DNA of 64,000 nt from Takakia lepidozioides (lineage: Eukaryota > Plantae > Bryophyta): NCBI GenBank assembly GCA_030704615.1, contig CM060732.1:49600001-49664000 (forward strand). Reading direction: 5' to 3'. Shown here piece by piece: positions 1 through 64,000 of this stretch (its first letter is position 1; the number at the start of each line of letters is the position of its first letter). The position numbers and the translations under genes are program-made. Below the pieces are notes generated by a model. It worked only from the letters and a program-made list of their open reading frames with translations. It was not told the DNA's origin and did no database searches.

Positions 1-3000
1 AGGCCTAGCCATTGGTATACACAAATCCATGCACTCACAAGAAACAACTACAAATGCCCGCATCCCCACGCACCTTAAAACTCACCTCCAAATTGTTGAG
101 ATTCACATCAGCCCTTATCCAAAACTACTTATCATTCATTTATATATGCCCTCACACCCGGACGATATAGCCCTTACCCCCGATATTCTACAACAAATTG
201 TGAGCTTTGTTAACAACCCACTCCACTCCTTATCCACAATCTTCCTCGCAGGTGACTTCAACAGAGACCTATCTATGCTGGGCAGATTACATGACGGTGT
301 ACACTTCCCTCCCTCTCCAAAAGACATAGAATGGACAACTTTTACCCAAACGCATGGATTCCAATACATCACTACAAACCAAACTTTCTCTAGGCAAGGA
401 GGACTAAACTATACCGCATAGCCTCATTGATGGGTACTACCTCAAAATGCCTAGAAATAATCCCACACAGCTGTACAGTACAATCCTGTATGATCCCATA
501 TATAACTCTGACCATTACCCAGTTATTCTCCGCATCCCCCGCATATAGTACCTATAGGTCCAGTCCTAAATGGCCCCTCGCTAGACACAAGGCCACGTAT
601 TCCCACTCCTATTCCCCCCTCCTCTATTCTGGCATTCCAAGCCAAGTTTCGATCCATTTCCGGTACAGTTATATCTGATTTTGAAACAATACTAGATCGA
701 TATTCAGCAAACCCCACCCTTCAAATTTGGGAAGACGCAAGCTCCAAGCTAGAACAAATATTCACTCAAATTACAGAATCCACGCTACATACATGCACAA
801 AGTTCCCTGCTCCAGTACAAACTGAACGATAAAAAATAAACGGAGGATATTTGACAAGAACACAACAGAGAAAATAGCAAGCACAATTAAATATCCACCA
901 CAAAATCCGCAAAGCTATTACAATCCTCTCATCTGACCCACGAGACCCCCAATGGAGAAATACCCCATCTATTATAGACCTAAACACAATAGTAGCTTGC
1001 AGCATAGATTTCCCGATACCCCGGAATGATGCAGACAACATACATGGCTCATATCTCTCTCCCGAATTGGTCGAGATGCAAAGAACAATGCTTATAATAT
1101 CACCAAACAACAATCCAAAGACAACCAGAAGAAATTTGTTCAATCATACTGTAAGATGCTACAAGACAAACCTCGCCTCATACATAAATCAATCTTCAAC
1201 CCTTCCCCCTCTTTTTCTTTAGATGCGATACGAGACATCGCATGAACTCTACACACCTCTCCACAGAGGTACCATACAAGGGGACACACTTAGCCCATAT
1301 CTTTTTATTGTCTTTCTAGAACCCCTACTTCGCTGGCTCGCTCGAGGTAACATAGGATACCAATACATTACGTCTCCCAATAACATCCCAGCAGCTGCCT
1401 ATGCAAATGATCTTGTACTGCTATCCAACAAATCCAGTCATCTCAATCGACAAGTGAAAAAACTAGAAAGATTCAATAAATGGGCAGCAATGGAACTAAG
1501 TTTACATAAATGTGCTATCACAGCGATCAGCCATCATACCAAACACAACACACAAGCCCTCTCAAGAATACTAAATAACACGGTGCTATATAATACCCAA
1601 CCCTTCCCATATTCGGACCAAGACGACCCATACACATATTTGTGTATACAATTGACACCATCTCTTAAGTGGAGTGCTCAAAAAGACATAACCCAGAAAA
1701 AACTCCTCTCACAAGCATCTGCTTTATTGAACTCGCCAGCCACAATGCGTCAGAAATTATTTATTCTCGACACAGTACTCAGAACTTCTATAGAATATCC
1801 TTTTCATGCAGCACCATTCTCTATCCCGGACATAAACGCACTGGATAGAATCATTATACGCTTATCGAAACAAATATGTGGACTCCCAAATAGCACCCCC
1901 AATGCACTAGTGTAGTTACCCAGGAGCCTCTATGGTATCGGTACTACAATTTAGCTGAGGCCTACGCTAAAACGTTGGGAACGCAGCTGCAGGAAGCTCT
2001 AAACAATATTGTAAACTGGGGAATATTTATCAAGGACTCCTTAAGCATGTCGCCTCGAAATTTGGTGGCTTAGCAAATTTACCGGCTATCAACCCCATTG
2101 CATGCACCCACTCCCCTATCACCAGGACCCTCTTCATACTCAAACATATGCACATTACTCTGGACACTACTATGCCCACAATCCAACTTTATTACACATC
2201 CCTAGAAAATGCTTGGGACACAAGCCCACAAAATTCATCTCTTCAATCCATACAACATACCTCGTAAACAAACCATTCTAAAATTCTTTATGCAATTTAA
2301 CATCACCACAGTCAGACAACTTACAGATGCTAATGGCACCAGACTTATTGACCCACATGCTTTTCGACTAAAATACCCTAAACCATCATCGCGCTCCCAA
2401 CATGTTCATTTGCAACACCTCCAAACACTATGTTTTCCCACTCCTGCTTGTCTAACCCACACATGTCCAAGACAATGTAACTCTTCGCCCCATCACCCAT
2501 GGGAGCTACTCCCTTGCTATTCATCAAGCCCGATGCAAAACCAAATCCAATCACTATTCCATGGCTTCATCCTAAACCCAACAAGCGTCCACCCCACACA
2601 ACCCGCTCAAACACCCCAACCACAACCCCCACAACCAAATACTATATTGTCCCCACTTACTATTCAACCCACAGGACACCCCGTAACACTCGCCCACACA
2701 TTAGTGGAAATACAAGGCGTAAACCTTGTCTAGCAAGACTATGCCCAGATATTTTGCTAGTCCAGGGATTTTCTATTCAGGAATTGCCGCCGACAGAACC
2801 GCTTCCATCTCTCAAAATACATTTTTTGGAATTTGCATTCTGCCATGATCGAAATCCAGATCAATCAATTATGTACAAACATGAAAAATATGACCCAATC
2901 ATACATGCCCTCCGTCACAGAGGCTGGAACACATCACCTCTGACCGTCATCACTGCGGGTGTCAGGGGCGGTGCTCATACCCATAATATCCAAGGTTTAA

Positions 3001-3134
3001 AAGATAATCTTAACCTACCACCCAAATACACTACACCTCTACTACGAGCCTTGCATTTCACGACTATTTCATCACTCACATCCTTAATCCTCAATAAACG
3101 TAAGATTGAAAGTGGCCAGCTAGCCACTGTGTGA
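1..3134 (+). mobile_element. Degenerate non-LTR retrotransposon with APE endonuclease, RT and C-terminal restriction-like endonuclease (Dualen/RandI-like); 5' end may lie outside the window
   Basis: APE motifs IHLYMPSH, LAGDFN (29-421) and YNSDHYPV (~500-525). RT motifs RGTIQGDTLSPYLF and AYANDL (degenerate YADD) in 1223-1915. RLE motifs PDILLVQG...FLEFAFC.D...KHEKY..I...L...GW...ITAGVRG in ~2735-3134. Multiple stops, frameshifts and internal deletions (~1240, ~2730). Confidence 0.8.
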
Positions 3135-3151
3135 CAGGTTACGGTTTGGAT

Positions 3152-3224
3152 AGAGCCCACCCCTGAAAGGTGGCAGTACCCGCAAGGGGAAGAGGCTCTT
3201 AATTACGCTAGCTTCGGTTGGCGT
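3152..3224 (+). other. Structured 3' UTR RNA element of the LINE: multi-branch junction plus cUUCGg hairpin
   Basis: agagcc(3152-57)/ggctct(3194-99) encloses a cacc/ggtg hairpin and AGTA-ccc-GCAA-ggg-GAA. It is followed by acgctagc-TTCG-gttggcgt (3205-3224). Confidence 0.6.
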
Positions 3225-3292
3225 CATATATATACATTTTTATATTTTTACTTTTTTCTAGCATTTTTGTGTATGTGTGTAAAACTACACAC

Positions 3293-3380
3293 GAGGGCTC
3301 TGGCATGGTGGTACGCCACTCATGTATTGGCCTGTGGGTCTCGGGTTCAAAAGTTCAACCCCTACCATCTATCTCTCTGC
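3293..3380 (+). mobile_element. tRNA-derived SINE-like element
   Basis: Box A-like TGGCATGGTGG and box B-like GGTTCAA..CC. The segment ggcctgtgggtctnggGTTCAA..ccc.accatc recurs inverted at 36255-36316. Confidence 0.5.
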
Positions 3381-3629
3381 CTTCAGGCTGCCCCTGTAAT
3401 ACTCTAAGTTTATAACCATTGTTTTAGCCAAATGCTCAACTAATTAATTTCCTATTTATTTGGGCATTCTCAATGTTGTGCACCTAATCTCCTCAACCAT
3501 TGTAAACGTATTGTTACTAGTAAGACATAATCAGGATATGTCCATATGCAATAATCTTAACTGCCATCACCAACCCCTATACCTATATTATCTAGAACCG
3601 CCTCTACGTGCACATTTGCTCCGGATCCT

Positions 3630-4650
3630 GCTCCGGGTATAACACCCTTACAATCCCGATGCCGGTTCTCTAGCCGGTTAGGATGCTCGATGGCTTTTGC
3701 CGGTTCCCTTCCATAGCCGGTTCCTCCCGGGGCTGCACTCTCCGGGTATGCATATGTGCATAACCGGCAAATAACCGCCGGGTATGCATGTGCACATGCC
3801 ATACCCGGCCAACACTGGTCCATACCTTATGGTTGCCCTCGGGCCTCAGGGTTTTACTTTTTTCCCTCAATAAGTTAAATAAAGTGCTGAAGGGCTACCT
3901 CCCCCTTTCTCAAAAAAAAAGAAAAAAGAAAAAAGAAAATAAAAAGAAGGGTATATGTTTAAAATGAAGGGTATATCTAATCAGGGTATATAAGGTAACA
4001 TAGCCACGGCAGTAGATTCGAGGTGACATTTAGCGTGGAGGTACTTTTAGGGAATCTCACCCATCTAGCAAAATCTAGTAGTTTTTTTCCTATGCTGAAT
4101 AAGGGAGGGATTTTTTTGGACATAAGACTAGTGCCCTACGACCTTTGTGCTAGGTCTTCTCTCTTTTCATTGTGTTGTTAGGGACTCACCTTCAGCTGTA
4201 GAATTAAGCTCCAATCAGAGCTGAAAAAATGTTATATATCTATCCTTCCTAAAATGCCATATAACCCAAAGAAAACCTCCTCAGATCCTACATATATTTT
4301 TTGAATCTCAAGCCTCCTTCCTCTCGCATTGGGAATGAAAGCCAAAATATTATGCTCAATTTTCTCTTTTACCATAGATTGTTTCTTTTGTTTTGTATGG
4401 GAAAACATCACAATTTTAAAAACCATTAAATTGTATATTGATTTAAATGATATCCATACCCAGAAACTATCCATACCCTCAGGGTATATTTCTTCATATA
4501 TATCCTTATCCGGGGGGTTATATAGAAATCTGAAAGGTTAATTTACCCATACCCGGAGGGTAAGTAAATTTTTGAGATCTCAATTTATCCATACCCGGAG
4601 GATAAATAATTTGACAAAAATAATATATACCCAATCAATATACCCGCCCA
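3630..4650. repeat. Probable non-autonomous DNA transposon remnant with oriented GGGTAT/ATACCC subterminal motifs
   Basis: GGGTAT copies cluster at 3630-3990 and ATACCC copies at 4450-4650. Termini and TSD not resolved. Confidence 0.35.
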
Positions 4651-6019
4651 ATTGACTGAACATATGCACATTATGTGCGGTCAAGTTCTCAAAAAAGTCA
4701 AATTTCTAAAAGTTACACCATTTTTTCATGGCAGGGGTCCTAGTTTTTGAAAAACCCAACTATGGCACTGTGTTTAAGTGTTAATCATTAATGTATCATG
4801 CCCATAGGACCATATTGCCTTCCTCATTGGGTATGTCTACTATGGTTGTGTCACCCTATCTTGTGTAACTCCTCTTTGTACGTTTTATAGTCTGTAAATT
4901 CACTGGACGTTAACAAACTTTATTGTACTTACGCTTTGTACTTGGCCAAATTTTGACTTGGTCAAATTTCAAGACCAAGTGGGAGTTACACAGAGTGAAG
5001 TGAACACTCCCTTTGGTGTGATCCTGGTTGGAGTGACACTCTTTTCCATTGAAATATGGAATATATAGTCACCAGTAGGACAACTTGGTTGCCCAACACT
5101 TGCATTCAAACTCAGGATGTGGAGAGCTCGAGAACCCACCTGCCCAACTGATTTATATCATGAAGACTATCACCTGCTAGAAATCGGGCAGTTGTTGTGC
5201 TTGCAATCCATCCCGCTCATGCGCCGCAACAAGGTCGGTATGCCCAACTTCAGCTCTGTTTCAACTTCAGCTCTGTTTTTCCCTCTTGTCTTCTCCCCAT
5301 CTCCCTGCTCTCATTCTCTTCTTGTTGCTTTCTTGTTTTTTTTCCCCTTTTTTTTCTTGGGTTGTTGTTTGAGTGTTCAGGGGTGGGTGGCTGCACGGCA
5401 GGGAGCGAGCAAGTCACCGCAGCAACAAGCAACAAGCCGTCCCCGCCGCAGCAGGTAGGCCTCCCTCTCTTGCTTGTGGGACTGTAGCTCGGTTGCCCGC
5501 TTGGTATGCGTGCATTCAATGCAGTAGGTAGTCTGATTGTATGGTCTGTCACGCATTCTGATTTTACGCGAGTGTTCTGGAGACGATGATTTCGGAGGTG
5601 TGTGATGGGTAGAGATCTTACGCTAGAGAGCGCCCATTTGTGGAAGTGGAACCTGCTCTGGCATCAATACCCGCCTCTCTTGGTAAACATGAATGGGTCC
5701 ACAATCATTAGATTTTCCTGACTGCCAGAACTTCTTTCAGTCTCATAGAGAGATGAATTGGCGAAGGTTTTTGGGACCCATGGCTCCCTCTGTCATGGGC
5801 ACCTATGCGATTGGGCTAGATTCGTCCAACTGTATACTGACAGCTTGGCTAAGAAGGTATTGATGTGGTTGCTTCATATATTCTGGACATTCTGAGCAGC
5901 CCTGTTCTGGTCTTTAGAGGGCTTATTAGATGCCCATTGCATGAGGAATTAAATGTTCAGTTGTGACCCTCACTCTCACTGTTGTGAGTAATTATGTCCT
6001 TAAAGCATCACATGTTGGC

Positions 6020-6645
6020 TCATGGATGAGGCCCTCTCAATGTCATGTCGACAGTAGTAAGCCCTTCAGCATTATGCTATGATTGATTTCAGAAAGATGT
6101 CTGGAATTGCAAGTTTTTGTACTACTGTGGTGTTAAGTGCTAATGTTGTCATGATGTGCTCTCTGCAATTGCAGGTGGGATCCAAGGGCTTCTCAGACTT
6201 ATCAGGATTCAAAAGCACCAATTGTGCTGTCTTTGGCAAAAGGGCTGATGACTTGGCTATCAGAGTGGCTGCGGTATGTTTGACCATTCCCAGTCAACTA
6301 CCTGGAACTTTAAAAAGTTTCTTCACTAATCCTCTTCTTGTAGTGCAAAATTGTTGACCAACGGGGGGCAGGTTTCACGGTGAGACTGGTAGGAATCAAA
6401 GGACTGACGCGAATGACTTCTGTGTAGCAGGTAGCAAATGCCGGACAGAGGAAGGCTGTTGTAGAGGCAATCAATGGCTTTGGCCGAACTTCATCAGGAG
6501 CTGGCATGGGAGAAAGGACTCTCCCCCGGAGGTTGTTGTCATCAATGACACTGGTGGTGTTAAGCAGCCATCTCACTTGCTCAAGTATGACTCCATGCTT
6601 GGAATATTCAACGCTGATGTGAAGGTCGCATGGGATGATGCCAAG
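6020..6645 (+). pseudogene. GAPA: Truncated, intron-retaining chloroplast GAPDH subunit A pseudogene fragment
   Basis: GSKGFSDLSGFKS transit-peptide segment, GT..AG intron ~6274-6430, then [52 protein letters not shown]. Has deletions and a frameshift and ends abruptly. Confidence 0.85.
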
Positions 6646-9600
6646 AGTGAACAGAATCCAAAAACTCTTTCAAATCTGTTCAGAACTAGTAGTCACATTT
6701 TCTTTCTAGTTTGGTGAGCCCATAAATGCCTGTTGAGCTTCGTCAATCTCTTGGTCCTGTGTCTCTCTCAGAGCAGCGGGATTGTTGCTCCATTTCACTC
6801 TGCTGGAGCTTCCTGTTTTCAGTCGGATTTTTGGCAAGTTCATCAGACAAGTATGCAATTGTCCTCCTCTTCTCCTGAGCAACTCTTGGAGCTTAGAAGT
6901 CTCCCTTGTATTCAATTCCACCTCCCTTTCTTTGACCTGTTTGAAGATGTGGATCTCAGCTGCCAGTTGCATAAGTGCATTCAAGCCTTTGGTTGTCCTT
7001 CCTTAAACACCTCAACCCTTAAGGCAGGAGATTGCTCCAGAGCAGCTGCTCCCTTCCCATTCACAAAGTAAAAAGGCGCACCCCCATGAGTAGCTGCCTC
7101 TGAAGAGCTTCCCTGTCCTTGACCCATCTGTCTTAGCTGCTTGCAGATCTGTACCTGCCAGTGCCTCGTCATCTACTTCCTGAATTTGGAAGTCCCTTTT
7201 TACAACCTCCAAGGCCTTCCTTTCAAATACACCTGCTGGGGTGTCTTCAGTACAGGATCGTAGCACCTGTTCTTGTTGCAGCTGTGGTTGAGTTGGCCCA
7301 TCCCCTTGTTCTCCCTCTTCTTCAACTTTCTTGTCCATTACCAATCTCTCACTTGATGAAATAGTGGTCTCTGGTGACACTCCTGGGTCTCTGATGGGTT
7401 CAACTCTGTACACATTTCCTTCTCTCATTTCTAACTGAGGTTGGCCTCTTTCAGACCCTGAAGTTCCACCAAAGGTTATCAAAGAACGCCATTGTTTCTC
7501 CCTTGCCAGCTTTGATGTTCTCACTAAAGCCCCTTTCTTATGCTCTGAGAGAGATTGAATCAAATTGGCAGTCCCTGGAGCTCCTGTCCGTCAAAATCTC
7601 CACATGCACAAGGTCTTTTCCTTGCTTCCATCTCCCTAGATCTGCCAGCATCGTGTCAGAGACTTCCTGACTCCAGTTGACAAACTCACCCTTCCTCAGC
7701 TCAACATAGGCTGCAAATGCCAGCTTCCAAGATACCATGCTTCTTGCCACAGGTCTTAGCAAGTCAAGAATATGTACGACAGACAAGCAGTACCTGATCC
7801 ATGGCCATGTTGTCGATGGCATACACCACTTGTGGAGTGGAACCTCTCTTAAGAACCTGTATCAGACATGCCACTCTTTTAGCCTATGCCACTCCCTTCG
7901 ATTACCACAAACCAATGATTCAAGTTCCATTTTCCTTCATGTTGTATTTATTGTGAATCAGATGTGTGATGTTTTCAGAGCCATGAAAAGAAAGATTGGT
8001 AGAGAGGATGCAAGACAGGCAGCTCCCTTGCTAAGTTTAGAGTTTTTGAAGGCGGGGTTCTTGGCATGATAGACATTTGATCTCGTGGTTTTTCTCAGCA
8101 TGACCTGCACAACAGAATGGGTCCTTTGGCTTCCAGAAAGAAGTCGTCTCAAGCGTTACCATATGGGAAAGATTTGTTTCAAACTGTCAAGGTTCAGATA
8201 TGCAAATAGACACATACATCCTGTTTCATAACTCGCATCAGAGAATTGAAGCTGGAGGCTCCTTTCACCAGCAACTTTTTACTCTGAAAATAGTTGTTCT
8301 GCAGGCACATCCAAGAAGCCTCATGAGCTATGCCCATTCCATCTTCCACCCCATGCCCAGATTTGGTTGTCTACGGGATTTTCTATGCTGCTGATTGATT
8401 CCTGTCAGGCCCTGAGCTGAAAGCCAAGCAAACCCATGGCTAATTCCTGACAGATTGCACGCACTCTGGACCCACCAGAGGTGTCACCGGACAGGCCAGT
8501 GACTGCTACCAATGCTTGAAGAGACTGCTGCATGATTGTTCCAGCCGATAACAGAGTAGACATTGAAAATCCAAGCATTAAAGCAAAAGGAAAGGCAGTG
8601 ATTATTTTCTCTCTGAGTAGTCGAAGTTTTCTATTTCTGATGTAGCAAAAATCAGGGAGGGCGGCAAAGTAAGCTCGCTAAGTTCTGATAGAAGCTGGCT
8701 CCTTCAGGAAGGGAATTTGTGGCTGAAGTAAAGTGGGACATGCACCTGAAATTACACCAGGCATTTGTGGGGCAATACGTTATTACTGACCTCCTTCTTC
8801 CCTGCAGCTGCTTCTTCGCAGTCGAGGAGCTCCAGCCCGCCATAGCCGCGCAGGGGTTTTGGTGATGTATTTAGCCAAACGTTTTTTTCTTGTTGAGTCT
8901 TTCTGGTATCCTGAGGTTCACGAATTGGTTAAACCTTCCGGGCTGAAGGTCGATCAAATTGAGGCCTTAGTGAAACTGCGATACTGTGCTGGGTGAGGTG
9001 CTCCATAATACAAAGAGAAGACGAGGACTTGATTTTACGGAAACCAAATCTGCATTTTGAGATTCCTACCATGAAGTTTCCATTTTGTATTCTGCTTGAG
9101 CATGCAATGCCTGTTACAGAGAGCATCTTGCTGTAATCACCTCTCCAGCCGCTTTATCCAAAGGTTCTGTCAGCATCCTTGATGGAAACCTTCTTATTTT
9201 CTTTTAGAGTTGGTCTAAGATGCCTGATAAATCTGCTTGTCAGGTGACCATTTGAGCCCAAGGTCCTTTCCCTCAAGCTGCATTACCCCCGGTTTGTGCG
9301 TCACAGCCCCAGGTACAACCCTCTCTGTCAAGGATAGGATAATGGAGTTTTGTAGCAGGGTGTAGAATAGGTCTCCAAGTGCAATTGGTTTCAAATCATG
9401 AATACCTTTGTACTTGGGTCTTTTTATAAAGCTATGCAGGTTTCTCTTGTACTGTCTCATCTCAAAACATTGCCCTGTCATTGCTGGAAGGGCTGTGGAA
9501 GCAGTACTCCACCTTGGGGGCAGGTTACTATGCTCAAAAGAAACCACAGTCACAGCATGGGAGAGAGATTTTCATGCAATGTGACTACCTAATATCGCTA

Positions 9601-10543
9601 TGGAAAATGTGCAGGTGAGGTGACATCTCCCAAGACAAGATTGACTTGTTGCTAACAAGTTGCTGGTACAATGTTATGGAAGGTTTTTGCTCCGGACACT
9701 CGCCAAAAGATAAACGATCCAATTCAGTTTGACATTTGAGATTTTCAGGAGTGAAAGAAACATGAAATATATTGAAATTTTGAGGTTGCAAAGCAGCATT
9801 GGAATAATCTACTAGGTTCCAACATTTGTGTGGCGGTAGCCCTTGATTGGCCATTGGTGAATGGCTTCCAGCTAGAGCAGACTGTCTGGAGAGCTGCTCA
9901 GTCTTTGTAAGGTAGGAAGTGGAGTATGGATGGTGCTGAGGGTAGGGACTTGCCACTATGAATTATCCTGCAATAACAGAAGATCTTTGAAGTTGTCCGA
10001 TAGTAGAAAACCCGGCTCAAGACTGGCTCCTTATCTGTTCGGTGATGTTTTGTTGCCTTCTAAGCCAAAGATTTTCGACCTTGGGAAAGATTGTAAATGA
10101 TAACCAGATTGCTCTTTGCATTTGGCAGGCCAGCAATTTCAAGGCCAAGGGTCATCAGTCTCCGCAGGTCCAATGCTAGGGGGTTCCCCTACTAAAGCCC
10201 ATTCGTCAGTTGCCAAATTCTCAGCAGCTGCACAATTAGCAGGCTTGGATCCGACTGATGACATTGAGGCACTTCTTTGTGACAATTGCCGATGCTTTCT
10301 TTCTCTGAATCCAACTGCCTTGTGGGTGAGAAAGATTGTCATCATTTGTGAAGTTGGTTTAGTATAGAGGTTAGAAAATGGAGATCTGCAGACAGGAAAA
10401 AATACATGGGACATGTCTCAGTCATTCACTAGTCATAGCTGCGACTTCGGCATCTGCCAGTGTGGCATCACAGCCCAGCAGGTGATGGCCACAAGAGGTC
10501 AGTCGACAAGCCTTGAATCATATGCCCTAAGGGCGATGAAGGC

Positions 10544-11056
10544 CTATTCTTGCTTCTTGTCCCGAGAGACACGAGCTCGATGCTTGAGCTCCGCTCTCTT
10601 CCATTTCACAAGCAGGCTAGTCAAAGTGAACAAGCTGTTGACAAGAATTAGGGTAGACACCAACAGCAAGGGGCCCGACCACACGGTGGACAGGAAAACA
10701 CCCTGGGAATCAACATAGGGCTGTCGCGCAAAGCTCTTCCAATGCCGGTTCAGGTATGTGTTCAATCTCTCTGCATAGTACACACACAAAAGCACAGAAA
10801 AGAAGAGAGTCATGTGCACATTGCTGTGCTTCCTGCTGGCCACGGCCACTGCGAGCATCACAACATGGAAGACCATCAGACCTATCAACCACGGCTCTGT
10901 CCAATCAACTGCATGAACAAATCCAAGGATAGGGTCCAGAAAGCTGCCGCCTCCCGCTGTGAAATCCTGAAATTGCCTGCGCAGATCGCCTGTCACTCCC
11001 TCCACAATCGACGCCATCTCGTCCATTGCTGCTGCTGCTGCTGCTGCGATTTCCAT
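10544..11056 (-). CDS. TMEM18: Transmembrane protein 18 homolog, single exon (ATG 11056; ORF open to GTG 11152)
   Basis: FVHAVDWTEPWLIGL..FH...YYAERLN...HWKSFARQPY.DSQGVF.S..WSGPLL...KWKRAELK is the TMEM18 signature. Confidence 0.9.
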   Translation of the reverse strand: MEIAAAAAAAMDEMASIVEGVTGDLRRQFQDFTAGGGSFLDPILGFVHAVDWTEPWLIGLMVFHVVMLAVAVASRKHSNVHMTLFFSVLLCVYYAERLNTYLNRHWKSFARQPYVDSQGVFLSTVWSGPLLLVSTLILVNSLFTLTSLLVKWKRAELKHRARVSRDKKQE

Positions 11057-11336
11057 CCTTGCAGCTTCAATCAACCCAACCCGCAGAGTGGAGTGCAGAT
11101 CGTCAGCGAAGCGAGATCCGAGTGTAAACGTGGGTCCTGTCGTCCTGTCCACTCCGTGTGTCTGTCTCTGTCTCTGGACAGTTGCAAGACATGTACGTAT
11201 ATTTCCAGGTGGTGTACATGGAGCTCAAAAATACATACCTGCGGTATTTTTACGCAGCTAAATTCACGCCGGGTAGAAAGGAGGAAGCCCTGCGCTTCGG
11301 AATTTGTCCCGGGCTACGGAATACTCGTCCCGCGGT

Positions 11337-11571
11337 ATGGAATCTTTAGCCCAGACTACAGAATCTTAAGCCCAACGGAATCTTGTCCTGGGCTTTGCCA
11401 TGCGGGCGGAAACTTGGGCTATGGAATCTTTAGCCCAGACTACAGAATCTTAAGCCCAACGGAATCTTGTCCTGGGCTTTGCCATGCGGACGGAAACTTG
11501 GGCTATGGAATCTTTAGCCCAGACTACAGAATCTTAAGCCCAACGGAATCTTGTCCTGGGCTTTGCCATGC
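11337..11571 (+). repeat. 84-bp tandem repeat (~2.8 near-identical copies) built of ~21-bp GGAATCTT subunits; diverged copies at 11865-11970
   Basis: atggaatctttagcccagactacagaatcttaagccc... starts at 11337, 11421 and 11505. Confidence 0.95.
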
Positions 11572-12283
11572 CCGGGGGGCTTTTCTATACCTGCTGCTTA
11601 GCATTTTTTTCTCATTTATCAAAAGTAGCGCGAGCGGCCACCTGTGTATTCTACCATGCGCCACAGGTGGCCAGAAAAACGAGCTGGCACCTGTAAACAG
11701 ATCACTATATGACAGGTGGCACGTTCTAACAGGGCCACGATGGCAATCAGACGGATTTCTGGCGGTTGGGCGAAGAACTGGAAAAAAACCCCTTCATTTT
11801 GCTTTAGTGAGGTAGGAGCCCAATAAAAAGGGAGTCTTTTGACAAAAATTCGCTGCCTTTTGGGCTTTGGAGTCTTATCCCGGGTCACAGAATCTTTGTT
11901 CTGGGATGTGGAGTCTTTAACCCAGATTATGGAATCTTACACCCGACAGAATCTTGTCCTGGGCTTTGCTGTTTTGGCCTTTTTGGGCTTCCTTAGATGC
12001 ATGCATTGGGGACATACACACCCACACACAAAAGAAAGATGACTGCTTCCGGAGGAAGCATACATTATAGTGCACAAAGGGCTATTGAGTTGTACACTTT
12101 GAACCCTAGATCACCTCGGTTACGCACTAACACAAGTACCCAACCAGTACCTAGTACCTAGCTACCCCATCTAAAGCTTCACTAAATGCAAACAGTGCAA
12201 TTCTTGTTAGAGAGGAATCCATGTTATGAATAAGTGTGAAGAAACTGTGTTGTAGGATGGAGAGCTTGAAGCAGTGAGAGAGT

Positions 12284-14005
12284 TCAAGTTGTTGAGGAGA
12301 TGAGCCCATGGTTGAGCCAGGGATGTTGCATACAATCCCCGGCAGACGGCCGCTTCTTTGGCATGAAATTGAGCAACGGAGAGAGGAAGTCTGCGAGTTC
12401 TCGGGCATCGTGCTCTACAAACTTGTAGGCCTCCACAAACAGCCTTTGGAGAGGATACAGGTCACGTCCTTTTATGCGGTGCAGATCACCGTGCCTGGTG
12501 AAGTATGAGTTGGAGTTGTGGCCCCTTGAAGCCATCTTGCGAGGGATGGGGCCGAGAACTTGCATGATTTGTGCGAGATGGTCCTCGTCCCGAGAGAATT
12601 CATCTCCGCCAGTTCTTGGATCAAACAAGACATTGCCAGTTGCCAGTTCAAATATGAGACATGCGAACGACCACATGTCGGCTGAAGTTGAGTACTTGGC
12701 TCTTAGTAAAACTTCTGGGCATCGATATGGCCGTGTTTGAATGTCCTGAGTGTATTGCCTGTAAGTCCAGCAGGATGTTCCCAAATCCACTATTTTACAT
12801 CGCGTGTCCAACTCAATCAAGTCTTTAGAGATTGCGGACCTTTGGCCAGATGCCCTCTTGGGGGATATGTCGATAAAGGTAACTTGTGACCGGGCTTTCT
12901 TCAGTTTATGGTGATCATCACCAACTTGTACAGGAATTGAAGGTTTAATCTCAAGCTTTTCCATAGAAGTCTCTGGGAGATCTGCGACTGGTGCAGCTCC
13001 CACAATTTCTCTCCCATCTCCACTTGGTGGAAGGACTGTTGACTCCTGAATGTTTAAGCCTTTCTCTGTATCAAGTACTTCAGGCTCATGAACAATTTTG
13101 CCATCTTTCTTATCCTTCCGTTTCAACTGCTTCTTTTTGTGGTCTCTGGAGAGCATAGCAGCACCCAGTACTGGAATACTGGCCGGTACGGTTGATTGAC
13201 GATTCCCACTGACACAAGCACTGTCAGAAAGCCGAGGGTCTTTGTTGGGATCCAAAGGGGACATTAGGAGGATGTTCTCAGGCTTCAGATCAGTGTGAAT
13301 GATGTTCAGTTGGTGCAAGTAATGGAGGCCTACCAAAATATTTTTGGCCAATTCCTTCACAATGTGAAGAGGCAATCCTTTATACTTTGTATGTTTTATC
13401 AGGGTGAGCAGGTTGTCTCCCAAGAACTCAAACACCATGCATATATGACGACCATTGGGTCCTTTGTGATCAAAATGGTCAAGTAGCTTAACAACGCCCT
13501 TGCGACCTTCAGGGTCTCCAGCTCCTATCTCCTTCAAGATTTTGATCTCCGCTTGCGCTGCGAGGGTGCAATCCCTTGCATTGTTCTGTATCTTCAATGC
13601 GACGCATATTTGGTCCTGCGTGTCCCAAGCAAGCCAGACTGTGGAGAAGGCCCCCCACCCCAACTTTCTGTGCACCTTATAACGACTAGACTTGAAAGAG
13701 TTGCCCACATGAACGGCTAGAGTTTCTCGCTTATGCTCAAAATTATCATCGGTATCAGAATCTCCCACCGCCTCACTACTGTGACTCTCTGAGTCAGGAT
13801 CAGTGGTCTCATCGCTCCCCATGTCTGATACGTCGGTACCATTATGGGTGGACTCAGAGAGAGCTATGACATTTTTCTTATACCTGGACACTTTGGACTT
13901 CTGGGACACTCTTCCTTTTGGCTTCTTGGCCTTCCTGCCAGGAGGCACTGATATGGCTTTTCTGGTCTTCCGTGGTTCTGCTGACCTGCCCTCTCTTCGA
14001 GGCAT
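12284..14005 (-). CDS. SRPK: Serine/arginine-rich protein kinase (SRPK family), single-exon CDS, 573 aa
   Basis: KLGWGAFSTVWLAWD, ALK, HICMVFEFLGDNLL, HTDLKPEN, long spacer insert, KIVDLG..CW...DIQTR.YRCPEV, FELATG..LFDP, RDEDHLA. Confidence 0.93.
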   Translation of the reverse strand: MPRREGRSAEPRKTRKAISVPPGRKAKKPKGRVSQKSKVSRYKKNVIALSESTHNGTDVSDMGSDETTDPDSESHSSEAVGDSDTDDNFEHKRETLAVHVGNSFKSSRYKVHRKLGWGAFSTVWLAWDTQDQICVALKIQNNARDCTLAAQAEIKILKEIGAGDPEGRKGVVKLLDHFDHKGPNGRHICMVFEFLGDNLLTLIKHTKYKGLPLHIVKELAKNILVGLHYLHQLNIIHTDLKPENILLMSPLDPNKDPRLSDSACVSGNRQSTVPASIPVLGAAMLSRDHKKKQLKRKDKKDGKIVHEPEVLDTEKGLNIQESTVLPPSGDGREIVGAAPVADLPETSMEKLEIKPSIPVQVGDDHHKLKKARSQVTFIDISPKRASGQRSAISKDLIELDTRCKIVDLGTSCWTYRQYTQDIQTRPYRCPEVLLRAKYSTSADMWSFACLIFELATGNVLFDPRTGGDEFSRDEDHLAQIMQVLGPIPRKMASRGHNSNSYFTRHGDLHRIKGRDLYPLQRLFVEAYKFVEHDARELADFLSPLLNFMPKKRPSAGDCMQHPWLNHGLISSTT

Positions 14006-15833
14006 TTCCCCCCAGACCAGTTAAACAAATTTGTATACCTTTGCAGCAAGGTTACCACCCAAATTTGATGCTGTTGTAAGTAGGTTCTTGTGCTTCCTTC
14101 CTCGGCAATGCGTCCTCACTTATGTGGTTCCCAGCATATGGGATTTCTGGAAACTATGATATCTTGGTTATTGGGTTCTTCTTGCCCTAATTGCATGCAG
14201 TGCTCCACTCTTTGGAAACATCCTTTATTACTCATTACATGCAGCGTTGATTGCATGCGTACTGTTGTCCCTGTTGCATGGCATGTAAGTTAATCAAGTA
14301 CTTCTTTTGGTTTTGGCCCTGTGTGATCAACGAAGCAAAGAGGAGAACGAACACTCATGAGGCAATCTCAAACGCGAGAGGATGGGGTAAGATTGACATA
14401 CCTCTCTCCATATATCTTAACGTGAGTCCGATGAACAAGGACTACTGCGTGCACAGCTTAGCATGAGATACTTAATTGCATGTCAAGCTAATACCCATGA
14501 AAGAACTCGATCTGAGCAAGTTCTTAGAACCTATAGAGTGATGATGGAGAGAGGGCGCATAGATCTATAAGAGACTCGATCTAGAAAGAACGAGCATAAG
14601 ACCGCCATTTTCAAACTCATCACAACTCCGTAACACTCGAAGCATCTTCTAACTCTAAGACTCTGTTACAATCTGCAGACCCACCATCGAGTGAAAACAG
14701 AGCTGAACTTCGCTCCAGCAAAAGCTTCTGTAGAGCAGCACCCAGATTCAGATGACGATGTTACAGATTTAAAATGTCAACGTTGGAGCGAGCACTACAG
14801 AGACGGTTAACAGGCACCCACTGCTCCACCACCTCTGAACCTCCACCACCTACCCATCTCAGTGTTCAAATACTGTTACCACCAGTGTTGGGCGCTCCTT
14901 AAATTTTTCCAACATCCGCCTGTTCGGATATTTGCCAGAGCTTCATTACAACCCGTCTCTCCGATTCGACCTTTCACTGGCAGAACTCTCTCCCCTCGCA
15001 TTGGAAGAGAGAGAGAAGACGCCGGCCCAGAGCCGGCCTAATTGAGAGCCACTGCACCTTGCTGTGAAGGCGAGGATGGGGATGTCAATTGGTGCCATTG
15101 CCATGCCAGGTTTCCAACCTGAAGCTCTCTGCTTGCATTTTCTGTTCCGTCTCTGGGCCTCTCCCGTTCTCTCTCGCTCTCTCTGTTCTTCTGTTCATTT
15201 GGACTCATGGTTTCGGGTTGGTTATCTCCTTTGTAAGTAGGCCCACCAAGCCAAAACTGGGTTTTTTTGCCCCCCCACTTTTAATGCAGTTTCTGATCTA
15301 TCTATATATAGAGGTATAGTCATAAATCCGGAAGCTCACTGGCCCTGGAAAGATGAGTCTGCCCTATCTTGTGGGCACTTGGCACTGTGTGGGTTGGATC
15401 GGGGGACCCACTTGCGTTGGAGGGAAATTGAAACTGAAGTCATTCCTTGTGTTCTGTTACGCTACATTACCGACTAAGCCAATCCCTCGCAGCGGTGTTC
15501 CGCTACGAGGATCAGAAATCCTTAGCAGAGTATCTGCATGAGGCTACACAATCCCTTGCTCATACTTGCTTTTGGGTTTCTCTCGATCTTTCTTGTTTCA
15601 GGCTTTCTCGTGTGGAACTTAGCTGATTGAGCTTTCCGAGGACGTAATAAAGGATCGTTCCATTTCTGTCTTTCTTCTTCCTCGTCTCTTTCTGTGCGGG
15701 TGTATGTGTGAGAGAGGAGACGGGATTTATGTGCTCTTTAAACTTTGATCGGAAGTTCAAGTTTGTTTCACTTTTGTAGAATTCAGTTCAGTTCATCGTT
15801 TGTCTCTTTCGCTTTTACCCATTGCTTGTAGCT

Positions 15834-18800
15834 ATGGCTGTGACGACGAGTGGGACTGTGGGAGCCGTCTGGTCCAATGGCGCAGCTTCAGAAGTCCATA
15901 TCAGTCACGATTTTTCAAGAATAAACTCACCGATGGTAATTCGCCTCTCCTCCTGTGCAGCCGTTACTTGTAGCCATACCCGTTCTTCCACCGTCCTTTC
16001 TCCCTCCTTTGTCTCCAGGTATCCATTCTCAGTATCAAGAAGAGACTCGCAGAGTCGAGATTGGAGTAGGAGTCAAGCTGAAAAGCTTGAGAAAGCAAGC
16101 TCGCGGCCAGGGTTATGTCAAGAATCTAGAGAGTTCATCTGTGAAGCAAAATGTGGGCCGACAACTACTGTGCAATTGGATGATAGGACGGCATGGAAGG
16201 AAGGTACGGTCGAGATTGTGAGTGAGCATTCTTCCGCAGTCGAAGCAGGATCTGTGCAGCATGACATGGGCGTTATGATACTTCTCCTGGCCGGGGCATA
16301 CTTGTTGGTGCGGCTGTTTGACTTCCTTACAACACAAAAGTTTCTTGGACAGGTACTCCACACCTGCATGTAATAACCAGTTGGTAAATGCATCACGAAC
16401 TCATGAAAGCAAGTAGACTACTGCATTGGCAACCCAATCATAGGTTTCCCGGTGGAGGTGTCAAGTCTTGTATTTCTAGTCCAGTGCTTGTGTTAATTGA
16501 AGGAGGCAACCTGAGAGTTTGAGCGGAACACAAAGAGACAGAAACTACCTTTGTCAGGGGCTGACACCGGTAGTATGACTTACCTTGGAACATACAATTG
16601 ATCCGAGATATCCTCTAAAAATACCTTTACACAAGCATCAATCTGCTGGTGTGACTTGCCCAATAACTCGGCCCAAAAAGGGCCTGGGCTTTTGGCTCAG
16701 CCTCAAGATTTTCAAACTTGGACTGGATCATTAGAGAGAGAGAGAGAGAAGAGATTAGCCATTTGTTTATTGAGAAGCCTCCACACTTTGACTGTGGCTG
16801 ATCGGTCTTGTTGGCTATGCATATCTTCAAGACTCACAACCTACATTGTATATGACATCCGAGTAAAATGCTGGAAAGTGAATCTTCGGAAAGACCAAAG
16901 TCTAGGTACGAATGTCGCAGGCAATTCAATTCTCAATGAGATGAGAAGTTCGTGATTCTGAGCCAGTTCTAAGGTAGTGGAAACTTCTCCAGAAATTTTT
17001 TCTTGTAGACCTGGAGCCAGAAGAGCTCTGCCTCAACTTTGTGAAGAAGAATCTGATCTCTGAAAAACATTTCCTCATTTGATTTGAAAGACAGCATGAC
17101 TGCCCTTATGAGCTTGTTTCAACTAGATGGGAATGGCCTAAGGTAACAGGCCAGGGTTCCTAGAGACACTACCCAGATTGTTTTCCTTGTTAAGAAGAGA
17201 GGAGCGCATGATAGTTTTTCATGTACCTGTTAAGTTCACATGAGGCTCTGAGGCTCTGAGGCTATGCAGAAGTGCATTTTGCATTAAGGTCTTCTCTGTA
17301 ATTGCTGATCTACAGAAATTGAGCCGGAAGCTGGTGCATATAATATCAGGATTGCTGTTTGCACTAAGCTGGCCTATTTTCAGGTGTGCCTTTTCAATCA
17401 CGCTGTGTCTCCTTGTCTTTTCTCCTCCGATATCCTGGAGGTCTTTCCTATGTATCATTTATTCTCGACTGCGCAGCAGTCATATTTGCAAGTTTGTCAG
17501 CTATTATTATATGGAGGCACAAAACAACAAGGTTTATTCTCTGCCATTGCTATCAACATATGTGCATAATCCACTCAAGGTGGTGTGACATCTTGCATAT
17601 GCTATGAAGGGCTCACACTCTGGTACACACTGGGTCTGGGGATTGGAAGTGCAGCATGTCGCCTTGGGCACGATTTATTGCAGCAGTGGTGCCTATCAGC
17701 AATGGCCTGAGGTTGCTCGTATATGGGCTGGGCATATTGAAGGATGAAGGCCTTGTCAAATCTGTGAGCCGTGGGGGTGATCCTAGGTACAACTTTGTTT
17801 CTGTGGCATGTCTTTCCTCATAAACTTCCGCAACTGTTGCCAATCTATGTAGTCTATGCTTTTGAAATCTTCGTGAAAAGAAGACATCTCATATGTGGTG
17901 GAGAGGGAACACAGGGAGCTGCTGCGGGGGCCACTGTATTATGTGGTGGTGTTGGCCCTCAGTACGATATTATTCTGGCGCAATTCTCCGGTGGGCATTA
18001 TAGCTCTGGCCATGATGTGTGGTGGTGATGGTGCGTGATGCCTTTCACGGTCCACTACATGCATATGATTGTCATTGTCATGCAATGTCTATGCCCTGCA
18101 GCTGAAGAAGGAAAGAAGGATCGGTAGCCTCATGTACTAGGACAGTGAGACTCTACTGTACTCTGACGACCATAACGAGGAGTTAATTCTTGAAGCAGGA
18201 ATTGCTGATATCATAGGGAGAAAGTTTGGATCAGTGAAGCTGCCATACAACTCTGACAAGAGCTGGGCTGGAAGTATTGCTATGTTCCTTTTTGGCTTCC
18301 TCGTTTCCTCTGGGTAAGGCGGCTGGCCTTCTGCTATTTGAAATTATCTACAGAAGTGAGGCCAGGTAACTGAAGGGTGATTTTATCTAAGACCACCTCT
18401 ATGTAATTATGCAGCCCCTTCTTTCAGAGGTGCTAGGACTGAGTCCATGCAGGAAAACTGCATCTTCAACGTGACATGTTCACTGGGATTCTCTTGATTT
18501 CCCATCCTTCTACTGTCTTACCACAGGTGCTCTCATCCCAGAGCATCCTCGTGACCCATATATCTCTAACTCAGGTTGATACTCATTTAAACTTTTTGTG
18601 TGGTGACAGTGTCTGTCACTCAGCAATCTGGCAGGACCCACATGTGTAGTATGTTTGAAACCTCTACATAAGCCAGGACTTCAAACCAGTAGAACTGGAT
18701 GTTGAATTCAAACAACAGTTTTTGAAGAAAGATTAGATGGAGTGGGGGTCTAACAGTGTGGGTTTGTGAAATGCCTTGTATGACTGCTTAAGCATGGAAT

Positions 18801-19301
18801 ACAACCGAAATACCACCCCGAATCACCATGTGAAACTGAGAAATTGCAAAGTCAAAACAGGTAAGAATAGGTGTCGAAATTGTCTTAGCTGGAGGACGGG
18901 CACTCAATGTTGTTTCAGCTACAGAAGAAGATGGATTCATCATCTAAATCTTGAAAAGTAGATTAAAGTAGATTCACTAAGTAGAGTGCAATTCCGTCAC
19001 ATACTCGTATGAGCTGTCACCGAGCTAGAGCTGTGTGTGTCTGAGACACCAGAGAAGCAGAGGAGTCTCTTGGTGCAAGGCTTATATCTTGAGATGCATT
19101 GGCTATGGCAGGTGTCTTTGGTACTTCTCTATGCTGGGTTTCTACTCCGTGGAATGGGGAGGGGCCGCCTTGCGGCTAGCTGTTGTGACATTGGCAGCAA
19201 CCGTGGTGGAATCACTGCCCATAACAACCAGATTGGATGACAATCTGACTGTACCACTTACGACAGTTGTGCTAGGAACACTTTTATTTCCATCCAGATG
19301 A
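15834..19301 (+). CDS. VTE5: Phytol kinase (VTE5-like), chloroplast; exons 15834-16352, 17316-17383, 17655-17786, 17915-18030, 18199-18313, 19112-19301
   Basis: GT-AG exons join in frame: LSRKLVHIISGLLFALSWPIFS, ELLRGPLYY, FWRNSPVG, MMCGGDGIADIIGRKFG..KLPYN..KSWAGSIAMF, VESLP....DDNLTVP. Ser-rich transit peptide. Confidence 0.9.
16590..16950 (-). mobile_element. Fragment of the RTEX-like LINE family in VTE5 intron 1, with adjacent (AG)n
   Basis: The reverse complement (FENLEAEPKAQALFGPSYWASH...) matches 54670-54760. Confidence 0.75.
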
Positions 19302-20149
19302 TTTCTTAACTGCCTCATCAAGACGACTTGAGTCAAATGTCTTCAATGTTAATAGAGGGTGTCTGGGTTGGAAAAGTGGCTGGATAGAGATTCATCCCAT
19401 CAACGAACCATTGCTTCGAGAAACCCACACTACTCTTGTTTCTTCTGTCAGTTCAAAGATACTTGAGACAAATAGACTGCTGTGGTATGGGAAGGGTGCA
19501 GTTGAAAAGAATTGTTCTTAGAAGATCCATGTGAAGCTCAAAGAGCTTATGGTACAATGGAAAACACAGAAGCAGGTCCTCCGAAAGTACTGTGTAACTT
19601 TGCCAAACCACCAATTTGGTGCGAGTATTGGACAGTAGGTGAGCGTGGAAGACGTGATTAGCCATATGTAAATGTATCCATTTTGGTGAAGTAGCCTTGT
19701 CTGTATGTCAAGTTGTCATGTGGGTGTCATGGCCAGCCTCTAACCCGGATCAGGAGGTGAGCATGGAAGTCCTTCAGAATGCCATTTCAAGTTTGGAGCA
19801 TTCAGGAAAATTTTGTTCTGTCCAGTCTGCTCCTCCTAATCAGTTTCCCGGTGATCAAGTGGGACACAGATTGATCTCTTGGAGAAAGTGGAGATCGGTT
19901 TCAGTTCTTTCATCTTTGGACAAAAAATTGGAGATTCGCTTCACTTCTTTGAATGCAGGTGTCTAACGTACCAGAGAACTGTTACAGTGTCATCTTACCT
20001 CTCCAGTGGCAATTGAATGGCTTACGTCAATGCATGATCTCGGAGACATGGGTTCTGACCTTTCAAATTGTCAATGGTGAAGTTAATAGCTGTTATGCAC
20101 AATCGTTTGGCAAGTACATCATCTGTTCATTTTAGGAGCATGCAATTTT

Positions 20150-20370
20150 CCCATAGCTGGGGCTTCAAAACCAAATCCAGGCATAGGTATTGCCGTATCT
20201 AGTATCAGGTCCACGGCGGTAGTGGATATCCACATTAAAGCCATTGGCTTTGTTGGATGCACCAAGAGTCCAAAAATTGCTTCGACATCTTTCAGGTCCA
20301 TGGTCCCAGAATGTCTTCAAAATAGTGATGTATGACCAGAAGCCCAGTGAGGCTTCAGTAGCTGGCTCAG
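20150..20370 (-). pseudogene. Possible decayed M20 amidohydrolase (ILR1/ILL-like) fragment
   Basis: LKDVEAIFGLLVHPTKP resembles the ILL motif VEAIFGLHV. Short and degenerate. Confidence 0.3.
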
Positions 20371-21012
20371 ACTCTTGACACCACCCACAACAGTCAGTCT
20401 GCCTAAAAGCTATGTCCAGCATTTGGACTGGGTGTGCTTGTCAGTGCAAACCATCACTCTTCTTGGATCATGCATTGCAGAGCAACCTTATTTTCCACTA
20501 TAGCCACTACCTGTAGTGTGGATGTCTGGTTCTACATGGAAATGATCAATGGAAGAGTATTACAAAGTGGAAAGTTGGCTATAATGACTGGAATGTAGAG
20601 CAATGACGCTGTTTGGGCTGTGGATTTTTGTTTTGTTCCTTCCATGGTTTGAAATTGTGTGTTTCTAAGCATGTGGATGCCGAGTGATGCCTTGAATATA
20701 TGAGACACATCTGTGATGTTCAAGAATGTGGTTAGAGCTGCACTTTGTACCTGAGAGCTAGCAAATCTTGCCAGGGCTTCACGTTGCTACTAGCGATGAC
20801 TTCTAATAACAACATCCAGATCGATGGGAGATATTCAAGTTTTATGAAAAGATGAACATTTATTTTATTCCATAACCAGTGTAATGACTGTGGGGCTCGT
20901 TTTGAGTAGTACAATGGCAAGCAGACTTGGATTATGAATGCTGTTTATATGATATCTTACTTATTTTCAATTGGTTTAGATTTCAGATTGTTTGGATTTT
21001 CAATTAATGTCA

Positions 21013-22921
21013 TCAATATATGAAGCAAGACGTTTGTTTTGTTTTGTTTAGCCTTGGTGCTTGGTATCATTGGAAAGCCCTCGACGAGGAGGGGTGCACG
21101 GGCTTGGTCTCATGATTTTTGGACCTGCGGTGTGGGAGGTGTGGAATTTCAAGTACTTTGGATCGTTGGAAATTCCCCAAAAATAGCAAAGTGGAATTCC
21201 TGGGACAATGGTTGGAGCCTTGAGAGGAGAGATATAAAGGGAAAGGTCTCGGTTCAAATCTGGTCGGAGGCTCTGTGGAAAAAAAATGCATTTGGACTTA
21301 GATGACATTGGACCCTTGGTCCAACGGCAGAGGCTACCCTTGTGAAGCCTTAAAACAAGATGGGAGAATAATCTCATGTCCTCTCAAGTATTGAACAAAA
21401 TGACAAGGGGCGAGGAAGGAGAAGCGTGCATGCACACGAGAGGAGGATCTTCACAAGTGAACTGACAAAAATCTCACACGTATTGTGCTAGGACACCTTT
21501 ACACATACATACACCAGCGTACATCTGCTGCCTAACACAAGGTCAGGCCGCCACTTTATACAAACCCTAGCTGCCTGTCACGCCGCCTTGTGCTGAGCCC
21601 ACGACGCCTTTTCATAGCCCTAGATCTATTGAACGGCTAGGATGCAGCCACAAGTATTAACTAACCCTGGCTACGCCATCATTGTAACGGCTTTAACGAT
21701 ACTTACGCCAAAAAATTATACTACAAATGAGTATCGCCGCTTTGGATGAATAAGGAGAATGCTAGATGAGGAGAGAACGGTCCTTCACACCCTGGAGGTC
21801 GCACTTGGGCCTCGACATAGGAGACACACTTGCATATTGCACTTGGGCTTAGATGACACTTGACACTTAGGCCAGCGGCACAGGCTACTCAATATATGAA
21901 GCGAGACGTTTGTTTTGTTTTGTTTGTTTTGTAGATTTGAGATGTTCCAAACTGCAGGGGCCATCCTAAGTGCTTGGTACTGTTGGAAAGCCCTCAACGA
22001 GGAAGGGTGCATGGGCTTGGTCTCACGATTTTTGGACCTGCGGTGTGGGATTTCAAGTACTTTGGGTCGCCGGAAATTCATGAAAATTTGCAAAGTGGGC
22101 ATTCCTGGGACAATGGTTGGACCTCGACAGGAGAGATGTCAAGGGAAAGGTCTCCGGTTCAAATCTAGTAGTAAGGCTCTGTGGAAAAAAAAACGCATTT
22201 GGACTTGGATGACATTGGACTCTTGGGCCAACGGCAGAGGCTACCCTAGAGGTCGCACTTGGGCCTCGACGTAGGAGATTGCACTTGGGCTTAGATGACA
22301 CTTGACACTTAGGCCAATGGCAGAGGCTACCCTAGTCAATATATGAAGTGAGACGTTTGTTTTGTTTTGTTTTGTTTGTTTTGTAGATTTGAGATGTCCC
22401 AAATTGTGGGGCCTCACCCTGAGTGCTTGGTCCCATTGGAAAGCCCTCGACGAGGAGGGGTGCACGGGCTTGGTTTCACCATTTTTGGACCTGCGGTGTG
22501 GGAGATGTGGAATTTCAAGTACTTTGGGTCGCTGGAAATTCACGAAGAATTGCAAAGTGGGCATTCCTAGGACAATGGTTGGAGCCTCGACAAAAGAGAT
22601 ATGAAGGGAAAGGTCTCCGGTTCAAATCTGGTCGTAGGCTCTGTGGAAAAAAATCCATTTGGACTTAGATGACATTGGACCCTTGGGCCAACGGCAGAGG
22701 GCTACCCTAGAGGTCGCACTGGGGCCTCGACATAGGAGACGCACTTGCATACATAAATGCATTTGGACTTAGATGACATTGGACCCTTGGGCCAACGGCA
22801 GAGGCTACCTTAGAGGTCGCACTTGGGCCTCGACATAAGAGACGCACTTGCATAAATAGGAGATTGCACTTGGGCTTAGATGACACTTGACACTTGGGCC
22901 AACGGCACAGGCTACCCTAGT
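21013..22921. repeat. Degenerate ~450-bp tandem repeat with ~100-bp subrepeats
   Basis: caatatatgaagNNagacgtttgttttg recurs at ~21015, ~21890 and ~22338. ttggacttagatgacattggaccc..ccaacggcagaggctaccct recurs at least 6 times. Confidence 0.9.
21341..21789. mobile_element. Solo LTR (449 bp) inserted in the tandem repeat
   Basis: Starts TGTGAAG and ends CTTCACA (7-bp inverted termini, TG..CA). Flanked by a CCCT duplication. Removing it restores the repeat unit aggctaccct(a/g)gaggtcgcac. Confidence 0.85.
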
Positions 22922-23229
22922 GGTTTCATGAAAAATGCTTTCTTTTTTTAATTTAATGCATATTTGTTTCCGATAGACATTAGTATTTCATAGGATTTTT
23001 ATTTATTTTTTACCAACAGGGGGGATTGAAGTCCTGATTAATTTTATTAATAAATTATTCGGGGATAACGATATGATTGATAACGACCATATATTCGAAG
23101 ATACATTCTTGATTTTTTTTTAAATATTGTCTAGATAAAATTATTGTTGTGATAAGAACCTATCTTCAAAAAAAATATTAATATTGATATTGATATTTGT
23201 CTTAAAGTTTAAGGTAGTTTGTTTTATGA

Positions 23230-23836
23230 TCTCTCCTGGCTCAAGGGTGTTATGCCCTAAACAGCCACATCAAACTGTTCCTGATTCAATCAACCATGTT
23301 GATGGTGCTTCCAGTTGACCATTTATCCATGCAGGTTTGTTGTAGCTATGAATCCACAGTGGCTCATTTGCACTCTTGAGCTTAAAATCCGGTTCTCTCG
23401 GATGGATATGCTACCACACTCATCTGTTACATGCATACATCCTGCATTCATTGTTTTTCGGAAGAAGAACGGAAGAGTGTTGCCGAAGCTATCATGTTAT
23501 TTTTACGAAATCCTGTTGGTCCCTCCTTCTAAAAAGAAAAGAAAAAAGAAAGAAAAACGGGAAACTACTTCTCACAAATCAGGCCTCTTCATTATAGTGA
23601 AGAGAAAATAACCTCTTTGATAAAGATAAAGGTAAATATTATTTAATATCCAATGAATGTAACAGAGCCTACTGCTCAACATAGCCCATCGAGGGGCCGA
23701 TGAATGGTTTGAAGGCACATGTTGAAGGATTGAACCCAGAATTACTACCCGAGCACAAGGCTCATGGACCCCAGGGGGTTGGGGGGGGGGGAGAACATCA
23801 TACCACACCCTACAAGGTTGATTTTTCGTTATCTAT
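23230..23836 (+). mobile_element. Probable Penelope-like element 3'/pseudo-LTR portion (left of the Sola insertion)
   Basis: Degenerate RFVVAMNPQW...HPAFIVFRK resembles PLE RT-thumb C-termini. Followed by an A-rich tail and hairpins. Confidence 0.35.
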
Positions 23837-24419
23837 AAATAACACTATTTTAACTAATTCTGGACTTTTGGCTTAAATCCGGACCAAACTTAATATATAT
23901 TTGAATTCAAATTAATTCAAATGTTAATAATATCACGAACAATAATGTGTGATTGAACTTTGTGAAATTACAAGTGATGTCATACTTACTTCAAAATGTG
24001 ACATATAAGATGTCCATTTGACATTAAAGTGCTTGTGAAATTGCAGTACTAAACAATTCATTGAACGTCCACTGGGAAGTCCAATGATGTAATATTTACA
24101 TTATGTAATCACGATAAACAAATGTGTCGAATCGAACATTGGGTAGACTCATACTCTACCATACACGATATAAGTTGATAGTAATTTTGATTGAATCTTC
24201 ATGTTGACAAGCACAATATTCAGAGACAATGCCATTGGAATGATGTTTTGGGTGTGAGAAGGGCAGTAAAATATTAAAATAGCTTGAAACATTAGGAAGA
24301 TGACCTACTAGGGTAGTAAAATAAGGTTTGGGGTGTAACTAGATATATTAAGTGCAATAAGGTCCAAGTTTATGGTGACTCGGAGAATGGGTCTGGGATT
24401 TTAAAGGGTTTAGGATAGA

Positions 24420-25700
24420 AAGAGAGAAACAAATATGGAAGACTCACCTCCGTAGAATGTAAAAATGTAAGGGGAATATGATATCCATGTAATCATTCTA
24501 TCATACGTTATCCAACAAAATTAAAGAAAACATTAAAAGAGAATGATACAAATTTTACAAGAGGTAATATGGTAGTACAATAAGGTTTGGAGTTTAAGTA
24601 GGGTACTACACTAAGGTTTTTGGTATATGGTAAGAGTAATGGTTTAGGGTGCTAAGGGTCATGCTTAAACTTAGGGTAAGAATCAAGGGAAGGGTAAGGG
24701 TTTAGGGTTTGGATTTAGGGTAGAAAGGGACAAACAAATATGGAAGACTCACACATGGTAGTACAATAACGTGGTTTGGAGTGTAAGGGAGGATAGTACA
24801 CTAACCTGGTTTTTGGTATATGGTAAGAGTAATGGTTTAAGGTAGTAAGTGTCAGGCTTAAGCTTAGGGTAAAGATTAAGGCGAGGGTAAGGGTTTAGGG
24901 TTTGGATTTATGGTAGTACAGAAAGGTTTTTGGTATATGGTAAGAGTAATGGTTTTCCCTTAGGCCTATGGAAGGGTTAAGGGAAGGGTAAAGCGAAGGG
25001 TAAAGGTTTAGGGGTGGTGGTAAAGGTATAAATGGACAAACAAATATGGAAGACTCGCACTCACTAGAACTTGGTGTGTATAATTATGGTAAACCACACT
25101 AAGAGCAGCTGCTATGCAAAAGATATGATTTGCACAAATTAGGTTCCACCTTTTTTTCCAGTATACTGTGCAGCTGCATAGCTAAAAGGAGAGTCCTTGG
25201 TTTCGTAGGTATTTTTGGCAAATGACTTTGGTGGTCCTGGGAACTTGAAGCTATGGAGTGTGATACCTGAACATCATGCATGATCTTGTAGTTGTGTATG
25301 AAAATAAAAATGGACAAACAAATATTATGGAAGAGTCATTGAGACGGACAAGTATTTAAATTAACGACTCGTCATTGGAACCTGGTCTTAAGATACATAG
25401 AAAACACACTACTATATAAACTTGGTAAGTGCATGTGAATCCAAAACAAACGAGAAAAGTAGCGCAAAAAGGAAGGGATGAGAGATTTGGATTACCATAA
25501 GGTCCATAACCATTATTGGTTATGGTACATTGGATAGTACAATCTTATTTGCAAAATGAATGGTAAGGGTTTAGGGATAAATGCTTAAGGGTCTTTTAGG
25601 GTAAAGGGTTTAGGGTAAAGGGTTTTACTAGGATAAGGGTTTACTAAGGTACGGGTTTTGGTTTAAGTTAGAAATGGACAAACAAACATGGAAGACCGTT
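24420..25700 (+). repeat. ~300-bp degenerate tandem units rich in telomere-like TTTAGGG/TAAGGG, inside the Sola element
   Basis: aaacaaatatggaagactc anchors at ~24428, 24731, 25038, 25317 and 25680, with many gggtttagggt/agggtaaggg runs. Confidence 0.85.
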
Positions 25701-26199
25701 TGTCGCTAGACATAGACTTGCTGAGAGGTCCAGGAAAAGAAGGAGAACATGAGAGGTATAAGTTAAGGAGTGACAAATTGAAAAGTATGGCAATAATGAT
25801 AGGGTAAGGGTCCTCTTAGTGGGATACCTCAGTTGGAGACTTGGCTTGAGTCAAGTGCAAGCACTGAGAGACGGACGGGAATTGGCGCAATGACGAGACA
25901 TTGGAAAAAAACATTTAGACCGGATTGGAAAATAAAGACTCCAGGGGTTGTGCCAACAATTTTTTTTTTTTTATGCAATGTTTTGTAAGCCAGAATCCCC
26001 CACACGAATATTTGTAGATGAATAGAATGTACAGCTGTGCAGAGTCCATCACGTCCAAAAAAAAAAAAAAAAACGTCCACTGCCCAGTCGAGGTTCAGTG
26101 CGACAGAAAAAGAAAACAGGAAGGATCCCCCAACACAAACAGGAAGGGAAAAAAGCCTAAGGATTTTTTTTTTAATCTTAAAACGAAGGATCGGAAATG

Positions 26200-29100
26200 A
26201 CCTCAACATTTAGTCCATGGACGGAAAGTGGTTCGCAAGAAGACAACCTTTAGGTATTTGGCTGAAGGTTAGCCTCCTCCAAATTCGCGCGCGCCTTCAC
26301 TGCTTCCACCGCTGTAATTCTCTTGGTGCTATTTCTTGTCGTATTTTTTCGTGGCGGCATTGTCCACACGACATTGTTCATGTGGATCCATTGAGCAGGA
26401 TCTGATGGGTTGTACTCCCAAACTTTTGACCAGCAGTCCCTGTACCTCTCAAAGTCTGAGGGGTTACCTCCTTTCTTCAGTCTCCACCACTCTACCTTCA
26501 TTTTCTTAAAATTAGGATATTCCCTTTCTCAGATGACATCTGAAATTGCCATTCCCATCCAGACCGGGCACGTCGTTGGGTCATGAGGGCGAACGAGCAC
26601 AAAAAACCCTTTCTCGATATCCTTGAACGGATTCAAGGGTACCCTTTGACGCTTGCACCTAGGGCCACAGTAAGGTTTTGGAACTTCATCCTCATCTTCC
26701 ATATCTTCCAGTATCTGTGGCTGGATGTTATCCCTCCGATGGTTTGAGAACCAATTTATTTTTTGCCAGAATCCCTCAAGAAGCTGAATACGATTCGGAA
26801 TGTCCTGCATTGGCTTATCAAGTTTGGCGAGAATATTTTCCCCAATATTGGTTGTATTGTTCCATTATACCCCGGTAATGATCGTTAAGCAACATTCCTT
26901 TGGTCCAAAAATCTCTGTATTTCTTAATACCATTTTTTATGAATGACTGTTTTTCGGAGGAGTCGTCCCCGATTCCCCATATCGGTCTTCTTGGAATGGC
27001 ATCTGGGTCTCCTTCAGGGAGATTTGGAGTCCCATCAGGGTTGGACTTCCACATCTTTACACTGGAGTTTGTAGGAAGCCACTCCGAATCAGTAGCTGAC
27101 TTCTTATACTTCATAACGGGCCAGCCATCCGCATCCTTAAAAAACTGAAAGACGTACATCTCTGAGATCCCGACCAAAGCCTCATTTCCATCAAGAATAC
27201 AACCTTTAACAAACTTCTTGAAGTCGGGAACCTCCTGAATAATTTGAGGAATGAATTGCATATCTTGGGAGATCATGAATGACCTCATCAAATCCGGAAA
27301 AATGTAGGTGATGCGTTCCTTTAGCTTCTTCGAGAGATAGCTAAAGAATCCGTCAATATCCTCATGGGTGTGCCCAACCATGAGAAAACCAAGCTGGATC
27401 TCTTCAAAGACATCTTTGGCAGTGAGGAGGGATATGAAAGCAAGCATTCATCTGTTCTTATTGTCCTTGGAGGAGTTGTCCATCTGCAAATAAAGTCATC
27501 TAGGAAGTGGTCGAGCACCACTTTTATCTTCCGGCCTGCAGAGTTTCAGAGCCTCCAAACATCTCGATTTACCTCTCATGAGCGTTTGAAAAAAATCATT
27601 TTGAACTTCAGTGTCGAAAATATTTCTGGATTCCCGGCATGTCGGCTTTTCCAGTTGGCGCAGGCACCGAGCCAGCGACCCAATTGTGAAGTTTGAATTG
27701 CCCTTCCAGAACTCAAAAGAAAATTGAGCGTAAGCTCCATCACCGTGTCCGTGTGTAACCATTCCTGTCAATGAGACAGACAACTGACCCAATCCGGAAA
27801 CCATCTTGTTCGTCGTCTGTAACCTCGAAATAGCCATTTTTCTATGATCCATCTTACAGGAACTCCTCCGAAATCATAACGGACTCATTCCTCCAGATAT
27901 GGTACAGCTTTTTGCATGACTCTTGATGCCTCAAGTGTAAATCAAGCGCTCGCTTATGTGCGACGTGTTCGGAACTCCTCTTAATTGACTTCTTGATCAA
28001 GTCCTTCAACATCTCGCATTCTGTGCACTTAGCAAAGGTGCTTCCGGTTTTCGAGCCTCCACATTAGGAAATATTCGATTCCGTATACGGCTTACAGCTG
28101 GCTGTGAGACTCCTTTTAAACCGAGAAGTTTGTTCGTCTGCACCCCAACTCCCCAATAATGTCAACGTCCACTGGGCAATGGAGGTTCTACAAAGTGGAA
28201 GAACAAGAAATCATGATGGCATCAACAAGAATAAAATCAGCCACAGTATTTTGAAAAAAGAAAAGGGGACAACGAATAAAAGTCACCTTGTTAGACTCCT
28301 CTCGAATTCTCTTCCAGTTCATTTCGGATGGCAAAATTCTCAAAGTATCCCGACGTCCCTCTCCAATGCAACGTGTTTTGTGAGGCATAAGGTCAGTATT
28401 GGCATTGATAATGGACATAATGTTCCCCTCTGCCTGGAGTGTCCCTGGTCGAGGCCGCTTGACGCCACGATTTCCGTGGAAAGATGACAAACAGCCCTCT
28501 TTACTGAGCTTTTTGTACTCCATGTACGTTGACCTTCCAATTCCGTGTATAATCCACCATGCTTTATCACAAAACATCAACACCTTCTATCGTCACATAC
28601 GACCTGCGCGATGCCTCTTCCATAATGTGAAGTCGTTTTGAGACATTCAATCCAAGTTATCTCCTCTCATCGAATGACAAACCCCAAAATGCAGTACGAA
28701 TTGCCAAGGTTTTTCTCCAATCAAAATACTGGCAGTGCTGAAGCTTGCAGCAAGGTTTGCTGCTCACCGACCTTACTTCCTCCAAAGTAAGATTTTTCTT
28801 GCATTTTTTTTAGTCCTCCAAATTGGATAGTTTTTTCTTCCTAGTAAATGCCTGTATGTTGTTTTCTTTACGTCTATACCATGGTCATCATTCTCCATAT
28901 CACTGCATGATCGTAGGAAATTTTCGAGATCGACGGGAGATTGTTCTGGTAACCAGAACCCCCAACATCGTCCTCTCTGAGTTTGTCATTCAGAACGATC
29001 TCGTTAGGAATGCATGCCTGAATTCGGCCTTCGAACAGGGCGTTTTCGTCCTCCCCAAGAAGTAGACACTGCAAGTTTCTCCAACAATCTCTCCCAAGAC

Positions 29101-29592
29101 CTTCAGCCAGATCCCCTTCAGTCTCACCGTTGGACGAAATTTCATTGCTTTCCATGCTTTGTCCTTGATAATCACTATCTTCTGTGATGGAATGACATCC
29201 TGGGTTTCTTTGAGATGTTGAATCCACAGTTTCATGCGGGTAAACACAAGAGACGTCCCACACAACTGGAGTCCCAATCGCCTCCTTCAATGTGTCAGCA
29301 TCCATGTGTCGATAAGGCAGAGGACAGGAGTCGAATGCGTCATCACAAAAGATCAGGGTAACAGAAATGGTAGACGAACACAAATGGTGTCCGTGGCAAG
29401 TTCCTTCCCTCGAAACATTCAGGCAATCTCCTGAGGCAACCATTGGCGGAGATCCAGGAAGCGACAGAAACACCCTTTGGCCTACTTGGAACCCCATGAA
29501 TTTAGTAACCTCCACTGGGCAGTGGAGGTTCAATAAAATCGTATTACGGGACGGAAGATTAACTGAAGGAAAGAACGTCGTGCCACTGAAAG
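26200..29592 (-). pseudogene. Disrupted Sola1-like (DUF7869-type) transposase with an N-terminal Tnp1/En/Spm-like domain and a C-terminal beta-rich domain
   Basis: Motifs CCKLQHC, CDKAWWIIHG, FAKCTEC, KMDH, LYLQMDNSSKDNKNR*, FLMVGHTHEDIDGFFS. N-terminal VASG...HGHHL...LPY...TLKEAIGTPVVW. Several stops and frameshifts. Confidence 0.8.
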
Positions 29593-31151
29593 GAGGTGTC
29601 ATGGTTTGAGTCATGGTTATCTAGAATTACCTACTTCTAGTTAACTATGACATTTTAGATATTTATATTTATATTTTGTGTGTTGGGACTTCATTGGGTC
29701 TCACATGCCAAGTGAGGTGTCGAGCCTCACTTGGAACATGGGGATAGGTTTTCCCGTTGTGAGGATGGAGGAGGCTCATCTTCTTGTAGTTGAGCCTCCA
29801 TGAGCTTCTCTCACCTCCATAACTCTAGGTATTGAAAGGGAGTGTGTTGAGGGCTTTGTAGGGTGGATTCCTTTAGCAAGGGTGCCCTTGGCTTGACTTA
29901 GTTTATGTGAAAGAGTGGATTTCACTTGGAAGGACTAGGGCTTGTTCTTAGTGTGATTGTTTCATGTTTTGAGAGTTTTCATTGTCTTCCACTTCTTTCA
30001 TTTCTCTCTTATCACTACAAGAAGATCACCTTATGCTTGTGAGTGCGGAGTGTAAGGATTAATTTTGCACTTGCATGTTAAAGAGGTTGAGAGCTAGGAG
30101 AATTTAGCTCTTGTATCACAAGGCTTGCAAGGGGTTGCAAGGAAAGGTGCTCGAGTGTTGCATGCACCAAGGAGTTTGAGAGTTTGAGAAGAAAGCTCTT
30201 GAGTCACAAGATTTTGCAAGGATTGCAAGGAGGAAGTCTTGTATGTGTGGAAGCATGGATTCTAGGGTTTGAGAATCCTTTGTATGCATTATTGAGTCAA
30301 TGGTGTGCGCCATGGCTTGTGGAGAGTGACTAAAGGCTTGTTAGAGCTCATTTCACTATCAAGCTAGGGTTAAGCAAGTTCAAAGTGTGCATGTTGTGGA
30401 AAAGAAGCCAAGGAGCTACATAGACTTGGGCTTGAAGATAACAAGGGCAAGTACTTGGAGAGCACTAAGAGAGCTCTTTTCCAAGCTCTCAAACCCTTAG
30501 TGCACATACAAGCACTTACCTTGCAAAACCATGCAAGCTTTGTGATATAAGAGCTCTCTCCTTAAGCTCTCCACCTCTGTAAAGTCTTGTAACTCAGGAG
30601 CTCTCTCCTTGAGCTCTCCACGTCTTTGATGCAATGCAAAAACACTCCTCCTTGCAACACCTTGCAAGCCTTGTGAGATACTTGAGCTTTCCTAGCTCTC
30701 TCACTCCTTGGTGTACACCAACACAAGTGCTAAAACTAATCCTTACACTCCGCACTCACAAGCATAAGGTGATCTTCTTGTAGTGATAATGGAAGTGAAC
30801 ACACAATGGAAATACTTCACTTATGAATCCACTCAATCACATAAACTAATTCAAGCCAAGGGCACCTTTGCTAAATGAATCCACCCTACAAAGCCCTCAC
30901 CACACTCCCTCTCAATACCTAGAGCTATGGAGGTGGGAGAGGCTCATGGAGGCTCAACTACAAGAAGATGAGCCCTCCTCAACACTCACAAGGGGAAAAC
31001 CCATCCCCATGTCCCAAGTGAGGTTTGACACCTCACTTGGCATGTGAGACCAAATGAAGTCCCAACACACAAAATACAAATATAAATATCCAAAATGTCC
31101 AAGTTAACTAGAAGTAGGTAATTCTAACCATGACTAAAACCATGACACCTC
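29593..31151. mobile_element. Nested non-autonomous foldback element with ~550-bp imperfect TIRs and GAG...CTC termini (Sola2/3-like)
   Basis: 29593 GAGGTGTCATGG... mirrors ...CCATGACACCTC 31151. Arms ~29593-30150 and ~30650-31151 are reverse complements. No clean TSD. Confidence 0.85.
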
Positions 31152-32857
31152 TCTTGGATTATATTGATGATTCTAATTACGGGAATGTCCGATATGATGC
31201 TTCAAAATAAAGATTTTATTGATCAACCACGTCTACGATGCAATCTATATTTTTGTTTGGTTTTTCTCTAGGTTGTTTTGTATTTCTATATTGACTGTTG
31301 TCTGCTGTGATTTCCGTTTTATTGTTGACATGGAATTGTTTGCGATCTCCTAGTCTCATCCATGCGTTTCTAAACCCTGTACCACCCCGATCCTTTGGGA
31401 TAGAGGCCTTCTTCGAAACTCGTCTCAGGGGCTTTTTCAAATCTGACGACCTCTACTGTGCAGTGGAGGTTATCATGTGTCTGTACAATGACCATGTAAG
31501 TTCGTTTGGGCAGGTTCATGGAGATACTGCCGATGCCAACTTCTCGTCGGGACCTCCATTAGAATCCTCCATATTAGAAATTCGTCGACAGAGGGACAAC
31601 ATTCACACTACTGTTGAGATTTTTGTCAACGACGGTGAAGCATCATCCAAGCACTTGGCTTCCCTTCAATTGCACGACCCTCTTCTTCAGTCCATTCTTG
31701 AAAATGATGTTCCATCGCATGATTGTTTAGGATTGAATGTCGAAGGTGGAAGCCAACCTGACAAATGTACAGGGGATTTTGTGGACCTCACTCTATAATT
31801 CTCCTCACCTTCCCTTTTAAGTATCAAGGGTCTAAAATCTACCTCGAGAATGTTAGCCATTGAGGATGCGGCTGAGGTTGTGGCTCCGCGGCACACTGTT
31901 GCCTCTCTTCCTTCCTTCTCTCCCCAGCACGAGGGTTGGACAGCCCAAATCAGAAAGAGTCAAGTAAAATTATTTATATCTTAATTCTTACTTGTCCTTT
32001 TGTTTTCCTTAGTACTGGGTCTGATGTTCTTGTTTTACTCCAGGCCAGAAAATCTGCGGATTGTGACCTTCCTGTCAAACGACGTCTTCATTGGAAATCT
32101 GTTCCGAGGTAATCCATTCGTTACGTGTGAATTCCATTGAGGATATGGAGTGCTCAAGGGACAATTTCCATTCGATTCCCCTTCTCCGCAACCCTTTGGA
32201 CGAGGACAAGGACAAAACAATTGCAACTTCTCGGCTTCGCGACCCTGCAGTGTTGGCGCAATGTTCTGCACCAAGGAAGCGGAATAGAGCCCCCAAACCA
32301 TTTCCATCTCTTCTACAAATCGGTTCCACCGGAGAGAAGTCTGTCTTCAGAGACAGAGCAGACTCGAGGAAGAAAAGGAATACCTCGAACATACCAGGGT
32401 CTCGTCAAAACACGTCTGTTAGGATCCCAAGTCCGCCAGCGAGACTTTCCAATAAGGCGACATCGGTATTGTTCAATATCATTTCTCCACTTTCTTCTCT
32501 TTTCTGTTCGTTTTGTTCTGCACTAATTAACCCCATCTTTTCTCAACAGGCGGGGATGTAATACGATACCTTCATCAATTTCCCTCCATACAAGGTACTT
32601 TCTTGAACCTCCACTTGGCAGTCGACGTTCCTCTTCTTAACAATATTAACCCTCCTCTTGAAACATTCCAAGCCCACAACATGTGCAGGATTTTGCCACT
32701 TTTTTCACAATCGTGTTGATCTTCCATACACTCAATCATTCTGGGTCATGGGTATTTTCATGGCAGAAACACTAATGTCAGTGTGCATGGTGATTAACTT
32801 GCTCAGGATAACTTTGTCTCTCATCCTTTACATGCAACAACGGGGAAGAGGAAACGA

Positions 32858-33421
32858 ATGTTGTTAATTTTGAGTGTTAACGGACTCCTCTGCTACCGGC
32901 CACCCCCAACCGGCGGTGAACTGTTTAAGGAGAAATTTCGTTTCAGGAATGTGACACTTCAAGTTCATGACAGACCGTTTGTGGTGCCTCGGCCTGGAGT
33001 CCTGGAGTTTCTGGACCTTGCATTGAAGCATTTTCACGTGGCCATTTGGTCATGCGCTGATAGAGGTGTTCTTTATAGGATGTTGGAGAGCTTCGTCCCC
33101 ACAAAAATAGTGAAGATGTTTTGCTTCATATGGTCTGCTGAGGATTGCAAGGATACCACCTGTTATATCAGGCCTGGGATGAAATATCTCGTGAAGGATA
33201 TTCGATGTGTTATTGCCAAGTACCCTGGTAGACCGTTTGCTACGCAGGGGCAAATACTTCTTGTAGATGATGAGCCATCAAAGGGCCTGCGAAACCCACA
33301 AAATACTGGATTCTTCCCTTTCTCATTCAAGCCTTCACCAAACGGCTTGCGTGACTGGGATGATATGACAAGCAGTGTGGCCATATATATCGAAGATGGC
33401 TGGAGCTTCAACAGTCGTTGA
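32858..33421 (+). CDS. FCP1/NIF-like HAD phosphatase domain carried inside the Sola element (frameshifted tail continues to ~33580)
   Basis: LLILSVNGLL (cf. LLVLDLNGLL), VPRPGVLEFL, VAIWS, FIWSAEDC, LVKDI, LLVDDEPSKGLRNP.N. Confidence 0.75.
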   Translation: MLLILSVNGLLCYRPPPTGGELFKEKFRFRNVTLQVHDRPFVVPRPGVLEFLDLALKHFHVAIWSCADRGVLYRMLESFVPTKIVKMFCFIWSAEDCKDTTCYIRPGMKYLVKDIRCVIAKYPGRPFATQGQILLVDDEPSKGLRNPQNTGFFPFSFKPSPNGLRDWDDMTSSVAIYIEDGWSFNSR

Positions 33422-34574
33422 TTATATTAGCGAGAACCGGACAAAGTGTTCTCATAAGCCTATTGGTCGAGACCATGCCTGTTGGGCTTGGTATGGAAGA
33501 TATTTTGATTCGCATGTTTGGATCCCACAACAAAATGACACTGATTACCTTGGTAGGCACGTGGATCCCACTGTTCTGTTGTTTGTTCAGAATTTGATTT
33601 TCCAATTCTTTTGTATTTGCATTTGCACTCTTACCTCAACAAATACATATGCAAAACTTCCACTTTGGGCCTAACATTTGTCATTTCAACCGCGTGTCCC
33701 CAATTACATTCAAGGAACGAATTCTAAAAGAAGAACAAGAGCTGCGTGATTGGGAAGAACGGCGGACGTGCCGGGAGGTTTCAAGGGCATCAGTTAGAGT
33801 TGGCAGTAACATTTCAGATGACAATGTCAGCCGGTTTCACCTTCCTGAAAGTATCTCCGTTTCCTGTGGTGCGGAGATTGTTGCAAGTGGTTGTGGTAAC
33901 TAGAGGCGTCTTCGGGCACATGCCTTGACTGCGAGCCGTTTGGGAGGAGGCTCAATATTATTAATGAGTTAGTATAAGCTGTAACGGTTCTATTGCTTCA
34001 GAATCTATGGCTTGTATGGCATTAAGTCCATGAACGGATGGACAGTTGACGTTCATTTTTCTGTTGGTCCATCGCCTTGAATGATATAATCTCAAATAAA
34101 ATATAAATGTTTGATAACATCAATCAGTCCCGACAGACCTGTTTTTCCATCGTCCTCTTCATCACATGTCATCATTGTTTCATATTTGGTTTTGCCTTTG
34201 TTCTATGTTTGTTTGTGTATGTCATTTTGGATATCGGAGCTCTCATCATTGTTTGATTCATTGCATCCTCCCATTCCTTTTAATGAACGTCAACTTGGCA
34301 GTGGATGTTCCTCTAAGACCACAATACATTCTTGTATTTCTGTGTAAAATGTGTGGAGGATTATATAATTCGTTGTTATATAGTGCACAAATAGCCAAAT
34401 AATTATAGATATATCTCTTTATTTCTATTATATATTATATTTAATCATATATCTTATATTATTTCTGGACCAAACAAAAGTCCAGAATTAGTTAAAATAG
34501 TGTTAAATATATATAAGGTAACTCAAGGGAAATAACCTTGGGATCGTTCTCTTTCTCCGAGACCACAGGTTGGC

Positions 34575-35470
34575 ATGTTATTCAACAAGCGTGATCATAC
34601 TTCAACCTTTGTGGGTGCTATTCGCAAGCTATTGGACAGCTCTTTGGCTAAGTACATAAATGATTACAAGAGAGTTGTGCGTCTCGAGGCTACTATTGAT
34701 AAACTCAAATCTCAGGAGGTTACTGGTGAAATCCCTCATGCTTGCAGAGCTTCTTCTCCTACGATAGTCATTTCTTCTTCGACTGTTCAACCTCGCTTCG
34801 ATGCTTGTGTCCAAACTGCCAATCAAGAATATCAGAAAGCTTTGCACAAGGCTTTCATTGAAGCTCAATCGCAGGTGGTACAAGAAGCTAAAACGGCTTT
34901 GACTAACTCCTCCGATGTTTTCATTGCTCGCCTAAAGGAGATTAATCTACATGTGGATGTATCTTCTTGCACCAAAAATGTAGAGGATTCTTCTTGGCTG
35001 TTTGATGAGCTTGACCTTTGTGTGCACCCAAGCCATCACAGCTTGGTTTGCTGGGACCTTTTGTTTTCATGCTAATGTCAATTTGAGTACCGCTGTGAAA
35101 AGGATAGGGCTCAAGATGCTGCCACGGCGGATGTGGAGGTTATGCCTACTGAGCCTTCGATTGCTGAGCTTGTACGGTTAGAGGTCTAGAAACAACTTTC
35201 CTCCAAGGGAAAGAAATCTCTTCCTTCTCCTACTCGCCCCAAGCAGCAACAACGATCACACTCCATCTCTCCCAATGATAAGTGGCAACAACAACAAGGT
35301 CACTCACCTGCTCGTCAAACTGTTGGCATCCGACAGCTGACTCAAGGTTCTTCAATGAATTCCAATGCAGGTCCTCCCATGTCCAAGTCCAAGTCCAAGC
35401 AACAACACCAGCAATAGGAAAATGGTCAGCAGCGGTCAGCATCGGTCAACAATGGTCAGTATCATTAGAC
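34575..35470 (+). mobile_element. Probable N-terminal ORF of a Penelope-like element (truncated, no RT seen)
   Basis: Helical ORF (KLKSQEVTGEIPHACR...) followed by a K/Q/S-rich low-complexity tract, as in PLE ORF N-termini. Contiguous with 23230-23836 once the Sola is removed. Confidence 0.35.
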
Positions 35471-35817
35471 TGCTAGAGCTGTAGGAACAAGGATACATTC
35501 ATAAGTTAGAGAGAGAACATGAGTCTTCCTTATGGACCAGCTTTATAACTTCTTGTAGGCATTTTACTGAGGGCGTGTCAATACCCATGACAGAAAATGT
35601 TGCTTGAAATAACATGTCATGGACTGTATCTTTCATCACATACAACTTAGACTGCTGTGCATGGACCAGTTACTGTCCCATAATATTAAAGCTGTAAGAT
35701 TGCTATAATGTAGTCGTTCACCATTCGTAGTCGTTATAGTGTAGTGGAACGATGAAAGTAACCATTGTGAAAGAAGTTATTGAGAGGTTAGTAAGAGGTT
35801 ATCTCCTCTCACTATTA

Positions 35818-36202
35818 AGGGCCTGATTTGCGAGTTGTCTCCCGGGTGTTTCCATTTTTTTCAAAACCCAAAAAAAACAAAAACGTCGCTAGCAGTGTTT
35901 TTTCTTTTTGGCGAAAAATCGCCAAATGGCGACCTCAAAAAATTAAAGTGGAATATCTGTCGTAAATTCCCAATTTCTTCATGGATGAAATTGGCAAAAA
36001 CTTCTACAAAGAAATAATAATAATGGATGAATTTGCCAAATATGGATGATAGGAATGGATGAAAGTACTCAAGAGGATGATTCTATCCAAATTTCAATGG
36101 ATGAACAGAACATATAGCTATTTCTTGTAAAACTTTAATAGCCACTCCTGCTATTTTTCAAATCTAAAAACAAAATCACTGCGAGTCGGAGTCGCCAGGG
36201 CC
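35818..36202. mobile_element. Possible hAT-like MITE remnant
   Basis: Loose inverted ends (gggcctgatttgcga / tcgccagggcc) and internal tggcgaaaaatcgcca and ggatgaa repeats. Confidence 0.3.
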
Positions 36203-36254
36203 ATGAGGCGCTACAATCAATTTATATTTTTGTGAGCTGGGTCCCTCATGGCTT

Positions 36255-36316
36255 ACGAGAGGAAGGTGGGATGGTGGGGGCCCGGGGGTTGAACCCCAGA
36301 CCCACAGGCCGATGCC
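36255..36316 (-). mobile_element. Second, truncated copy of the tRNA-like SINE
   Basis: The reverse complement ggcctgtgggtctggggttcaacccc...ccaccatc matches 3328-3370. Confidence 0.5.
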
Positions 36317-36390
36317 AAATAGATTAGAACCCACAACTTTATACGGATCAATGCAGTAGTAAAAAATGAGGACGTTATAGAATCAAAACC

Positions 36391-36430
36391 TGGGCTTAGG
36401 GTTTTTAGGGTTAGGTTTAGGGTTTTATGG
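36391..36430 (+). promoter_or_regulatory. Telo-box cluster (TAGGGTT/AAACCCTA) with a site II-like TGGGCT upstream of NOP53
   Basis: tgggcttagggtttttagggttaggtttagggtttt lies ~50-90 bp before the ATG. Telo-boxes are typical of plant ribosome-biogenesis genes. Confidence 0.6.
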
Positions 36431-36481
36431 TTTTCTCTTCTCTGGGAGCTGAAGGGGAAGAGAGGGGTTTGAGCGAAAGGG

Positions 36482-37726
36482 ATGGGTAGGGCGAAGAGTT
36501 CCAGGAAGGGGAAGAAGGAATGGAGGGCCAACATTAGCACACAGGACCTTGATGAGTTCGTGGAGAAGGCGGCATTGGAGGCGCGCAGTGGCGGAGCTTT
36601 GCATTCTGTTCTGAGTGATGCTCTTTTCTTTGTTGATCATGCCAAGGACACAACAATCGCACGGAAAGTTAACAAGCATGGGGCGAAGGTTCTGCAGGCT
36701 GACAGCATTCTTCAGCGTAATCCTCTGATTTATGTTCTGCCAGAGCCCGGAAAATCCACGAAGAAACGGAAGGACCGGGATGTGCCCAAGTCCCTGACCA
36801 AGTCTAGAGCCTTGGCATCACTCACCCCTTCCAATACGTGAGGAAAAAGGGAGTGAATCCGTGTTTGACATTGGGGCGACAAGGTCAAGGAAAATGGGGC
36901 TGGCGGGGATGAGAAAGGTGCTCGGAAAAAACAGATGCGTATAGAGGCGCCTGCGGTCGAGGTTGATGCTCCAGGGTGTTCATACAATCCCACCTTTGAC
37001 GACCACCAGGACATTTTGGGGGTCGCGGTGGCCCAAGAAATGCTGAAGGTCTATAACAAGGAATTGCAACCAGCCCCCGTTCTTCTCGTTGTGCCTGGTA
37101 CTGTTCTTGACCCTGAGGACGACTTCTTTCTGGAAGCAGATAATGGCGATGTGGGTGATGAGGAAGATGCCGCGGACGGTGCTGACACGTTGAATTCAGC
37201 TTGGAAGGCTGTGAAGGCAAAGAAGTTGAGGCGGGCAGATCTCAACAGAAGAGCCAGGAGACGTGGGGTGCTTAAAGCCAAAGCCAAAAGGCGACAACTC
37301 GTGAAGGTTGGAAAGATAACCAAAGGATACCGGAGCTAATGGATGACATAGACACGGAGAATCAAGAGAAAGAGCGAGTACGGATTCGTCGAAATGTCTC
37401 AAGGGAGGAGAAGAGGGCCCAGGGACCTCCCCGGCTTGGCAGATACAAGTTCAAGCCAAGAGCTAGTGCAAGTGCTTCTAACGGAGGAGGTAACGGGCTC
37501 CTTGCGAAAACTTAAGGGCTACCCTATGCTTGCAAGGGAAAGGTTCAAGAGCTTGCAAAGGAGTGGCATCCTTGAGGACCGCCAGCCTTCTAAGAGGAAA
37601 GAGAAGAGAAAAAGGGTAGAGTATGTACAGGGCACCAAAGGCCAAAAGGAGCGAGAGATGCATGCTGCCACGCTGGCTGAGCGGGAGGCTAAAAAACATA
37701 CTCTGTCAGCCATCCCTTTGCAATGA
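36482..37726 (+). pseudogene. NOP53: Ribosome biogenesis protein NOP53 (GLTSCR2), intronless, with about 4 frameshifts
   Basis: SSRKGKKEWRANIS, LFFVD (AIM-like), GCSYNPTFDDHQ, PPRLGRYKF, EEVTGSLRKLKG...RERFKSLQR. The frame breaks near 36835, 36870, 37315 and 37455. Confidence 0.85.
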
Positions 37727-39715
37727 GCGAGTGCCACCATCAGCGGCTCTGTGACCAGTGCAAGATCCAGTGGGAAAATTCTGGCACATGGGAGTGTTTC
37801 ACAAGCTCTTTGCTGTAGGGACACGACACTCTGAATTTGCTCTAGTTTATTCTGCCCTCTCACCTGGATGCCATACGCCTATGCTGAAAGCTGGTGCATG
37901 TCACAGCAGGGGTTGCTCAATACATTCATGCATATAGTGCACATTAGTCTGGTTTGATAGAACGGAGACTTTCTAGTGGATGGACTTGTATAGTGGACAG
38001 TGTGTGAAATCTGTTAGACCCTTCAGCTCACTCCCAACACAAATAGTGTAGAAAGCTTCCTTATCACAACAGTGATGGGACCTCAAGGAGCTATCTTTCA
38101 AAATCTTGTGTACAGTGCAAGCAATGTTGTGAAGTTGGAAAGCTTCTGTTCCTCAAAGGGTTGACAGCACGCAAACTGTAAACCTGCTAGTTGCAGTTCG
38201 TGGTTGATGTCTTGAGCCAAACACAGTTCAGCACAGGTTGGATTTGTAGTGTACCCTGCCCCATTTCCTAGATTTGATACATTAGAAGCGCCTGAAAGAC
38301 AAACATGCTGCAACTACCATGTTTGGATTTTATTGAGAGCCATTTCTACAGGTTTTCTTAACACATACCAATCTGAGAGATGTGGTTTTACATGCTGCTT
38401 CTGTAGTAACACTGCGGAAGTCTTTTGGTCTAATTGAGTTAAGCTCTGCCACTTCAGGAGGACTTTCGGGGAGGGAAACTATTTTTCACCTCTTTGGTGT
38501 ATGGCTCGGGATGCTGGCATATTGCATAAATGAATGGAATGTCATGCTTTTATGTTTGAATAGTTGATTATCATTTCTGGCCCAGTGGGTGACGCATTCT
38601 AGTTATAAATGGCTGGGAGCCTCATCCTACCTTATACTAGCCTCTTTGTTACATCAGCAGCTTGGGATTGCTTTGTTTCTGTGAGTGTGAAGGTCTAGGT
38701 CGATTTCTCAGCCTTCATCTGTTCTTGAGTCTATATCATGACCTTCCTCCATCTATTTCTCATCTCCTGCCACTATATCTTAAGTCCCTAATTGCTAGGT
38801 AGAAAGTAGTTGTCAGGAGCTTTGACACAAATGATGACCTAGGCATCATGGACATACAACTCAGGTGGGTCCTATTCATTACAAAAGTTTTTTATTACAA
38901 GCATGGGAAGCTTGGGACAAAGGTAAGTTGCAACCAATAGATTTGCAAAACACAAGAGCTTCAAATGCTTACTGAAACTCAGGAAGAAAAGGGGGGAAGT
39001 GGTAGAGTACCACAGTACAGACCGGTTGCCAAGCACTTGAGGTGTTTGGTCATGAAGGCCTTCAGAAAGCACAAGCAGATTAGCCTCTTGCCCTCGATCT
39101 CATTAAGGCCGGGCAGATGATAAATAAGTAGTGTTTATTGAACAATCCCTTTCAGTGGTACCACCATCTGGTTCTCAATCAGTAGGTGCTGCTAGCCCAT
39201 CTGCAAACAGTCTCTACATGGGACAGACAAAACGACATCAAAGAGGTTAAAGGAAAGGAAGGTTAGGATCCTGGTTGCTTCATGGAGGAGCCAAGACAGA
39301 GAGAGCTACCCTTGGAGATATTTTGGGGGGAACAGTAGCCACAGATGAATCTAGATCTCGGCAAGATGCAACACATGTGAACACTTCCTGGATGTGCTTG
39401 GTAATAGAGGCAGAAACTGAGGATGGGAGGGATGGTCGAAGAGAGAAAACAGCAGTTGTGGTGACAAGCCATGTACATTGGGTTATGTAGTAATTGCTTT
39501 GCCACTTTATATTCCAGCTTAGAATCGATGTATCACAAAACTTCTTTCGTATAGTGTATCTTCTTCCTTGGTTGAGAATGGTGCAGATGCACACAAGAAA
39601 TATAATGTCTACCTAGTCATGTCTACTTTACATGGGCTGGACATTATCAAAAAGGCACCAAAAATATATACATTTGTACAGTTTTGAAGTGTTCGGGGTT
39701 GTGTTTTTGCATCTA

Positions 39716-42369
39716 CTATTGTATTGGTGTAAGCAATTTCCTCACAGGGTTAACCAAAGACCCTCTCCTGGTGGTGGTCTCCTGTGCACACTCCTCTGAC
39801 TGCCCATCACTGGAAGTAGAATCTAACCCAGAGTCAGAAAGGAGTTTGGCCAGTGAGACTGCGAACTCAGGCAAATCTGCTGGGGATGCCAGGGCAGAAC
39901 CCCCTTGTGCCAGAATGAAAGCATTCATCAAGCTCAATCCTGCGCTTGCTGCTAGTCTTCTTCGGGGAAGTGATGAAGTCACTGCTAGTCTGCTTCGGGG
40001 ACGTGACGAGGTCACTGGCTCTCCTTCTGAAAGCCGCCGAGATTTCTTTGAAATAGTAAAAAACTCTTCAACAAGAGATGTCTTGTCTTCTGAATGCTGT
40101 TGATCCATAGCCATCTGGTTGCTCTTCACATATTCAACCGATTGGGGCAAAGCACATTTGGGTTCCAGACTGCGTAGCACCTCTGTAACTTGCGGGGGTG
40201 TTGAAGTGGTGTCCGCAACTTTTGTCACCCTTGGCCAAGCACAGTGGGGACTGGTGACCTTCTCCATCTGCATAGAGAAACAGACAGATCAAAAACCTGT
40301 GGAACACAGTGAAGAGTCCCCACAGTTGAAATCTGTCTGTTCCCAAGAACCAAGAATATGCCCCCCCCCCCCCAACAGAGAAGTGGACCTCAGATAGATT
40401 TTCCACTCCAAAAATCATAAGGCTAAAAATATCTTGATGACCATCAAGTCATCACAAAACTGGCATTGATCAGATCCTATGTACAAGCGCCTCCTCACTT
40501 GAGCAGGGTGGATCCAGGAAAACATCCACCTGCTTCAGTTCCTATTCTTCCTCTGAATGTATTGAGCTGACAAAGGTGAAAAGAGCTACATGTCAGATAA
40601 CCACACAGAGCAAATCCCTGTGATTTTCAGTCTCACACTAGAGATGATCAAAAGCGGGGTGCACACACCATGATTTGGTCTTCCGCTGCCCTGGTGCCTG
40701 CTGTAGTAATCCTGGGGAAAGCACACCGAGCCCCACCCATGAGAACGTTTTCGGTCTCAACCCCCTTCAGTTTTGATTCTTGTCGATGATGGAGAGCACT
40801 CCCATTCCCAGATTGTGCTTTCGTCACCTTCTCTGTGTTAGCTGCTGCTGCAATCCTAGGCCATGCGCATCTCGGCCCCGCCACTGTCACCGTCCCCTCA
40901 ATATCTGGCTTGGGGATAACAGCAGCAGACACCCTGGACCAGGCGCACCTGGCACCCCCCACCAAAGCCTCTGGCTCTCCTTTTCTTTCCACTGATGCCA
41001 CTTTTGCTGCAGATTTAGGCAATGCACACCTTGGCCAGCTCGCTGCCGATTCCAATAGCGCCTCAGCGGTGACAAAACTGCTATTATTCCTGTCCTTACT
41101 TCTATCTAGAATGGAGGAAGAAAGAACTGAATCGGTGGCTGTCGTGGGCTGAGCAGCAATCACACTCCTCGGCCACGAACAATGGGGGCTCATAGCCCCA
41201 CTATCAGCCTCCTTCTCCTTCTCCTCCAGGCTTGTCGACAAATTGATTATGGGTGTTGGAACCTTGCTCTTTCTGGGCCACTCGCAACGTGGGGCAGCCA
41301 TGGTTGACTCCCTGGAATCTGTGGAAGGTATACCTTGCATGCCAGTGCTCCGGCGGGGCCAAGCACAGCGGGGAGCTGGCGGTGCCTCTTCTGTGGCTGC
41401 AGGACTCGACACAAGAGGACGGTCTTTCCTTTGAAGGCGTAATTCAGCTGCGAATTCTTCCTCAAGAGTTGTAGAACGAGAGTGATTTGAGACAAGTGAC
41501 GGTGGACTATCCATGGTGGATACTGCTTGTGGAACCTTCCTAACCACCGAAGCTTCACCCTTCGAACTCAATGCCGCACGCTGTCCCTTCCCTGGCCACT
41601 CACAACGGGGACGAGGATGCTGATCCTTGTAAGTGATTAACGGTCCAAAGGGGCTAAACGTTGGCTTCAAAATCTCCTCCACAGCTTCTGAGTTGTCAAG
41701 CACTTTCTCACATGCTTGTCCTGTCTCCTCCACAACCAAATTCAAGCCACCATGAGGGAGAGAATTGGAAGATACAGTTCTTCGTGGCCAGGGGCAGCAA
41801 GGTCCCCTCGGCATCTCGAGAGGAGTACCTTGCTTCGGAGAGAAAACTCTGGGCCAAGCACAACGGGCCCTAATCTCAGTTGAAGAGGAGGAGACCATTC
41901 CACTCCCTCCCACACCATCTCGATGTATCAACGGTGAAGATGACTCTATGCTTCCATTCGGGGCCAATCCCGCCTCCCTCACCTCACGTCTCTCTTCTAC
42001 AAACACAGCGAAAGACCTTTCCAAAGCCATGGATTTAGACGAGCCCGAAGCTGGAGTTCTGACAGCCTGCTTCGCTTCCCGAGGCCACTTGCAGTAAGCA
42101 TACGTTGTGGGCGTCGTCAAATCCGACAATCCGATTCTGTCCTCCTCCTTCCTCGCTACTAGCGCAACTCTTGGCCATGGACACCGAGGATAAACTTCCT
42201 CAACCCCCTCTGATATCTCTTCTGGTGCTGATTTTTGAGGAACCTGCACCTTCTCCAACACTCTCAATATCGCTGCTTTCTGACGAGCGTACTTCCAATC
42301 TAGTGAATTATCCAAAAAGATGGGCTGCTGCACTCTAGGAGTGAGAAGCTTGGATGCATCCATAGCCAC
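39716..42369 (-). CDS. Orphan ~750-aa disordered protein with 14 dispersed RCxWPR-like motifs; exons 42369-40669 and 40267-39716 (possible 45-nt micro-exon near 40485-40529)
   Basis: A 573-aa ORF and a 185-aa ORF share the motif. Phase-0 donor ATG|GTGTGT and acceptor ctctatgcag|ATG join them in frame. TATA box and CT/AG-rich leader upstream. Confidence 0.85.
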
Positions 42370-42635
42370 ACACGCTGCTCAGTGATGAGCGACCTTTACT
42401 GACTCTCTCTCTCTCTGCTCTTCTCTTCCCTTCTTCTACGTACAAACCTCTACCAAGTACCTATACCACCTAGCTCACCTTTCTCACGCCTAGCTTCTGC
42501 ACACGTCAATGACTGTTCTCTTCTAACTAAGTAGCTTCACTCCAAGCAACACACAAAGCAAAGCAAACACAACACAAAGCAACGCACAAGTATTTTCGAC
42601 AGCAATAATATGATAACTAATCTCCCCTCGCCCAC

Positions 42636-42648
42636 CCCTTATATAAAC
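42636..42648 (-). promoter_or_regulatory. Candidate TATA box of the CxWP-repeat gene
   Basis: The minus strand reads gtttatataaggg ~270 bp upstream of ATG 42369. Confidence 0.5.
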
Positions 42649-44681
42649 CGTCTGGATTTCTATTAATATCCTCAGCACACCACAAAAGATCCATATAAAA
42701 GTCTTATTCTGTCGGCTATTACTTTCTTATACATCTTTTCTGGAAAAGAAGATGATGATAACCCAATTTTGGGATGCAAACTCAAGCGCAGCACAAGTTG
42801 GTGAAACGTGTGCAGTCCACGCTGTGGGTAGGAAGATCAATATAGATAAGTCTGGAAACTCCAATTTGATCAAAACAGAAAGAAACGGAAAAGAAAAAAC
42901 AGATTGGCACTGCACCATCATGCTACTGCACTACATAGTAGGCTTTATCTCCAAGCAACCCTATCATGCTCCTACACTACATAGTAGGCTTTCTCTCCAA
43001 GCAACCCTATTGTTTCTACTCCTGCTTTCTTTTCAACTTATTCAGGCCCTATTCAGGCCCTTTCTTTTCTTGCCAAAGGAGGATGAGAAAAAACCCCCTT
43101 CTCATTTATGAGCCATAAAAGGGTAGCAGGGTGCAGGAGGGCAGTGGGCACAAACTGGGCCACCACCACCACTATTGTGCTTTCCACTTTGTGGGCTAGT
43201 CAAACCTATCACAGAAAAGGATCATGAAAGTACATTGGATCAAAAGTATAGATCGTGTAGCCAATGCCTGGTAACTAACCCAGCAGGTAACCCATCTTTT
43301 TTTTTGTGGGTTATTGACTTTTGGTTTTCCTGCCATTCAGCCTAAAAACAGAAAACAGATTGTGGGTTTTGCTCCAATTGCACTCAATACTTGTCAGTGT
43401 GTTTTCCTCGCTGTTTGCTTTTCCGAGTCAAAAGCGACGGCAAGAGAAGAGAAGAGGCGAAGCGTCTGCGAGGAAAGAAAATGTTGCGCTACACACTGCA
43501 AAGACCGAGTATGGGCGTGGAAAATGTGCAGCCCGAGAGATTGTCGAGAATTTTCTTAATTGATTTGCAGCGTCTTCCGTCCGAGAAGCAAGGGAAGCAT
43601 GATGCGAGTGAGATGCTCGCCAATAAATTGTTAAGTAGATAACGTCACTCTCGTGCACTGCACACATGGCATCCTTTGCAACAGAATCACGGCAGTCAAC
43701 AGGGTCTGTCTATCACTCAACTTGAGTCTTGAAGTGGGCTTAGTTGCTCTGGTCGGCGGCGTGGCTTGCTTACTTGGGGAACGTGGAAGCGGACAAAGTG
43801 GATTGCTATGAAATCGCCCACTTGCCCAGTCACTGCACATGGCTGGCATACTATGGACGAGCAAGCATGTCGAGGAAATATGCTGCTCGGGCTTGTACGT
43901 GATGGCCAGCAAACTTGTAGCTACAGGATTCCCCGGGGTCAAAGAGGGTGATTCAAGGCCGGCATCATATGAATTCGGTGGGCGTTGCACCCTCCTAAGC
44001 TGGGGAGTTTTGGATCGCGAGTGAGCCATAGATGAGGATTTAAGTTACCTCATCTTATCTGTTGCAAATTCGACCTTGACACATGCCAGCTCTGAGGGTA
44101 GCCCACACAGACACTCTTGGGCGGCCTAGATACCCATACCATTTGGATTCTCTCTCTAGTATCTTCCAGATTAAGCTGCAAAGCATTGTTTACATCCGTT
44201 TACAGACCAGCCCTCAAGTAGATGTCAAAAGGAGGCTGCGCGGTGGGACAGCAAGCCTTATCTGCTTGTACAACGGTTTCTCATTTGATATTGTTTTGCT
44301 TTATCTCAGATTCTGTGTGGCTACACTTGGCTCATATAGAAACAGCAACACCTATTATACACGGTACTGCAGTAAACTGTAATGTTCAAACATATGTATT
44401 TCACACAGTTGACTGCAACTAAATTGGGCCTTATCACAAGAAAAGAATCACTCTGGACTACAATCCTGACAAGACTTATGTAGTCCTCACAATTCTAAGA
44501 AGGGCTCTTTCCTGGCCTTGAACTCTTACATTGCCTTAGAGCATTTGCAAACTGTGTTGCCCATTGATCCCTGCCAAACTACTGCTGCGAACGCGCACAT
44601 CAAGGAGACACTTGATTACTTGTTGCAAAGAGTAGTCAATTTTTTGGGAATGTGGATCAGGCATCAAAACACGCTTCTTAA

Positions 44682-47600
44682 TCAGACAACAGCATTTGTA
44701 GGAAGATTTGACTGTTTGGACCTCAAGTAGGCCTTCATGAAAGCGTCTAGTTCCCCACCCATAACTGCTCCTATGTCTGACGTTTCAACACCCGTCCTTA
44801 CATCCTTCACTAGCTTGTAAGGATGAAAGACATAGTTTCTAATTTGCTGGCCCCAATCTGCCTTCACAATATCCCCCTTTATCTCCCTGATCTCTGATGC
44901 CCTCTGCTCCTCAGCTATGACCAGCAATTTGGCTTTCAGAAGGGCCAGCGCCTTTCCCTTGTTCAGAAGTTGGCTGCGCTCCTCTGCAGGTCCCAACCAG
45001 TTGCCCTATCAGAGGACAGGAGAGGATGTACTGCTGTTGTTTGCTGTAGCCTTGTGACCTTAAACCCCGAGAGAGAGAGAGAGAATGTACTCATAAGAGT
45101 TTGTCGTAGCCTTGTGGCCATTGAACCCGCGCCCAGTTTGAGTGGAACAAGAGAAAGAGAGAAAGAACTTTTGCATTAATGCATTGTAAAACACTTCTGA
45201 AAGGAACATGATTTTTTCGGAAGGAAGAACACATGCGCAAGCAACGTGATTTTCATTAGAGGCCAAGAGATAACCTGTACAGCGGACGGCAATGCCAGTA
45301 GGAATGTGCACCATCCGGACAGCCGTTTCAACTTTGTTCACATTCTGCCCACCCTTACCCCCAGCTCGGGATGTGGAAATCTCAAGGTCTGAGTCAGGAA
45401 TGTCCACATTGAGCGCCTCTTCTTCAAGTAGAGGCATCACCTCGACACCTGCAAAGCTCGTCTGACAGAACCTCATGTCATACTCTTTCCCTTGCTTATT
45501 CCTCTCAAGGTGTACTGCAATCTCTCAGCAATAAAGAAGCGGGATCATACTATTACCCTTGAATTTAGAATTGGGAATTTAGGAATTTGTGCTTAAGGAA
45601 ATTAGCCAGCTTTTTCCCCTACAAATCAAGCAGCCTCGGCACAAGATCATGGATAAAACTCATGTAAGGTACTCCTTGAAAAGAAGACTACAGATAGGTT
45701 CTGTATATCTGATGTTTCCATCTGATCCAACCAACAATTATAATGCACACACCTGACGTAGGCCTTTTGCGTTGAAGGGTGACTGCCTAACAAGGCGATG
45801 AGTGCCCTTTTCACTCGACAAATAACCATATGCAAACCGTCCTTCAACTTCTAGAGTGGCAGACTTGATGCCAGCCTCCTCGCCTGGTGACTTCTCCACA
45901 ACCCTTGTCTTATAACCCTGCCGATCAGCCCACCGCACATACATACGTAACAGCATCTCTGTCCAATCCTGCACTGCAAACAGAGGGCAAGCCTTCCTCC
46001 AATCAACTCCCCTGCCTGCAGAGACATAGTAGTAGCTTGCATACTTGAGAACGATCTCAGGGTGTTCCCAAGTGTAGGACTGTATATGAGCTGTGCCCAA
46101 AAATGAGGTGAACATGCTGAATCCGGGATGAATAGACAAAGGAACAGGCAGTCAATCAGGATTGTAGGTTGTTCTCATTAAAACACCCAAGTTACCATCT
46201 TTTGAGGATAGTAGTAAACATCATAATACCTGGTTACAACCATACCCAGCCCTCCATCTAGCCATTGCACATGTTGATAAGCACACAGAGGTATACAGGA
46301 CAAGAGAAAAAGCACAGAGTTGCCACACAGAAAGAACAACAGACCTGGGCATCAGTGCCTCCAGCCCCGGCAGATATTGTAAGTCGGGCTCCTTTCTTGT
46401 CATAAGGACCTGACAGAAGCTTGGCCAGGTCAAAGCGGTCTAGTGCATTCTTGAGCCATGCTACTGTTTCTACTGCTTCCTTAAGCAGCCCTCCATCAAC
46501 TCCCTCTGTCTCCTCCAGCAGCTCCATTATCAGCTGTGCTTCATCTCTCTGCTTGCAGTAAGCACCATCCATACAGGAAGGATGCTTATCAGTCACAAAA
46601 TCTAAAACAAGTGGTCGAAGTTAGTGGCAGGAACTCAAGGAAGTAACTTCTGTGAAGAGAAATGCAAGAGTAAACCCTGATGACAGACGAAATGACTCAT
46701 AACACAACTGAATTGGCGAACTGTGAGTGGTGTCAAGGGACATCCTGGTTCTCAACCACTACTGTGAAGGCATCCTGGTAAGCACAAATGTTGTTAGACA
46801 GATTTTGGTTGAAAAGGCTGCAGAATTGTACAGTTGGTAAAGAATCCAAGTCCCTGAGAGAGGGGGTGAGAGAATCTGTTTGAGGAGGCCAGAAACAGAG
46901 GAGAGTAACAGGAAACAACAAAAATGTAATCAGGCATGGATTTACCTTGGCCTGAAACTCATGGAGCAAGGCGAGGTTTTCCTTCACTTCCATGAGTGCT
47001 GAGAGGATCTGCTGTGCATGGACGGGGTCATCCCAGAGAGTGCTCTCAGCCGCTTGCTGCTCCAAGTCGGCCAAAGTCGACTTTTGCTGGGCAATCCCTG
47101 CTGAACCCAAGACCTCATCCACATGCAGTGCCACCTCTTCCACCTCCTTCCTCACACCATAGAACTCTGCTGGACATGAAGCCCACATTGTATGAGAGAA
47201 AGAAAGAAACTTTCTAACGTCCACACTGGAGGCTCAGAGAGTTATGGACAATGAAAAGCAGAATACAAATAGTGAAAGACTTCTGAAAGGGTTCACTGTC
47301 TCTGAACAAATATTAGTACCGGCCTGACTGACATAACAAAGCGAACAGCCGGAAAAGAAATGCTCCTCATTCTCAATGTCCTACCTACCTTCTCCAGCAG
47401 AAGCCGGGCAGAAGTGTTAGGTACGCTGGAGATTCTCCCATCTGCCAGTCTCTACGCTCAGATTGTCAAAGCCCACCCTAAACCTTCCCAGTGCGTAGCA
47501 CAGATGGAGAGAAAGCTGCACGTGTAGAGCCATCATTCCTTCCATTCTAGCTTCTTGCGGTCATGCTTGGAAGAAGTCTCCGAGCCTTTTGGATTTTGGG

Positions 47601-48167
47601 GAACGGGGATGTAATGAAGAGTCTGACCTGCTACGTCTAGATGCCCATTAATGTCTTCTAATTAGATCTACCAGTAAAGCCTTCGAATGCAATTTTGAGA
47701 CTCAAGACCTTACCAGGCTTATTTCCACTTTTTCTGAAAACGAGCTCGCACCAACAGCACTTCAAGAAATTGATGGTTAGCACTTGTCATACATGAACGG
47801 AGCACCGAGGAACAGAAGGTCAAAAATTACGGATTAGGGTTGAGGACATGGAGAGGAACCCACCAAGATCAGATCCAGTCGTCCTTTCACTAGAAGAGGC
47901 TTCCGCAAAGCATACACATCCTCTCCTTTCTGGCTTCCTAGTCTCCAAAACCGAGGCACATTTATAATCCACACCTCGCCATTTCCCATACTTCCCATCC
48001 TGAAGCTGCTGTCCGTGGGGAGCGCTCCTGCGTACCTCCAGATACTTGCCTCGCAATCCATCAAGAGCTTGATTTCTGGAAACTTCCACCACATGGGTGC
48101 TAGATCTCGAAATCCGGTCACCAGGAAGGAGCTGGGTGACCCTGCAACATACGCCCAACCCCTCCAT
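44682..48167 (-). CDS. PrfB1: Chloroplast peptide chain release factor 2; exons 48167-47864, 47166-46946, 46548-46345, 45968-45753, 45461-45275, 44983-44682
   Basis: [24 protein letters not shown] (RF2 SPF motif), [17 protein letters not shown] (GGQ), [21 protein letters not shown]. Transit peptide; all junctions GT-AG and in frame. Confidence 0.93.
45030..45150 (-). mobile_element. 3' tail of the RTEX-like LINE in the last PrfB1 intron
   Basis: Reverse complement of ctcaaactgggcgcggg..aatggccacaaggctacg..aaac..ttatgagtacattctctctc, followed by a partial second tail. Confidence 0.8.
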
Positions 48168-48686
48168 GGAGGCCACTGAGGACTGCAGCTCCCACCTATG
48201 GCGAAGAGAACGCTCCCCGCCAAGCGGACCTTTTCTGCCCTGCCTCAGTTGACACCTTATTAGTGGGAATTCAGGGTGGCATCCGGGGAAGCTGATCAGC
48301 AGTGTCGAAGCGATGATGCGATCAGAGGAAGTATTCGGTCGTTCTGTGGTGTATTCTTCGTCGGTGTGAGAATGATGAATCTGATGGTTGACTAGTTCCG
48401 TTGGTGGGTACAGAGAGAGCGTGTCTTGTTAATGCCGCTGTTTCAACGGTCATATTCTTGTGAGGATTCAGCTTGCATGGACAGCAATCCTCCATCACAA
48501 CGCACATCTCAATGTTCTGCAAGCAACGGTGGTGTTCTTTCCGTTCCTCATAGCTTTAGAGTGGTGTAGATCCCGCTCCCTCGCGGTCTCTGTGTCTGTT
48601 TCTGAATTGGGTCTGAGAGCTTTATGATCACGAACTTTTGCTCTTGAGCTCAGTCTGCAGTTGGGTTTTTCAGCAACAGCCTGGTA

Positions 48687-49856
48687 ATGGCGGGGAAGGA
48701 GGCAACAGACTCCGAGTTCTATGCGTGTTATTTGCTATGTTCACTCAATCCTCGCTACAAGGGCCGCCATTATATTGGGTTCACTGTAAACCCCAGGCGG
48801 CGCATCCGACAACATAACGGAGAGATAGGAAATGGTGCATGGAGAACACACACAAAGCGTCCTTGGGAAATGGTACTGTGCGTCCATGGATTTGCAACTC
48901 AGGTGGAAGCTCTCCAATTCGAGTGGGCATGGCAACACCCTACCAGATCTCTTGCGGTAAGAGAGGCAGCTGCGCGGATGCCAGCGTCCGTGAAAGGGTT
49001 CAAACGCCAAATTCATCTGCTTTTCACCATGCTCAATCTTGACCAATGGAACACCAAGGATCTCGAAGTGCAGTTCCTTTCGTCGAAGTATATGCAGTAC
49101 AGGAAAGGGTGTCCAGGGCTTCCTGCCCACATGCACTTCTCAATTGCGCCCGTGGAGGCATTGCCATGCTATGGTGATGGGGAGCAGGTGGACACAGAGA
49201 CGGATATTGGGTCGGATATCGAAGGAGAGATAGAAGGGGAGTTCCACGATAGCAGAGAAGGGGAGAGGGAGGGAGAAGAACAATTAGAGACAGGGATAGG
49301 GGAGATGCACACTGGCAGCGAAAGACAGGGGGAGGTGGAAAAAGATTTGGAGACAGCAGTGAGCAGTGGTTGCCGCACTCCTCTTGCATCTCCTTTCCAA
49401 GAAATGATGAAGCAACGGTATGTGCGAAACCCTCATTTATCACCAGCTTATCGGAGATCCGACAGATCAACACAGCTTGAAGGGATGGATTGCAATCGAT
49501 TGCCGAGAACAAACGAGGAAACACCAGCCCATAGGATGATGTTACCCTGCAGTTCACCACTTTCATCTCCTTTCCAAACTTTGATAGACCAGCACCCAGT
49601 TCTTGAGCCTTCCTCAATTGCAAAGCGTTGTCTGCAGCAAAAGAAAGTGTCTCGATCTTCAGCAGTAGCACCACAGCCTGATCGCTGTTTTCCTTTGCGA
49701 GAATTGAACAATCTGACAAACCCACAAAGGGAGCAGTCTGGAACACTACTTTGTACTCCGCCAATTTTGCGACGTGTGGTTGTGGTGATACCTGACACAC
49801 CTGTAGAGATTTCAAGGGAAGTGATCGACTTAACAGATTCACCTGTGACTTTATGA
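48687..49856 (+). CDS. SLX1: Structure-specific GIY-YIG endonuclease SLX1, single exon, 389 aa
   Basis: FYACYLLCSL...YIGFTVNPRRRIRQHNGEI..GAWRT...RPWEMVL.VHGF....ALQFEWAWQHP; C-terminal SIM-like EVIDLT. Confidence 0.93.
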   Translation: MAGKEATDSEFYACYLLCSLNPRYKGRHYIGFTVNPRRRIRQHNGEIGNGAWRTHTKRPWEMVLCVHGFATQVEALQFEWAWQHPTRSLAVREAAARMPASVKGFKRQIHLLFTMLNLDQWNTKDLEVQFLSSKYMQYRKGCPGLPAHMHFSIAPVEALPCYGDGEQVDTETDIGSDIEGEIEGEFHDSREGEREGEEQLETGIGEMHTGSERQGEVEKDLETAVSSGCRTPLASPFQEMMKQRYVRNPHLSPAYRRSDRSTQLEGMDCNRLPRTNEETPAHRMMLPCSSPLSSPFQTLIDQHPVLEPSSIAKRCLQQKKVSRSSAVAPQPDRCFPLRELNNLTNPQREQSGTLLCTPPILRRVVVVIPDTPVEISREVIDLTDSPVTL

Positions 49857-49899
49857 TACCTCTCATTCAAATGGAACTGCACCAGAATGAAGACTTTTA

Positions 49900-50456
49900 T
49901 TGACATTCATGCCAAACGTGAGAGTGTGAGAATGCATCTGAAAGTGCTCAATAACATGACTGAAAAAGATGTTGCTGAGCCAGGATGATTGAAATGCTCA
50001 GCATGGGTATAATGGGGAGGCCATGCAGCTATTTGAACAGATGATGCAGGACAGAGGTGTCAGAAAGGAACCAGGGCTTAGTTGCATTGAGTTGCACACC
50101 AAGTTCATAGAATTGTTGTCGAAGACGAGTTGCATCCATAAATTGAGGAAATCCATGCTGAGCTGAACATTCTACTTTGGTGGATGAAGGAGGCTGGATA
50201 TGTTCCTGACAGGCACTCTGCATGATGTTTATGAGGAGTAAAAGGAATGTTCTCTTCACCACCAGTGTGAGAAGCTGCTTTTGGGCCCATCTGCACAGCC
50301 TGTGGGTTTCCAATCTGCATTGTCAAGAACCTCCAGGTGTGTGGTGACTGCCACACTGCCACGAAATTCATCTCGAAGATTGTTGGGTGAGCAGTTACTC
50401 TATGAGATGCCAACCGCGGTCACTACTTTCAAGACGAATTATGTTCTTCTGGTGAA
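49900..50456 (+). pseudogene. Decayed PPR E/DYW-domain fragment
   Basis: MKEAGYVPD, LHDV.EE, H..EKL, IVKNLQVCGDCHTATKFISKIVG*, DANRGHYFQDELCS, with stops and frameshifts. Confidence 0.85.
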
Positions 50457-51714
50457 ACAAGCAACATCATGAGAAAGGTCCCTGCATTAAACATGCTGGA
50501 AAGGTTGTGCTCCGCATACGTTCTGTAAGATTGAAAGAAGATCATTGCAACTGAACTTCATCTGTGAGCTGCTGAAGTGATGATCACATTGTGTGTAGGA
50601 TCTTTGGAAGGAACGTTAGGCATGTGGAACTGGAAGTTTTTTCTCCAAAAACGGTGAAATTATAGAATGTACTCATAAGACATTGTTTGCTGCAGCCTGT
50701 TGAAAATACAGAGTTGGGTAGGAGGGCGATTTGTATGTAGTATAGCATAAATGTTGACAGCTCTTCTGCTACATGACCAAAAACTGAAGAGATTTCCACT
50801 CTCTATGTAGACATTATTCAGTTACTATGTTTCTTTCTTTCTTTCTTCATCTTCTCACCCTGACTGACAACAATATAGATGAGAATGGACGTGGAACTTG
50901 TATAGACCAACTGATGTTGAGTTTGTGACTTTGCAGGAACTCCTTGTATGCAGTGTGGCAGAAGGGAAACAGCTCTCAGCATATCCTTTGTCAAGAGGAC
51001 CTTCGAGCCCTGGAGGACATAGTTGCATGTAGTGGAGGCACGCAGAGCAGGTATGCTGTAGAGGCATCCACTAGGTTCACTTGCGCTGGAAGTGGGCAAA
51101 ACATCCCTAACTTACGGATTTCTCCCACGGACACGCTCATGGCAGCGTCATGCTCCCTTTGCCATCGCTCTGTTTTAATGCTGTGCTGGAATGTAAGATG
51201 CTTTGTCATCCAAGATTGTATAATCTGCACTTCGGTAGCTATAGGAGTAGAGAACTGGCCTTTGTCCATTATCATAGCTGAATGAGTCCAAATACAAGCA
51301 GTCCATTTTCTTGGGTTGGCTGACTCTCCACTTCTCTGTAAAGGCTGCATCAAGGCAAAGTCTGAACAGTTGTCTGGTTAATGGTTAGATTTTTCAACAA
51401 AGCCTTGTTCTTGTTCTGCCATCGGTGTTGCCATTGATGGGGTTAGAATAGTGTTTGATGTGATGTTGTGGTGAATGGTCACCCTCTATGCAATCCACCA
51501 TCAAATTGGTCATCTTAGTGTTGGAAACAAAGCGAACAATTCAGGTGCAACTTTTCACATGTTGGCTGCTTTGAAGAACCATTTGCCATAATTTCAATCT
51601 ACACTATGCCAAGTTGATGAAATCAACAGGAGCATTTAGTGTTCAATGGAAGTCTGAAACGTCTGAAGGAGGTCTCTGGGGACACTGATTCATGTACATA
51701 TACGCCAATTTTTT

Positions 51715-51796
51715 TACCCCAGTTCTCATGTCGTCATCTGAATTGGGCCCAATTCAGTATTGGCCCAATTCAGATGACTACAAGAGAACTGGGGTA
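51715..51796. repeat. ~80-bp near-perfect hairpin flanked by TA (Tc1/mariner-type mini-MITE)
   Basis: TA-ccccagttctcatgtcgtcatctgaattgggcc / ggcccaattcagatgactacaagagaactgggg-TA: a ~35-bp stem with 2 mismatches. Confidence 0.7.
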
Positions 51797-52108
51797 TACA
51801 AAGAGAAAGAGATTGAGGATCGACATGCATACAGAATAGGCAAGATAAGCATTCTTGAACAGGTATCGTTGGCCCCGAACCTTTCGTACATTTGCGGACA
51901 TGGTCAGTTAGCTTACAATGTGTCCACAGATGACACCACAAGAAACCTTCAAGGGACACGTAAATCCCAGCAAGGTCTGTCTAGTTCTCAACAACTAGAA
52001 TTTCAGGGTCATCTTCTCTCTTGGAGTATCTATGCTAGATTTGACTTCACTTTGACACTTCACTTTGTGTCCTCCCGAGAGGTCATTTCACAAAAGAATG
52101 AAGACTGA

Positions 52109-53878
52109 CTAATTGGAGCAATTTGGCAGAGAGTCAATAAGAATATCCGTTATTTTGTTGATGAAGATACGCATCTGTGCACGAGAATGCAAGGGTGCTG
52201 GGTACACATTAGCACAATGAAGCTTGCCGTTCTGAATTGAATGAAAGACAGCAAGTGATGGCCCTATCCCATGAATCGATGAACAACCCACAGAATCCTC
52301 AATACCCAAGGCCTCTGCCACTTCTCCAAGGCTGTCAGAGATAGTGTCCTTGAAGACCACCAAGAGAGATGTGCGAAGAGATCCTGAAGGTGTCAAATGT
52401 GGATGTGTCATAGCCTGGTACATGAGAAAGTTGAGGTCACCCATATCAGTGAAATGTTTACGGTTTTTCATCACATTGTCAAGGGAGCTTGAGCACCTCT
52501 TCGCCAGCTCCCAGAATTCAGTCCTTTCGTTTAGGTGGTGAGTGTTCATAAGGGCCGAATTGTAAAACCCTGGCACACACAGCAAGTGCAAACTGAGCCA
52601 GCAGGACCTCGAAGAACACTGGACAGGGGCTTGAAAAAATTCCACATAATGCTCCCTAACTAGCTGGACTTTCTTAAGGGGTCAGAATTTCATAAGGTTG
52701 TAGACATTTGACAACGAGAGAAACAATCTCATCCATGAGGCAATGTCAAAAGGCACCATACCAACAGTGGAATCAGGAAGGGCTGGTTCAAAGTAGCGGC
52801 GAAGGTCGATAAGGCTGACAATGGCAAAGTGCTCTGAATGGTTGCCCAGCTTCTTGGCAGCAGCAGCTGCCTTCAAACCTGCTGCACACATTGCTCCATA
52901 CAGGCTTGTGTTGACCTTGCTACATGCCTGCCATTCCACCTTCAAAGCTCAGGATGGGACACTTACTTATCTGCAACCCTTGTCATGTTCACTCTCTGTC
53001 AATAGAATCCCTGGAAGCACTACATCCTCATGAGTGCACAATGGCCCACATTCATAGGGGACTGTCAATGCCTACATCTCCATATTTGTGACATCGGTCC
53101 ATCTCATTGGTATGCACCCATCATTTTCTTTTCTCTTTGCATCATTCCCACTGCATTTCTCCGTCCCTCTCCTCCCACCCAGGTCAATGAGCGGCTCATG
53201 GTTGCAAGAGTTCAGTTGAACATAAACTCACTGTTATATACTTGAGTTTAATAATTAAATCTTCTGTGGAGGATGCTAACTGGCTTCAAGCTGTTGTGCA
53301 TAATAGGGGGCTAGTATTGATTATCAGATGGGCACGCATGCTTGGAGCCTTCATTTGGGAGAGGCTCAGCATCAATGCAATACGAGAGAGACAGGCCCTC
53401 CGGGCTCCCTCGGGTCCTGCCATGCCATTCAACTCTTCAACCTCTCAAACACCTGCCTTGTAGTATGTGCGTTTTCAACTAAGCATGTACCTGCAAGAGT
53501 GCCTGTGTACGCTCAAAGCTGAGAGAGGAGCGGATCAACTCAGTCCGACGCGGCAGATTGGGTTCTTCAAATGGCATCACTGCATGTCGTCTAGAACCCA
53601 GTGAATACCCCAATAAATCGATCCCATGTGCCCAAAATGGCTTATTTGCTTTCCCAGGGGGTATTGTATCCTCCACCGACATCAAACCCTCCGACCCATT
53701 TTTTGCCTCCTGGAACTTGCCTGCAGCAGCATGACTTTACTGAGTACTTGGATTTTCCTTTGTTCCAAGTTGGGATGGACAACAAATTGTACTAGTATGG
53801 TTCTTTGCTACACTGAGGTGCCCAGAATACTGGGCTGTTAGTATGGGGCATAATATGATCCGAACACAATCAGGTGAG

Positions 53879-53918
<40 letters not shown>

Positions 53919-55764
53919 TAAGAAAACCATGCTTTGTCGCGTTATTAGACCTGCCTTGGAGTACGGATCTGCAATATGGGTTGATAACTCCAACCAGGCT
54001 AAGTCTCTAGAATCCATTCAAGTGGGGGTGCTTAAGGAGGGTATGTCAGCATGCTCCAAAACAGCCAATGTGGCTGTTCGGGGTGAGTTTGGCATTCCGT
54101 CCTTAAGCTCCCGACGAGATTAATTCAAGGTCAGATGGTGGGGTCAGCTGCAACATATGCCCAACACCAGATATCGTAAGTTAATCGACTATATCTTGGA
54201 AACAGGACCGCCCTGTCAAACAGGCTAAGTCCTGGCAGAAGAGAGTAGAAGAGATTCTCAAGGACCTGGACCTGGATCTGCAAGTCTTGACCCTGCTGGA
54301 TAAATCTGACTTAGAGGCTGTAGTGTCCAAAGCCATGTCTGTTGCCATGAGATTGTCTGATGAAAATGAAGTTAGGCAGAAAAACTTCCCTGAACTTGTT
54401 TCCAGTCAGTGACATGGGGGAGGACATCTTGGATGACCTCAAGGGTCTACCCACTCTCGGCACTAGACTGAAATTTAAACTCAGGGCAGGAATCCTACCT
54501 TTGAACAGCAAACAGAAGCAGAGAGGAAAGGGAGAGTGCAATTGCCCGTTGTGTGGGCAATCTGAAGACAGTATTCATTTTCTGATACACTGTCCGGGGT
54601 TCTCTCACCAAAGAGACGCTCTCTTCAAATCTATCAAGGGAATTGTGCCTGTACCCCTGTTTACCAACTTTGAAAGTCTCGAGGCTGAGCCAAAAGCCCA
54701 GGCCCTCCTGAGGCCTAGTTTTTGGGCAAATCACACACAGCAGATTGATGCTTGTGTGAAGGGATTTCTAGAGGATATCTGGAAAACCCGGATTAATTCT
54801 ATATATGAAGGTAAGTCTTACTACCAACGTCAGCCCCTGACAGAGGTAGGTTCTGTCCCTTTTGTTCCCGCTCAAACTGGGCGCGGGGTCAATGGCCACA
54901 AGGCTACGGCAAACAACGTCTTATGAGTACAATCTCTCTTCAAGGTCAGATGGTGGAGTCAGTTGAATTGCATGCCTGATACCAGATATCCTAAGATAAT
55001 CGACGCTATTTCTTGGAAGCAAGACCGTCCTGTTAAACACGCCAAGTCTTTTAACTATCTGAATATTAGTCCCGAAGAATCGAGTCCAAAGCCATGTCTG
55101 ATGCCCAAAGACTTGTCCAATGAAAATGAAGTTAGGCATAAAACTTCCCTGAACTTGTTTCCAGTCTGTGACATGGGCGAGGGCCTTAAGGGTAATCTCA
55201 AGGCCTACCTATCCTCTGCACTAGACTGAAATTTAAACTCAGGGTGGGAAGCCTACCTTTGAACAATAAACAGATGCAGAGAGGAAGATTGTCATTGCCC
55301 CATGTGCAGGCAGCCTGAAGACAATATCCCTTTTCTGATACATTGTCCGGGATATTCTCACCAGAGAGTGACCCTCTTCAGGACCATCAAGAACATTGTC
55401 CATGAACCTCTGTTCACCAAATTTCATAATGTTGAGGCTGATCCTAAAGCCCTGGCCCTGTTGGGGTCTAATAGCTGGGCAGCTCACACACAGCAAGTTG
55501 ATGCTTGTGTGAAGAGCTTCCTTGAGGATATCTGGGAAACCCAAACTAATTGTCTCTATCAAGGTAAGTTTTCCGCTCAAACTGGGCGCGGGGTCAATGG
55601 CCACAAGGCTACGGCAAACAACGTCTTATGAGTACATTCTATCAAGGTAAGTCTCTCTACCGGAGTGAGCCCTCACAAAGGTAGTATCTGTTCCCTTTTA
55701 TTCTGCCCAAACTGGGCACAGGGTCTATGGCCACAAGGCTACTGCAAACAACGTCTTAAGAGTA

Positions 55765-55802
<38 letters not shown>

Positions 55803-57252
55803 TTATCCTGTGGCTACGGCAAACAACATCCTTCACTTTTTTTCCTTTTGTTGTGATCCTCCCTCCTCATAGTTGCCTCACGAATTAATCTCTGCTCAAG
55901 ATATTCTCACTTTATCCTGTCCCATACCCGACGGAATGATTCCAAAGCGTCAACAAAATAGGAGACATAATGCACACATACCTGCAACCACTTCTGTCAT
56001 GAGAGCACTGGTGTTTGTCTGCACATCATGAGGCATTTCGGGGCAAGGAGGATGTCCCTTGCTCAGTCTAAGAAGACCTCCCAGAATGTCTGCAACGATG
56101 GTGGAAGCTGACATACGGTCACAAGAAGCAGTATGCACCCTTAGAATCATGAGGGACCGATTGTGTGGAAGATGATAGACACGCACAATGAACATCTGCA
56201 CTGGGTCCAGGCAGTGGTCATGCTCCAGCCAAAGATTTGTGTTCAATTCATCCTCTACAAGTGTTAGCCATCCCCTCTCTTCCTCATCAGCCTGAATTGA
56301 GATTTCTGGGTTGGAGAATGGGCCCTCAATTTGCTCTTGAACAGATGAAGCATCAACACTATTCTCAGCTGCAACTTTTTCTTGCAATCTCAGCTCCGAT
56401 GAGCTATTCTGGAATGGGATATGGGCAGCTGCCTGTGAAACGGTTTCATTTTCCTGTTCTTCATATCCAACCTGACATGAGACTTCTCCATTCATTACCA
56501 TCTCCTTCCCTTGTTTCCGGGAGCCACTGCATATCTGTCTGACATGACTTTGATCATCATCGCCGCTTGCATTCCCACTGACTGCAAGCTTTGAATTCTC
56601 ATTCAATTGATCAGCATTGATTGTACCATCATCCTGATTGGTAGCCATGGCAGTTGCATCCAAAACCTCAACTTTCACACAAGGCTTGCTACAAACTTGG
56701 AAAGCAGGCCTTCCATGAATCCACACAAGCTGAGAGCGCAGACGGGGGTGTTTGATCTGCAACCAGCATTCCCAGGTCAATTCTATGTGGAACATCAGGG
56801 CATGGCACGACCTTACGATCTCATCTGCAACTCCGTGAGGCTGCATCATATCTGGGCTGTACATTAAGAACCGCTCAATGACTAGAACGATAACAATGCC
56901 ATACATTGTACTACAAGACTCTTCAGTTGTTTGTTACGGATTACTCCAATCTCTTACTGACCTGGGCCATGTCAATCGCGAGCTGGAGGTTTGAACAGTC
57001 AAGAGGACGAGAGAAAAGAAATCCCAAAACAGTAATGCCAGTTCCCCCTGCTACGGACCGGCACCAATTGTGTTCCGTGTCGCCCATCATCCGCTCATAG
57101 GGTCCTTGCAGCACTGTCTCCTGTCCTGCTTCTGTATCTGCGCTCGCGCTTCCATGGCTGACATCTTCACATGCTGAAAAGGCAGCCATGGGCGCCGCGT
57201 CCAGCAGCTGCTCCCGAGGAATCAACGTCTCCACCGTCATAGTGCGCTGCAT
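52109..57252 (-). CDS. Condensation-domain/alcohol acetyltransferase-like protein (At3g52610-like); exons 57252-56962, 56756-55982, 53720-53491, 52927-52762, 52569-52109
   Basis: TEHNWCRSVAGGTGITVL, HPRLRS, ILRVHTASCDR (HxxxD), GKANKPFWAHGIDLLGYSL, IDLRR, GFYNSA, KHFTDMGDLNFLM, YPAPLHSR. Junctions in frame. Confidence 0.85.
53881..55832 (+). mobile_element. 5'-truncated RTEX/RTE-like LINE with tandemly duplicated 3' portion, bracketed by (CT)n, in intron 2 of the acyltransferase gene
   Basis: RPALEYGSAIW...SLESIQ...TANVAVRGEFG and the CCHC finger CPLCGQSEDSIHFLIHCP. Copy 2 at ~54938-55640; extra 3' tails at ~55700 and ~55810. (CT)n at 53881-53913 and 55768-55799. Confidence 0.85.
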
Positions 57253-58552
57253 CAGAAATCAAGCAGTTTTGAGCTTCACAGAGCAAACAAACTCTCCAAA
57301 TCTGTTACACAGGATTCCATAGAGTAAAAAAGGGACCTCCTTGGGATACACTTGCCGAACACATCAACTCACGAATGCAGTGCCTTGCAATCAACCAGCA
57401 TTGCACAAATTTCAAAAGAAAAGAATTTTTGTACGATCATCCCAAGAAAACGCAACCACACACTAGACAGGGCGGGCTGGAGGAATCACAGCTACGAAAA
57501 AAGAGATATATTCGACAATGGTCATCCTAGAGGGGAAGAATTCACTACCTTCGGCAGCTCTGGCTTCGGTGGAAACCCTCCCGACTCCAAAAAATATTTC
57601 CAAAGGTGGGACCCTGAATGCGAAGATGGAGCCTGATGAACTCAAAGTATCACAGAAGCATCCTAAGCTTGGGATCCAGAATGGTCCAATGAAAGAATAA
57701 CCGCACGAAGTACCCAAAAGCACAAACAACACCGAAACGATTCCCTCGACAGCCTTCACATCGAAAGCTCAAACACGAGCTTCTATAGAATCGCATCACG
57801 CTTCCTCCCCCCCGCCATCGCACGAATCTCTCCTGCGAGAAAGCAAACTCCACGCGGGCGACAGAGACGACGGCCCCAACGTTTTACACCCGTCCGATCA
57901 AAACCAGATCGTATACGTGGAATCTCATCACCCGTCCGATCCCTTTCACGGCCCAGATCAGTTACCCGTTCGCGGCGTGATCTTTTACGTTTCCATTACG
58001 TTTCTCTGGGTATTTCGAATTCCAACGGTGAGGATCGGTAGATATTTGAATCTAACGGTGAAGGGAAGACCTTGACTGGAAAGAATATGGAGACCGTTAT
58101 CCGATGGAGATGCTGCAAGTCCAATGGATAAAACATATTGATGTACTCTTATCCTGAGGAAATCCCTATCCGAACGGGTTCCCACTATCTGGCCGTGTAA
58201 AACGGACTTATCTCGGTGAGGATATTTTGGGTGGGCAGGATGGGCAGATTGGGCAGCCTTGAATAAATAAAACTTCTTTGGGAACGTTGAGAGAGAGAGA
58301 GAGAGAGACGTCGATTTTGTAACTACCTCGGCTGCTTTTGCTTCAGCACGGATCAGACTAAGATCAGACTAAGTTGAGGAATCCACCGATTTCCGAGGGG
58401 AGGAATCGTGTGAGAGAGAAGAAGAAGATGGTATACAAGAATCCTTTTGAGAAATTTCACGGTAGTGCGTGAGATAGAGGCAAAGAGATTGAGGTTGGAG
58501 TAACACACACATAAAAAAAAATTCGTAGAGAAGGTGGGGGTGTGAGAGAAAG

Positions 58553-60350
58553 ATGGTGCTGCTGCACCTGAAGCAAAATGCGGACCGGCAATTTTTGTAC
58601 GAAGCAGCAAGCACGAGTTGCGTTGATGATGTTGTGCGGGAGCTGGTGGCTGTACACAATTTGCAGTTGCGTATTTTTAATCTGAAGCAAACAGGCAACG
58701 ATCTCGCTCTTTATGGACCTTCCAAGCCGCCCCGTGACGATGATGAAGATGATAGTGACGATGATGAGCAAGCCCAAAACAAGAAACCGAGAGGCCCTTT
58801 TTACAATCGGGACCCCTCGTCTCGCCGCACAGGCGAAGGTCTGGCACCTTTATGCTTCAATGTGTTATGGGGTTATTGACACTTGTGTTTCCAGTTGTCG
58901 AACTCAATGTGCACTGTTGCAAAAAGGTGGTTTCGCTTTGTAGTTCCGAAGCTATGGATTCGGTAAGTGTGTAAAGTACGCAATGCATTGTTCATGCTCT
59001 GATGATATATCTTGTAGTCTTGGTACACAATCCAGGGGATCGATAAACATCTTTTGTGCGTGACATTGTGACAGCTTGTGATCCTGAAGTAGCCAAGGTG
59101 CTAACAAAAGCAGTGGAGGATGCTAACACTTGTGCTTCCAAGGTGTGTGTGTGTGTCTCTCTCTCTCTCTCTCTCTCTCTCGCTCTCTCTCTCGCAAGCT
59201 ATGATTGATGTGAATGCCATTTCGTTTTGTGAACCGCTCAAAGCTGCATGACGAAACCAAGTTTGGGATCAATGGTTGGCGGAGGGAGGAACAGGACCAG
59301 GTAATGTATAAACTTCCATTGACGGTGGCAATGTTGAAAGAGGCCATCCACACCATCCGTGGGGCGGTGATGATATGTTATTCTATGGGCCTCCCTTCCC
59401 ACGATCCCGTGCAACAAGAAATTATTGGCACATCCACAGGTTTGTTCTCTCTTTCAACTCTCAATACTGTGTGCACATTTCGTACAGCGCATCCCGTACT
59501 GATAAATACGTATTGGCTCCCAAAATGAAAGGATTTACAAGCAATCATCCGTTGTGATATGTCTGCACAGCCAAGGAGACATTGGACCCCGACACTGCGC
59601 ATATGTGGTGGGCAGGCAAAGAGATGATGCGAGACAAGTGTTTACGTGAAATTGTTGGCAACAATGAGAAGACTAAGGTACCTGTAATTCACAATCTAGT
59701 AAGAGACACAAGTTGAAGTTGAGTAATCCATAACAAGCAGCTGAAGAACACCACGCAATGTAGTCAACCTCACACTACACTCCCCACGGTCGATTGATGT
59801 ACTCTCTAACGCAAGCCTTGCGATGTGGCAGGTCATAGTGAAGCTGCAAAGCAAAGGACAAGGGTGTCCGCAAAGAGAACCGGTAATTGTTGTGATGGTT
59901 GTTCTTAGTACTCGTTTGGGTTTGTCCTTTGTGTTGCATTGATGTCAGATGTGCCGCTCATGAACTGGTCCTCCCGTAGCGCATAAAACCTTCATATCAT
60001 AGGTAAACTGTGTTCTCTTGGGTGTGAGCAGCCTATAGATGAAGAAACTCACAAGGCAATGATGTCCTGGTATTTCAAGCAGCAAGAACAGCAAAAGGTG
60101 GGTGGTGCACTTCCCAAGGTTCCTGTTTGTTTACTTGTTTCTTCTCATAATAACAGTTTATGCATAGGGGTGGGCGTCTGCTACAAGGTGAAGTGGGCGA
60201 TGAAATAGAGGCTGATGTGAGTCAATGGTGGAGTGGACTTGGCAGGCTTTAGCTCAAGATGAGGATGACGCATATACAAACGCAAAATGGGCGAATCCCA
60301 AAGCTCTCAAATCCTACTTGAATGGCATGGACAACCTTAAAACGCGATGA
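58553..60350 (+). CDS. CFAP298: Cilia- and flagella-associated protein 298 (C21orf59/Kurly/FBB18); exons 58553-58838, 59075-59142, 59295-59439, 59571-59677, 59832-59882, 60032-60097, 60246-60350
   Basis: MVLLHLK...QFLYE, DPSSRRTGEA, IRGAVMICYSMGLP.HDPV, MWWAGKEM, G.NEKTKVIVKLQ.KGQG.P.REP, MM..Y.KQ.E.K, WANPKALK. Confidence 0.93.
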
Positions 60351-63300
60351 AGTAGATTCTTTCACTACTCCTCGAACCAATATGCGTTGACTGTAGCAAG
60401 CATGAATGTAACCTTCGTTGTTTCACTGAGCACGACAACCTAGTCCCAGAATGCCAGCAGTGCCGCTCCCAAAACACTGTCACCCCATCTGGAGTTATGT
60501 ACACTCCCTTCCGTCCCATGTAACTCTCCAGAGAGGGTGGGAGAGATTTGACATGCCGGAAACCGGCGTACCATCCTTCAGGGATTGCATGTGTGCATTA
60601 AGTTCTTGCACTATTCCTAGTGTTCTCCCTATCAAAATTGGATATTCAAGTCTTAACTTCGAAGATGGGGCCAGGAATAATAGCTAGGGGAAGGGCAATT
60701 ATTCTTCTATATTCATGCTCTGCCATCAGCCTGACCCCTGCATATCTTGCAACCTGCACAAACTTTTATGTAGTCATGATCACGAGGACGCACTGGGCCT
60801 TCTCCGACTTGTTTATGGCAGACCCATGGTTGTTTAGGGGTACAGTACTAGTACAGTTCATGCTCTTCCAATTCGTGAAGATACTTAGCAATTCCAGTTT
60901 ATCGTACTGGAGTCGACTGATCCAACAAAAGTGGCAGCAATGCCTCCCATGGTTGGGCACGGCAGCAAATCCCACCCCCAATACAAGTCTCACAAGTCTC
61001 AAGCTAATGTGAGCTACTTGGTCAAGTTAGAGCTCTCATTTTTCACTTCACCGATGACAGTACGAGTAGGGTCCAGCACTCTTCAGTGGCGGCCCAATAT
61101 GTATACTTTTTCTTTACTTGAGTCCAGACAAATTATATAGAAATGAAAAGCAGCGACGCAGGGCCTAAAAGCTCTGCTCCCGTTGTGATTGTGCAAGCAC
61201 ACACGATCTCTCTTCTCCCTCTCCCCTACTTTTGCTTCCTAGTCTCTGGCAACACGAAATTGGACAGCCGCCTCAGAGCCGTCCAGATATATTATACCGG
61301 GAAGGGGCACGCTTCTCTAGAACCGTCACATGCCTCCTGTCCTGTTTCTTGCAAACATGACATAACTTATCTAACTGCACACCACCCACATACCCCAGCC
61401 CATTCCCTACCATTCGCAAATAAATTTTTGTTTGGAGAAAGGTACCTGATGATCAAGTGATTATATTGAAATACCGCTACTTCCCAAAGACAATGAGCTC
61501 ATTGGTGACACACGCCAGTCTGAGAGAAGAGACACAAATGCAACAGCCTCACAAAGGCCAATCTCGGAAAATCTGCTAACGTGCAAACAGACAAAGCTCC
61601 ACATAAATCCAGTGAAGATTGGTCAACCCCAAGTAAGATTTTATGGGAGCATTTGTCCTCTCTATTTGTCTTCTACTATTAAAGCACTTCACACATTATG
61701 CGCCTCCCCATTCGGACTCAGACATCCCCCATGAATGAAATGGAAGCCAGGAGCAAGGCACTCTTGCGATTCTCCTCCTTGTCCGCCATAGCCCGCACCT
61801 TCCAACCAAGGAGACGACGACCGGTAACGACATCCATCCAATTCCAGTGGATGTTCATCCACTCGATCCAAGGAAGGCATTGACCGGGTCTTCCGGTGGG
61901 CCTCACCGGAGACCACGGGGAGGCGGGACCCCCATTCGAAAAGTTTGCGTAACGTGGCAGCACCACATCAAACCGGGACCCATCATCATCATGCCCATCA
62001 TCGTCACGCAGATGTCGCATCATGGCAGGCGTGCAACGAATGAAGGACGGATGCCTCACTATTCATCCATTTCAAACTGACAGAGTCTGGACGGACCTCG
62101 TGCGCCCCGCTGGCGCCAGGTCATTCCAATCTCATAATCTGACCACTGCAATTAAATACGCGCTGGCACCTCTAGAAAACAGGTCCACGATGGCTGGCCG
62201 CAACCTCTAGTGCATCTCTCCTGTTTTGGCAAAAAATTGGAAAAAAAATGCCTTCATTTTTTGGAGCCTAAGAAGAAAGGAGCCTTTGGCAAAAAATTCT
62301 CCAGCAAAAAAACTCTGATTACCTATGGTATCCGGGCCTCCAGCGAGTAGGAGATTGACAGCTGTCTCATATTAGTCCCATAATCTAGACAGAACTTGGT
62401 GTTCCAATAAGTTGAATGATATAACCTGTAAATACCAGTGTTGTGTGAATGTTTGATTCACATAGTACATGTGGATCTGCCGGAGGTCAAAAAATGTACT
62501 TTCCGCCGAGTTACGAACTGCCGGATATGAAGAGGTGATATAACCACCAGTACTGGTTGAGAAGCATATTTTTCTTGTTGATCTAGTCTGCAACTAAGTG
62601 GCCCAACAAGGCAGGTTATGAACCCTTTTATCCGGAAATTAGAACCAGGGTCATAATCTGAATAATAACCTGCGATTGTTCACTCATAGATGATGAGGCA
62701 GGTCGCTGGCCCTCTCTTTTTTTATTTTACATATTTTTAATAATTTTGTTGCCAAGGAACTTCCTCTCTTTTTCTTTTTTTCTTAATAAGGGTATTTTTC
62801 AATATTATATCATTTTAGATTGGATATTTTTATTTCTTTAAAAGAAACTGGGCTCCTGCTCTATGCCTTGGTGTTGTTCTTTTCTGCCATGGCCGTGGCT
62901 GTTAGAGATAGTTTCCTTTCTTGTCTTTTCTCTTGGTTTTGGGTGGCTCTCCCCACCGTTGTAAGCTCCAAATCCCTAGAATCGGAGGACCACAACACAA
63001 ATTCGTAGTTAGACATATGTAACCGGCTGAATATCCGTGCAACACTAGTAATTACTAGTGTTGGGCGGGTATTACATTTTGGGCATATTGAAGGGTCCGG
63101 GTAAGGCATCTTCGTTTAAAGTGGTATAGAGGCGGTTATATATAATGTAGTGGTTTGAAAATTAAGTCGGTTAGAGGTTATCAATAGAGTGGTCCCAAAA
63201 AGGAAAACAACGTATTGACAAAAAGGACATAAGAAAATAGCTTATCACTGCCAATATGCTTTAATACGGAACAAACCACAACTATGTGTAGTTCTAAAAC

Positions 63301-63654
63301 CCTAAGAAATAATTTATCTTTACATATTTGACCATAAAAGCAAGCAATAAGAAAACAAACCAACCACATCTATTCTCAAGACAAATGGCTCCAATGCTAT
63401 TCCAGCAACCCCACTCAAAGCTCCAGCAATTACTGTTGCATCAGATATGAGCATGAGCTAGCAGCCAAGTATTAGAGGGTCCTTGACTACCAATGTACAA
63501 TTCAATATTGGAATTTCTTGGGTACCTTCTGAATATGCTTCTCAAGCTTTTCCTGCTCCATTTTCTGCAACACAATGTAGCGTGTTATAAATCAATGCTC
63601 ATTTTGTACAAAACTAGAAGTGACAGAAAGGTAGGGAAAAAAGGACGAAGCATA

Positions 63655-63700
63655 GAAAATATGTACTCATAAGACATTTGTTTGATGTAGCCTTTTAGCC
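63655..63700 (-). mobile_element. Short diverged 3' tail of the same RTEX-like LINE
   Basis: atgtactcataagac..ttgtttg..gtagcctt is the reverse complement of aaggctac..caaacaa.gtcttatgagtacat. Confidence 0.55.
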
Positions 63701-64000
63701 CCACAACATGTAATCCATGTCTTTTTCATGACATTTCAAACTGCCTCAATCCAAATCTCTCTCCACACCTCCTTTTGTCAGATCTGCACTAGAAAACCAG
63801 ATGTGGATGTGGGGGATTCTAAGTGGCAGTCAGGTCACAGAAAGAAATTGATCATATTGAAGTGGTGTAGAGTTAATTTTTGTGCTATCTATTTGATGAA
63901 TGCAAAAGCCTGAAGTCATACACTACATTGAATACTGTGAAGATCTTACCCATGGGTTGCGAAGTGTGCTGCTTATTCACAACACTTGCAAAGAACTTTA

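Follow-up and report, generated by a model that had tools for sequence, protein, structure and literature searches.

A repeated RCxWPR motif in a disordered protein of Takakia lepidozioides and in relatives across the green lineage

Among the described systems closest to the protein considered here are the Rubisco linkers EPYC1, CsLinker, SUPA1 and PYCO1, disordered plastid chains in which short stickers recur at a distance suited to cross-linking. Linkers have been sought by disorder, repeated elements 20–120 residues apart and plastid targeting (PMC11570498). EPYC1 and SUPA1 carry helical stickers, and hornworts use RbcS-STAR. The diatom linker PYCO1 has an extended W/P/R sticker, KWSPRGGS (PMC13655443), and the known green linkers are confined to single orders (10.64898/2026.07.16.738900). 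No pyrenoid linker from streptophyte algae was found in the literature searched. Two hornwort candidates, PPP2 (AnagrOXF.S4G428300), whose repeats are irregular and erratically spaced and which sits between pyrenoid subunits (10.1101/2024.06.26.600872), and Sc2ySwM_228.417.1, are likewise disordered plastid repeat proteins when compared by description, but both came to light through long-period tandem repeats, which sets them apart from the T. lepidozioides gene.

We analysed a window of 64,000 nucleotides from Takakia lepidozioides (the whole stretch of DNA examined; assembly GCA_030704615.1, contig CM060732.1, positions 49,600,001 to 49,664,000), in which a gene on the reverse strand encodes repeated copies of a short motif, RCxWPR. 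The protein family with this motif resembles the Rubisco linkers in its disordered chains, its repeated short stickers at cross-linking distance and a probable plastid location, but differs in having irregular spacers instead of tandem repeats and a motif that is not helical. Searches of protein and PDB sequences returned no match to EPYC1, CsLinker, SUPA1 or PYCO1, and the string WPR was absent from the CsLinker supplements. The family also differs from Rubisco linkers in its spread across the green lineage, pyrenoid-less ferns included, and its Rubisco binding is hypothetical. The FNR-binding repeats of Tic62 and TROL share with it a Pro/Ser-rich disordered plastid region, repeated docking motifs for one enzyme and a membrane anchor, although their motif is longer, different, free of Cys and Trp, and attached to folded domains. 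The PP1-docking RVxF/W motif is similar in its R-(small hydrophobic)-x-aromatic pattern and extended binding, whereas RCxWPR has Cys/Ser for Val/Ile, an invariant Pro-Arg after the aromatic residue and many copies; targeting in the RCxWPR family looks plastid-like, and PP1 is not expected in the plastid.

Gene structure and motif copies

The gene consists of two exons of 565 and 183 codons that encode a protein of 748 residues (Table 1), close to the 750 or so estimated in an earlier sequence-only reading of this DNA. Two runs of the same organism, belonging to two studies, gave contigs that span 39500 to 42429 and 39501 to 42630 and skip the intron (40268–40668) exactly. The runs behind these contigs, whose read mapping reached 43400, were only guessed to be RNA; the contigs are taken as transcripts because so precise a skip is hard to explain otherwise. 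The gene is real, spliced and expressed, and the earlier view that it was a real gene is thereby confirmed. Genome and transcripts show six differences, all outside the motifs. Translation starts at the ATG at 42363 and not at 42369, where the sequence-only reading had begun the gene and the codon is GTG. The leader is free of ATG and contains an in-frame TGA (42379–42381 region) just 5′ of the start codon, and the TATA-like element upstream may be a weak hint of a promoter.

All 14 heptamers previously listed are present on this strand, 12 in exon 1 and two in exon 2, and 10 of the 14 are exact CxWP, as had been counted; among 20,000 residue shuffles, the number of such strings was 0 (97.9%), 1 or at most 2. 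The motif had been said to continue across the intron, which is correct in that both exons carry copies but not in the sense of any single motif being split. The observation that nearly all Cys and Trp lie in the motif also stands (15 of 17 Cys and 11 of 13 Trp), and a twelfth Trp belongs to an adjacent SWPR half-motif. Copies in exon 1 are 22–107 residues apart (median 48; family medians 22–65). DNA repeats within the gene are limited to the motif codons, with 73–82% identity over about 22 nt and synonymous differences scattered among copies, which indicates that the protein motif and not the DNA has been kept. When the motifs are masked, exon 2 retains its match to the relative P0009 and to fern proteins, and exon 1 matches no relative; this lack of matches and the restriction of DNA repeats to motif codons show that the copies are not a recent tandem duplication. 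Selection on the motif rather than duplication of DNA, as originally proposed, agrees with these repeats and with the stronger conservation of the motif than of the spacers among relatives. CxWP strings at 21.8–22.9 kb of the window were rejected as translations of a non-coding DNA repeat.

Table 1. Features of the RCxWPR gene in the window, in the direction of transcription
Feature	Position	Strand	Remark
TATA-like TATATAA	42639..42645	(-)	read from sequence; just past longest contig end
5′ leader	42364..42630	(-)	extent per transcript contigs, which end at 42429 and 42630 and cannot show the true start
Exon 1, coding part	40669..42363	(-)	565 codons; disordered; 12 motif copies
Motif 1 PRCPWPR	42169..42189	(-)	
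Motif 2 AYCKWPR	42079..42099	(-)	
L-E-x-x-F helical motif, copy 1	41986..42027	(-)	similar segments in P0012, P0023, P0026, P0028, P0030 and the fern N-terminal helix
Motif 3 ARCAWPR	41848..41868	(-)	
Motif 4 PCCPWPR	41782..41802	(-)	
Motif 5 PRCEWPG	41590..41610	(-)	
L-E-x-x-F helical motif, copy 2	41428..41469	(-)	closest to Klebsormidium P0023 residues 152–165
Motif 6 PRCAWPR	41353..41373	(-)	
Motif 7 PRCEWPR	41272..41292	(-)	
Motif 8 PHCSWPR	41167..41187	(-)	
Motif 9 PRCALPK	41014..41034	(-)	degenerate; overlaps SWPR half-motif 41029–41040
Motif 10 ARCAWSR	40933..40953	(-)	degenerate
Motif 11 PRCAWPR	40855..40875	(-)	
Motif 12 ARCAFPR	40711..40731	(-)	degenerate
Intron	40268..40668	(-)	401 nt; GT-AG; phase 0; joint 40267/40669 in contigs of two studies
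Exon 2, coding part	39716..40267	(-)	183 codons and stop; 2 motif copies and C-terminal block
Motif 13 PHCAWPR	40229..40249	(-)	exon 2
Motif 14 PKCALPQ	40142..40162	(-)	exon 2; degenerate
L-E-x-x-F-like helical motif, copy 3	40037..40078	(-)	degenerate
33-nt in-frame tandem duplication	39949..40017		recent; start of C-terminal block
C-terminal block P-R-R-x-L-A-x-S-x-G-L	39887..39970	(-)	followed by 26-residue uncharged run ending A-x-A
3′ untranslated region	39500..39715	(-)	covered by both contigs

Relatives and conserved elements

Searches were run with exon 1 and exon 2 separately; exon 1 brought up proteins that repeat the same motif and a profile search added more, so that the label of orphan given to the protein has to be dropped. 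Named carriers are Pedinophyceae sp. YPF-701 (a chlorophyte), Chlorokybus atmophyticus, Klebsormidium subtile, several Closterium strains, Pteridium, Adiantum and Ceratopteris (KP509_28G045000). Further relatives are transcriptome or metagenome contigs, and in one GC-rich marine eukaryote among the relatives motif copy number varies through tandem duplication. Proteins of the family hold 3 to 16 copies, with 9–16 in most algal members, 3–5 in ferns and 4 in Chlorokybus; the pedinophyte and Chlorokybus proteins are joined to the others mainly by the motif itself. A role in sperm is unlikely, as Closterium, which is not known to form flagella, has two paralog groups. A search of 185,579 prokaryotic genomes and of viral contigs yielded no relative. 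Chlamydomonas, Physcomitrium, Marchantia and Arabidopsis gave no matches in searches limited by length and shared words, which may reflect loss of the gene or these limits. A piranha protein (P0010) was discarded, having matched via unrelated long repeats.

The sequence-only reading had recognised no named family, and none emerged here: both exons and the relatives gave nothing above the Pfam cut-off, NCBIfam gave nothing usable, PDB sequences gave no match, and the ESM Atlas, searched by features, gave nothing. Sub-cut-off Pfam matches were Agenet in one member (E 0.01) and DUF6820 (0.19). Searches of the literature with motif strings in full text and with topical queries found no description of the family. 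The family, its motif and the age of the motif are apparently undescribed, and its disordered sticker-spacer architecture is of a known kind.

Over 172 copies from about 20 proteins, the motif has the consensus [G/Y/A]-[P/A]-[R/H]-[C/S]-x-W-P-R, with W in 97%, P in 99%, the final R in 90%, R/H in 94%, C in 88% and S in 12% of copies, and with Ala (69%) or Pro (about 5%) at x; these percentages are partly circular at the search-pattern positions, and −3, −2 and +4 were free. Comparison of motif and spacers had been set beforehand as a refuting test, and the motif was the more conserved in all six groups tested (identity 0.84 against 0.25 in nine fern-type sequences). The flanks are polarised, with a hydrophobic side before the motif and, behind it, K/R in 31% of copies at +5 (background 7%), S/T in 34% at +6 (background 18%) and D/E in only 1–4% at +6 to +9 (background 11%). 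This basic, acid-free tail would match an acidic surface on the partner. Ser replaces Cys at the same position across ferns, a conserved tolerance which suggests that small size matters more at this site than a thiol group.

The disorder suspected earlier is consistent with AlphaFold2, which found no domain and no residue above 70 in exon 1 alone (mean pLDDT 35, a low confidence partly expected from a single sequence); a fern member modelled with an alignment was also unfolded except for short helices (mean pLDDT 41). The motif contains two prolines and no helix was predicted over it. The second, helical motif of the sequence-only reading is likewise present, as three L-E-x-x-F segments, and such helices recur in Klebsormidium, in other algae-like members and, in amphipathic form, in ferns. 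Closterium and several other members share an N-terminal D-P-L-P-L ... D-W block; the T. lepidozioides N-terminus matched this algal block through the motif only. At the other end, a P-R-R-x-L-A-T-S-x-G-L helix is common to exon 2, ferns, Klebsormidium and P0030, and was predicted as a helix in the fern relative. Quite apart from the motif, this C-terminal RR-helix links the T. lepidozioides gene to the members in ferns and Klebsormidium, and P0030, which carries both the N-terminal and the C-terminal block, bridges the subgroups. The C-terminal block is absent from the Closterium, Chlorokybus and pedinophyte proteins. Its assignment as dUTPase was rejected; the match came from one mycobacterial-type sequence set only (E 0.02–0.2), and the dUTPase catalytic motifs II and III, RSG and GxxDxxYRG, are missing from the family.

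Algal and fern members begin with long Ser/Ala/Arg-rich, mostly acid-poor leaders (mostly 0–2 acidic residues among the first 30), which, judged by eye and composition, mostly read as plastid transit peptides, mitochondrial targeting being also possible. The first strict motif lies at residue 123–310 in relatives and at residue 59 in the T. lepidozioides protein, which has no transit-peptide-like start and an acidic second residue. Given the early first motif, the upstream stop and the leader without ATG, the T. lepidozioides copy seems either to have shed about 100 residues from its N-terminus or to have an exon further upstream. It may accordingly be cytosolic, use another import route or have an upstream exon not seen here.

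A docking scaffold and its alternatives

The invariant repeated motif, the drifting disordered spacers and conservation across the green lineage point to a docking motif for one conserved partner. Our best reading, to which we give an even chance, is that the protein serves as a multivalent scaffold to which a conserved, acidic partner in the stroma docks. Every motif copy would be a short linear motif that binds extended in a pocket of the same folded partner. Trp and Pro would lie buried there, the two Arg, together with the basic flank behind the motif that is free of acidic residues, would face an acidic surface, and the small Cys or Ser would sit alongside. Weak single contacts 20–100 residues apart would let one chain hold or cross-link several partners and so gather them into a cluster or condensate. 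The transit-peptide-like leaders of algal and fern members suggest the chloroplast stroma as the ancestral site; in streptophytes, the C-terminal RR-helix may anchor the chain to a membrane or to a second partner, and the Ser/Thr behind the motif and the motif Cys are plausible off-switches. The sequence-only reading had offered a scaffold or condensate linker, a heme, thiol or metal sensor and a precursor of ribosomally made modified peptides (RiPPs); the multivalent scaffold or linker fits best, and the heme CP-motif and RiPP options fail on the evidence below.

Among partners for such a scaffold, Rubisco is an unlikely but named candidate. Pedinophytes and streptophyte algae would then use the protein as an ancient Rubisco-binding linker or as an accessory protein of the pyrenoid, and pyrenoid-less land plants would have kept it in another role. 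RCxWPR would on this account be a Rubisco-binding motif that predates the chlorophyte–streptophyte split, uses its Cys as a redox switch and was kept after pyrenoid loss, a proposal that we hold just as cautiously. The named algal carriers all come from groups known to have pyrenoids, which counts in its favour. So do the higher copy numbers of most algal carriers than of ferns, the W/P/R composition shared with the PYCO1 sticker, the vacancy for a streptophyte-algal linker in the literature searched, and a disorder, spacing and set of plastid-like N-termini that fit the linker-finding criteria (PMC11570498). Set against these are the order-restricted distribution of known green linkers where this motif spans the whole green lineage, the helical stickers of EPYC1 and SUPA1 where this one contains prolines, and the reliance of hornworts on RbcS-STAR; moreover, pyrenoid-less ferns retain the motif, the T. 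lepidozioides copy has 14 of them in a land plant, Chlorokybus has few, and several algal members have a pI of 6–7. Instead of docking to a partner, the motifs might associate with each other through Arg-Trp cation-pi contacts and short strand pairs, with reversible disulfides or glutathione adducts of the Cys yielding a redox-tuned, self-condensing sensor. The frequent Cys with its adjoining Arg is compatible with this, and two of the motifs were modelled by AlphaFold2 as short strands at a slightly higher pLDDT (50–56), but that hint is below usable confidence, Ser stands for Cys in 12% of copies, and the fixed prolines, like the polarised flanks, are more suggestive of a fit to a folded surface, so that we consider self-assembly a slim prospect.

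The basic flanks bear on two further readings, both improbable. In one, Trp and Arg bind anionic plastid lipids, the Cys possibly being acylated, and the C-terminal twin-Arg helix is a Tat-like thylakoid anchor; the RR, 26-residue uncharged run and final A-x-A of T. lepidozioides and P0009 resemble thylakoid Tat signals. However, the run is only 10–15 residues long in ferns and Klebsormidium, its mean hydropathy is low (about 1.1), NCBIfam gave no Tat-signal match, several lineages lack the block and lipid binding does not need so strict a sequence. In the other, to which we assign hardly more than a marginal chance, an AT-hook-like contact of the motif with nucleic acid would make the protein an organiser of plastid nucleoids or RNA granules. 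A disordered chain that repeats its motif would suit this, and the spacing of P-R-x-x-W-P-R-K resembles that of the AT-hook P-R-G-R-P-x-K, but the consensus has C-x-W-P in place of the core G-R-P, Pfam gave no AT-hook match and the net charge of the T. lepidozioides protein is only mildly positive. A heme- or metal-binding sensor with CP-type or multi-Cys sites is very improbable: Cys is concentrated in the motif and preceded by a basic residue, as in heme regulatory CP motifs, and C-P occurs in 2 of 14 T. lepidozioides copies, but it makes up 5% of the 172 family copies, Ser is tolerated, and each motif offers one Cys at variable spacing. Least credible of all is a multi-core RiPP precursor with Cys-Trp cross-linked cores. 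Its repeated short cores with C-x-W spacing recall plant burpitide and fungal MSDIN precursors, but the protein lacks an N-terminal hydrophobic signal peptide (best 19-residue hydropathy in exon 1 0.97, at residue 466) and signs of cleavage sites, Asn/Asp showing no fixed-distance enrichment (at most 12% at any flank position). No BURP, cyclase or other tailoring gene was found among ten ORFs scanned in the 64-kb window, which include NOP53, a release factor, an SLX1-type nuclease and a kinase, and neither exon holds such a domain; the Ser variants kept at orthologous positions cannot cross-link, the cores are undiversified over the whole green lineage, and the other conserved blocks imply an intact protein.

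Significance for plastid biology

In disordered proteins, short motifs as a rule turn over fast. Since this motif reads the same across a pedinophyte, Chlorokybus, Closterium and ferns, whatever it binds must be equally old. Its eight residues make a precise bait, with a W to A exchange as negative control, and Closterium, Klebsormidium and Ceratopteris are tractable hosts. If the partner were Rubisco, this family would fill the place of the missing pyrenoid linker or tether in streptophyte algae and pedinophytes; it would supply a linker that matches plant-type Rubisco and would bear on how pyrenoids are built in the algal relatives of land plants. If it is another protein, the motif would mark a plastid assembly in algae and seed-free plants that has gone unrecognised.

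Surroundings of the RCxWPR repeat gene

The genes and repeats around the gene are listed in the table. The NOP53 homolog is split over three short ORFs, which points to small introns or to a copy that is broken. The array at 21000-22930 looks like a transposon end or a satellite, and the C-R-W-P-K strings in its translation were rejected as chance products of a non-coding repeat. Because the diverged transcript contigs that match at two places in the window are loose-ended and 80-95% alike, they were assigned to dispersed repeats or paralogous fragments.

Genes and repeats in the window
Feature	Position	Strand	Remark
Small membrane-protein ORF	10544-11152		intronless
Tandem repeat	11336-11571		84-nt unit in 2.8 copies, identity 99%; a short way upstream of the membrane-protein ORF
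SRPK-like kinase ORF	12284-14005	-	intronless
Repeat array	21000-22930		non-coding; periods about 462 and 103 nt
NOP53 homolog	36482-37726	+	three short ORFs
Diverged transcript contigs	38625-38805, 39076-39404
Organellar-type peptide chain release factor gene	44682-47224	-	multi-exon; directly upstream of RCxWPR repeat gene
SLX1-like GIY-YIG nuclease ORF	48687-49856	+	intronless

Structure of the related genes

An intron likewise divides the homolog of the Klebsormidium type (L001, 5020-7427): the part before it is rich in motifs, the part after it bears the RR-helix, and the related protein P0004 therefore represents only the first exon of this homolog. The start called for another relative, P0009, is probably wrong, and the protein likely has a longer N-terminal region that resembles a transit peptide; its transcript carries an upstream ATG and poly-C runs (L010, 132-370). 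Adjoining the family homolog on L003, gene pieces matching AP2, B3 and, weakly, Aux/IAA (PB1) lie in a row (1733-4539) and resemble a factor of the RAV type that includes a PB1 domain.

Repeat units and C-terminal ends

In the homolog from a GC-rich marine eukaryote (L005-L008, about 2000-3200), copy number varies between samples via a tandem unit that also bears a second motif, G-K-V-W-K-Y-D. All fern proteins in alignment A2 terminate, over their last 12 residues, in a second twin-Arg segment, G-R-R-T-L-L-V-F-I-K, to which exon 2 of the Takakia gene offers only a loose counterpart.
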